A DNA stretch of 27,361 nt from Anaerolineae bacterium (GTDB lineage: Bacteria; Chloroflexota; Anaerolineae; JAADDB01). Numbering within the stretch: position 1 is the first letter of the stretch; each line of letters starts with the position of its first letter. Made by a program: the position numbers and the translations under genes. Shown one piece after another: positions 1 through 27,361 of this stretch. The stretch lies in assembly GCA_015486845.1 (NCBI GenBank), contig WFQU01000007.1:1-27361 (forward strand), given 5' to 3'. The notes under the pieces were generated by a model. That model saw nothing but the letters and a program-made list of their open reading frames with translations. It was not told the origin of the DNA and did no database searches.

Positions 1-214
1 ACCTTGACGTACCCCGCCGCCGTACCGGAATCGAGGCTTTAGCCGGTGGTAGACCCACCAACCCGCCTAAAGGCTGCCTCGCCCGGCGATTAGAAATCGC
101 TGCCACAACTGCGAAACCTGCCTGCGCAGGTTGCATGCTAATCGCCGTAGGGCGATTTCGCAGACGTGGCCGTGACTTTTAGTCGCTGGGCCCAAGTACC
201 GCCATTGTCCGGCG

Positions 215-247
215 TAAAATACAAAAATAGCCCTGGAAGTCCAGGGC
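215..247 (-). terminator. Putative intrinsic terminator downstream of the VKOR-like gene
   Basis: Stem gccctgg (230-236) pairs with ccagggc (241-247) around loop aagt. The plus-strand A-run at 216-229 gives a U-tract after the hairpin for a minus-strand transcript. It lies 35 nt downstream of the VKOR stop at 281. Confidence 0.5.
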
Positions 248-280
248 AACAGGATGATCCATCCAGTAAAAGCGACTTTT

Positions 281-760
281 TTACGACCGCTTTTGCCATC
301 GCCAGCCGGAAAGAAACGCTAAGCAACTGATGATCACAGCTGAAGTCAAACAATAAACGCACAAAGCGTGGATGACAAAAAACTCCACGTAAGTCAAGTA
401 AAAGGAGTATAACATACCGGCAAAAGCAATAGCAAAAACGCCTAATTTCATCCACGAAGCGGCATCCGCATCGGCATGTGGCCAGGCAACTTCCAGAATT
501 AAGATTGCCACATAAGCTAACAATCCCAAAATGGCGATCGGCACGCCACGAATGGAAGCAAACCGGCTAGCTTGTACGGTGGCACAGTCGAACGGGCCAC
601 CGCAAAAGGCGTTCATGTGGCTCAAGTCCACGTACGTCAAATAGCCGGCCACGATGATACCAGCCAGCGACAATAGAATCAACACTATGCGCGATGATCG
701 ACAAGATGGTACAACCACGTCTCGATAATCTACGTTTACATTACGTGTTTTCGATATCAT
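281..760 (-). CDS. Vitamin K epoxide reductase (VKOR) family integral membrane protein
   Basis: 159 aa with several hydrophobic helices. A Cys pair sits in a loop (CGGPFDC) and a CxxC motif (CVYC) in the last helix, which is the VKOR arrangement. ATG at 758-760 is preceded by AAGAAGG. Confidence 0.7.
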   Translation of the reverse strand: MISKTRNVNVDYRDVVVPSCRSSRIVLILLSLAGIIVAGYLTYVDLSHMNAFCGGPFDCATVQASRFASIRGVPIAILGLLAYVAILILEVAWPHADADAASWMKLGVFAIAFAGMLYSFYLTYVEFFVIHALCVYCLTSAVIISCLAFLSGWRWQKRS

Positions 761-923
761 GCGCTGCCTTCTTTTCTTGGCGATGCTGCTTGAAGTCCTG
801 GCGCACCATTTCCTCAGTGACGGTTCCTTTCCGTTGGCAACCTATTGTTGCCGAAGCGTCATAAGCCGCCAAGAGGTAATTGTGTAACTGATCCCAAAAT
901 TTCCGACTAAAACCCACCTTCAT
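741..923 (-). CDS. Small hypothetical protein (60 aa), possibly co-transcribed with the VKOR gene
   Basis: ATG at 921-923 with GGAG 8 nt upstream. It ends 20 nt inside the VKOR start (overlap 741-760). I recognise no homology; it is Lys/Glu-rich with a single Cys. Confidence 0.3.
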   Translation of the reverse strand: MKVGFSRKFWDQLHNYLLAAYDASATIGCQRKGTVTEEMVRQDFKQHRQEKKAAHDIENT

Positions 924-1051
924 CTACGTGACTCCATACAGTGAAAATAAGCCACAGATTACACAGATTAGATCCACTAAAAATCCATGTAATCTGTGCT
1001 GGCCTTTTTATTTCAGCTTGTCCAGGATAGAAAATAGGTCCGAAATAACAA

Positions 1052-2026
1052 CTATCCCCGTTTTTTTAATTCGGCAGTCAGTGCTGGTACGTATGTAAAC
1101 AGATCCCCCACGATGCCATAATTCGCCACCTGGAAAATAGGCGCATCAGGATCTTTATTGATAGCGACAATAACTTTGCTGGAGCCCATGCCGGCCAAAT
1201 GCTGAATAGCCCCGCTAATGCCATTAGCGATATACAAATCAGGACGCACCGTTTTGCCCGTTTGCCCCACCTGGTGATCGTACGGAATCCAGCCTGCATC
1301 CACGGCAGCCCGAGAAGCGCCAACAGCAGCCCCCAAAACCGCTGCCAGTTCGCGGATAGGCGCAAAGCCTTCCGGACCTTTGACGCCGCGCCCGCCGGAA
1401 ACAACGATATTAGCATCGGTCAAGCTCACTTCGCCGCTTTCTTTCTCACTTACTCCCTCGACAACACTTTTCGCTGCACCTTCCGCAACGGCAGCGTCTC
1501 CACTGATCAGCTCGCCTTGCTTACCGCCGTCCTTCTCCGGTAGCGAGAAAGAACGCCCGCGCACCGAAGCGACTTGGACGTCACTATGGAAAGTAACATC
1601 GGCCAAAATATTGCCAGTGTACACTTCGCGACGAGCAACCAGCTTGCCATCAACCAACGACAAACCTGTCGCGTCAGGGGCAATCCCCCAGCCGTTCAGC
1701 GTGGCCACGTAAGCGGCTAAATCGCGCCCGCGGGTCGTCCCGCCTGCCAAAACGATGGTCGCGCCGGCCGTTTTAGCGGCATCGCTGACGACCTTAGCAT
1801 ACGGTTCTACCCGGAAATCAGCCAACTCAGCGCTCTCATACGCGTATACCTTGTCGGCGCCGTACGCAAACGCTTCCTGGGCAACCGCTGCTACATTATC
1901 GCCCGCCACGACAGCCGCTAAAGTGCCATCCAAAGCGCCGGCAAATTCTTTCGCTTTGCCCAGAACTTCCCAGGAAACATTTGGCACGTGCCCTTTATAC
2001 TGTTCGATCCACACGAGTACGCTCAT
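1052..2026 (-). CDS. etfA: Electron transfer flavoprotein alpha subunit
   Basis: 324 aa. The N-terminal Rossmann-like EtfA domain and the C-terminal FAD-binding domain are recognisable, for example ...IVVSGGRGV...[26 protein letters not shown].... ATG 2024-2026 with GGGAGGA ribosome-binding site. It directly follows etfB with a 13-nt gap. Confidence 0.9.
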
Positions 2027-2039
2027 AATTATTCCTCCC

Positions 2040-2834
2040 TCAGATGACTTTCTCGGCCATCAAGGCATCAACAAGCTTAGTCACTTTTTCTTCGACCGTT
2101 TCGCCTTCCATCAGGACCACACTGCCCTCGCGAGCTGGTGGCTTGCTCAAATTACCCCAGGCCACTTTCGCCCCAGCTGCACCAACGCTGCCCGCATTAA
2201 TGCCCAACGCCGCTGCATCCCAAACATCGAATTTGGCGCGGGAGGCTTTGCGGATCCCCATGAAACTAGCATAACGCGGCTCGTTGATCTCTTTCACCGG
2301 TGCGATCACTACCGGCAGATCGGCCGTGACTTTCTCCCGGCCTTCTTCCACTAAGCGTTCCACCGTGATTTTGCCATCGCCAATGGCCACGATTTTCGCC
2401 ACCTGGCTGAGCAGCGCCGCACCCAACGCACTGGCCAGTGCCACCGGCACCAACGCGCCATTGCCGTCCACGGTGGTCTTCCCGGTGAGGACTACATCGT
2501 AATCTCCTTCTTTGCGCACCGCCGCGGCCAGAATACGACCGATAGCCAGCGCATCGCTGCCGGCGAAGGCGTCGTCCCAGACGCGTACCCCTTTCGGCAC
2601 GCCCATGGCCACGGCGCTCTTCAAGGCGCCCTCGGTCCCGGCCGGCCCCACGGTGATGGCCAATACACTGCCGCCCTGTTTCTCTTTCAGGCGCAGCCCC
2701 TCTTCAATAGCATACTCATCCCAGGGATTAGTAATCAGTTCTAAACCCTGATTACCGGATTCCGCCTGGTCAACTGTGACCTTGGGAAGTTCCGCCGTGT
2801 CCGGCGATTGTGTAACACAGACGATGTATTTCAA
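2040..2834 (-). CDS. etfB: Electron transfer flavoprotein beta subunit
   Basis: The track ORF starts at ATG 2867, but there is no ribosome-binding site there. The TTG at 2832-2834 is preceded by AGGAGGCGTAAG and yields the typical EtfB N-terminus (M)[12 protein letters not shown].... The protein body is EtfB throughout. Confidence 0.88.
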
Positions 2835-2917
2835 CTTACGCCTCCTTTCATGTAACACATAATGCATCCTTTATTTTCACGGAGCGTGCCGCCTAAATAG
2901 CAGCACACTTTTCGGTC

Positions 2918-4126
2918 TTACCCTTCTTCGCCCCACGCTTCGGGGTCGTAAGCCGGCAATTCACAGCGCAGCGGTTTATCATGACGATAGCCCAACGCAT
3001 ACTGCGCTTGCAACAACTGATGAATCTGCGTGGTTCCTTCGTAAATGACGGCACCTTTGGAATTGCGCAAATAGCGCTCCACTTGATATTCCGAGGAAAA
3101 GCCGTACGCACCGTGGACTTGCACCGCGTCAGAAGATGCCGCAAACGCGGCCTCAGTAGCAAACCATTTAGCCATGGAGGTTTCTTTGGTATTGCGAATG
3201 CCTTGGTTCTTCAGCCAACCGACGCGTTGCCAGAGCAAACCGGCAATGTCGTAATTCAGCGCCATTTTAGCTATCAACTGTTGCACCAATTGAAACTGAC
3301 CGATCTTCTGACCAAACGCTTCCCGCTCGTTAGCGTAATGGACGGCTGCTTCCATGACGGCCCTAATCGTCCCAGCAGCGCCGGCCGCCACCGTGTAGCG
3401 GGCGTCATCCAAAGCACTCATGGCGATTTTGAACCCTTCCCCCTCCTGCCCGATGAGGTTTTCTTTGGGAACCCGTACATCGTCCATGGCAATCCAGCCT
3501 GTGTTGCTGGCGTGCACACCCATTTTATCCTCAATCGTGCCGGTAGTGAGTCCTTCCATGCCTCGTTCCAGCATGAAAGCGGAAATGCCCCGGTGGCGCT
3601 GGCTCGGATCAGTTTTTGCGAAAACCAGCAAATAATCGGCCACATCGGCTAAGGTAATCCACATCTTCTCGCCATTCAGGATGTAGTCATCACCATCTTT
3701 ACGAGCGGTAGAACGCAGGCCAGCCACATCAGAACCCGCTGCCGGCTCAGTGAGACCGTAACAACCAATTTTCTCGCCGGTGGCCAACGGCACCAAAAAG
3801 CGTTGTTTTTGCTCCTCGCTGGCCCACTGCAACAAGGCTAAGCTGTTCAACGCCAAATGCACGGCAATAGTTTCTCGAACGGATGCATCAGCCCATTCTA
3901 ATTCCTCGGACACAATGCCCAAAGAAATGTAGTCCATACCGGCACCGCCATAACGCACGGGGATGCAAATGCCTAAAATACCTAATTCTGCCATGCGGGG
4001 TAATAGGAAACGGGGATATTTATGATTGCTGTCGTATTCATTGATAACAGGACGAATCTCTTTAGCAGCAAAATCATGCACCATTTTACGCACCATATCG
4101 TGCTCTTCGGTGAACGCGAAATCCAT
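2918..4126 (-). CDS. Acyl-CoA dehydrogenase (short/branched-chain, butyryl-CoA dehydrogenase-like)
   Basis: The ACAD fold is evident in [24 protein letters not shown]...[14 protein letters not shown]...[18 protein letters not shown]. The track start at 4372 adds 82 residues of non-protein-like sequence. The internal ATG at 4124-4126 has AAAGGAGAAAGACG immediately upstream and gives a 402-aa product of typical ACAD length. It forms an operon with etfB and etfA. Confidence 0.9.
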
Positions 4127-4181
4127 CGTCTTTCTCCTTTTTAGTACCCAAGTTAATCTGTTTGCCCGAAATTTCACAAAG

Positions 4182-4211
4182 ATTATACCAAATTTGTATA
4201 GCCACGTGCAA
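4182..4211 (-). promoter_or_regulatory. Putative sigma70-type promoter of the acd-etfBA operon
   Basis: On the minus strand: -35 TTGCAC (4206-4211), an 18-nt spacer, then extended -10 TGGTATAAT (-10 hexamer at 4182-4187). It sits about 55 nt upstream of the acd ATG. Confidence 0.45.
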
Positions 4212-4327
4212 AATATGCTGCGTTCAATGATGGGCAACCCGGTTCTCAGCCCCGCAATTGAAACCGCCGCTACATTTGCCAAGCCGCCCGGCAGCACACT
4301 CCAAAAGTCCTGTCGGCGAGGTATGCC

Positions 4328-4356
4328 TTGCCAACAAAGCTGGAGTGATGTATCAT
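4328..4356 (+). promoter_or_regulatory. Putative sigma70-type promoter for the hydrolase-hutU transcription unit
   Basis: TTGCCA (4328-4333), a 17-nt spacer, then TATCAT (4351-4356). It lies about 80 nt upstream of the ATG at 4435 and diverges from the acd promoter. Confidence 0.4.
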
Positions 4357-4434
4357 TATCTTCGGGAATCATCCTACGACGTAGCTTATTGTCCGCGGCA
4401 AACTCGTTTTTCGTAACACAAAGGAGTGTGACGA

Positions 4435-5229
4435 ATGCCTGATCTGAACCTTTCTACCAACGTGAAAATCCACTACTCGGACCCGAACCCGCACGGGACG
4501 CAGGTGGTGCTGCTCTTGCATGGCCTCGGCGTCACCGGGGAATCGTGGTCTTTGCAGTTCTCGGCGCTGATCAAAGCCGGCCTGCGCCCCATCGCGCCGG
4601 ATTTACGCGGCTTCGGCCAATCTTCCTACCCCGGCGGCGCCGGACGCATCACCACCTTTGCCGGAGACATGGCCGCTTTGCTGCAACAACTGGATATCGC
4701 GCCGGCGCATGTGATCGGCATCTCGTTGGGCGGTACCGTTGCCCTGCAATTAGCGATAGACCACCCCGAACTGGTACGCAAACTGGTTCTGGTAAATACA
4801 TTTGCCCGGCTGCAACCGAAAGGGATCAGCGGCTATCTCTATTTCGGCCTGCGCATGTTCATGGTGCACACCTTGGGCATGCCCGCCCAGGCACGAGCTG
4901 TGGCCAGACACATGTTTCCCAAGCCGGAACAGGAGTCATCCCGAGCCGATCTGATCCGCCAGGTTTCCCAGGCCAATCCCAAAGCTTACCGGGCCACCAT
5001 GCGGGCTTTGGCCCGTTTCAATGTGGAGGATCGCCTCGGCACACTCTCCCCCCCCACCCTGGTCATCACCGGCGGCGAGGACAGCACTGTCGATCCGGGG
5101 AGCCAGAAAGTGTTGGTGGAGCGCATTCCCAACGCGAAACAGGAAATCATCCCCGGCGCCGGGCACGCTGTCATCGTCGACGCGCCGGAAATATTCAACC
5201 GTCTTGTGCTCGATTTCATCACTCAATAA
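4435..5229 (+). CDS. Alpha/beta-fold hydrolase
   Basis: 264 aa. It has an HGxG oxyanion motif ([10 protein letters not shown]), the nucleophile elbow GISLGG, and a C-terminal His region ([10 protein letters not shown]). ATG with AAAGGAG ribosome-binding site. Confidence 0.8.
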
Positions 5230-5271
5230 CCATGCCGCGATTTTCCCGGCAGATGAGAAAGGAGATTGATC

Positions 5272-6939
5272 ATGTCAGGTAAAATTTCTGGCCCGAGGGT
5301 CGTTCATCCGCCCCGAGGCACAACGCTACACTGCAAAGGATGGCAGCAAGAAGCTGCTTACCGGATGATCCAACACAATTTAGACCCGGAAGTGGCCGGC
5401 GATCCGGAGCATTTGATCGTTTACGGTGGCCGGGGGAAAGCAGCCCGTAATTGGGAAGCTTTCGACGCGATCCTGCGCACGCTGGAGGAACTGGAAAACA
5501 ACGAAACGCTGCTGATCCAGTCCGGCAAGCCGGTGGCGGTTTTCAAGACCCACCCGGATGCCCCGCGCGTTCTCATCGCCAACTCCAACCTGGTGCCGAA
5601 ATGGGCCACCTGGGAGGTTTTTGACGCATTGGAGAAGAAAGGGCTGATCATGTATGGCCAGATGACCGCCGGTTCCTGGATTTACATCGGCACCCAGGGC
5701 ATCCTCCAGGGCACGTACGAGACCTTGGGTGCGGCGGCCAGCAAAGAGGGGTGGCCCAGTCTGAAAGGAAAATTCGTCCTCACTGCCGGCCTCGGCGAAA
5801 TGGGCGGCGCCCAGCCGTTGGCCATCGCCATGAACGACGGTGTGGGCCTCATCGTGGAGGTCGATCCGCGCCGGGCGCAGCGGCGGTTGGAAACGCGTTA
5901 CGTAGACGAAGTGGTGACCGATTTGGACGAAGCACTGCGCAAAGTGTCCGAGCGCCAGGCTAAGGGGGACGGCTGGTCCATCGGTCTCATCGGCAACGCG
6001 GCGGACGTCTACCCGGAATTGGTGCGGCGCGGCGTCACACCGGATATAGTCACCGACCAAACACCAGCCCATGATCCGGAGATGTACGTGCCCAGCGGTA
6101 TCAGCGCCGTCGAAGCGGAGACGTTGCGCCATACCGACCGGGATCATTACATCCAGATGGCGAAAGCCTCCATGGTGAAGCACGTTCAAGCCATTTTGGC
6201 CATGCAGAAACGGGGCGCAGTAGCGTTCGATTACGGCAACAACCTGCGCCAGGAAGCATACGACATGGGCGTGAAGGATGCTTTCGCCTATCCCGGCTTC
6301 GTGCCGGCCTACATCCGGCCCCTTTTCTGCGAGGGGAAAGGGCCGTTCCGCTGGGTGGCACTCTCCGGCGATCCCGAGGACATCTACGTCACCGACCGGA
6401 TCATCATGGACCTCTTCCCGGAGGACGAGCATTTGGTGCGCTGGATCAAAATGGCGGAGAAACGGGTCGCGTGGCAAGGCTTGCCCTCCCGTATCTGCTG
6501 GTTAGGCTACGGCGACCGGGCGAAAGCGGGGTTAGCATTCAACGAAGCAGTGGCCCGCGGCGAAGTCAAAGCGCCCATCGTCATCGGCCGTGATCATTTG
6601 GACGCCGGTTCCGTGGCCTCACCCAACCGGGAAACAGAAGCAATGCAGGACGGCTCCGACGCCATCGCCGATTGGCCAGTGCTGAATGCGCTGCTCAACG
6701 CCGTGGGCGGCGCGACTTGGATCAGCTTCCACCACGGCGGCGGCGTAGGCATGGGCTACAGCTTGCACGCCGGCATGGTGATCCTCGCCGACGGCACGCC
6801 GGAAGCCGCCAAGCGACTGCAACGGGTACTGACCACGGACCCGGGGCTGGGCGTCGTGCGCCACGCCGATGCGGGTTATCCAGCCGCGATCCAATTCGCT
6901 CGGGAACACGGCATCAAAATTCCGATGCTGGGCCGCTAA
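5272..6939 (+). CDS. hutU: Urocanate hydratase (urocanase)
   Basis: About 555 aa with strong urocanase similarity throughout (NAD-binding [12 protein letters not shown], ...[20 protein letters not shown]..., ...[14 protein letters not shown]...). ATG 5272 follows AAAGGAGA with 6-nt spacing. The track's TTG at 5266 is two codons upstream. Confidence 0.9.
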
Positions 6940-7142
6940 CAATTCGACCTTCTGCTTGCTTTCCCGAGTCGCGGCATAGGTTTGTCACCGCCGGGGAAGC
7001 AAGCGCCTCGCGCTGTTCGTTCCGCCCAATGGCGCAGATGACGTGATTATGGTAAAACAGGAACAGTTCTCGTGATGAGAACGTCCAAGGAGACAGAAAT
7101 TCACGTCAGGATGCGATAAATTATTCCCCCCGGGATAGATCA

Positions 7143-10100
7143 ATGGAACGAAACAGAACGCTCATTTGGATCAGTAGTTTTCTCGTCGGATTTTTAGTGA
7201 CCTTAGCCGTGCTGCTGCTTATTCTAGGCGGCGCGGCGCTGGCTTATGGCAATTTGACACGCGAATTGCCCAAGCCAGATAAATTGATGCAAAAAGTGGC
7301 AGCAAGCTTCGTCAGCGGCAGGATCTACGACCGCCACGGCCAAGTGCTCAGCGAGACGTTCGACCCAAACTTAGGCCGGCGAGAGATCGTGCCGCTCAAA
7401 GCAATTTCGCCTTACCTCATTGCCGCCACCATCGCCACCGAGGATGCCAATTTCTACCAACATCCCGGCTTTGACCCCATGGGCATCGCGCGCGTGTTCT
7501 GGCAGGCCGCCCACAACCAGCGTTTCGTCAGCGGCGGTAGCACCATCACCCAGCAATTGGTGAAAAATGTGCTCCTCTCGCCGGAGCGCACCTGGCAACG
7601 GAAACTCAAAGAAATCGTCTTGGCCATCGAAATCAATCGGCGCTACAAAAAAGAGACGATCCTGGAAATATATCTGAACCAAATTTATTACGGCAACCAC
7701 GCTTACGGCATCGAATCCGCCGCCGAGACCTATTTTGGCAAAAAGGCGGCGGACTTGACACTGGCAGAAGCAGCTTTGCTGGCCGGCCTGCCGCAAGCAC
7801 CTTCGTATTACGATCCTTACACCAATCCACGGCGCGCCAAAGCACGCCAAGAAACCGTGTTGAATTTGATGGTTCGGCACGGCTACTTGACACAAAAGGA
7901 GGCGACTGCGGCGGCAACCGAGAAAATCACGTATGTGCAACCGAAATATGATTTCCAGGCACCACATTTCGTACTCTACGTGCGCCAGCTATTAGAAAAA
8001 GATCCGGATATCGGCCCAGAATTGTTGGACCGCGGCGGTTTGCAAATTTATACCACTTTAGACCTGGATTTGCAGAAAAAAGTGCAGAAAATCGCCCAGG
8101 AGCGGATTGCCAAATTGGCCGGCCACAACGTGAACAACGCCGCGGTGGTGGTCTTGCAGCCCAAAACCGGCGAAATCCTAGTCATGTTAGGCAGCGTGGA
8201 TTACCGCAACGCCGATATCGACGGCCAGATCAACATGGCACTGGTGCCCCGGCAGCCCGGCTCTTCCATCAAGCCCATCACCTATTTAGCTAATTTCGCC
8301 CTAAAAAAGGATTACTGGACGCCGGCCACGCCAATTTTGGATGTCAAAACCGAATTCCCGGACGGCCAAGGAAAACCGCCTTACGTGCCGGTAGATTACG
8401 ATCGCAAAGAACACGGCATCGTGACCGCTCGCGCCGCCTTGGCCAATTCGTATAACATTCCGGCAGTGAAAGCGCTGCAACACATCGGCATCCCCGCGTT
8501 CCTGCGCCTGGCCAAGAAAATGGGCATCACAACACTGACTCGCCCAGACTACGGTCTTTCCCTGACGCTGGGCGGCGGCGAAGTGCCCCTGACCCAAATG
8601 GTCGGTGCGTTTTCGGTGTTGGCCAACGACGGCATTTACCGACAACCCATCGCCATAGAGTGCATCCGCGACCAAAGCGGCCGCTTGCTCAAAGTCTACA
8701 GCCAGCACCCCACCAATCCAGCTTGCACGAAACAAGGGGAGAAGCCGACCGTGAGCTGGTTGGGCCGTCGGAATATGGCTGTGCCACCCCGCCGCGTGGT
8801 CGATCCACAGTACGTCTATTTAATCACGTCTATCCTCAGCGACAACAAAGCCCGGCTGCCCGCCTTCGGCGTCCACAATCCCCTCTACTTGGGACCAGAT
8901 CACCCGGCCGCGGCCAAAACCGGCACAACGAATGACTTTCGGGACAACTGGACTTTAGGCTACACACCCAATCTCGTCGTTGGCGTTTGGGTCGGCAACG
9001 CTGATTATTCTACCATGAAACATATTTCCGGCGTCACAGGCGCCGGCCCTATCTGGCGTGACGTCATGTTGACCGCTTTAGGCAACAAGCCCACGGAGGA
9101 TTTTGCCGTCCCGGTGGGGAAGAACGGTGCCCCATTGGTCGTGCAGAAGCCGGTCTGTCCGCCCAGCGGTATCGAGGCAGGGAACAGTTGTCCGGAAAGC
9201 CGGTTGGAATGGTTCGCCGTTGATCGGCTACCCCCATCGCCAAAAGAAAGCTGGTATCACAAAGTCACTTTGGACAAAGTGAGCGGCCAGTTGGCCGGCC
9301 CTGACTGCCCGGATTCGCTGAAAGAGAGTAAAACGATGCTGTTGGCCCCAGCGCCGTTCGAACAATGGCTACTCGACCACGACCCGGAAAACACGCCCGC
9401 CGCCAAACCGGCGCCGTTCATCACTTGGTTACACAGCCACAATGTGCATATTGCGAAAAAACTGCCCACGGAGATCAGCAAAGGTTGTTTCACGCCGAAG
9501 CTCGCGCTGACGGCGCCGGCCGAAGGGTCGGAAGTCAGCGGGTTAGTGACGCTGAGCGGGTCCATGGACGTTCCTTATTTCGCGTCCTACCGCCTGGAAT
9601 ACGGCGTTTCGGATAATCCCGGCGCTTACGGCCACATTGCCGGGCCCTTCCAGCACCCAATTCACAATGGTGTTTTGGGCATTTGGGACACCCGAATGCT
9701 GTCCAACGGCCCTTACACGCTGCGGTTAGTGGCACGGGACAAAGCAGGCAACGAATACGACACTAAAATACACGTCCAATTGAACCACTTGCTGGAAACG
9801 CCCACGGTCACCGTGACGCCCACCGCCACACCGACGGCCACCGCAACGGTAACATCGACGCCCTCCCCGACTGCGACGCCGACGGTGGCGCTGAAACCGC
9901 TGCCCACCGCCACACCGACAGCGCTGCCGACTTCCACGCCCACCGCCAAGCCGGCTTCAGCCGAGGCGATTATCGATAGCCCGGAGGCCAATGCGCTGTT
10001 AAACACTACTTTTGACGTGTACGGCCGTGTGAACGCTTTTCCTTTTGATCACTATACTGTTAGCGTGGCACAACGTCCCGCTAACGGCTGGACCGTTTTG

Positions 10101-10523
10101 GGGCGCGTAAATCAGCGCGTTATTCATGGCGCCCTGGCACAGGTTGATCCCTCATCTTGGCCGGACGGCGACTACCAATTGCGCTTGGCCGTGTTCTCCA
10201 CCGATAGCAACACGCCAGTGGCTACAACTAGTGTGCCCGTCATTGTCGATCACACGCCGCCTACGGTGGCATGGCAGTCCCCCCACGACGGCGACAGTTT
10301 CAAAGCGGGCAAAGTCATGCTCACGGCAACTGTTTCCGATCCCAACGGCATAGACCAAGTGCGTTTTCGGGTGGATAGTCATGATTTAGGCAGCGCTACG
10401 CACGCGCCTTACCAAATTGGCTGGGTTGCCGAGGCCGGCAAGCACACTTTAGCCGTCTTGGCTTTGGACAAAGCGGGGAACTGGTCCGTTGCGCAGGAAA
10501 TCCACGTGCAGGTGACTCCTTGA
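7143..10523 (+). CDS. Class A penicillin-binding protein (GT51 transglycosylase plus transpeptidase) with a long C-terminal extension
   Basis: N-terminal TM anchor. GT51 motifs (EDANFYQHPGFDP, GGSTITQQLVKN, RKLKE...). Transpeptidase motifs SSIK (SxxK), SYN (SxN) and KTGTT (KTG). After about residue 640 there is a Cys-containing region, a Thr/Pro/Ala linker (TPTVTVTPTATPTATATVTSTPSPTATP...) and at least two further beta-sandwich-like domains. Total length 1126 aa. Confidence 0.9.
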   Translation: MERNRTLIWISSFLVGFLVTLAVLLLILGGAALAYGNLTRELPKPDKLMQKVAASFVSGRIYDRHGQVLSETFDPNLGRREIVPLKAISPYLIAATIATEDANFYQHPGFDPMGIARVFWQAAHNQRFVSGGSTITQQLVKNVLLSPERTWQRKLKEIVLAIEINRRYKKETILEIYLNQIYYGNHAYGIESAAETYFGKKAADLTLAEAALLAGLPQAPSYYDPYTNPRRAKARQETVLNLMVRHGYLTQKEATAAATEKITYVQPKYDFQAPHFVLYVRQLLEKDPDIGPELLDRGGLQIYTTLDLDLQKKVQKIAQERIAKLAGHNVNNAAVVVLQPKTGEILVMLGSVDYRNADIDGQINMALVPRQPGSSIKPITYLANFALKKDYWTPATPILDVKTEFPDGQGKPPYVPVDYDRKEHGIVTARAALANSYNIPAVKALQHIGIPAFLRLAKKMGITTLTRPDYGLSLTLGGGEVPLTQMVGAFSVLANDGIYRQPIAIECIRDQSGRLLKVYSQHPTNPACTKQGEKPTVSWLGRRNMAVPPRRVVDPQYVYLITSILSDNKARLPAFGVHNPLYLGPDHPAAAKTGTTNDFRDNWTLGYTPNLVVGVWVGNADYSTMKHISGVTGAGPIWRDVMLTALGNKPTEDFAVPVGKNGAPLVVQKPVCPPSGIEAGNSCPESRLEWFAVDRLPPSPKESWYHKVTLDKVSGQLAGPDCPDSLKESKTMLLAPAPFEQWLLDHDPENTPAAKPAPFITWLHSHNVHIAKKLPTEISKGCFTPKLALTAPAEGSEVSGLVTLSGSMDVPYFASYRLEYGVSDNPGAYGHIAGPFQHPIHNGVLGIWDTRMLSNGPYTLRLVARDKAGNEYDTKIHVQLNHLLETPTVTVTPTATPTATATVTSTPSPTATPTVALKPLPTATPTALPTSTPTAKPASAEAIIDSPEANALLNTTFDVYGRVNAFPFDHYTVSVAQRPANGWTVLGRVNQRVIHGALAQVDPSSWPDGDYQLRLAVFSTDSNTPVATTSVPVIVDHTPPTVAWQSPHDGDSFKAGKVMLTATVSDPNGIDQVRFRVDSHDLGSATHAPYQIGWVAEAGKHTLAVLALDKAGNWSVAQEIHVQVTP
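9800..9955 (+). repeat. Low-complexity ACN/CCN tandem codon repeats encoding the Thr-Pro-Ala linker of the PBP
   Basis: Visible reiteration of acg/ccc/acc/gcc/aca/ccg units: ...acgcccaccgccacaccgacggccaccgcaacggta.... Confidence 0.7.
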
Positions 10524-10535
10524 GCGAGGAAATTG

Positions 10536-10922
10536 ATGTCGGTTGCGGAAGAGAAGCTATTGATCAGGAGCGATTTGCCTCAGATCGCGGAAGCCCGGCG
10601 CTGGTTCACTGCGCACGTCCGGGATGCTCACTGCGACGACAGTGCCATCCGTGAGATGGAAACGGCGTTGGGTGAAGCATTGGCCAACGTGGTCCGGCAT
10701 GCCTATCGCGATCAGCCGAGCCAACCCATTGACATCACCTTAACCATTGACAGCGAAAAAATAAGCCTCGTCGTTTGTGATCAAGGGGAAGCATTCGCCG
10801 GTCGCCCTCAGCAGCCCGGCAGTTACGGCCTGATCCTGATGGAGCGGCTCACGGATGAGATGCATCGCTATGTGACAGCACGCGGTGACAACTGCTTGCG
10901 GATGGTTAAACACAGCTATTAG
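10536..10922 (+). CDS. Anti-sigma regulatory factor (RsbW/SpoIIAB-like Ser/Thr kinase, GHKL ATPase fold)
   Basis: About 128 aa. The N-box-like EALANVVRHAY motif and a G-rich region (DQGEAF...GSYGLILMERL) match HATPase_c anti-sigma kinases. ATG 10536 follows GAGGAA. It starts 12 nt after the PBP stop. Confidence 0.7.
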   Translation: MSVAEEKLLIRSDLPQIAEARRWFTAHVRDAHCDDSAIREMETALGEALANVVRHAYRDQPSQPIDITLTIDSEKISLVVCDQGEAFAGRPQQPGSYGLILMERLTDEMHRYVTARGDNCLRMVKHSY

Positions 10923-10955
10923 CCGGTTCGCTCGGCAGACTTCTCGCCCACCGGA

Positions 10956-11140
10956 GTACACGGGGAGCGAATTCCCGTACTACATTACAGAAAAGCCTCC
11001 TGAAGGAGACTGATAGGGCCGAACGCTTATTCGGCCGCCGGCGCGAGCGCCGGGCATCTCATGGCGACTGAAAGTCGCGCCGGCAATGGCCTGTGTGCAT
11101 CCACAGGTTGCCTCACAAGGCAAGGTTTTGTTCCCAAAAC
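10956..11140. repeat. Cluster of about eight consecutive short GC-rich hairpins (REP-like or structured RNA)
   Basis: Inverted repeats read directly from the sequence: acggg/cccgt; ctcc/ggag; ggccgaa/ttcggcc; ccggcg/cgccgg; gcgact/agtcgc (loop gaa); cctgtg/cacagg; ttgcct/aggcaa; gttttg/caaaac. Confidence 0.5.
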
Positions 11141-11157
11141 AAATTTTAGTGTATAAT
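11128..11157 (+). promoter_or_regulatory. Putative promoter for the SPFH-TIGR00725 operon
   Basis: TTGTTC (11128-11133), an 18-nt spacer, then TATAAT (11152-11157). It is about 105 nt upstream of ATG 11265. Confidence 0.4.
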
Positions 11158-11264
11158 ATTGCTGGCTGGGCAAGATTAACAAACAGCAAATCTTGTCACA
11201 ACCAAAACGGACGTTAGCCGGAAGGGCTATAACGTCCTTCACGCATCACAAAAGGAGATACACT

Positions 11265-12053
11265 ATGGCAGATGCAATCGGCTTTCTAACCAGCTCTCTA
11301 TTTATCATCATCGTCGTCATCGCGATTCTTACTTCGGCCATCAAGATTGTCCAGGAATACGAACGGGGCGTGATTTTCCGCTTAGGCAGGTTAGTAGGGC
11401 CCAAAGGGCCAGGCTTGTTCCTCATTATTCCCATCGTGGACCGCATGGTCAAAGTAGATTTGCGCGTCGTGACCTTAGACATTCCCGCCCAAGAAGTTAT
11501 AACACGGGACAATGTAACCGTCAAAGTCAACGCTGTAGCCTATTTTAGCATCATTGATCCTTCTTCTGCCATTGTCAAAATAGCCAATTTCCGTTGGGCC
11601 ACTTTACAGATTGCGCAAACCACTTTGCGTAATGTGATCGGCCAGTCGGAGTTAGATGAGTTGCTGGCTCACCGAGAGAAAATAAACCAGCAGTTAGCAC
11701 AGATCATTGATGAAGCAACAGAACCGTGGGGCATCAAAGTATCGAGCGTAGAAGTCAAAGATGTCGAATTACCGGCGTCCATGCAGAAAGCGATGGCGCG
11801 CCAGGCGGAAGCAGAGCGCGAAAAACGGGCCAAAGTCATTCACGCCGAAGGCGAATTTCAGGCATCGCAACGCTTGGCCCAGGCAGCCAAAACGCTGGCC
11901 ACGGAATCGGGCGCTATGCAATTGCGCTATCTGCAAACGCTAACGGAAATATCTTCTAACCAGGGTTCGACCATTGTCTTTCCAGTACCGTTGGATATGA
12001 TGCAAACTTTTAATCATATTTTAGGCTCCAAAGAAGATTCTAAAAAAGAATGA
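11265..12053 (+). CDS. SPFH/band-7 (stomatin/HflK-C-like) membrane protein
   Basis: ATG 11265 follows AAAGGAGATACACT. N-terminal TM helix (FLTSSLFIIIVVIAIL). The SPFH core is recognisable in YERGVIFRLGRLVG...GPGLFLIIPIVDRMVKVDLRVVTLDIP...ITRDNVTVKVNAVAYFSIIDP. C-terminal coiled-coil region (ARQAEAEREKRAKVIHAEGEFQAS). The track start at 11193 adds 24 non-protein-like residues. Confidence 0.85.
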   Translation: MADAIGFLTSSLFIIIVVIAILTSAIKIVQEYERGVIFRLGRLVGPKGPGLFLIIPIVDRMVKVDLRVVTLDIPAQEVITRDNVTVKVNAVAYFSIIDPSSAIVKIANFRWATLQIAQTTLRNVIGQSELDELLAHREKINQQLAQIIDEATEPWGIKVSSVEVKDVELPASMQKAMARQAEAEREKRAKVIHAEGEFQASQRLAQAAKTLATESGAMQLRYLQTLTEISSNQGSTIVFPVPLDMMQTFNHILGSKEDSKKE

Positions 12054-12592
12054 CCACCCGACAACCGATTTATGTTTCGGTTATCGGTAAAGGCCAACGG
12101 CCGGGCGATCCGCCTTTGCCGGAAAATACCGTCAATTTAGCCCGGGAGGTGGGGCGGCTGCTCGCAGAAGCCGGCGCGGTCATGGTCTGTGGCGGACTGG
12201 GTGGCGTGATGGAAGCTGCCGCCCAAGGTGTCGCCGCAGCCGGCGGCGTCAGCATCGGCATCCTGCCCGGCGAGCGTGCCCAAGCCAACTCGTACCTCAC
12301 CTACGCGTTGGCCGGAGGCATCGGTTTCTTGCGGAATCACGTCGTCGTTAACAGCGGGAACGCTGTGATCATGATTGGTGGTGGTAATGGCACGCTACAA
12401 GAAGTAACCATCGCCCATGACGCCCATCGTCCTGTGGTGATCATGGCCGGTAGCGGCGGCTGGGCCGATCGAATCGTGCCGCTGCTTGCCGACGGCTACT
12501 TAGACGAGCGCCGGGAAACAGTGATCCGCGTCGGCTACACACCCCGAGAAGTCGTCGATATCGCTTTACAGCTTGCCAGGGAGATATCATGA
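12050..12592 (+). CDS. TIGR00725-family / LOG-like (SLOG superfamily) Rossmann-fold nucleotide-binding protein
   Basis: 180 aa. Glycine-rich motifs typical of LOG and TIGR00725 (VMVCGGLGGVMEAAAQG; GILP; IMIGGGNGTLQEVT). The start ATG overlaps the SPFH stop (ATGA at 12050-12053), indicating translational coupling. Confidence 0.7.
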   Translation: MTTRQPIYVSVIGKGQRPGDPPLPENTVNLAREVGRLLAEAGAVMVCGGLGGVMEAAAQGVAAAGGVSIGILPGERAQANSYLTYALAGGIGFLRNHVVVNSGNAVIMIGGGNGTLQEVTIAHDAHRPVVIMAGSGGWADRIVPLLADGYLDERRETVIRVGYTPREVVDIALQLAREIS

Positions 12593-12599
12593 GCCTATG

Positions 12600-12830
12600 G
12601 CCTGCCTGTGCAAACAGGCACACCACAGCGGATGAAAGTCGGCCGATAGCCGGTAGCCGTTCGCCGTTAGCGAAAATACAAGCGGACGTTGATGGAGCAC
12701 TAATCGTGGAGCGCTGAAGTTGCGCCGATTAGGCCTGCGGCCAAGCGCCGACCTACGTGGTCGCGACGACGCCGACCTGCGTCGGCGTTCGGCGACACCG
12801 GCTAAAGCCTCGACGCCAGTACTGGGGAAA
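12600..12830. repeat. Intergenic cluster of GC-rich hairpins, including two tandem imperfect copies of a GCCGACCT-containing palindrome
   Basis: tgcctgt-GCAA-acaggca (7-bp stem, 4-nt loop); ggcc-tgc-ggcc; cgacc-tacgt-ggtcg followed by cgccgac-ctgc-gtcggcg; direct repeat of gcgccga. Confidence 0.45.
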
Positions 12831-13001
12831 GTGCCGCACTTTTTTAGCGACGACATCTTCGGGATCATTTTTTGACCATTGCTTTTTATCTGCGTGCGCA
12901 GCCTGTGTTTATCTGCGTCCCAATTTATTTTCAGGGGAGACCCGCTAAAACACGGCGCTGGCCGGGCGCCAAATCTTTCTCAGGGAGAGATATTTTTGAA
13001 G

Positions 13002-14339
13002 ATGAAACGTAAGTTCAATTTGTGGTTTTGGCCGTTTTTACTCTTGTTAATTGTTTTAGCTGCTGTTCTTTTCTGGTGGAAGCCGCGAACGCCATTATCA
13101 ACACTGCACCCCGCTAACGAATACACTTTATACATCGAACCAGCAGCCGGCAAACAACCCATTTTAGACGCGTTGCACAGTGCCAAGAAAAGTGTACGCA
13201 TCGTCGTTTACAATCTGACCGACGAAGATGTCATGAATGCCATGAAAGCATTAGTGAAGCAAGGTGTCTCTGTTAGGCTCATGATCGAAGACAATCCCTA
13301 TGGCGGCAGCTCTCGCAACATCGACGTAGGCAACGAAATGATGGCGGCCGGCGTCAAAGTGAAATGGTCGCCGAAATATGTGCGCTATCTGCACGAAAAA
13401 AGTATCGTCGTGGACGACAAAGTGGCGTATATTATGACCGGCAACTTGACGACCTCCATGATGACCGCCAACCGGGAGTACATTTTGCGCACCACGAACC
13501 CGGCTGTCATCCACGAAATTGGTCGCGTTTTCGAAGGGGATTGGATCAGGAAGCCAGTCGATTTGAGCAATAGTGTATTAGTTTGGTCTCCTGATAACGC
13601 CCGGCCCCGGTTGCTTGCTTTCTTCCGACAGGCCAAAAAGTCCATTTGGTTGGAAGAGCAAAACTCCTCAGACCCGGATGTGCTGTTCGCGTTGAGCAAA
13701 GCGTGCAAGAACGGCGTTGACGTGCGGGTCATCACCAGCCCGCATTTCCCCATCGAGAGCGATTATGACGAGCCCGGCCGCAAACAGTTACGGGAAGCGG
13801 GCTGTCAGGTGCGCTACATCGATTCGCCGTATGTCCACGCGAAAGTGTTCGTTGTGGACGGAAAAATGGCGTTCGTCGGCTCCGAGAACCTGACCAGCAA
13901 TTCTCTGGATAACAACCGGGAATTGGGCATCGCGCTGTACGAACCGGCCATCATCAAACAGATGCAGAAACAGTTTTTAGCCGATTGGGATAAAGGCCGG
14001 GAAGAAGCTATTCCCAAGAACGGCCTGGCCATTCCGGCCCAGGGCTATGTCGATTACCATGACGCCATGAAGTATCTGTATCGAGACGATGTGCCAGTCC
14101 GGCTGACGGTGCAGGCAATTTACAGGACCGATGCTGTAACCTGGCTCATGGGCGATAACGATCAGGATACGAATTTCAAGGTCGTGTTCTTCCCGCGGAC
14201 GTATAGCCAATTTCCAGAAGAACCAGCCAAGTTCTTCAAAGGCAAGACCATCGAGGTGACCGGCCTCATCAAGATTTATCGCGGCTGGCCGGAAGTTATT
14301 GTAGACGACGCCAGCCAGATCAAAGTCGTAAACAAGTGA
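13002..14339 (+). CDS. Phospholipase D superfamily protein with two HKD motifs, an N-terminal TM anchor and a C-terminal OB-fold-like domain (nuclease- or cardiolipin-synthase-like)
   Basis: HKD motif 1 is YLHEKSIVVDD; HKD motif 2 is YVHAKVFVVDGKMAFVGSENLT (HxKxxxxD...GSxN). N-terminal hydrophobic helix FNLWFWPFLLLLIVLAAVLFWW. The C-terminal roughly 110 aa (...GKTIEVTGLIKIYRGWPEVIVDDASQIKVV) resembles bacterial OB-fold (BOF/tRNA_anti-like) domains. The start is probably ATG 13002 (or TTG 12996), with GGGAGAG upstream. The track's extra 41 N-terminal residues look non-coding. Confidence 0.8.
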   Translation: MKRKFNLWFWPFLLLLIVLAAVLFWWKPRTPLSTLHPANEYTLYIEPAAGKQPILDALHSAKKSVRIVVYNLTDEDVMNAMKALVKQGVSVRLMIEDNPYGGSSRNIDVGNEMMAAGVKVKWSPKYVRYLHEKSIVVDDKVAYIMTGNLTTSMMTANREYILRTTNPAVIHEIGRVFEGDWIRKPVDLSNSVLVWSPDNARPRLLAFFRQAKKSIWLEEQNSSDPDVLFALSKACKNGVDVRVITSPHFPIESDYDEPGRKQLREAGCQVRYIDSPYVHAKVFVVDGKMAFVGSENLTSNSLDNNRELGIALYEPAIIKQMQKQFLADWDKGREEAIPKNGLAIPAQGYVDYHDAMKYLYRDDVPVRLTVQAIYRTDAVTWLMGDNDQDTNFKVVFFPRTYSQFPEEPAKFFKGKTIEVTGLIKIYRGWPEVIVDDASQIKVVNK

Positions 14340-14562
14340 GAAAACAACTCAGCCCAACGACTATAACGCACAGCAACGTCTGCAAAATTGCCTTACCCAG
14401 GCAGGTTTCGCAATGGTAGCAGCAATTTCCAATCGCCAGACGAGGTAGGCTGATCAGTTGCTATGGGAGGCAAGATAGATCCGCCATTTCCGTCTTTTTG
14501 CGTCTCTGCGCCCTTGCGTTGAGCTTTTTAGTTCTGGTTTGTTCAGGTTAGGAAGGATTAAA

Positions 14563-14889
14563 ATGTCGGACACACTATTCGATCTATCGGAAATCGGCCG
14601 CATCTTGACAGATGCTGGCTGGGATGTATCTATTCGTGACGAGGTTTCAGCCCGGCGGAGCAATGTGGCCGGCGTGTGGCAATTGTATGTGGACAAAGGC
14701 GGCCGGCTACGACTGCAAATTACTCGGGACACACAGCTACCACACAGCCAGCGCATCGAAAAGAAAGGCCATCAATACCGAGTGCTGCACGAAGGGCGCG
14801 AAATTATCAACATTTTTACAAACATGGATCGTATTTCTGATCTGCCAGAGATATTGCAGACTTTATCGCAATTAGCCGCTCACACTTAA
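14563..14889 (+). CDS. Hypothetical protein (108 aa)
   Basis: ATG 14563 follows AGGAAGGATTAAA. I recognise no family. It sits between the PLD-family gene and comEA on the same strand. Confidence 0.4.
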   Translation: MSDTLFDLSEIGRILTDAGWDVSIRDEVSARRSNVAGVWQLYVDKGGRLRLQITRDTQLPHSQRIEKKGHQYRVLHEGREIINIFTNMDRISDLPEILQTLSQLAAHT

Positions 14890-14903
14890 GTCAAGGTGAA
14901 CTG

Positions 14904-15551
14904 ATGCCAGAAAATTCTCCTTCTGATTCGCCTGCCAGCGGGGAAAAGGCGAAGTTTCTCTGGCTTGCTATCGCTTTCATCATCGGCATGCTGCTGGGTG
15001 CCGGTGTGATGCACTTGTACCAACCACCCGCCGATACACCGCCACTAATCATTGCGACGGCCGCGCCGACCGTGACGCCGCGCCCTTCCGCTACGCCCGG
15101 CCCCATGCATGTTTATGCCAGTGGTGCCGTGCGCAATCCGGCGGTCTACCGCCTGCCGCCGGGGAGCCGTGCCGATGCTCTATTGAAAGCAGCCGGCGGT
15201 CCTACCAACAACGCGGACTTGCGCCATTTGAACTTGGCCGCCCCATTGCACGACGGACAGCAACTATACGTGCCCAGCGTGGACGATGTTTGCCCGCCCA
15301 CTATTACCCTGGAAGCAGAAACCGGCAACGTAACCATTACGGAGATGACGCCAGGCACCATTTCCGGCGGCAAAGTCGATATTAATCACGCCAGCGCCGC
15401 GGAGTTAGCAAAGCTGCCCGGCGTGGGGCCGGCCATGGCGCAACGCATCATCGCCGCCCGGCCGTACAGCAAAATCGAGGATATCAAGCGGGTGCGGGGC
15501 ATCGGCGATAAAACCTTCGCGAAGCTAAAACCGTACATCGTGACGAAATAA
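14904..15551 (+). CDS. comEA: Competence protein ComEA (SLBB domain plus tandem helix-hairpin-helix DNA-binding domain)
   Basis: N-terminal TM helix and a Pro/Thr/Ala linker. SLBB-like segment (VYASGAVRNPAVYRLPPGSRADALLKAAGG...LYVP). C-terminal HhH motifs (INHASAAELAKLPGVGPAMAQRIIAARPYSKIEDIKRVRGIGDKTFAKLKP). AAGGTGAA ribosome-binding site. Confidence 0.8.
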   Translation: MPENSPSDSPASGEKAKFLWLAIAFIIGMLLGAGVMHLYQPPADTPPLIIATAAPTVTPRPSATPGPMHVYASGAVRNPAVYRLPPGSRADALLKAAGGPTNNADLRHLNLAAPLHDGQQLYVPSVDDVCPPTITLEAETGNVTITEMTPGTISGGKVDINHASAAELAKLPGVGPAMAQRIIAARPYSKIEDIKRVRGIGDKTFAKLKPYIVTK

Positions 15552-15578
15552 GCGGGTTGCAGCTTGTAATTAGTCAAC

Positions 15579-15620
15579 AGAAGTTCAACTTCTTCGAGAA
15601 GTTGAACTTCTCGTCCTTTT
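15579..15620. terminator. Perfect 14-bp-stem palindrome plus T-tract: intrinsic terminator for comEA and probable end of the convergent Cas4-like operon
   Basis: AGAAGTTCAACTTC (15579-15592), loop TTCGA, then GAAGTTGAACTTCT (15598-15611), followed by cgtcctttt. It starts 28 nt after the comEA stop. The same arms recur at 17521-17553. Confidence 0.7.
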
Positions 15621-15675
15621 GCGTCGGCGTGACTTTAGTCACCCCAAACTACGCGCCGGCGGAGAACGCTGGGGT

Positions 15676-16218
15676 TCACGCCAGCGATTGACCGCAGACA
15701 TGCCGCAACCCGCATTGCCGGCAGCGACGGGGATTGTTGTGGCTGCGGGGGACATCGTCCCGACCAGCCGCGGCGCGCATGGCGTCCATGGTCGCCAGTA
15801 GTTGCGATCTGGCCGCCTCGTCGAATAGCACACGCACATCGCCGCCGGGCTCGCCGACATAATGAATAATGCCATACGGCGGTGTTTGCCCCATCCTTTC
15901 TTCCACTAACAAGCAATAAGCTAACAATTGTAAGCGATGGCTCGCATACGGTCGTCCATTCGCCGGCAAATGACTTGTTTTCACTTCCACCGGAATGAAC
16001 ATGTTGTCATGGTGAATCAGGTAATCCGGCTTGCCGGAGAGCCGGTAGCGCCGGCTACGCAACGGGTGATGCACTTTTTGCCAGGATGCAGTGTCCGCAT
16101 AAACGACCTCTCCGGATGGCAAACCACTCGCACCCCGAATCCGTTTGGCCTGCCGTGACAGGAATCCGGCCAGCAAGAGCGACAGGATCACGCCGGTAAT
16201 CAGCCAAACGGCGTTCAC
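15676..16218 (-). CDS. Cas4/DUF83-like PD-(D/E)XK nuclease, C-terminal part: N-terminal TM anchor, then motifs II and III, QxxxY and a C-x2-C-x5-C iron-sulfur triad
   Basis: TM helix MNAVWLITGVILSLLLAGFL followed by basic residues (positive-inside). GKPDYLIHHDNMFIPVEVKTS gives the D...E-V-K catalytic motifs. QLLAYC matches QhxxY. The C-terminus CRQCGLRHVC has the same spacing as the Cas4 cluster cysteines. GTG start at 16216-16218 follows GGGGAGGCGTACT and overlaps the stop of the upstream ORF (GTGA). Confidence 0.65.
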   Translation of the reverse strand: MNAVWLITGVILSLLLAGFLSRQAKRIRGASGLPSGEVVYADTASWQKVHHPLRSRRYRLSGKPDYLIHHDNMFIPVEVKTSHLPANGRPYASHRLQLLAYCLLVEERMGQTPPYGIIHYVGEPGGDVRVLFDEAARSQLLATMDAMRAAAGRDDVPRSHNNPRRCRQCGLRHVCGQSLA

Positions 16219-16475
16219 AGTACGCCTCCCCGGGCCATGGACCAGACCAGTATCAACAAGAGCAACAAAGCAATGAACAACACTACCCTCGCTGCCTGTT
16301 GATAGCGCTCCCCCCGGCGCACCGAATTTGCGTGCTGTTCATGTTCCTTGATACCGCGCTGAAAAGCAGCCTCGTTAGCCGGCGTTTCGCCACGCACATA
16401 GCGCAGCCACCAAGCGCGATGACAGTAAGCCCAATTGCCGATCTCGCTGGCCGAAAGCCAACCATCTTTGTTCAT
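16215..16475 (-). CDS. Cas4/DUF83-like nuclease, N-terminal part: first cluster Cys plus motif I, then a C-terminal TM anchor
   Basis: LSASEIGNWAYCHRAWWL matches the Cas4 N-terminal SxS-h-x3-YxYCxRxxWL signature. GIKEHEQH resembles the G-x-hHE motif I. C-terminal TM helix VVLFIALLLLLILVW. ATG 16473-16475 follows GGGAGG with a 9-nt spacer. The track start (TTG 16511) is 12 codons upstream without a ribosome-binding site. Confidence 0.55.
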   Translation of the reverse strand: MNKDGWLSASEIGNWAYCHRAWWLRYVRGETPANEAAFQRGIKEHEQHANSVRRGERYQQAARVVLFIALLLLLILVWSMARGGVL

Positions 16476-16643
16476 GAATAAGTGCCTCCCAAGCCAAACA
16501 AGCTGGAACAAAAATAAACACTGATTTCACGTAGATAAATCAGAAAGGATCAGCGAACATCAACGCTATCTGCGTCATCCGCGCCCAAAGTTTAGCCTGG
16601 GCAAGCCAGAACTCATAAGCTGCGCGCAGCAAGAGTAGCTCCA

Positions 16644-17495
16644 TCAGGGACAGCGGCCGATCCACCAATCCTGGCAGGCGCGCGGGTCCATGGCGCTGCC
16701 GGTATCGCGGATGACGACCCTGATGGCCTGTCCGCGCGCCCGGCCCACGGGATCGCCCCCCTTGAGCGCCGGCAATTCGCTTCGCCCCGCCTCGTCCAGT
16801 TGGCGATAAAGCGACAGCAAAGTTGGCGCCACACAAAGCCCGTCCACGTACACCGTGTAGCCTTCCAGGTTGTCGTGCCGAGTATAATTGAGCGTAACCT
16901 GCTCCTCATCGGCGTAAACTACCAGTGCGTCGTAACCGTATTGAATGTCATAGCCGCCATCCGGCGCCCGAACGACCTCGCCGGGGGTGACCTCCAGATC
17001 GGCCATAGTCACCGGGAAGGTCGTGATGGGTGCGCCGTCCGAGTGATGCAACCTGTAGACCTGGACGAAAGTTGGCGTGCGTTCGTCGCCAAAAAGCGTG
17101 TAAAGCTGAGGCGGTGGCGTGGGGTCAGAAGCGCCGTTATACCGAACCAGTTCTTTGGGCGCATCGGCAACGTCGTAGCCCAACAACGCCAAGTTGTAGC
17201 CAGGATCCGTAGCCGCATCCGCCGGCGGCGGTATCCAGGGGTTGACGAACACGGGCAGGCTGCGATACTCGACGCCGGGGATGGCGGCGCACCCTGACGT
17301 AGCACGAATCACAAATGGCAAAAAAGTTTGTCGCTCGCTCGTGTGAGTGTGCGGTATAGCGGCGGCTTTAGAGACAGCTACTTTCTCTGCCTGGCAACCG
17401 CTTAAAAGAAAAGTCACCGCCACAGCCATCATTACGCCTATGGCCGCCACCCGTTGTAGCCATGGGCGGCGTTTGTTCGGTATTAGTCTGAGCAC
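16644..17495 (-). CDS. Putative lipoprotein (283 aa) of unknown function
   Basis: GTG 17493-17495 follows GGAGGAA with 5-nt spacing. The N-terminus (M)LRLIPNKRRPWLQRVAAIGVMMAVAVTFLLSGC reads as a signal peptide with an LSGC lipobox. The mature part is Pro/Tyr/Asp-rich with paired Cys near the C-terminus. I recognise no family. The track's first 24 residues are the translated palindrome. Confidence 0.5.
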   Translation of the reverse strand: MLRLIPNKRRPWLQRVAAIGVMMAVAVTFLLSGCQAEKVAVSKAAAIPHTHTSERQTFLPFVIRATSGCAAIPGVEYRSLPVFVNPWIPPPADAATDPGYNLALLGYDVADAPKELVRYNGASDPTPPPQLYTLFGDERTPTFVQVYRLHHSDGAPITTFPVTMADLEVTPGEVVRAPDGGYDIQYGYDALVVYADEEQVTLNYTRHDNLEGYTVYVDGLCVAPTLLSLYRQLDEAGRSELPALKGGDPVGRARGQAIRVVIRDTGSAMDPRACQDWWIGRCP

Positions 17496-17520
17496 ATGGG
17501 TTCCTCCGCCTGGAACAATT

Positions 17521-17553
17521 AGAAGTTCAACTTGTCGGACAAGTTGAACTTCT
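17521..17553. terminator. Second copy of the 14-bp-stem palindrome, immediately downstream of tyrS
   Basis: AGAAGTTCAACTTG, loop TCGGA, then CAAGTTGAACTTCT. Thirteen of 14 arm positions match the 15579-15611 palindrome. It lies 19 nt past the tyrS stop and about 25 nt before the lipoprotein GTG. Confidence 0.6.
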
Positions 17554-17572
17554 AAAGATGACGTCAAGGGAC

Positions 17573-18820
17573 TTAGGCCGGCAGTAGCCGCAAGAACTTG
17601 CGTTTGCCGACTTTGAGCACGGCCGGCGTTTCCGCAGGGGCAATTTCCCGGCCTATCTCTCGAACAGGCTGATCGTTCAGCGACACGCCGCCTTGTTTGA
17701 CGAGCCGCCGGGCTTCGCTTTTGCTTTTAGCGAAGCCGGCCGCCACGATGAGATCGACCACCGGCATGGCCTCGGCCAAGACTCGCTCCGGCATCTCGGT
17801 GGGCAGCTGTCGTTGCTGGAAAACCCGCTTGAATTGCGCTTCGGCTTCTCGTGCGGCCTCATCGCCGTGGAAAATCGCCACGATCTCCCGCGCCAGTTCC
17901 ATCTTGATATCCCGGGGGTGGCGGCTGCCCGCGGCCAGCGCCTGCTCGATGGCGGCAATCTGATCCGGCAAATAGCGGGTGACCAGCTTGAAATAAAGCG
18001 GCATGACGTCATCCGGCAGGCTCATTACTTTGCCGTACATGTCGGCCGGCGCCAGATTGATGGCAATGTGGTTGCCCAGGCTCTTGGACATCTTGATCTC
18101 GCCATCCGTTCCCGGCAAAAGCGGCACAATCACCGCCACTTGCGGCTTCTGCCCCAACGCTTGTTGCAGCTTGCGGCCGGCGGTCATAATGTTAAAAATC
18201 TGGTCCGTGCCGCCCACCTGGACATCTGTTTCCAGCGCCACCGCGTCGTAGCCCTGCATCAGCGCGTAGAAAAATTCGTGCAACCAGATGGGATCGCCTT
18301 TGCTGTAGCGTTTAGCAAACGTATCCCGGGCCAGGAATTGCTGAACAGTAAAATTAGCAGCCAATTTGATAAGCTCACCGAAAGTCAACGGCGCCAGCCA
18401 GGTGTGATTATAACGGATTTCTGTTTTCTCCGGATCGAGAATCTTGAAAGCTTGCTCCGTGTAGGTCTTGGCGTTGGCCATCACTTCTTCCAAGGTCAGT
18501 TGCGGCCTCGTTTTGTCTTTGTCGCTGGGATCGCCAATGGTGCTGGTAAACGAGCCGATGAGGAACGTGCAGGTGTGGCCCAGTTCCTGGAATTGGCGTA
18601 ATTTGCGCATGGGCACCGTGTGTCCCAAGTGCAAATCGGTGGTGCGCGGGTCGACACCCAAATACACGCGCAGCGGCTTGCCCGTCTCGGCCGACTCGAT
18701 CAGCCGTGCTCGCAGCTCTTTTTCCATGTTGCGTTTTGTTTCGGCGTCGCCGTAATCGCATCCCTGCATCAGGTAAGCAACCTGTTCGTCAATGTTCATT
18801 TGTTTGATGTCTGCAGCCAT
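17573..18820 (-). CDS. tyrS: Tyrosine--tRNA ligase
   Basis: Class I HIGH-like motif LHLGHTVPM, KMSKS motif (KMSKSLGN), and a C-terminal S4-like RNA-binding domain (...RRLVKQGGVSLNDQPV...). ATG 18818-18820 with AAAGGAGAGAACG ribosome-binding site. Confidence 0.9.
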   Translation of the reverse strand: MAADIKQMNIDEQVAYLMQGCDYGDAETKRNMEKELRARLIESAETGKPLRVYLGVDPRTTDLHLGHTVPMRKLRQFQELGHTCTFLIGSFTSTIGDPSDKDKTRPQLTLEEVMANAKTYTEQAFKILDPEKTEIRYNHTWLAPLTFGELIKLAANFTVQQFLARDTFAKRYSKGDPIWLHEFFYALMQGYDAVALETDVQVGGTDQIFNIMTAGRKLQQALGQKPQVAVIVPLLPGTDGEIKMSKSLGNHIAINLAPADMYGKVMSLPDDVMPLYFKLVTRYLPDQIAAIEQALAAGSRHPRDIKMELAREIVAIFHGDEAAREAEAQFKRVFQQRQLPTEMPERVLAEAMPVVDLIVAAGFAKSKSEARRLVKQGGVSLNDQPVREIGREIAPAETPAVLKVGKRKFLRLLPA

Positions 18821-18894
18821 CGTTCTCTCCTTTTCCTCGTGGTCTCTTCCTCTGCTCGTTGCAAATAATGTTCCCCATCGGTGTCAGCAGCCAA

Positions 18895-18920
18895 CAAAAA
18901 AAGCGTGGCCACGCCACGCT
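18895..18920 (-). terminator. Intrinsic terminator within the tyrS 5' leader (attenuator)
   Basis: On the minus strand: AGCGUGGC, loop GUG, GCCACGCU, then UUUUUUU. This is an 8-bp stem plus 7 U, located about 75 nt upstream of the tyrS ATG. Confidence 0.6.
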
Positions 18921-19171
18921 GGGATCATTCATCATTAGAAAAAATACTTTCGTTAACCGGCGGCGCGGGATAAGCTTAGCGCGGGGCGTCTTCCGCCCCG
19001 GGGATACGAGTAAGCAAAATTGACCACCGTCATCGTTATCATGTATGTGCGCCTTATATGGAAACAAACCACGGTACTGCCTCTCCCCGTCGTATCGGGC
19101 TGGCGGTTAATGATCCAGTGCAAACGAACATTCTGCCGGCCGGGCCTCTATTTCACCAATTATTCGGGTTC

Positions 19172-19200
19172 ATCTTACCGATAAAAAAGCGGTTTGTCAA
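19172..19200 (-). promoter_or_regulatory. Putative sigma70 promoter driving the tyrS leader
   Basis: On the minus strand: TTGACA (19195-19200), a 17-nt spacer, then TAAGAT (19172-19177). The predicted start gives a roughly 340-nt leader. Confidence 0.5.
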
Positions 19201-19211
19201 AGCGGGCTGGT

Positions 19212-19802
19212 TTATTCCGCGGGAGTGACGTTGCCGCCCACAAGATTGACCAGCGCCTGCCGGATCTCGTCCACCTGTTCGTTCTCGGCCCACTGCCGCA
19301 GCACCGGCACCAAATTGTCATTTCCCTGTTCCCGCAGATTATCAATGACCATCGTCTTGATTTGGGAATGAATCCGTTGCAGCCTCGTCCAGGCCTCTTC
19401 CGGCACACCGTGTTCCGCCCAGTACTGCAGCCAATCCTGCACCCGCTGCGCCCAAATTTGCTTAATACGTTCCCATCCTTTGGCGTCAAAATAAGCCAGC
19501 AGCTTATCTTTTGACCCGTAAGCTAACTGCAGCCAGCCTTCTTGGATACAATAATCAACAATGCGCACAATCATATCATCCTGCAGGTGGCGGAGCGCCG
19601 CGTAGCTTTCCAAGCGATACCACTGGTTGAATAGCGTCCGGCCCCGGCGGGAACCTTTAAGGATGAAAACAATGTCTTTGCGCTCTAATTTTCCCGGCAG
19701 TGCGTCCACCGTCATCAAAACGGCGTCGATCTCTGTCTGGGACGGCGGTTCATCTATCGACCATAAGCGAACAGGGATATCTTGTTGTGCTTCACCCGGC
19801 AT
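19212..19802 (-). CDS. Standalone RQC-like winged-helix domain protein (hypothetical)
   Basis: ATG 19800-19802 with GGAGGGG ribosome-binding site. Residues about 40-100 (DIVFILKGSRRGRTLFNQWYRLESYAALRHLQDDMIVRIVDYCIQEGWL) follow the pattern of the RecQ C-terminal winged helix (vvevLrGs...ir...h.kL..yG...d.s...W..vIrqLi..GlL). The rest is a Trp-rich helical region with no recognised family. Confidence 0.4.
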   Translation of the reverse strand: MPGEAQQDIPVRLWSIDEPPSQTEIDAVLMTVDALPGKLERKDIVFILKGSRRGRTLFNQWYRLESYAALRHLQDDMIVRIVDYCIQEGWLQLAYGSKDKLLAYFDAKGWERIKQIWAQRVQDWLQYWAEHGVPEEAWTRLQRIHSQIKTMVIDNLREQGNDNLVPVLRQWAENEQVDEIRQALVNLVGGNVTPAE

Positions 19803-19968
19803 AATCGCCCCTCCGTGGTTCAGTGCTCGTGCAGTTGCTCATTACAAGTGTAGCACGAACCGGGGGGCTGATCAAATTCCTGTTTTGCTGGCCAGCACGA
19901 GATGCCCGGCGCTTTGCGCCGGCGGTTGAGCCGCGCCGAACAAACTGCACCCTGTGGCAGCAAAACCA

Positions 19969-21234
19969 TTACTCGTAGCGTAGTGCTTCAATGGGACTCA
20001 ATCCGGAAGCTTTGTTGGCAGGATAGATGCCAAAGAAAATGCCAATGGCCAACGAGAACCCCACGGCCAACAAAATGGATGATGTCGTCACCACAGCCGT
20101 CATCACCCCGGTCGTGTCCATGAGCCTGGCGATGGCGACGCCCAATAGAATGCCGATCAAGCCGCCGAGAGCGCTCAAAACCACCGCTTCCATCAAAAAC
20201 TGCACCAAAATATCGCCTTTGCGGGCGCCCACCGCTTTGCGCAAGCCGATTTCCCGGGTGCGTTCCGTGACCGACACCAACATGATATTCATAATGCCGA
20301 TACCACCCACCAGCAAAGAGATAGCTGCGATGGCCCCCAAGAAGAGCGTCATGGTCTCGGCCACACCACTGGCTGTAGCTAACAGATCGGCCTGATTGCG
20401 GATGCGGAAATCTTCCGTGTCCGCCGGGCTCAAATTATGGCGCGCCTTGAGTAGTGTCTCCACCTCACTTTGCATCGCATCCACTTGCGTTTCTGTTGGC
20501 GCTTTCAAAACGACACTGGTCACGATTAACTTTCCCTGCGGGTTGCGTCCTCTAAAAAGCTTCATTTGGGCTGTGGAGATAGGCACGAAAACAGAATCGT
20601 CCGCACTTCCAAAAATGGAGCCACCAGCTTCTTGGAGGACGCCCACCACCGTCAAGGTTGCTTTACGCCCACCGGCAGAAAATTTGATTTTTTGGCCGAC
20701 CGGGTTTGAATCACTAAACAAATCCTGCGCCACTTGATAGCCCAAAACAGCCACCTTGGCTCGCCTTTTGACCGCTTCCTCAGTAATGAATGAGCCCTGC
20801 TGCACTTTCAAGTTGAAGACCTGTTGGTAGGCTGCGGTAATACCGGCAACGCTGGCATTCGTGTTTTGGCTGCCAAAGATAATTTGCCCAAACCTGCTGT
20901 ATTCCGGCGCCACAAACTGTGCGTCGGGCACCGCCGATTTATTGGCCAAGGCTTGTGCATCGTCGTAAGTCAAAGTTTGGCTGCTGCCCGGCGCCCCGCG
21001 CACACCGCGTTCTCTGGGTGCACCGGGGTAAATCGTGATCAAATTAGTGCCGGCGCTGGTAATCCGCTGGGTTATGGAAGCCTGTGCCCCGGCACCGATG
21101 GAAAGCAGGGAAATCACCGCCGCCACGCCGATGATGACGCCTAACATGGTCAGCGCCGAGCGCATTTTGTTGACGATCAAGCTGTTCACGGCGTCCAGCA
21201 CAATCTCCAGCCAATCTGCCAATAATGTCGTCAT
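19969..21234 (-). CDS. ABC transporter permease, MacB/FtsX family
   Basis: 421 aa. N-terminal TM helix, a large periplasmic MacB-like domain, and a C-terminal FtsX 3-TM bundle (...IGIMNIMLVSVTERTREIGLRKAVGA...). ATG 21232-21234 overlaps the ATPase stop (ATGA). Confidence 0.85.
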   Translation of the reverse strand: MTTLLADWLEIVLDAVNSLIVNKMRSALTMLGVIIGVAAVISLLSIGAGAQASITQRITSAGTNLITIYPGAPRERGVRGAPGSSQTLTYDDAQALANKSAVPDAQFVAPEYSRFGQIIFGSQNTNASVAGITAAYQQVFNLKVQQGSFITEEAVKRRAKVAVLGYQVAQDLFSDSNPVGQKIKFSAGGRKATLTVVGVLQEAGGSIFGSADDSVFVPISTAQMKLFRGRNPQGKLIVTSVVLKAPTETQVDAMQSEVETLLKARHNLSPADTEDFRIRNQADLLATASGVAETMTLFLGAIAAISLLVGGIGIMNIMLVSVTERTREIGLRKAVGARKGDILVQFLMEAVVLSALGGLIGILLGVAIARLMDTTGVMTAVVTTSSILLAVGFSLAIGIFFGIYPANKASGLSPIEALRYE

Positions 21235-21953
21235 GCTCCGCTTCCTCCTGGACGCTCTAACTGTGCCTGGCTCGTGTCGCCGACCACCAAACCATCGTGC
21301 AAATGGATGATACGCTGCGCTTCGGCGCTAATTTGTTCGTCGTGGGTCACGATGATCAACGTGATCCGTTTCTCCCGATGCAAGGTCCGCAAAATTTCCA
21401 TGACTTCCTCACCAGAATGCGAATCTAAGTTGCCGGTCGGCTCATCGGCCATGATAATCTGCGGATTGGTGACCAGCGCCCGGGCGATAGCGACCCGCTG
21501 TTGTTGCCCGCCGGATAGCTCCGCAGGCCGGTGTTTGGCGCGGTCGGCCAGGCCCACCGCCTCCAACGCTCTCATCGCCCGACTGCGTCGCTCGGCCAAT
21601 GGTATCCTAGCCCCATCCCGGCTGTAGCGCAGCGGTAACATCACTTGCTTCAGGGCGCTGGTGCGCGGCAAAAGGTTGAAAGCCTGGAAGACAAAACCAA
21701 TTTGGTGGTTGCGCACGACCGCCAGTTGACCGGCGCTCATGGTCCCCACTTCGACGCCGTTCAGCCGGTAGCTGCCGGCCGTGGGCTTATCAAGACAGCC
21801 AATAATGTGCATGAGCGTCGATTTGCCGGAACCGGACGGCCCCATGACAGAGACCCACTCCCCGGCTGCAATAGCCAGCGTAACCCCGCGCAGGGCGTGC
21901 ACCTGGACTTCGCCCATCTGGTAGGTCTTAGCAATGTCCTTGAGCTCGATCAC
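21231..21953 (-). CDS. ABC transporter ATP-binding protein (MacB/LolD-like)
   Basis: Walker A GPSGSGKST, signature LSGGQQQRVAIARAL, Walker B IIMADEPTGNLD. I prefer the GTG at 21951-21953 as start: AGGGGG lies 7 nt upstream and it sits 1 nt after the HlyD stop, giving the canonical VIELKDIAKTY N-terminus. The track's ATG 22025 would overlap the adaptor gene by 70 nt and has no ribosome-binding site. Confidence 0.85.
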   Translation of the reverse strand: MIELKDIAKTYQMGEVQVHALRGVTLAIAAGEWVSVMGPSGSGKSTLMHIIGCLDKPTAGSYRLNGVEVGTMSAGQLAVVRNHQIGFVFQAFNLLPRTSALKQVMLPLRYSRDGARIPLAERRSRAMRALEAVGLADRAKHRPAELSGGQQQRVAIARALVTNPQIIMADEPTGNLDSHSGEEVMEILRTLHREKRITLIIVTHDEQISAEAQRIIHLHDGLVVGDTSQAQLERPGGSGA

Positions 21954-21954
21954 C

Positions 21955-23595
21955 TCAACGCCCCCTGCCAAAGAATCCAAACGGCGCAAACGATCCATTT
22001 TTATCTCGACTACTCTGATTGCCATTGCTACCGGTGGGAGTGGAAAGGGACGCCGTGCTCACCACATCACCCTCTTTGAGCCCGCTGAGAATTTCGGCTT
22101 GTGTACTGGTCAGCACGCCGAGCTTCACCGGCACCGGCGCAAAACCGGCTTCACGCAACTGCTGGAACAGCGTGTTACCCGTTTGCCCGCCGGCTGCTGA
22201 CGGAGTCTGATCTGTCAATGACCGCGTAGCGCCTGTAGCGCCGCGTTCGGTGCGACGCGTCGCCCGGGCGTTTGCATCTGCCGCAGTTCCGCTCTGTCCT
22301 CCGGCCGCCCCCCTCCTCGGGAACGATGAAACGGACTCACCCGGCTGTAATTTGCGAAAAACGAAGGAACGGTTGCCAAAAGTGTGCACCGCTTTCAACG
22401 GGACAACCAAAGCATCCTGTTTGTTGGTGACCATGATTTCAGCATCGGCGGTCATGCCCGGACGTAACGGCACCGCCGTCTGTTCCAGGTCAATGGTCAC
22501 CGGATACAGCACTACCCCCGATTGGACATGAGCTACCCAGTCAATGGCCGCCACTTTGCCCTTGAACGTTGTATCGGGGAAAGCATCCACAGAGACCGAT
22601 GCCTCTTGCCCCGAAGCGACCTGCGCCACATCTGTCTCATCCAAATAAACTTGCACTTCCAGCGGATCGAGATCGTACAACTGCATAACGCTTTTGTTCG
22701 CGCCCACTTTATCCCCCGGTTGGATGTCAACCTGGACAACAGTGCCAGCAAACGGCGCCACCAGCGTGGCATCGGCCATATTCTCACGAGCCTGGTCTAA
22801 TTTCACCTGCGCTTGCGTCAGCGCCGCTTCTTTGGAAGCAATTTCCGCCGCGGAAGGTCCTGCTTTCACATCGTTTAGCTGCGCCTCGGCTTTTGTCACA
22901 TTGCTCTTGGCCGCGGCCAATTCTGCCGAGGAAGGGCCTTCGGTAGCTTGTTTATACTGCGCCAAAGCTTTTTGATAGTCCCAGGTGGCGCTTTGCAGGT
23001 TGAACGATTGGGGCAATTGGCTTATATTGGGCCGGTAAGCAACTTTGTCGTAGTCAGACTGCGCTTTGTCCAGAGCGACTTTGGCTTTTTCCAACTGGAC
23101 TTTAGCGATGGTAATGCTCTCCGCCGAAGGGGAATCTTTCAGCTTCTCATACTGCGACAGTGCGCTTTGATAGGATGCTTCGGCAGCGGCCAATTGTGCC
23201 GGCGTGGGGGAATTTTGCAAGTCGTCCAGTTGCGCTTGCGCCGCTTGCAAGCTGGCTTCCGCCTGCTTGACTTGCAACACCAGAGCCGTTGTATCCAGCT
23301 TGGCCAGTGGTTGGCCGACCTTGACCTGTTGGCCAGCCGCAACCAAAACAGCCGCTACCGTTCCTGACGCGGCAAACGAAAGCGAACTACTACGACTCGG
23401 TTCGATGCTGCCAGAGCCGTCTACAGTGACTTGCAAACTGTTCCTTTTGACAACGACTGTCTCTTGAGCCAGCGCAGTCGCTGTGTTGTTGCCGGGCGCC
23501 GTTGCACGTTCACCGTGCAGCTGGTTCCAGCCCCAAAAGCCGCCCACGACAATGACAACGATTATGACGATGTACAACCACCATTTCTTACGCAT
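21955..23595 (-). CDS. HlyD-family periplasmic adaptor (membrane fusion protein)
   Basis: ATG 23593-23595 follows AAGGTG. N-terminal signal-anchor (WWLYIVIIVVIVVGGFWGW), a lipoyl-like segment, a long coiled coil (...LQAAQAQLDDLQN...), beta-barrel segments, then a roughly 130-aa Gly/Ser/Thr/Ala-rich tail ending FAPFGFFGRGR. Confidence 0.8.
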   Translation of the reverse strand: MRKKWWLYIVIIVVIVVGGFWGWNQLHGERATAPGNNTATALAQETVVVKRNSLQVTVDGSGSIEPSRSSSLSFAASGTVAAVLVAAGQQVKVGQPLAKLDTTALVLQVKQAEASLQAAQAQLDDLQNSPTPAQLAAAEASYQSALSQYEKLKDSPSAESITIAKVQLEKAKVALDKAQSDYDKVAYRPNISQLPQSFNLQSATWDYQKALAQYKQATEGPSSAELAAAKSNVTKAEAQLNDVKAGPSAAEIASKEAALTQAQVKLDQARENMADATLVAPFAGTVVQVDIQPGDKVGANKSVMQLYDLDPLEVQVYLDETDVAQVASGQEASVSVDAFPDTTFKGKVAAIDWVAHVQSGVVLYPVTIDLEQTAVPLRPGMTADAEIMVTNKQDALVVPLKAVHTFGNRSFVFRKLQPGESVSSFPRRGAAGGQSGTAADANARATRRTERGATGATRSLTDQTPSAAGGQTGNTLFQQLREAGFAPVPVKLGVLTSTQAEILSGLKEGDVVSTASLSTPTGSNGNQSSRDKNGSFAPFGFFGRGR

Positions 23596-23684
23596 TCTCG
23601 CACCTTTCCCCAAACGCGTTTAGCGTGATTCTATTGCCCCAAACCGGAGCAAACAACCCCCGCGTTGAATGATACGATAGTTTT

Positions 23685-23703
23685 GTGAAGATATCGTGAA
23701 GAT
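23685..23703. promoter_or_regulatory. Tandem direct repeat GTGAAGAT-N3-GTGAAGAT with 11-bp periodicity upstream of the ABC efflux operon
   Basis: gtgaagat (23685-23692), atc, gtgaagat (23696-23703). It lies 90-110 nt upstream of the adaptor ATG. A possible TTGTTT-17-TAGAAT promoter lies downstream of it on the minus strand. Confidence 0.35.
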
Positions 23704-23708
23704 AGCCG

Positions 23709-25049
23709 TTACGCCTCGAGAGATGTATCCAAAAGGGGAGCGAAAAAGGGATGTGGCCGGGGCAACGCCTCCTGAAAAGCGAGAATGGAGGCAGCGGCCG
23801 GCAATCGCATTTGCCCGGCTTTTACGGTGACTTCTTCGTCAGACAGCAAGTCGTGATAAACACCGTCTGGCAGCGTGACAGCAGTCATCCCGCTGTTCGC
23901 TTCGACATTGAAGATACCGTAGAGGCCGCCTTGGGGTTGCCACCAAACCGCTTGCACGGCCGGCGCGGCCGATAGAATCGTGAATGTACCGTCATGCAGC
24001 GCTGTCTGCTTTTTCAGCCGGGCCAAGCGGGTGAGAAAAGGTTGCAGTGGATAGCCGTCCCAGTCGATTTTATCCACGTCGAACAACGAAGGCCGGTGGG
24101 TGGCGCCGGCTTCCTGGCCGGCGTAAAAGAGCAGCGCGCCTTTGTTGAAAGCTTGCCAGGCAGTCCACGCTAACGCTTGCGCCCGGCTCGGGGCTAAGGC
24201 CATGATGCGCGGCTGATCGTGATTTTCGACACAGCGCATTTTCACGTAATTAGCTGGATAGATCCCGTCCTGAAAACGCACCATTTCCAGGTAACGCACC
24301 ACCGGCTGCTCGCCGGTCACCGCGGCTTGCCAGATGGGCCAGATGTCGTAATCGTACAGTATGTCGAAAGCGCGATAAAGCTCGCCATCGCTCAACGTGG
24401 GTAGTCCGGCCTGACGCCGCTCGCTGACCCAGCCGGTGTGCACCGATTCCGCTAACCAGACGACCCCCGGCTTGACTTCCGCCACGGCCTGGCGGGCGCG
24501 CAGCCAGAAGCCCAGCGGCAGCAACGATGCGACGTCGCAGCGAAAGCCGTCCACGCCCAAAGCGGCCCACATCTGCAGCGTCTCCACGAGATAATCGGTC
24601 AGGGCCGGCTGGGGATGTTTCAAATCGATGACATCGCTCCACGCCGGGACAGTGGAAATTGGCTGGCCCTCTGCGTCCTGATGGAACCACTCCGGGTGCT
24701 GGCGAACCAGCAACGAGTCGTGCGCGGTGTGGTTGTACACCACGTCGATCATCACTTTGAGGCCCAACGCGTGTGCCTTTTGGATCAAATGTTCGAAATC
24801 CTCCCGGCTGCCGTATTCGGGGTTCACCGCCCAGTAATCGGCAATAGCATAGGGACAGCCCAGCCGACCTTTCCGATGCATTTGCCCGATGGGATGGATC
24901 GGCATGAACCAGATGAAATCCACACCTATGGCGCGTATACGCGGCAAGTCCGCTTCCACGTCGGCGAAAGTGCCGTGGGGACCATGGTTACGCACGTAGA
25001 TCTCGTACAAAACAAGTTGCCGAACATCCTTGCTCGTTTCTGCGGCCAT
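23709..25049 (-). CDS. Glycoside hydrolase family 13 (alpha-amylase family) enzyme
   Basis: About 446 aa. GH13 conserved regions: DVVYNHT (region I), GFRCDVASLLP (region II catalytic Asp), WLAESVH (region III Glu), and FVENHD-like CVENHDQPRI (region IV). ATG 25047-25049 follows GGAAGGA. The track start at 25052 is TTG. Confidence 0.8.
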   Translation of the reverse strand: MAAETSKDVRQLVLYEIYVRNHGPHGTFADVEADLPRIRAIGVDFIWFMPIHPIGQMHRKGRLGCPYAIADYWAVNPEYGSREDFEHLIQKAHALGLKVMIDVVYNHTAHDSLLVRQHPEWFHQDAEGQPISTVPAWSDVIDLKHPQPALTDYLVETLQMWAALGVDGFRCDVASLLPLGFWLRARQAVAEVKPGVVWLAESVHTGWVSERRQAGLPTLSDGELYRAFDILYDYDIWPIWQAAVTGEQPVVRYLEMVRFQDGIYPANYVKMRCVENHDQPRIMALAPSRAQALAWTAWQAFNKGALLFYAGQEAGATHRPSLFDVDKIDWDGYPLQPFLTRLARLKKQTALHDGTFTILSAAPAVQAVWWQPQGGLYGIFNVEANSGMTAVTLPDGVYHDLLSDEEVTVKAGQMRLPAAASILAFQEALPRPHPFFAPLLDTSLEA

Positions 25050-25227
25050 CAATCATTATCCTTCCGTTCTTATCACTGTTCCGCCATTATCCGCTGAGCC
25101 CTCGACTCAAGATTCATGGTACTATTCATCACGTGGTCAACAAAACGGATGATGCGAATTCGTAACAGCGGGCCCCACAGGTCAGCTTAGCAGATATTAT
25201 TGTAGTTTCAACCGCCGTACGGAAAAT

Positions 25228-25806
25228 TCAACGTCCCGGCACCTGGTGACAGGTCCTGCAACGCGCTTCGTACACCTCAGAAGCGCCAACCAGAATGACC
25301 GGATCATGATAGTTAGCCGGTCGACCGTTAATCAGCCGCTGCGTGCGACTGGCTTCATTGCCACAAACCACACAAATAGCGTGAAGCTTGTCCACCAGTT
25401 CGGCCCGGGCCATCAGTTCCGGCATGGGGCCGAAAGGCTCACCGCGGAAATCCATGTCCAGGCCGGCGCAAATCACCCGCTTGCCATCATTGGCCAACTG
25501 TTCGGCCACTTGCACCATCGCCTCGTCGAAAAACTGTGCTTCGTCGATGGCGACCACCCGCGTATCCGGTTCGACCAAGTCCAGTATCTCTGTGGCGCAC
25601 TGTACCGGCTGGGCGTGAAACTGTTCCCCGTTGTGAGAGGTAACGGCATTGGTCGCGTATCGGTCATCAATGGCTGGCTTGAACGTCTGCACTTTCTGCT
25701 TGGCAAACGTTGCCCGGCGTAAACGCCGAATCAGTTCCTCCGTCTTGCCGCTGAACATGCTGCCGCAGATCACTTCGACCCAACCGCTGTGAGAAGAGGG
25801 ATACAT
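25228..25806 (-). CDS. tdk: Thymidine kinase
   Basis: ATG 25804-25806 follows CAGGAGG. P-loop [11 protein letters not shown], ...[10 protein letters not shown]..., and a C-terminal Zn-ribbon-like Cys pair (CVVCG...C). The track start at 25854 adds 16 residues with no ribosome-binding site. Confidence 0.85.
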
Positions 25807-25882
25807 TATAACCTCCTGGACATAAAGAAAGGGCAGAGATAAACCCTGCCCCACAAGTTACCATGTTGTTACAAAAATCCGC

Positions 25883-26176
25883 CTACTTTTCGCCCCGACG
25901 GCGAGCAATCCGCTCGGCTTCGGCTTCTGCCTCTCGTTTTTCACGTTCGGCACGCAAACGCGCTGCCCGCGCTTCCTTCTGCTCCAAGCGCTTCAAGAAG
26001 CGATCCACCTGTCCTGCTGTATCCACGATACGTTGCTCACCGGTGAAAAACGGATGGCAAGCCGAACAGACATCCGTATGAATAACTGGCTGTGTAGAAC
26101 CGGTCGTCCAGGTATTGCCACAAGCGCAAATTACCTGCGCATTTTCGTAATATTTTGGGTGAATATCTTTTCGCAT
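25883..26176 (-). CDS. rpmE: 50S ribosomal protein L31 with a charged C-terminal extension
   Basis: [23 protein letters not shown]...[10 protein letters not shown] is canonical L31, including the Zn-binding Cys motifs. The last roughly 30 aa are a Lys/Arg/Glu/Ala-rich tail. Confidence 0.85.
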
Positions 26177-26187
26177 GATCTAAATCC

Positions 26188-26457
26188 TCAATTCCCCCCC
26201 GCGGTTTCCGGATAAACCGAAATGCGTTTTTTGTCGCGAGTCTGGTGCTCGAATTTCACGTAACCATTAATCTTGGCAAAGATCGTGTAGTCTTTGCCCA
26301 TGCCGACATTCTGCCCCGGCAGAAACTTGGTGCCACGCTGACGCACGATAATTGTACCGGCGCCCACTTTCTCGCCACCGTAACGTTTCACACCTAAACG
26401 CTGCGATTGAGAATCGCGCCCGTTGCGGCTGGAACCACCGCCTTTTTTATGAGCCAT
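26188..26457 (-). CDS. rpmA: 50S ribosomal protein L27
   Basis: [29 protein letters not shown]...[19 protein letters not shown] is canonical L27. Confidence 0.9.
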
Positions 26458-26481
26458 AGTAATCTCTCCTCCCCGCGAGGT

Positions 26482-26793
26482 TTATCCGTTGATTGCTGTT
26501 ATTTTCAAAGTGGTTACTTGTTGACGATGGCCTTTTTTGCGACGATAACGTTGCTTGGGTCGGTACTTATAGACCAAGACCTTACGTGTTCTACTTGCGC
26601 CTACGACTTCAGCGGTAACCGTTGCCCCATCAACTGTCGGCCGGCCAATTTTCACGCCATCTTCACCGGCGACCATGAGTACCTGATCTAAAACAACTGT
26701 CTCTCCAACAGAATCAGGCAACTTTTCCACCATGAGGGTATCGCCGACACCGACACGATATTGCTTTCCGCCTGTTGCAATCACTGCATACAT
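26482..26793 (-). CDS. rplU: 50S ribosomal protein L21
   Basis: MYAVIATGGKQYRVGVGDTLMVEKL...KVLVYKYRPKQRYRRKKGHRQ is canonical L21. Confidence 0.9.
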   Translation of the reverse strand: MYAVIATGGKQYRVGVGDTLMVEKLPDSVGETVVLDQVLMVAGEDGVKIGRPTVDGATVTAEVVGASRTRKVLVYKYRPKQRYRRKKGHRQQVTTLKITAING

Positions 26794-26921
26794 AAAACTA
26801 TATCCTCCTTCGCCGCGCCCGCCCCTCGGGACTTAGTACCGGCGGCTACTGTGCTAGTCGAAGCCATTTCTCCGACAAAAGCGCAGGTGTGCACCACGGA
26901 GGCGCCGCCCACGAGCAAGAT

Positions 26922-26950
26922 ATTATAGTGGGGGATGACCCAATTGTCAA
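26922..26950 (-). promoter_or_regulatory. Consensus sigma70 promoter of the rplU-rpmA-rpmE operon
   Basis: On the minus strand: TTGACA (26945-26950), a 17-nt spacer, then TATAAT (26922-26927). This is a perfect -35/-10 pair. The predicted leader to the rplU ATG is about 120 nt. Confidence 0.6.
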
Positions 26951-27055
26951 AATATCATGACCTGCTTTCCCGGCCTATAAGTTCAAGCTCAGCGATTGAA
27001 ACCGCCGCAATAGCTGCGCAGCCGCCCTACGGCGGCTTGCCAAAGCGGATTCTGC

Positions 27056-27361
27056 CTATGCTTTCGTTTTCGCGGCGACCGGCAAGAAATTGTGCCACGG
27101 CATTTGAACGTACTCCCGGCCGAATAACCGCCGAGGCGTGCCCCGGCCACAATTCTGGTTATCGTCAAAAGCGACAGCCTGTAAGCTGTGTTCGCCCGCG
27201 GGCAAAGAAAAAGTGAACGTCAATACCGATTTCTGCGTCATAGTCACCGGATCGCCGTCTAAAAGCAACGATAGCAGTGTTACGCCGCTCTGATCGCTGG
27301 CTATCGTCGTAACGGTCAGCGGAACGCCGGCCCAGGTCGTCGTCAACGGCAATGTCATCGT
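27056..27361 (-). CDS. C-terminal fragment of a protein with an Ig-like/beta-sandwich domain (the gene continues beyond the window edge)
   Basis: The ORF is open to the window end. The segment TVTTIASDQSGVTLLSLLLDGDPVTMTQKSVLTFTFSLPAGEHSLQAVAFDDNQNCG resembles the PBP C-terminal domain LTATVSDPNGIDQVRFRVDSHDLGSATHAPYQIGWVAEAGKHTLAVLALDKAGNWS. Confidence 0.35.
   Translation of the reverse strand, partial: TMTLPLTTTWAGVPLTVTTIASDQSGVTLLSLLLDGDPVTMTQKSVLTFTFSLPAGEHSLQAVAFDDNQNCGRGTPRRLFGREYVQMPWHNFLPVAAKTKA

What the first reader, a model, noticed from the sequence alone, without database searches (positions are those of the whole stretch)
11265..14339. SPFH/band-7 protein translationally coupled to a TIGR00725/LOG-like (SLOG) protein, followed by a membrane two-HKD PLD-family protein
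The SPFH stop and the SLOG start overlap as ATGA, which is tight coupling. SLOG-fold proteins bind nucleotide-derived ligands. SPFH proteins organise membrane microdomains or scaffold proteases and effectors.

SPFH is usually partnered with NfeD, and I saw no NfeD here. An SPFH plus SLOG pair is unusual. It could be a membrane-localised nucleotide-sensing or nucleotide-processing module.

The downstream PLD-family gene is the kind of effector found in many conflict systems. However, a roughly 290-nt structured spacer separates it from the pair, so co-regulation is unproven.
Basis: partly seen in the sequence, partly recalled or inferred. Interest (0 to 1): 0.6.

Follow-up and report, generated by a model that had tools for sequence, protein, structure and literature searches.

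The report
Stomatin–SLOG operon beside a nuclease–ComEA block
A membrane-scaffold (stomatin) gene and a small nucleotide-binding-fold (TIGR00725/SLOG) gene form a real operon conserved in one group of Chloroflexota, while the neighbouring PLD gene looks like an outward-facing nuclease that travels with the DNA receptor ComEA; this is an undescribed but modest gene pairing, not a defence system.

Summary
A stomatin-type SPFH gene (11265-12053) overlaps a TIGR00725/SLOG gene (12050-12592) by ATGA, and a two-HKD PLD gene follows at 13002-14339.

The pairing is conserved, but only in one clade. Band_7 lies directly upstream of the SLOG gene in 7 of 7 distinct genome contexts sampled among SLOG homologues of at least 51% identity (Chloroflexota by named homologues). 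It is upstream in 0 of 49 other TIGR00725 loci, where enolase and Pth are the usual neighbours.

The SLOG protein belongs to the TM1055 / Moco-carrier branch and fails the canonical LOG models. It keeps the Arg and Glu that align with the LOG catalytic residues.

The PLD is not an effector of the pair. It is outward-facing (homologues carry lipoprotein signals), has a C-terminal beta-rich, probably OB-fold domain, and forms a PLD / small protein / ComEA block. That block follows the stomatin gene even where the SLOG gene is absent.

The spacer is a lineage-specific ~350-nt expansion, not a significant structure. No defence-model or mobile-element signal was found.

Verdict: a real, lineage-specific stomatin operon with nucleotide- and DNA-related partners. 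Any physical link is unproven. Interest is modest.

The parts
11153..11158 (+). Possible -10 hexamer (TATAAT) for the stomatin-SLOG transcript, 107 nt upstream of the stomatin ATG
   Evidence: Read directly from the sequence. The consensus scan did not list a plus-strand promoter here because the -35 match is poor. Inference only.
11265..12053 (+). Stomatin/slipin-type SPFH gene (262 aa) with one N-terminal membrane helix, predicted to face the cytoplasm
   Evidence: PF01145 E 1.8e-41. Matches human stomatin at 8e-75, PH1511 at 2e-62 and QmcA at 3e-44. It is 69-78% identical to the SPFH genes of the related pairs. Orientation is inferred from the charge distribution around the helix and from QmcA (PMC10434171).
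12050..12053 (+). ATGA overlap of the stomatin stop and the SLOG start (translational coupling)
   Evidence: Seen in the sequence. The same -4 overlap occurs in L097. Other relatives have gaps of 5, 19, 20, 90 and 634 nt.
12050..12592 (+). TIGR00725 / SLOG cluster-4 protein (180 aa), soluble, of the TM1055 / Moco-carrier branch
   Evidence: TIGR00725 scores 134.3 bits against a cutoff of 106.9. PF18306 E 1.5e-35. PDB 1RCU matches at 1.8e-28 and the Moco carrier proteins at about 1e-15. The AF2 model has pLDDT 95.5; TM-score is 0.87 to 1RCU, about 0.8 to the Moco carrier proteins and about 0.7 to LOGs. R95 and E118 align with the LOG catalytic Arg and Glu and are invariant in 45 sequences.
12593..13001 (.). 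Non-conserved 409-nt spacer. Holds a fragment of a dispersed repeat (12796-12827) and a weak terminator-like hairpin (12954-12970)
   Evidence: Fold z-score -1.9. No Rfam match. Repeat fragment. Hairpin. The relative L006/L008 has about 60 nt here.
13002..14339 (+). Signal-anchored, outward-facing two-HKD PLD-family enzyme with a C-terminal beta-rich, probably OB-fold domain (residues ~345-445); probable nuclease
   Evidence: Two PLDc_2 domains. HKD residues invariant. It falls below the cutoffs of the cardiolipin synthase, DrmC and NucT models. Homologues carry PF01336/PF13742 OB-fold hits and lipoprotein signals. The window protein's C-terminus matches PF01336 only weakly, E 0.005. AF2 model pLDDT 92; fold matches include a bacterial PLD and the PLD3/PLD4 ssDNA exonucleases.
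14563..14889 (+). Conserved small soluble protein (108 aa) of unknown family between the PLD and ComEA genes
   Evidence: No Pfam, NCBIfam or PADLOC hit. Conserved at 72% in L006 and 31% in L099, phmmer 2e-11.
14904..15551 (+). ComEA-type DNA receptor (SLBB + HhH domains) with an N-terminal membrane helix
   Evidence: PF12836 2e-19, PF10531 2e-10, TIGR01259 2e-19. Follows the stomatin gene in L099 and L103 as well.
15579..15611 (+). 33-nt perfect-stem palindrome with a T-rich tail; likely end of the gene string
   Evidence: Terminator-like site with 15 pairs. A second copy lies at 17521-17553.

Best explanation
This is a stomatin-led gene string from a genome that named homologues place in Chloroflexota, probably Anaerolineae.

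**Shown**

- Gene 1 is a slipin/stomatin SPFH protein. Gene 2 is a soluble TIGR00725 protein of the TM1055 / Moco-carrier branch of the SLOG fold. Its start overlaps the stomatin stop.
- The two genes form a vertically inherited pair in one clade. The flanking genes differ between genomes while the pair is kept.
- The PLD gene is a separate unit. It encodes an outward-facing two-HKD enzyme with a C-terminal beta-rich, probably OB-fold domain. It travels with a 108-aa protein and ComEA. That trio follows the stomatin gene even in a genome with no SLOG gene.

**Inferred**

- The stomatin ring faces the cytoplasm, like QmcA, and delimits a patch of membrane.
- The genes recruited downstream of it in different lineages are ComEA, the HKD enzyme, the SLOG protein and, in sister genomes, PsuG. 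All of them deal with DNA or nucleotide 5'-phosphates. The string therefore most likely serves binding and cutting of external DNA and handling of nucleotides at the membrane.
- The SLOG protein keeps the LOG-type catalytic Arg and Glu. It would act on the cytoplasmic side as a binder or N-glycosidase of a phosphorylated nucleotide-like ligand.
- The ATGA overlap ties its synthesis to that of stomatin. It sits where NfeD sits in the E. coli qmcA-ybbJ operon.

It is not a defence system.
For: **The pair is conserved.**
- Band_7 lies directly upstream of the SLOG gene on the same strand in L003 (the window's own contig), L006, L009, L012, L096, L097 and L098. The flanking genes differ between most of them.
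- SPFH and SLOG identities sort the loci into the same two groups, as expected for co-inheritance.
The method was validated on three contigs that were looked up directly.

**The link is clade-specific.**
- SPFH is found in 0 of 49 non-clade loci with at least 800 nt upstream, and 0 of 69 with at least 800 nt on either side.

**Stomatin is the anchor of the string.**
- L099: Band_7, PLD, 115-aa protein, ComEA, with no SLOG gene.
- L103: Band_7 then ComEA directly.
- L101: NfeD then Band_7.
- Six SPFH/PLD homologue pairs also share contig lengths.

**The SLOG protein.** PsuG follows the SLOG gene in L009 and L097.

**The PLD protein.**
- HKD motifs are invariant.
- Homologues carry OB-fold Pfam hits, and the window protein's C-terminus matches PF01336 weakly.
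- Homologues carry lipoprotein signals.
- The predicted fold matches the PLD3/PLD4 exonucleases.

Against: - No experiment or computation here shows that stomatin and the SLOG protein touch.
- The adjacency could simply be inherited gene order. The sampled genomes fall into only two subclades, with SPFH 69-95% identical between them.
- The coupling is not kept everywhere. Gaps run from -4 to 634 nt.
- In other lineages TIGR00725 sits next to housekeeping genes (enolase, Pth) with no obvious functional tie, so conserved neighbours of this family need not mean shared function.
- Nuclease activity of the PLD is inferred only. The same fold includes phospholipases and cardiolipin synthases.
- The window's own OB-fold hit is below the Pfam cutoff.
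- A weak terminator-like hairpin and about 350 nt of extra DNA lie between the SLOG and PLD genes.
- The SPFH-side sample is only three look-ups.
Confidence: 0.5

Rival explanations
1. Inherited gene order only. The SLOG gene landed downstream of the stomatin gene in an ancestor of this clade and is co-transcribed with it. The SLOG protein works independently in nucleotide or sugar-phosphate salvage. The PLD / small protein / ComEA block is likewise just a neighbour.
For: - TIGR00725 has different, housekeeping neighbours in other lineages: enolase in 15-16 loci, Pth in 7-9, and a PfkB/SIS/HAD operon in L014.
- The coupling is variable, and a 634-nt spacer splits the pair in L096.
- Stomatin genes at 70-75% identity occur without the SLOG gene.
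- The SLOG protein evolves faster than the SPFH protein.
Against: - The pair is kept while the flanking genes differ between genomes.
- Every recurrent downstream partner of this stomatin is DNA- or nucleotide-related (ComEA, HKD enzyme, SLOG, PsuG). Drift alone would not be expected to give that.
Confidence: 0.3
2. The SLOG protein is a molybdenum-cofactor carrier or storage protein, like the Chlamydomonas and Rippkaea Moco carrier proteins. It would hold Moco near the membrane.
For: - After TM1055, the Moco carrier proteins are its closest solved relatives: about 1e-15 by sequence, and TM-score about 0.8 normalised to the query or about 0.88 to the target.
- A molybdate-type ABC transporter (TOBE ATPase plus an SBP_bac_11 binding protein) lies about 0.8 kb from the pair in L012 and L098.
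Against: - Identity to the Moco carrier proteins is only 26-28%.
- The transporter context is really one observation, because the two genomes are close (SPFH 95% identical) and the genes are on the opposite strand.
- No Moco-biosynthesis genes or molybdoenzymes are seen near the window's pair.
- The LOG-type Arg and Glu are invariant in the family. A published comparison says the catalytic residues are not conserved in Moco carrier proteins (PMC5379747).
Confidence: 0.1
3. One reading: a membrane-localised nucleotide-sensing conflict module. The SLOG protein senses or makes a nucleotide signal, SPFH is the scaffold, and the PLD is the effector.
For: - Some SLOG families and PLD nucleases do occur in defence systems (PMC6459960).
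- The PLD hits DrmC models.
- A Cas4-like gene lies about 1.3 kb downstream of the string's last gene.
Against: - No PADLOC model hits the SPFH protein. The SLOG protein gives only a 52-residue PsyrA match.
- The DrmC NCBIfam score of 82.6 is below its cutoff of 133, and no other DISARM gene is present.
- The PLD catalytic domain is predicted to be outside the cell, where it cannot attack invading DNA inside it.
- The PLD accompanies ComEA and stomatin in a genome with no SLOG gene.
- TIGR00725 is on 3 of 72,556 plasmids and in 0 phage records.
- The neighbours are housekeeping genes.
- SPFH is 69-95% conserved between the sampled genomes, which is not the rapid turnover I would expect of defence genes.
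Confidence: 0.05

Closest known systems
NfeD-stomatin operons (P. horikoshii PH1510/PH1511; E. coli qmcA-ybbJ)
   Same: The SPFH gene is of the same subfamily. It matches PH1511 at 2e-62 and QmcA at 3e-44. It is tightly linked on the same strand to a partner gene. In E. coli the partner lies downstream of the SPFH gene, where the SLOG gene lies here (PMC10434171).
   Different: The partner is a soluble Rossmann-like SLOG protein. NfeD is a membrane protein with an OB-fold domain, with or without a ClpP-type protease domain. No NfeD is present in the window. A 75%-identical stomatin in L101 still has the canonical NfeD.
TIGR00725 family: Thermotoga TM1055 (PDB 1RCU) and Moco carrier proteins (2IZ5, 6Y01)
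   Same: The protein scores above the TIGR00725 cutoff. It is 39% identical to 1RCU with TM-score 0.87, including the C-terminal GxGGWxDR...YLDxRR extension.
   Different: TM1055 has no assigned function. Moco binding has been shown only for the algal and cyanobacterial proteins, which are 26-28% identical. None of these is reported next to an SPFH gene: full-text searches found no paper mentioning TIGR00725, and none linking SLOG with SPFH.
LOG cytokinin-riboside 5'-monophosphate phosphoribohydrolases and PpnN
   Same: Same fold, with TM-score about 0.7. The GGxGxM and GGxGTxxE glycine loops are present. R95 and E118 align with the catalytic Arg and Glu of the type II LOGs (PMC5379747).
   Different: It falls below the LOG family cutoffs: TIGR00730 scores 49.9 against 96, and NF058542 scores 26 against 300. 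The first Pro of PGGxGTxxE is Gly. The substrate is unknown.
HKD nucleases: PLD3/PLD4 (type II membrane ssDNA 5' exonucleases), Nuc, H. pylori NucT
   Same: A two-HKD catalytic core on a single N-terminal membrane anchor with the catalytic domain on the non-cytoplasmic side. PLD3/PLD4 are among the best fold matches. NucT models hit at 1e-13 to 6e-15. ComEA is two genes downstream, and I recall that NucT is tied to natural transformation.
   Different: Identity is only 13-19%, and the protein is below every named model's cutoff. The additional C-terminal beta-rich, probably OB-fold domain is absent from those enzymes. Activity is untested.
SLOG-containing nucleotide-signalling defence systems (Thoeris ThsA; systems of Burroughs et al. 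2015)
   Same: Same fold superfamily. The idea that SLOG domains bind nucleotide-derived ligands comes from these systems (PMC6459960).
   Different: It belongs to a different SLOG family (cluster 4 / TIGR00725). There is no signal-generating enzyme, no fused effector, no defence neighbours and no mobile-element association.

Membership tests
Stomatin/slipin (SPFH1) proteins | SPFH/Band_7 domain with close similarity to stomatin, preceded by an N-terminal membrane segment | tested here: met
   PF01145 E 1.8e-41. Human stomatin 8e-75, PH1511 2e-62. Hydrophobic residues 7-27 are visible in the translation.
Stomatin/slipin (SPFH1) proteins | NfeD partner gene in the same operon (typical but not universal: 229 of 353 in PMC2636767) | tested here: not met
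   No NfeD homologue in the 27-kb window or in the called genes within 10 kb on either side.
Stomatin/slipin (SPFH1) proteins | Assembly into a large membrane-attached ring or cage | not testable with these tools
   Only single chains can be modelled here. Inferred from the solved stomatin and QmcA oligomers listed.
TIGR00725 / SLOG cluster 4 (PF18306) | Score above the curated family cutoffs | tested here: met
   TIGR00725 scores 134.3 against 106.9. PF18306 scores 122.5 against 26.3.
TIGR00725 / SLOG cluster 4 (PF18306) | Rossmann-like SLOG fold closest to TM1055 | tested here: met
   AF2 model pLDDT 95.5; TM-score to 1RCU is 0.87 (query) / 0.92 (target), rmsd 1.9 A.
Canonical LOG phosphoribohydrolase | Score above the LOG family models (TIGR00730, NF058542) | tested here: not met
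   49.9 against a cutoff of 96.35, and 26 against 300.
Canonical LOG phosphoribohydrolase | PGGxGTxxE motif with the catalytic Glu, plus the catalytic Arg | tested here: inconclusive
   The motif reads GGGNGTLQE, with Gly in place of Pro. E118 and R95 align with the catalytic residues of Tt1465 and ScLOGII and are invariant in the family alignment. Activity is untested.
Molybdenum cofactor carrier protein | Binds and protects Moco | not testable with these tools
   Only 26-28% identity and TM-score about 0.8 to 2IZ5 and 6Y01.
PLD superfamily, two-HKD enzymes | Two HxK(x)4D motifs in two PLDc_2 domains | tested here: met
   H131/K133/D138 and H279/K281/D286 are invariant in 43 sequences. PF13091 is matched twice, E 2e-50.
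Cardiolipin synthase | Score above the Cls equivalog cutoffs | tested here: not met
   TIGR04265 scores 81.6 against 290. PRK12452 scores 76 against 787.
DISARM DrmC | Score above the DrmC cutoff, and presence of the other DISARM genes | tested here: not met
   NF038319 scores 82.6 against 133. No helicase, methylase or DUF1998 gene is nearby.
HKD nuclease (Nuc/NucT/PLD3-like) | Nucleic-acid substrate | not testable with these tools
   Indirect evidence only: OB-fold Pfam hits in homologues, a weak hit in the window protein, the ComEA neighbour, and PLD3/PLD4 fold matches.
Known anti-phage defence systems (PADLOC) | Component models hit and co-occur | tested here: not met
   SPFH has no hit. 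SLOG has one 52-residue PsyrA hit. The PLD hits DrmC models only.

The most novel reading that the evidence does not exclude
The stomatin ring is the organising centre of a previously unrecognised Chloroflexota apparatus for taking up or scavenging external DNA. ComEA and the lipid-anchored HKD/OB nuclease would be corralled in the ring's membrane patch on the outside. The TIGR00725 protein (and PsuG in sister genomes) would be held under the dome on the inside to process the incoming nucleotides. That would give both TIGR00725 and an NfeD-less bacterial stomatin their first defined function.
Probability: 0.1. Interest if true: 0.6.

Novelty: new variant of a known kind. Interest (0 to 1): 0.3.

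Why it matters
Bacterial stomatins and TIGR00725 proteins are both widespread, and neither has a settled function. A conserved, translationally coupled pairing gives a concrete, testable partner for each: does the SLOG protein bind the stomatin ring, and what ligand does it hold or cleave?

Different lineages place ComEA, an outward-facing HKD enzyme with a probable OB-fold domain, the SLOG protein or PsuG behind the same stomatin gene. That points to a DNA and nucleotide theme that could guide experiments.

The practical gain is corrective. The PLD here should not be counted as a defence effector, and the locus should not be listed as a candidate conflict system.

Tried and rejected
- **Rfam.** Searched 10800-15000 at E up to 1, then the whole window and L096 at gathering thresholds. 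Nothing was found, so the spacer is not a known riboswitch or small RNA. No tRNA genes either.
- **Spacer fold.** Not significantly more stable than shuffled sequence, z -1.9.
- **PADLOC.** No defence assignment.
- **Genome-collection scan with the single SLOG protein.** The metagenome scan with an alignment gave 80 loci, all outside the SPFH-linked clade.
- **Cluster-member look-up.** Gave no organism names. Taxonomy therefore rests on named homologues, which are Chloroflexi/Anaerolineae.
- **Literature.** No paper mentions TIGR00725. The one paper containing both SLOG and SPFH does not link them. Burroughs et al. 2015 is not held in the library.
- **Fusion proteins.** No SPFH-SLOG fusion appears in the Pfam columns of the top 120 hits of either search.
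- **PLD inserted into a repeat element.** The repeat pieces that flank the PLD gene are in the wrong order for this, so they are read as separate partial copies.
- **Base composition.** Does not mark the SLOG gene as foreign. Its higher GC fits its Gly/Ala-rich sequence, and its GC3 of 0.66 is like its neighbours'.
- **Complex prediction.** A stomatin-SLOG complex could not be modelled, because the tool takes single chains only.

Full report
**1. What is in the sequence**

The SPFH gene runs 11265-12053. Its ATG is preceded by aaaaggag. The 262-aa product matches PF01145 at E 1.8e-41.

The SLOG gene starts at 12050, inside the SPFH stop codon (ATGA), and ends at 12592. Its 180-aa product scores 134.3 bits on TIGR00725 against a cutoff of 106.9. 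It matches PF18306 (SLOG cluster 4) at E 1.5e-35.

The PLD gene is best started at ATG 13002. Both its ribosome-binding site and its ATG align with those of a 75%-identical relative. The 445-aa product has two PLDc_2 domains. Both HKD triads are invariant across 43 homologues.

The true SLOG-PLD gap is therefore 409 nt. No NfeD homologue exists in the 27-kb window or among the called genes within 10 kb on either side. The window matches a 63-kb metagenome scaffold and an NCBI metagenome-assembled genome. Named homologues of all three proteins come from Chloroflexota, mostly Anaerolineae.

**2. Is the SPFH-SLOG adjacency conserved?**

It is, but only in one clade.

I looked up seven SLOG homologues of 51-100% identity. 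All of them carry a 'PG(D/E)PPLP' loop. In every case a Band_7 gene lies directly upstream on the same strand: L003 (the window's own contig), L006, L009, L012, L096, L097 and L098. The flanking genes differ between most of them.

| Measure | Result |
|---|---|
| SPFH-SLOG junction across the seven loci | -4, 5, 90, 20, 634, -4, 19 nt |
| SPFH identity between loci | 69-95% |
| SLOG identity between loci | 51-81% |

Both proteins sort the loci into the same two groups, as expected for co-inheritance.

About 11 more SLOG homologues share an exact contig length with a top SPFH homologue. Some of these contigs are only 2.6-4 kb long. The trick was validated on three contigs that I looked up directly.

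Outside the clade the link disappears.
- Two nearby SLOG homologues sit in a PfkB/SIS/HAD operon and next to mraZ.
- Of 84 further TIGR00725 loci, 49 have at least 800 nt upstream of the gene and none has an SPFH gene, even at E 0.01.
- In those loci the commonest neighbours are enolase downstream (15-16 loci) and peptidyl-tRNA hydrolase upstream (7-9 loci).
- TIGR00725 is found on 3 of 72,556 plasmids and in no phage record.

**3. What the stomatin gene is linked to**

I looked up three stomatin homologues of 70-75% identity that are not on SLOG contigs.
- L099: Band_7, then PLD (49% identical to the window's), then a 115-aa protein (homologous to the window's 108-aa protein, 2e-11), then ComEA. 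There is no SLOG gene.
- L103: Band_7, then ComEA directly.
- L101: the canonical NfeD, then Band_7.

Six SPFH/PLD homologue pairs also share contig lengths, including contigs of only 4.7-4.8 kb.

So the stomatin gene is the constant element. Different lineages place the SLOG gene, the PLD / small protein / ComEA block, both, or NfeD beside it. In two sister genomes PsuG (Pfam Indigoidine_A, which I recall as pseudouridine-5'-phosphate glycosidase) follows the SLOG gene by 11-35 nt.

**4. The proteins**

*Stomatin.* It is a close relative of human stomatin (8e-75), PH1511 (2e-62) and QmcA (3e-44). QmcA faces the cytoplasm, and qmcA lies upstream of its NfeD-like partner ybbJ (PMC10434171). The window protein has a nearly uncharged N-terminus before its helix and K/R residues after it. 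I infer the same orientation.

*SLOG.* Its nearest solved relatives are listed below (sequence E-values; TM-scores, normalised to the query).

| Relative | Sequence E-value | TM-score |
|---|---|---|
| TM1055 (1RCU) | 1.8e-28 | 0.87 |
| Moco carrier proteins (6Y01, 2IZ5) | ~1e-15 | ~0.8 |
| LOG enzymes | 7e-12 to 2e-3 | ~0.7 |
| DprA | not matched | ~0.65 |

The AF2 model has pLDDT 95.5. The protein fails the LOG family cutoffs. R95 and E118 nonetheless align with the catalytic Arg and Glu of type II LOGs (their roles are described in PMC5379747). Both residues are invariant in 45 family members. An enzyme role is therefore possible but unproven.

*PLD.* The evidence points to an outward-facing nuclease.
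- Homologues are confined to Chloroflexota.
- At least 20 of 43 carry a lipoprotein signal by a strict pattern, and more do by eye. Many have Pro/Thr-rich linkers. The window protein has a KRK-plus-helix signal anchor.
- Many homologues have precomputed OB-fold hits (PF01336, PF13742). The window's C-terminus hits PF01336 weakly, E 0.005.
- The AF2 model (pLDDT 92) shows a beta-rich domain at residues 345-445.
- Fold matches are a bacterial PLD, the PLD3/PLD4 single-stranded-DNA exonucleases, PPK1 and poxvirus F13.
- It falls below the cutoffs for cardiolipin synthase, DrmC and NucT.

Taken with its ComEA neighbour, an outward-facing nuclease is the best reading. This is inferred, not shown.

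**5. The spacer**

The 409 nt between the SLOG and PLD genes fold no better than 5 of 100 shuffled sequences, z -1.9. They match no Rfam family. The closest relative has about 60 nt at this position.

The spacer contains an 18-32-nt piece of a dispersed repeat. A fuller copy of that repeat lies at the window's start, and another piece lies just after the PLD gene. The spacer also holds a weak terminator-like hairpin at 12954-12970.

It is lineage-specific extra DNA. Whether transcription reads through it is unknown.

**6. Interpretation**

*Shown.* The stomatin-TIGR00725 operon is real and specific to one clade. The PLD / small protein / ComEA block is separate and is linked to the stomatin gene independently of the SLOG gene.

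*Inferred.* A cytoplasm-facing stomatin ring delimits a membrane patch. The partner genes share a DNA and nucleotide theme. The SLOG protein acts on a phosphorylated nucleotide-like ligand on the inner side, with its synthesis tied to stomatin's through the overlap.

I put about 0.5 on this package and about 0.35-0.4 on the functional-link part alone. The main rival, at 0.3, is inherited gene order with no specific functional tie. It is supported by the housekeeping neighbours of TIGR00725 elsewhere and by the variable junctions. A Moco-carrier role (0.1) and the conflict-system reading (0.05) are less likely, for the reasons given under the rival explanations.

**7. Novelty and score**

Each protein belongs to a known family. 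An SPFH operon with a partner gene is a known kind of arrangement. A TIGR00725 partner, and the recurrent ComEA and HKD-enzyme neighbours, do not appear in the literature I could search.

The association is narrow, has no demonstrated mechanism, and would not greatly surprise a specialist. Hinderhofer et al. 2009 already found that about a third of SPFH1 genes lack NfeD in the operon (PMC2636767).

Novelty: new variant of a known kind. Interest: 0.3.

Noticed in passing
window 17-124 (minus orientation), 12796-12827, 14398-14451: A short dispersed intergenic repeat. Positions 71-124 match 14398-14451 (54 nt, 83%) and 17-48 match 12796-12827 (32 nt, 18 of them exact). Pieces therefore lie on both sides of the PLD gene, with a fuller copy at the window's start. 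Possibly REP- or MITE-like.
   Followed up: partly
window 15579-15611 and 17521-17553: A 33-nt near-perfect palindrome (AGAAGTTCAACTTCT...AGAAGTTGAACTTCT) occurs twice. The two copies bracket the Cas4-like gene and the gene for a ~260-280-aa protein of unknown function. The first copy looks like a terminator after ComEA.
   Followed up: no
window 15676-16511 (minus strand): A Cas4-like PD-(D/E)XK nuclease appears split into two ORFs that overlap by 4 nt. The 98-aa ORF (16215-16511) matches Cas4 N-termini and the 180-aa ORF (15676-16218) matches Cas4 C-termini. I saw no CRISPR array or other cas genes nearby.
   Followed up: no
L096 4367-5000: In one relative a 634-nt spacer separates the stomatin and SLOG genes. 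By eye it contains internal direct repeats (two ~55-nt GGGGCGAGAACG...GGACCCGTCCGCC units), and it has no Rfam match. The pair survives an insertion between the two genes.
   Followed up: partly
L016-L095 (metagenome TIGR00725 loci): Outside the stomatin-linked clade, TIGR00725 genes are most often followed by enolase (15-16 loci) and preceded by peptidyl-tRNA hydrolase (7-9 loci). V-type ATPase subunit A is nearby in 5 loci. This is an undescribed conserved placement for a family with no assigned function.
   Followed up: partly
L009 6576-7538; L097 5582-6505; L012 and L098 ~6340-9020: PsuG (Indigoidine_A) directly follows the SLOG gene in two sister genomes. A molybdate-type ABC transporter (TOBE ATPase, permease, SBP_bac_11) lies ~0.8 kb away on the opposite strand in two others. 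These hint at nucleotide salvage and at Moco respectively.
   Followed up: no
L065 310-1468: A short-form TIGR00725 gene is directly followed by a ComEA homologue (2e-24) in an unrelated soil metagenome contig. This is a second, independent SLOG-ComEA neighbourhood.
   Followed up: no
window 14563-14889; L006 8046-8372; L099 6220-6567: A conserved small soluble protein of 108-115 aa with no family assignment always sits between the HKD enzyme gene and the ComEA gene. It might be an inhibitor or chaperone of the enzyme.
   Followed up: partly
window 7143-10922: A class A PBP of 1126 aa has a long C-terminal extension with Thr/Pro-rich linkers and Ig-like (Big) domains. It is followed 9 nt later by an RsbW-like HATPase_c_2 anti-sigma-type kinase gene.
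   Followed up: no
L101 4811-5077: In the NfeD-stomatin locus an 88-aa protein with a near-threshold DUF4177 match (E 3.7e-5, 24.3 bits against a cutoff of 25) follows the stomatin gene by 18 nt. It is another small downstream partner.
   Followed up: no

What the first reader, a model, noticed from the sequence alone, without database searches (positions are those of the whole stretch)
15579..17553. A lipoprotein plus split-nuclease cassette bracketed by two near-identical 14-bp-stem palindromes
AGAAGTTCAACTTC-N5-GAAGTTGAACTTCT (15579-15611) and AGAAGTTCAACTTG-N5-CAAGTTGAACTTCT (17521-17553) share 13 of 14 arm positions. They lie exactly at the two borders of the minus-strand lipoprotein, Cas4-N and Cas4-C unit.

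Each also serves as the terminator of a flanking housekeeping gene: comEA on one side and tyrS on the other.

Two such similar long palindromes within 2 kb suggest one of three things. They could be a genome-wide REP-like terminator family. They could be the boundaries of an inserted cassette. Or they could be a shared regulatory or structural RNA element.
Basis: seen in the sequence. Interest (0 to 1): 0.6.

Follow-up and report, generated by a model that had tools for sequence, protein, structure and literature searches.

The report
Two REP elements, not cassette borders
The two near-identical palindromes are copies of a short repeated hairpin element (a REP) that a dedicated transposase-like gene spreads between genes in one group of Chloroflexota bacteria, so their position either side of three genes is incidental.

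Summary
Perfect palindromes lie at 15579-15611 and 17519-17555, and none is expected by chance. The "cassette" reading fails.

- **Family.** The same core (GAAGTTCAACTT-N7/8-AAGTTGAACTTC) occurs in at least 104 genome blocks from about 34 Chloroflexota (Anaerolineae-type) species. The copies are intergenic and some form tandem arrays.
- **Transposase link.** In five other genomes a roughly 187-aa RAYT-type tyrosine transposase gene (HUH and Tyr motifs) is flanked on both sides by this palindrome. A sixth, more distant RAYT carries a variant with compensatory changes. This is the classic REPtron arrangement.
- **Synteny.** A close relative (TyrS 93% identical) keeps tyrS next to the lipoprotein gene with a 38-nt spacer and no palindrome. 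Its collinearity with the window ends at the lipoprotein stop codon. The left palindrome is therefore a roughly 37-40-nt insertion inside a conserved block, and the three genes are not one unit.
- **Function.** A terminator role is unproven. Only the comEA-side copy has a weak T-run.

Verdict: an ordinary REP-RAYT system. It is a new, GTAG-less member from a phylum where such systems are poorly described. I found no description of this family in the papers I could search.

The parts
15579..15611 (.). REP copy 1. Perfect palindrome with 15-nt arms and a 3-nt centre, between the convergent 3' ends of comEA and the Cas4-like C-part gene.
   Evidence: Exact match to the family core found in about 34 Chloroflexota genomes.
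17519..17555 (.). REP copy 2. Perfect palindrome with 18-nt arms and a 1-nt centre, 17 nt after the tyrS stop and 11 nt before the lipoprotein Shine-Dalgarno sequence. Absent from the same spacer in a close relative.
   Evidence: Empty site in L188/L189, where TyrS is 93% identical and the spacer is 38 nt.
14904..15551 (+). comEA-like gene (SLBB plus helix-hairpin-helix domains). Neighbour of REP copy 1, not part of the element.
   Evidence: Pfam HHH_3 at 2e-19, SLBB at 2e-10.
15676..16218 (-). Cas4-like / PD-(D/E)XK nuclease C part with an N-terminal hydrophobic, probably membrane-spanning, segment. Neighbour of REP copy 1.
   Evidence: Cas_Cas4 at 2e-11; 2648 homologues, and the 120 best listed are nearly all 169-193 aa.
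16215..16475 (-). Small partner ORF (86 aa as called). It carries the Cas4 N-terminal Cys motif and a C-terminal hydrophobic segment, and overlaps the C-part start by 4 nt.
   Evidence: An artificial fusion without the hydrophobic segments covers the Cas_Cas4 model at positions 3-158 of 160.
16644..17495 (-). Lipoprotein gene (GTG start, LSGC lipobox, no Pfam match). Conserved immediately downstream of tyrS in relatives.
   Evidence: Collinearity with L188 ends at its stop codon.
17573..18820 (-). tyrS (tyrosyl-tRNA synthetase). Neighbour of REP copy 2.
   Evidence: tRNA-synt_1b at 1e-71.

Best explanation
Both palindromes are REP elements (repetitive extragenic palindromes). They belong to a family specific to a clade of Chloroflexota that includes Ardenticatenales, Promineifilaceae, Leptofilum, Caldilineae and other Anaerolineae-type MAGs.

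The element is a roughly 33-37-nt perfect hairpin: A-GAAGTTCAACTT-CT, a 3-4-nt loop, then AG-AAGTTGAACTTC-T.

**Shown**
- It is dispersed in intergenic DNA of many species.
- Its positions differ between species.
- It can be present or absent at the same site in close relatives.
- The gene for a RAYT-type Y1 (HUH/Tyr) transposase is bracketed by copies of it in several genomes.
- Variants carry compensatory stem changes.

**Inferred from the E. coli TnpA-REP and IS200/IS608 paradigm**
- The RAYT recognises the hairpin in single-stranded DNA, cleaves and rejoins it, and so seeds new copies into intergenic spacers.
- In this window one copy landed in the tyrS-lipoprotein spacer and another between the convergent comEA and Cas4-like genes.
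- Their similarity reflects common family membership, not a functional pairing.

**Inferred, not shown**
- When transcribed, each copy forms a stable 15-18-bp hairpin. It may act as a 3'-end barrier or weak attenuator, as REPs do in E. coli. This would be a by-product, not the reason the copies are there.
For: **Family**
- They hold 124 exact-core copies from about 34 species-level genomes.
- 192 copies are found when relaxed matches are counted.
- Density is 1.7 per 10 kb in those loci, against 0.01 per 10 kb in 745 kb of other metagenome contigs that carry a TyrS 58-68% identical, used as a control.

**Location**
- Copies are essentially always intergenic.
- Crude gene calls give 67 co-directional, 12 convergent and 14 divergent spacers.
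- Of the 14 apparent intragenic cases, the one checked in detail is a gene-calling artefact.

**Transposase**
- L007: a Y1_Tnp gene flanked by copies. Pfam PF01797 at 9e-11. NCBIfam REP_Tyr_transpos is the only hit.
- Homologues of about 187 aa are flanked by exact copies in L199 (Ca. Leptofilum), L200 (Promineofilaceae), L201/L202 and L204/L205.
- The 61%-identical RAYT in L203 is flanked by a compensated variant, GAAGTCCGACTT/AAGTCGGACTTC. A second RAYT in that locus has a different palindrome.
- HUH and YIHxNPV motifs are invariant across 16 homologues.
- The only PDB match is E. coli TnpA-REP, 4ER8, at E = 4e-5.

**Hairpin**
- 10 of 18 pairs show changes on both sides.
- Stem columns 3-17 are at least 95% paired, apart from one rarely broken pair.
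- 0 of 500 shuffles reach the observed values.

**Mobility**
- L188/L189 (TyrS 93% identical) have an empty tyrS-lipoprotein spacer.
- Syntenic genes in different species carry copies at different places.
Against: - No RAYT gene lies in the window, and the rest of the source genome could not be read. The cognate transposase and the genome-wide copy number in this organism are therefore inferred from relatives.
- The family lacks the GT[AG]G or CGTC tag that defines most described REPs.
- The RAYTs score 73-78 bits against NCBIfam's REP_Tyr_transpos, just under its curated cut-off of 80.
- No empty site was found for copy 1.
- Transposase activity on this hairpin is untested.
- The genome scan used an exact core, so counts and the apparent uniformity of the arms are biased by the search pattern.
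- The relaxed copies used for the covariation count were required to have at least 11 of 12 complementary arm positions. Only the innermost and outermost pairs are free of that bias.
Confidence: 0.88

Rival explanations
1. The two palindromes are the ends of a mobile or inserted gene cassette (lipoprotein plus the split Cas4-like pair). They would act as terminal inverted repeats of a composite element or as attC-like recombination sites.
For: They bracket exactly these three co-oriented genes, and the arms are 13 of 14 identical. Gene order downstream of the lipoprotein gene differs in the closest relative.
Against: - The lipoprotein gene is adjacent to tyrS in three lineages, and two of them lack any palindrome.
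- Collinearity with L188 runs through copy 2 and ends at the lipoprotein stop codon (about 16641), between the lipoprotein and Cas4-like genes. It does not end at either palindrome.
- Homologues of the Cas4-like pair occur elsewhere without palindromes.
- In other genomes the same palindrome flanks unrelated single genes.
- There is no integrase or transposase in the interval.
Confidence: 0.02
2. The palindromes are a selected family of factor-independent transcription terminators or mRNA 3'-end stabilisers. They would be kept at gene ends for that function rather than spread as mobile DNA.
For: - The hairpins are stable.
- Copy 1 is picked up by the terminator scan on the + strand, where it is followed by CGTCCTTTTG.
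- By my reading of the table, copies typically lie about 30 nt after a stop codon.
- REPs in E. coli are known to stabilise upstream mRNA (established knowledge, reviewed in PMC3733652).
Against: - The consensus 3' flank is TAAA on both strands, not a U-tract.
- Copy 2 has no T-run and lies 11 nt from the Shine-Dalgarno sequence of a gene that is tightly linked to tyrS in relatives.
- Fourteen copies lie in divergent spacers. Several of these are bounded by ORFs of more than 300 aa on both sides.
- Tandem arrays of 4 to 10 copies flank the RAYT genes.
- Sequence, not merely structure, is conserved across about 34 species. The central C...G order is kept in 122 of 125 paired units.
- Positions are not orthologous between species.
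Confidence: 0.07
3. The palindrome is a double-stranded DNA binding site, either an operator for a global regulator or a DNA uptake sequence. The four GAAGTT/AACTTC half-sites would be read by a dimer of dimers.
For: Each arm is itself a 13-bp palindrome (GAAGTT-S-AACTTC). Copy 2 sits just upstream of a gene start. comEA, a DNA-uptake gene, is adjacent.
Against: - Single 13-mers almost never occur alone, and they are essentially absent from coding DNA.
- A symmetric dimer site would not fix C in the left arm and G in the right.
- Compensatory changes preserve arm-to-arm pairing, not the half-site sequence.
- There are dozens of copies per genome, tandem arrays, and an obligatory association with a RAYT gene.
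- No copies were found in viral contigs.
Confidence: 0.03

Closest known systems
REP / REPIN-RAYT systems (E. coli REP/BIME with TnpA-REP, PDB 4ER8; Pseudomonas REPINs)
   Same: - A short (about 31-37 nt) extragenic palindrome in many copies.
- A RAYT (Y1 HUH transposase with the YIHxNPV motif) bracketed by the repeat, i.e. a REPtron.
- Tandem or clustered arrays like BIMEs.
- The repeat co-varies with RAYT divergence.
- A second RAYT in one genome has its own distinct repeat.
- Presence/absence polymorphism between close relatives.
   Different: - There is no GT[AG]G or CGTC tag. The foot is A|GAAGTT.
- The stem is perfect (15 bp) rather than carrying the usual bulge or mismatches.
- Each arm is itself palindromic.
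- The host is Chloroflexota (Anaerolineae) rather than Proteobacteria.
- The RAYTs fall just under NCBIfam's equivalog cut-off.
- The exact 2 x 12-nt core is shared by about 34 species.
Atypical REPs of TnpA-Y1 subclasses 2.6 and 3 (Quentin et al. 2018, PMC6006769) and 'untagged' stem-loop repeat families (Di Nocera et al. 2013, PMC3733652)
   Same: REP-like hairpins that flank a tnpA-REP gene, lack the GT[AG]G guide, and have further copies elsewhere in the genome.
   Different: Those were described as having weak secondary structure and were found mostly in Bacteroidetes. This family has a very strong, perfect stem. I did not place its RAYT in that subclass scheme.
Conserved-sequence terminator hairpins (paired Neisseria DUS, Haemophilus USS pairs)
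   Same: A sequence-conserved inverted repeat found after genes in many copies across a bacterial family.
   Different: Uptake sequences are short single motifs that are frequent alone and inside genes. Here the unit is the whole palindrome, single arms are virtually absent, and a transposase gene is associated with it.
Integron attC sites / MITE terminal inverted repeats
   Same: Imperfect or perfect palindromes that can flank genes.
   Different: There is no integrase, no array of co-oriented cassettes and no internal sequence between inverted repeats. The bracketed genes do not move together.

Membership tests
REP-RAYT (REPtron) system | Short (about 20-40 nt) palindromic repeat able to form a stem-loop | tested here: met
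   The element spans 31-37 nt with a 15-18-bp perfect stem. In the family alignment, stem columns 3-17 are at least 95% paired apart from one rarely broken pair, and 10 pairs show compensatory changes.
REP-RAYT (REPtron) system | Many dispersed copies confined to extragenic space | tested here: met
   At least 104 genome blocks with 124 exact copies, up to about 35 in one MAG's sampled blocks. Copies are intergenic. The copy number in the source genome itself could not be counted; the window holds 2 in 27 kb.
REP-RAYT (REPtron) system | A RAYT gene (Y1 transposase) flanked by copies of the same repeat | tested here: met
   Seen in L007, L199, L200, L201/L202 and L204/L205 with exact copies, and in L203 with a compensated variant. 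Not tested for the source organism, because no RAYT lies in the window.
REP-RAYT (REPtron) system | RAYT catalytic signature (HUH motif, catalytic Tyr, RAYT-type YIxxNPV motif) | tested here: met
   H58-Y59-H60 and Y118-I119-H120-x-N122-P123-V124 are invariant or nearly so in 16 homologues. Pfam Y1_Tnp scores above its cut-off. The only PDB match is 4ER8, TnpA-REP. NCBIfam REP_Tyr_transpos scores 73-78 bits, below its cut-off of 80.
REP-RAYT (REPtron) system | Conserved 5' GT[AG]G (or CGTC) tetranucleotide at the foot of the hairpin | tested here: not met
   The foot consensus is nnA|GAAGTT...AACTTC|Tnn. The two outer flank columns are variable and unpaired. GTAG occurs only sporadically.
REP-RAYT (REPtron) system | RAYT binds and cleaves the single-stranded repeat; the repeat is mobile | not testable with these tools
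   Only indirect evidence is available: an empty site in a relative with 93%-identical TyrS, and non-orthologous positions between species.
Intrinsic (factor-independent) terminator | G+C-rich stem followed directly by a U-tract on the transcribed strand | tested here: inconclusive
   Copy 1 on the + strand has 5 G-C pairs out of 15 and is followed by CGTCCTTTTG, which the scan flags. Copy 2 has no T-run on either strand. The family 3' flank consensus is TAAA.
Mobile gene cassette (integron attC or composite element) | The bracketed genes move as one unit with their flanking repeats, with a recombinase nearby | tested here: not met
   The lipoprotein gene stays with tyrS without repeats in relatives. 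The synteny break falls between the lipoprotein and Cas4-like genes. No integrase was found.
Known RNA families (Rfam 15) | Match to a curated covariance model at its gathering score | tested here: not met
   Only sub-threshold chance hits to a microRNA model: 24 and 22 bits against a gathering score of 82.

The most novel reading that the evidence does not exclude
This is an undescribed REP-RAYT lineage of Anaerolineae-type Chloroflexota with three unusual features.
- The repeat has no GTAG tag.
- It forms a perfect 15-bp hairpin built from two copies of a self-palindromic 13-mer.
- Its 2 x 12-nt core is conserved to the base across dozens of species, while its RAYT diverges to about 70% identity. 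Compensatory stem changes appear only at about 60% identity.

It would be a clean, long-lived, vertically inherited REP-RAYT partnership outside Proteobacteria, and a different mode of hairpin recognition by a Y1 transposase.
Probability: 0.5. Interest if true: 0.4.

Novelty: new member of a known kind. Interest (0 to 1): 0.27.

Why it matters
**For this window**
- The result removes a false lead. The palindromes do not mark a mobile cassette or a shared regulatory RNA.
- The lipoprotein gene belongs with tyrS, not with the Cas4-like genes.

**More broadly**
- It identifies a REP family together with its cognate RAYT in Chloroflexota MAGs, where intergenic repeats are essentially uncharacterised.
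- The motif is a simple marker for this clade in metagenomes.
- It is likely to break short-read assemblies. Many of the contigs found here end near copies.
- It is a natural test case for REP-RAYT co-evolution and for how a Y1 transposase recognises a hairpin that lacks the canonical GTAG guide.

Tried and rejected
- **Synteny anchored on tyrS in metagenome contigs.** The 80 loci had TyrS only 58-68% identical, with no conserved neighbours and only one palindrome. They served only as a negative control.
- **Window proteins against the 104 pattern-hit loci.** No hits, so the source genome was not among the rows returned.
- **Clustering ORFs next to palindromes to find an associated gene.** Only large paralogous families came up. 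The RAYT was found instead by inspecting ORFs lying between two copies.
- **Rfam.** Nothing.
- **Viral contigs.** No copies.
- **Single-sequence search of the RAYT against PDB.** Nothing. A 16-sequence profile was needed to reach 4ER8.
- **Contexts of Cas4-like homologues.** No orthologous comEA/Cas4 spacer turned up, so I could not test whether copy 1 is an insertion.
- **Literature searches.** I searched for the sequence itself and for REP, RAYT or REPIN together with Chloroflexi, Anaerolineae or Ardenticatena. No description of this family was found.
- **Readings considered and rejected.** LexA, CIRCE or HSE-like operators, parS, a CRISPR repeat (the tandem arrays have identical spacers) and attC.
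Full report
**1. The observation**

The window holds two perfect palindromes.
- Copy 1: 15579-15611, 15-nt arms and a 3-nt centre.

Evidence that they are real and not chance:
- They share the core AGAAGTTCAACTT...AAGTTGAACTTCT.
- No other copy exists in the 27 kb, even at 2-3 mismatches.
- Shuffled sequence gives none.
- Each folds as a stable hairpin at -22 to -27 kcal/mol (z about -4 to -5).
- Three independent assemblies of the same organism carry the tyrS-side copy, and the two that extend far enough also carry the comEA-side copy.

**2. Gene context**

On the minus strand the order is as follows:
- tyrS (17573-18820)
- copy 2
- a lipoprotein gene (16644-17495; GTG start, GGAGG Shine-Dalgarno sequence, LSGC lipobox, no Pfam match)
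- a 132-nt gap
- a small ORF (16215-16475)
- a Cas4-like / PD-(D/E)XK ORF (15676-16218)
- copy 1
- the 3' end of the convergent comEA gene (14904-15551)

Copy 2 lies 17 nt after the tyrS stop and 11 nt before the lipoprotein Shine-Dalgarno sequence.

**3. The palindrome is a lineage-wide dispersed repeat**

All came from Chloroflexota MAGs labelled Ardenticatenaceae/-ales, Promineifilaceae, Leptofilum, Caldilineae or Anaerolineae. They represent about 34 different genomes.

Features of the copies:
- The blocks hold 124 exact-core copies. The centre is nearly always 7 or 8 nt, and the flanks are A...T.
- With relaxed matching I count 192 copies.
- Density is 1.7 per 10 kb in these loci.
- Density is 0.01 per 10 kb in 745 kb of other metagenome contigs recovered through a TyrS 58-68% identical. 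The motif is therefore clade-specific, not a general feature of related bacteria.
- Single arms almost never occur alone.
- The order "C in the left arm, G in the right" holds in 122 of 125 paired units. This points to copying from a common source rather than independent selection for a structure or a dimer-binding site.
- Copies are intergenic: 67 co-directional, 12 convergent and 14 divergent spacers by crude ORF calling.
- Of the 14 apparent intragenic cases, the one checked in detail is an antisense-ORF artefact. Most others lie near the start of ORFs that my caller over-extends, as it does for copy 2 in the window.
- Some genomes have tandem arrays and mosaic flanks reminiscent of E. coli BIMEs.
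- Where loci from different species are syntenic, the copies are not at the same places.
- Rfam has nothing and viral contigs have none.

**4. The associated gene**

I inspected ORFs lying between two copies. In L007 this revealed a frameshifted gene with an HUH motif (MPNHYHLL) and an SRYIHRNPV motif.
- It matches Pfam Y1_Tnp above threshold.
- Its only NCBIfam hit is "REP-associated tyrosine transposase".
- It has about 3200 homologues of roughly 187 aa. JGI names several of them "REP element-mobilizing transposase RayT".

I looked up five of these homologues. All are flanked by the palindrome.

| Locus | Source | Identity to L007 RAYT | Flanking copies |
|---|---|---|---|
| L199 | Ca. Leptofilum, 6.36-Mb contig | 79% | Exact copies 20 nt before the start and 4 nt after the stop |
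| L200 | Promineofilaceae | 86% | Exact copies on both sides |
| L201/L202 | Anaerolineales | 72% | One copy before, two after |
| L204/L205 | Anaerolineae | 70% | About ten copies before (period 52; compensated variant GACGTT...AACGTC) and about nine exact copies after (period 62) |
| L203 | Caldilineaceae | 61% | Variant with two compensated pairs per arm (GAAGTCCGACTT/AAGTCGGACTTC) |

A second Y1_Tnp gene 1.7 kb away in L203 is flanked by an unrelated palindrome of its own.

Further support:
- The 16-sequence alignment shows invariant HUH and Tyr motifs.
- Its profile hits a single PDB entry, E. coli TnpA-REP (4ER8).
- On a 93-sequence alignment of the 7-nt-centre class, 10 of 18 pairs show changes on both sides, and no shuffle reaches the observed values.
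- The outer and inner pairs, which my selection did not constrain, are paired in 88 of 93 (A-T) and 90 of 93 sequences. The inner pair has 28 compensated C-G to T-A changes.

This is the REPtron arrangement that defines REP-RAYT systems (PMC6006769, PMC5581495, PMC3733652).

**5. The cassette idea fails**

Homologues of the lipoprotein give the context in relatives.
- In L188/L189 the gene order ABC transporter - FtsX - 196-aa protein - tyrS - lipoprotein is conserved. TyrS is 93% identical and the lipoprotein 73% identical.
- There the tyrS-lipoprotein spacer is 38 nt and has no palindrome, against about 77 nt with it in the window.
- Downstream come DegT and PMT_2 genes instead of the Cas4-like pair and comEA.
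- Nucleotide collinearity with the window runs from 23598 to 16641. It passes through copy 2 and stops at the lipoprotein stop codon.
- L190 (lipoprotein 60% identical) also has tyrS next to the lipoprotein gene without a palindrome.
- Homologues of the Cas4-like gene sit in unrelated contexts without palindromes.

So copy 2 is a roughly 37-40-nt insertion, or has been lost from the relatives, inside a conserved gene pair. The three "cassette" genes belong to two different synteny blocks. I could not find an orthologous spacer to test copy 1.

**6. How it most likely works**

Shown:
- family membership
- intergenic dispersal
- RAYT association
- hairpin covariation
- a presence/absence polymorphism

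Inferred from the E. coli TnpA-REP and IS608 paradigm:
- The RAYT recognises the hairpin in single-stranded DNA.
- It cleaves and rejoins it, generating new copies and arrays.

Inferred, and weaker:
- In transcripts the hairpins may stabilise upstream mRNA or attenuate read-through.
- Only copy 1 on the + strand has anything like a T-run.
- The family's flank consensus (TAAA) and its presence in divergent spacers argue against a dedicated terminator role.

**7. Comparison with what is known, and novelty**

The system works like, and meets most defining features of, a REP-RAYT system. It fails one commonly cited feature, the GT[AG]G or CGTC tag. Its RAYTs also score just below NCBIfam's equivalog cut-off. 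REP families without a tag, and atypical ones, have already been described (PMC3733652, PMC6006769).

I found no paper describing this sequence, or REP-RAYT systems in Anaerolineae, in the searchable library. I therefore rate it a new member of a known kind.

As an answer to the finding it is ordinary: two REP elements. The family itself is modestly interesting to specialists in mobile DNA.

Noticed in passing
window 15676-16475 (-): The Cas4-like nuclease is encoded as two overlapping ORFs.
- The 86-aa N part has the first Cys motif and a C-terminal hydrophobic, probably membrane-spanning, segment.
- The 180-aa C part has an N-terminal hydrophobic segment, the PD-(D/E)XK core and three C-terminal Cys.

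An artificial fusion without the hydrophobic segments covers Pfam Cas_Cas4 at positions 3-158 of 160, at 51.6 bits against 44.4 for the C part alone. The C part has 2648 homologues, and the 120 best listed are nearly all 169-193 aa. A similar small upstream partner exists in L195. The split is therefore an old, conserved, probably membrane-anchored architecture with no CRISPR array nearby.
   Followed up: partly
L007 3106-5652; L201 7142-10047; L202 731-5192; L203 6388-9750; L204 6291-9497 and 12654-19681: The RAYT genes flanked by this palindrome sit next to restriction-modification or other defence genes in five of the six genomes examined:
- HsdR
- RhuM with an SMC-like ATPase
- N6_N4 methylase with ResIII
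- an MmeI-type enzyme
- SNF2/PLD with Eco57I/TaqI_C and AbiE

Whether this is more than co-location in variable islands is unknown.
   Followed up: no
L203 12254-12841 and flanks: A second Y1_Tnp gene lies 1.7 kb from the first. It is flanked by a different G+C-rich palindrome (GGCGTGCAACGCACTC / GAGTGCGTTGCAC). This looks like a second REP-RAYT pair in the same genome.
   Followed up: no
L204 9477-9974 and 10581-11108; L201 6727-6895; L104 6124-6247; L087 2596-2725: Head-to-tail arrays of the palindrome with identical linkers. Periods are 52, 62, 46, 46 and 49 nt, with 3 to 10 copies, and the largest arrays directly flank a RAYT gene. The array upstream of the L204 RAYT is a compensated variant (GACGTT...AACGTC), while the downstream array has the standard sequence.
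   Followed up: partly
L008-L104 loci of MAG BC3.16 (JAWKPA01), and JAADHH01 loci L023, L026, L035, L069, L093, L102: In some genomes the palindrome is embedded in larger repeats.
- In BC3.16, four flank modules (for example CTTGCCCATTTA and TTGCGTAACTTA) combine in different ways around it.
- In JAADHH01, about 45 nt on one side and 17 nt on the other are conserved between copies.
- The asymmetric 8-nt loop (CTCAGAAG or CTTCTGAG) occurs in both orientations relative to the flanks.

   Followed up: partly
window about 16641: Collinearity with the closest relative (L188) ends exactly at the lipoprotein stop codon. Downstream the relative has DegT and PMT_2 genes, where the window has the Cas4-like pair and the convergent comEA block. 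This is a rearrangement breakpoint in the A+T-rich 132-nt spacer at 16512-16643.
   Followed up: partly
window 953-998: Another A+T-rich inverted repeat, CACAGATTACACAGATT / AATCCATGTAATCTGTG: 17-nt arms, 88% complementary, 12 nt apart. It is unrelated in sequence to the REP family.
   Followed up: no
L197 about 6640-6760: A tandem array of a short unit (CCAATCTACCAATYCC-like) lies directly downstream of a Cas4-like homologue.
   Followed up: no
window 19212-19802 (-): A 196-aa ORF with a weak RQC-domain match (E = 3e-4, below the Pfam cut-off) is conserved just upstream of tyrS. A 196-aa gene occupies the same position in L188/L189, and L190 has sequence similarity to the same stretch.
   Followed up: no

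What the first reader, a model, noticed from the sequence alone, without database searches (positions are those of the whole stretch)
15676..16475. Cas4/DUF83-type iron-sulfur nuclease split into two translationally coupled, membrane-anchored polypeptides
All Cas4 hallmarks are present, but they are divided between two ORFs.

The upstream ORF (16215-16475) carries the N-terminal signature ...SASEIGNWAYCHRAWWL, which holds the first cluster Cys, and a G-x-hHE-like motif I (GIKEHEQH). It ends in a TM helix.

The downstream ORF (15676-16218) begins with a TM helix. It then carries motif II (GKPDYLI), motif III (EVK), QLLAY, and the C-x2-C-x5-C triad (CRQCGLRHVC).

The two genes overlap as GTGA, with a GGGGAGG ribosome-binding site embedded in the end of the first. 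Basic residues flank both TM helices on the nuclease-domain side, so both soluble halves are predicted to be cytoplasmic, tethered by a two-helix membrane hairpin. The active site and the 4Fe-4S ligands would be reconstituted only when the halves associate.

Canonical Cas4, AddB and RecB-family nucleases are soluble, single-chain proteins. I know of no described membrane-inserted or split Cas4. No CRISPR array, cas1 or cas2 is present in the window.
Basis: partly seen in the sequence, partly recalled or inferred. Interest (0 to 1): 0.85.

Follow-up and report, generated by a model that had tools for sequence, protein, structure and literature searches.

The report
Split, membrane-anchored Cas4-family nuclease
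Two small overlapping genes each encode one membrane-anchored half of a Cas4-type iron-sulfur DNA nuclease, and this split arrangement is conserved in hundreds of Chloroflexota genomes, so it is a real, undescribed variant of a known enzyme and not a sequencing error.

Summary
On the minus strand, an 86-aa ORF (16475-16215) and a 180-aa ORF (16218-15676) overlap as GTGA. Together they make one complete Cas4 domain. In the same Cas4 profiles, the small ORF covers model positions 3-52 (first cluster Cys, motif-I His). The large ORF covers positions 52-179 (D, ExK, QxxxY, Cx2Cx5C).

Each ORF has one strongly hydrophobic helix at the break point. The positive-inside rule places both catalytic parts in the cytoplasm.

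It is not a frameshift artefact:
- Two independent assemblies carry the identical junction.
- In 163 related loci no reading frame joins the halves, and junctions vary.
- In some clades one to four genes lie between the halves, or the halves are unlinked.

Both halves form large families: at least 1,864 and 2,509 protein clusters, and at least 573 species, mostly Chloroflexota.

Single-chain relatives with 2, 4 or 8 inserted transmembrane helices exist, for example in methanogens, annotated only as "Cas4". No cas1, cas2 or CRISPR array lies nearby, so this is a solo-Cas4.

A TRAX/C3PO-like nuclease gene often precedes the pair, though not in this window.

The biological role is unknown. I rate it a new variant of a known kind.

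The parts
16215..16475 (-). Gene for the N-half (86 aa). It has a cytoplasmic N-terminal helix with the first cluster Cys (Cys18, codon 16424-16422), the motif-I GxxxHxxH (His45 16343-16341, His48 16334-16332), then one transmembrane helix and a 5-6-residue external tail.
   Evidence: ORF and sequence. It matches Cas4 model positions 3-52 / 3-61. It aligns to the N-terminal Cys helix and GxxxH of solved Cas4 8d3l and 4r5q. A9, C18, W22, G41, H45 and H48 are invariant in 44 homologues. The family has at least 2,509 clusters, and the top 120 are all 78-94 aa.
16233..16292 (-). Transmembrane helix 1 (N-half residues about 62-81, AARVVLFIALLLLLILVWSMA).
   Evidence: Kyte-Doolittle 19-residue maximum is 2.65 here. 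The median is 2.60 and the minimum 1.86 over 62 homologues. The AlphaFold2 model has a continuous helix over residues 35-81 with pLDDT of roughly 82-93.
16215..16218 (-). GTGA overlap: the GTG start of the C-half and the TGA stop of the N-half.
   Evidence: Sequence. The junction is identical in two independent assemblies, L083 (ENA) and L084 (Logan). The nearest other species, L003, has a different junction (TGATG).
16225..16231 (-). GGGGAGG Shine-Dalgarno-like site for the C-half, 6 nt upstream of its GTG and inside the N-half coding sequence.
   Evidence: Read directly from the sequence.
16485..16490 (-). GGGAGG Shine-Dalgarno-like site for the N-half, 9 nt upstream of its ATG.
   Evidence: Read directly from the sequence.
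15676..16218 (-). Gene for the C-half (180 aa). It has an N-terminal transmembrane helix, a basic linker (RQAKRIRGASGLPSG), then the PD-(D/E)XK core: D65 (16026-16024), E78 (15987-15985), K80 (15981-15979), Q97/Y101 (15930-15916). The cluster triad is C166/C169/C175 (15723-15694).
16156..16212 (-). Transmembrane helix 2 (C-half residues about 3-21, AVWLITGVILSLLLAGFLS).
   Evidence: Kyte-Doolittle maximum is 2.24 here, with a median of 2.46 over 62 homologues. It is followed by a K/R-rich stretch. The model has a helix over residues 86-117.
15579..15611 (.). Perfect 15-bp stem hairpin between the convergent C-half and ComEA-like genes. It is probably a bidirectional terminator that ends the two-gene unit.
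   Evidence: Terminator-like site in the scan. On the plus strand a T-rich tail follows. This is a consensus match only.

Best explanation
The two ORFs are the two subunits of one membrane-tethered, CRISPR-independent (solo) Cas4-family nuclease.

The N subunit contributes the N-terminal helix with the first Fe-S cysteine and the motif-I histidine. That histidine is a metal ligand in solved Cas4. The C subunit contributes motif II (D), motif III (ExK), QxxxY and the Cx2Cx5C triad.

The chain is broken inside a two-helix transmembrane hairpin inserted between motif I and motif II. Each subunit therefore keeps one transmembrane helix, only a few residues face outward, and both catalytic parts face the cytoplasm.

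Inferred mechanism:
1. The two genes are co-translated from one transcript, using the stop/start overlap and the internal Shine-Dalgarno site.
2. Both products insert into the membrane.
3. The transmembrane helices pair.
4. The soluble parts assemble around a shared Fe-S cluster into one active site. That site cuts DNA next to the membrane.

Shown: the anatomy, the conservation and the independence of the two genes. Inferred: assembly, cluster binding, nuclease activity and topology.

The biological role is not CRISPR adaptation. Vertical-looking inheritance and the neighbours (TRAX/C3PO-like nuclease, SSB, RecN, RNase HI) point to a housekeeping nucleic-acid processing or repair role at the membrane. 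My confidence in that role is only about 0.3-0.4.
For: - Complementary coverage of single Cas4 profiles by the two ORFs, and residue-level alignment to solved Cas4 proteins.
- Invariant Cys18, His45 and His48 in the N-half, and invariant D/E/K/Q/Y plus three Cys in the C-half.
- Hydrophobic helices and positive-inside bias are conserved over 62 pairs.
- The split is conserved. In 83 loci found through the C-half, no frame joins the halves. 45 have the N-half within 320 nt upstream on the same strand, with varied junctions. 20 have it 0.7-3.2 kb upstream with genes in between.
- In 80 loci found independently through the N-half, none is fused. 50 of the 66 with enough downstream sequence have the C-half adjacent or near.
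- The junction is identical in two independent assemblies.
- Single-chain relatives have an even number of inserted transmembrane helices (2, 4 or 8) at the same place, which keeps both parts on one side of the membrane.
- No cas genes or arrays are in the window. No cas-like cluster is among the 22 commonest conserved neighbour clusters printed.
Against: - No experiment shows that the halves associate, bind a cluster or cut DNA.
- The model was built on a covalently joined chain with an unpaired alignment. I could not read coordinates to measure Cys-Cys distances, and the C-terminal Cys region has low pLDDT (38-56).
- 14 C-half loci with sufficient upstream sequence, and about 7-10 N-half loci, have no partner within about 6 kb. 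I could not verify that the partner is elsewhere in those genomes.
- An extra invariant Cys (C102, in QLxxYC) could in principle replace the N-half Cys as the fourth ligand.
- Topology rests on hydrophobicity and charge bias only. No dedicated predictor was available.
- The functional context is heterogeneous, and the TRAX-like neighbour is absent from this window.
Confidence: 0.75

Rival explanations
1. Assembly or sequencing frameshift, or a recent pseudogene. On this reading there is really one gene and the split is an error in the CCCGGGGAGG run.
For: Homopolymer-rich sequence lies next to the junction. Single-chain homologues of about 265-300 aa exist in other lineages.
Against: - Two independent assemblies from different samples have the identical junction.
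- The nearest other species has a different junction but is still split.
- None of 163 related loci is fused.
- The halves are separated by whole genes, or unlinked, in whole clades, yet all catalytic residues are kept.
- Both halves have their own Shine-Dalgarno site and start codon.
Confidence: 0.02
2. The C-half is a self-sufficient, membrane-anchored truncated nuclease. The small upstream protein would be a dispensable or regulatory partner, such as an inhibitor or chaperone, and not part of the active site.
For: - 14 C-half loci have no N-half within 6 kb.
- The C-half alone passes the Cas4 thresholds.
- The invariant extra Cys102 might serve as a fourth ligand.
- In some Cas4 proteins the cluster is not essential for cleavage. 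One paper's highlights state this for Leptospira interrogans Cas4 (PMC8610317, as listed). Another paper reports it for a Methanosarcina mazei solo-Cas4 mutant (PMC13621843).
Against: - The N-half keeps exactly the residues a Cas4 N-terminus needs: invariant Cys, invariant His aligned to the metal-ligand His, and AWW.
- It is as widespread as the C-half.
- Orphan N-halves also exist, as expected for unlinked subunits.
- Single-chain relatives keep the N part.
Confidence: 0.12
3. It is a defence gatekeeper: a nuclease held at the inner face of the membrane to cut incoming phage or plasmid DNA during entry. This would be analogous in logic to the membrane-bound SNIPE nuclease.
For: - Membrane tethering of a DNA nuclease with a cytoplasmic active site.
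- Precedent that a membrane location can serve self/non-self discrimination (Saxton et al., Nature 2026, PMC13190303).
- A strain-level hypervariable patch lies in the motif-I loop.
- Cas4 relatives work in defence, for example ACE1 with Argonaute.
Against: - There is no defence-island context. Neighbours are housekeeping genes: TyrRS, NadK, RecN, SSB, HisRS and ribosomal proteins.
- The tree of C-halves groups by gene arrangement and, as far as the record titles show, by taxon. This suggests vertical inheritance.
- PADLOC models match only generic Cas4/DruK nuclease domains.
- The outward-facing parts are only a few residues long, so there is no obvious sensor.
Confidence: 0.2
4. It is a bona fide CRISPR adaptation Cas4 that acts in trans with a Cas1-Cas2 module encoded elsewhere in the genome.
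For: The best sequence and structure matches are CRISPR-associated Cas4 proteins.
Against: - No cas1, cas2 or array was found in the 27 kb window.
- No cas-like cluster is among the 22 commonest conserved neighbour clusters printed.
- Published phylogenomics treats Chloroflexi Cas4 as a monophyletic solo-Cas4 clade (PMC5704561).
- A membrane tether fits poorly with the soluble Cas4-Cas1-Cas2 complex.
Confidence: 0.04

Closest known systems
CRISPR-associated Cas4 (Pfam PF01930/DUF83, TIGR00372; solved examples 8d3l type I-C Cas4, 7mi4 Cas4/Cas1 fusion, 4ic1 SSO0001, 4r5q Pcal_0546)
   Same: It has the same PD-(D/E)XK RecB-like core with motif I His, motif II D, motif III ExK and QxxxY. It has the same four-Cys Fe-S 'staple' made of one N-terminal and three C-terminal cysteines. 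These are its best sequence and fold matches.
   Different: Known Cas4 proteins are soluble single chains that work with Cas1-Cas2. Here a transmembrane hairpin is inserted between motifs I and II, the chain is broken inside it into two genes, and no cas genes or arrays are nearby.
Solo-Cas4 (Hudaiberdiev et al. 2017, PMC5704561, including the 'monophyletic solo-Cas4 of many Chloroflexi'; M. mazei Solo-Cas4, PMC12501428)
   Same: It is encoded outside CRISPR-cas loci, its inheritance looks vertical, and its function is unknown. This locus very probably belongs to the Chloroflexi clade noted in that paper.
   Different: That paper does not contain the words transmembrane or split. The characterised M. 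mazei Solo-Cas4 is a soluble 30.7-kDa decamer-forming protein without the RecB motif.
Single-chain membrane-inserted Cas4 homologues (e.g. Methermicoccus shengliensis WP_052353351.1, Methanofollis formosanus WP_220682637.1; 4-TM and 8-TM forms of 320-600 aa)
   Same: They have the same N-terminal Cys helix and GxxxH, the same C-terminal core, and transmembrane helices inserted at the same position, in even numbers by my hydrophobicity count and reading of the sequences.
   Different: They are one polypeptide, whereas the window's form is two. They are annotated only as 'Cas4' or 'Dna2/Cas4 domain-containing protein'. I found no publication describing them.
SNIPE membrane-bound anti-phage nuclease (Saxton et al., Nature 2026, PMC13190303)
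   Same: It is a nuclease constitutively located at the cell membrane. It offers a precedent for using location to restrict which DNA is cut.
   Different: I did not examine SNIPE's domain composition. SNIPE is a defence system with demonstrated partners. No homology and no defence context is shown here. The comparison is one of mechanism only, not of family membership.
AddB / AdnAB / Dna2 / MGME1 / Exo5 iron-staple or related PD-(D/E)XK nuclease domains
   Different: Those are soluble and are usually fused to, or work with, helicases. None is membrane-inserted or naturally split at this point, as far as I know.

Membership tests
Cas4 family (PF01930 / TIGR00372 / COG1468) | Profile score above the curated threshold | tested here: met
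   C-half alone: TIGR00372 78.7 bits (cutoff 65) and PF01930 44.4 bits (cutoff 22.7). Concatenated: 91.6 and 50.3 bits. The N-half alone is below threshold (16.7 bits) but matches the complementary model positions 3-52.
Cas4 family (PF01930 / TIGR00372 / COG1468) | RecB-like PD-(D/E)XK motifs: motif I His, motif II D, motif III ExK, QhxxY | tested here: met
   All are present and invariant among homologues, but they are divided. His45 is on the N-half. D65, E78, K80, Q97 and Y101 are on the C-half.
Cas4 family (PF01930 / TIGR00372 / COG1468) | Four conserved cysteines (one N-terminal plus Cx2Cx5C) for an Fe-S cluster | tested here: met
   Cys18 is on the N-half (62/62 pairs keep CxxAW). C166, C169 and C175 are on the C-half (83/83). 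Actual cluster binding cannot be tested here.
Cas4 family (PF01930 / TIGR00372 / COG1468) | Cas4 fold | tested here: met
Cas4 family (PF01930 / TIGR00372 / COG1468) | Metal-dependent DNA nuclease activity | not testable with these tools
   This needs purified protein.
CRISPR-associated Cas4 (CAS-Cas4, adaptation module) | Encoded next to cas1/cas2 and a CRISPR array | tested here: not met
   There is no array and no Cas1/Cas2 match among the scanned window proteins. No cas-like cluster is among the 22 commonest neighbour clusters printed for 82 loci. It is therefore filed as a solo-Cas4.
Canonical Cas4 architecture | Single soluble polypeptide | tested here: not met
   It is two genes, each with one hydrophobic helix. 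The split is conserved in 163 loci.
Integral membrane protein (helical hairpin, N-in / C-in overall) | Transmembrane helices with positive-inside charge distribution | tested here: inconclusive
   Kyte-Doolittle windows are well above 1.6. K+R counts are 454 on the nuclease side versus 45 on the other side over 62 pairs. Related single-chain forms carry mostly even helix numbers. No dedicated topology predictor or experiment was available.

The most novel reading that the evidence does not exclude
The membrane hairpin and the split may together act as a control device.

On this reading the nuclease exists as two inactive membrane-anchored halves. They assemble into an active Fe-S enzyme only where and when the two transmembrane helices meet. 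This would give the cell a conditional, membrane-localised DNA nuclease. It could act on DNA crossing or touching the membrane, such as phage injection, transformation or conjugation. Alternatively, it could act on membrane-attached replication or repair intermediates. In many Chloroflexota it may work together with the co-encoded TRAX/C3PO-like nuclease.

That would be a new way of restricting a Cas4-type nuclease in space.
Probability: 0.15. Interest if true: 0.85.

Novelty: new variant of a known kind. Interest (0 to 1): 0.62.

Why it matters
Cas4, AddB, Dna2 and related iron-staple nucleases are textbook soluble enzymes. Here a large, conserved lineage carries the same catalytic domain built into the membrane. 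In Chloroflexota it is naturally divided into two genes at the membrane hairpin, so that the Fe-S cluster ligands and the metal-binding site must be completed in trans.

This matters in three ways:
- It is a natural example of a split Fe-S nuclease, which bears on protein-fragment complementation and on how the 'iron staple' holds the fold together.
- It gives a concrete handle on the long-open question of what solo-Cas4 proteins do. A fixed membrane location narrows the possible substrates.
- It shows that databases label both fragments simply 'Cas4'. That can inflate counts of Cas4 genes and hide the unusual architecture.

If the enzyme polices DNA at the membrane, it would join SNIPE as a second kind of location-based nuclease.

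Tried and rejected
1. A single-sequence search with the 86-aa N-half found only one near-identical hit. This reflected the word-index prefilter, not absence. A profile of 44 N-halves taken from loci then found at least 2,509 clusters.

3. Alignments mixing many C-halves with N-halves (A4, A6) misaligned the N-halves onto the RASGLPxG region of the C-half. Local MAFFT tests showed that correct register needs no more than 8 C-halves with 121 N-halves. The resulting alignment A7 was used, so the C part of the model rests on a shallow alignment.

4. Model coordinates are not exposed, so I could not measure whether the four Cys converge.

5. I looked for a functional link with the convergent ComEA-like gene. 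Neither ComEA, the upstream 307-aa ORF nor TyrRS is a neighbour in any of the first 82 related loci (L001-L082) searched. I rejected it as coincidental synteny.

6. I considered programmed frameshifting to make a fused protein. I rejected it because junctions range from a 16-nt overlap to a 3.2-kb separation, with no conserved slippery site.

7. I asked whether the characterised M. mazei Solo-Cas4 is the same family. It is not: it is soluble, lacks the RecB motif, and the paper makes no mention of membranes.

8. I could not determine whether fused or split is ancestral. In a quick neighbour-joining ordering, the 2-TM fused forms are scattered among split forms, and the multi-TM forms lie together in the leaf order.
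Full report
**1. What is in the window**

On the minus strand there are two overlapping ORFs.

- The upstream ORF runs from ATG 16475 to TGA 16215 and encodes 86 aa. GGGAGG lies 9 nt upstream of its ATG.
- The downstream ORF runs from GTG 16218 to TGA 15676 and encodes 180 aa. GGGGAGG lies 6 nt upstream of its GTG, inside the end of the first gene.
- The two share the tetranucleotide GTGA at 16218-16215.
- A perfect 15-bp hairpin at 15579-15611 lies between the downstream ORF and a convergent ComEA-like gene (SLBB + HHH_3; 14904-15551).
- Upstream lie a 307-aa ORF with no family match and tyrosyl-tRNA synthetase.
- There is no CRISPR-like repeat array in the 27 kb, and no Cas1/Cas2 match among the proteins I scanned.

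**2. The two ORFs are complementary pieces of one Cas4 domain**

- NCBIfam TIGR00372 (cas4, 180 positions) matches the small ORF at model positions 3-52. It matches the large ORF at positions 52-179, with 78.7 bits against a cutoff of 65. The concatenation scores 91.6 bits.
- The PADLOC Cas4d model shows the same division: positions 3-61 and 56-180.
- Pfam Cas_Cas4 and PDDEXK_1 pass their thresholds on the large ORF.
- A profile of 36 concatenated pairs was aligned to solved Cas4 proteins. The N-half Cys helix (…YvyCaraWw…) aligns with the N-terminal cluster Cys of type I-C Cas4 (8d3l) and Pcal_0546 (4r5q). Its GxxxH aligns with their conserved GxxxH.
- The corresponding His62 of SSO0001 is a Mn2+ ligand together with Asp99 and Glu113, as quoted in PMC12501428 and PMC13621843.
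- The C-half supplies GKPDY (D65), EVK (E78/K80), QLLAY and CRQCGLRHVC.
- About 76 residues lie between the two profile matches. They consist of a helix extension, a hydrophobic helix, a very short turn that contains the chain break, a second hydrophobic helix and a basic linker.

**3. Membrane anchoring**

- Kyte-Doolittle 19-residue maxima are 2.65 (N-half) and 2.24 (C-half) in the window.
- Over 62 homologous pairs the medians are 2.60 and 2.46, and the minima are 1.86 and 1.59.
- The outward tails are tiny, with medians of 3.5 and 0 residues.
- K+R within 15 residues on the nuclease side total 454, against 45 on the other side.
- This is the pattern expected for an N-in/C-out helix followed by an N-out/C-in helix, which is a hairpin cut at its external turn with both catalytic parts cytoplasmic.
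- No dedicated topology predictor was available, so the topology is inferred.

**4. Not an artefact**

- Two independent assemblies (ENA ERZ23499380, L083; Logan SRR5149607, L084) carry the same two genes and an identical junction.
- The nearest different species (L003, an Anaerolineae MAG with 62% C-half identity) is also split but has a TGATG junction.
Nearly all of the best 80 are Chloroflexota (Anaerolineae, Caldilineae, Thermoflexales). A few are Acidobacteriota.
- In all 83 loci analysed, the C-half frame is closed by a stop just upstream of its hydrophobic helix.
- An N-half ORF lies within 320 nt upstream on the same strand in 45 loci. Junctions range from 16-nt overlaps to short gaps.
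- In 20 loci the N-half lies 0.7-3.2 kb upstream with other genes in between. These are either a HEAT-like protein of about 213 aa or a membrane-anchored YkuD L,D-transpeptidase-like protein, in two loci followed by ABC-transporter-like genes.
- In 14 loci none lies within 6 kb, and 4 loci are cut by a contig end.
- On a tree of the C-halves these states are clade-specific.
- The reciprocal test started from the N-half in metagenome contigs. It gave 80 loci, none fused. Of the 66 with at least 700 nt downstream, 50 have the C-half adjacent or near, 6 have it separated, and 10 have none in the locus.
- All 83 C-halves keep Cx2Cx5C and QLxxYC, and 82 keep GxPDY…PxExK. All 62 paired N-halves keep the Cys motif.
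- The two pieces are therefore independent genes under selection.

**5. Size of the families**

- The concatenated query found 1,864 protein clusters (90% identity level). The best 120 are all 167-193 aa, which is the C-half architecture.
- A profile of 44 N-halves found at least 2,509 clusters, and the best 120 are all 78-94 aa.
- IMG already labels many members of both sets 'Cas4 (RecB family)', so annotation pipelines see the similarity but not the architecture.

**6. Structure**

- A model of the joined window chain was built on an alignment of 121 N-halves and 8 C-halves in correct register.
- It reached pLDDT 83.2 and pTM 0.76. It has two long helices (35-81 and 86-117) forming the hairpin and an alpha/beta core. 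The C-terminal Cys region has low confidence, as expected without the cluster.

**7. Relatives that are not split**

- An exhaustive HMMER search of 1.84 billion representatives with the joined sequence found 1,772 hits. Among the best 147, 81 are C-half-like with one hydrophobic helix and 11 are N-halves.
- My motif filter called 20 of them single chains carrying both the N-terminal Cys/His part and the C-terminal core. Reading the sequences of the long hits the filter missed adds roughly ten more.
- These single chains have 2, 4 or 8 hydrophobic helices inserted between the two parts. A few odd counts arose where my simple window method merged or split helices.
- Named examples are 'CRISPR-associated protein Cas4' of Methermicoccus shengliensis (WP_052353351.1) and of Methanofollis formosanus (WP_220682637.1). 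Others come from Methanosarcinales, other Euryarchaeota and Gemmatimonadota MAGs.
- Membrane insertion is therefore older and broader than the split. The even helix numbers fit the need to keep both parts on one side of the membrane.
- A quick tree ordering did not resolve whether fission or fusion is ancestral.

**8. Context and likely role**

- In 35 of the 65 Chloroflexota loci that carry an N-half, a gene of about 215-230 aa abuts or overlaps the start of the N-half gene. It stays with the N-half when the halves are separated.
- That gene is a clear homologue of archaeal TRAX/C3PO-like proteins (AfTRAX 3zc1, E 4e-36; NEQ131). NCBIfam names it 'haloacid dehalogenase superfamily protein' PRK14562.
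- It is absent from this window.
- Other recurrent neighbours are NAD kinase (18 loci), RecN (16), a B-box zinc-finger membrane protein (15), DUF3467 (13), SSB (9) and HisRS (9).
- In Methanofollis an RNase HI gene overlaps the start of the single-chain gene. Two other archaeal loci show only unrelated housekeeping or mobile genes.
- The ComEA adjacency in the window is not conserved.
- I conclude that this is a solo-Cas4 with a housekeeping-type, vertically inherited pattern, as Hudaiberdiev et al. 2017 described for solo-Cas4 generally. That paper also noted a monophyletic solo-Cas4 clade in many Chloroflexi (PMC5704561).
- The most likely role is nucleic-acid end processing or turnover close to the membrane. 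A defence role like that of the membrane-bound SNIPE nuclease (PMC13190303) is possible but lacks contextual support.

**9. Novelty**

- The full-text library contains no occurrence of 'split Cas4', 'membrane-bound Cas4', 'membrane-anchored Cas4' or 'membrane-associated Cas4'.
- The Cas4 phylogenomics paper does not contain the words transmembrane or split.
- The one characterised solo-Cas4, from M. mazei, is soluble and different.
- The library is incomplete, so this is absence in what I could search, not proof of absence.
- I classify the finding as a new variant of a known kind. The enzyme family is known. The membrane-integrated architecture and its natural two-gene split appear to be undescribed.

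**10. Verdict**

What remains unproven is physical association of the halves, cluster binding, activity, topology and the biological function.

Noticed in passing
window 16324-16371 (N-half residues about 35-52); compare L083:1133-1180: Between the window and an otherwise identical ENA assembly, about 20 of 50 nt differ in one patch covering the motif-I loop (GIKEHEQHANSV versus GLVGHVRHATLV; both His kept). The flanks are nearly identical: only three further differences lie just upstream of the patch, and the sequence downstream of it is identical. A Logan assembly is nearly identical to the window in this gene (three differences upstream of the patch). This looks like a localised recombination or hypervariable patch. 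A smaller cluster of changes lies around motif II in the C-half, compared with P0001.
   Followed up: partly
L005-L080 (35 loci), e.g. L059:5028-5705; not present in the window: A TRAX/C3PO-like gene (AfTRAX 3zc1, E 4e-36) sits immediately upstream of the N-half gene and often overlaps it. NCBIfam calls it a 'haloacid dehalogenase superfamily protein' (PRK14562). It stays with the N-half when the halves are separated. This suggests a three-gene nuclease operon in many Chloroflexota.
   Followed up: partly
P0274, P0284, P0304, P0329, P0330, P0353, P0385 (8 TM); P0325, P0327, P0332, P0337, P0356 (4 TM); P0244, P0264, P0252, P0386 (2 TM): Single-chain Cas4 homologues carry 2, 4 or 8 transmembrane helices inserted between motif I and motif II. 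Examples include genes of Methermicoccus shengliensis and Methanofollis formosanus annotated simply as Cas4.
   Followed up: partly
L085:5576-6004 and 6001-6825 (Methanofollis formosanus CP037968.1): An RNase HI gene overlaps by 4 nt the start of the single-chain membrane Cas4 gene.
   Followed up: no
L005, L007, L009, L010, L015, L016, L023-L025, L037-L039, L043, L068; and L012, L022, L026, L047, L060, L077: Genes have been inserted between the two halves. In one set of clades it is a membrane-anchored, Pro/Thr-rich YkuD L,D-transpeptidase-like protein. In another it is a HEAT-like protein of about 213 aa, present in two copies in L077.
   Followed up: partly
window 15579-15611: A perfect 15-bp inverted repeat (AGAAGTTCAACTTCT / AGAAGTTGAACTTCT) lies between the convergent ComEA-like gene and the C-half gene. 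It is a likely bidirectional terminator.
   Followed up: no
window 14904-15551 (+), 12879-14339 (+), 12050-12592 (+), 11193-12053 (+): The neighbouring genes are a ComEA-like DNA-binding protein (SLBB + HHH_3), a two-HKD phospholipase D/cardiolipin-synthase-like protein, a SLOG/LOG-like protein and an SPFH/Band-7 protein. None of these is a conserved neighbour of the Cas4 pair elsewhere (ComEA tested).
   Followed up: partly
C-half residue 102 (window 15915-15913): An additional cysteine directly after the QLxxY tyrosine is invariant in all 83 C-halves and in the single-chain forms I read. Its role is unknown. It could be a spare cluster ligand or sit at a redox-sensitive site.
   Followed up: no
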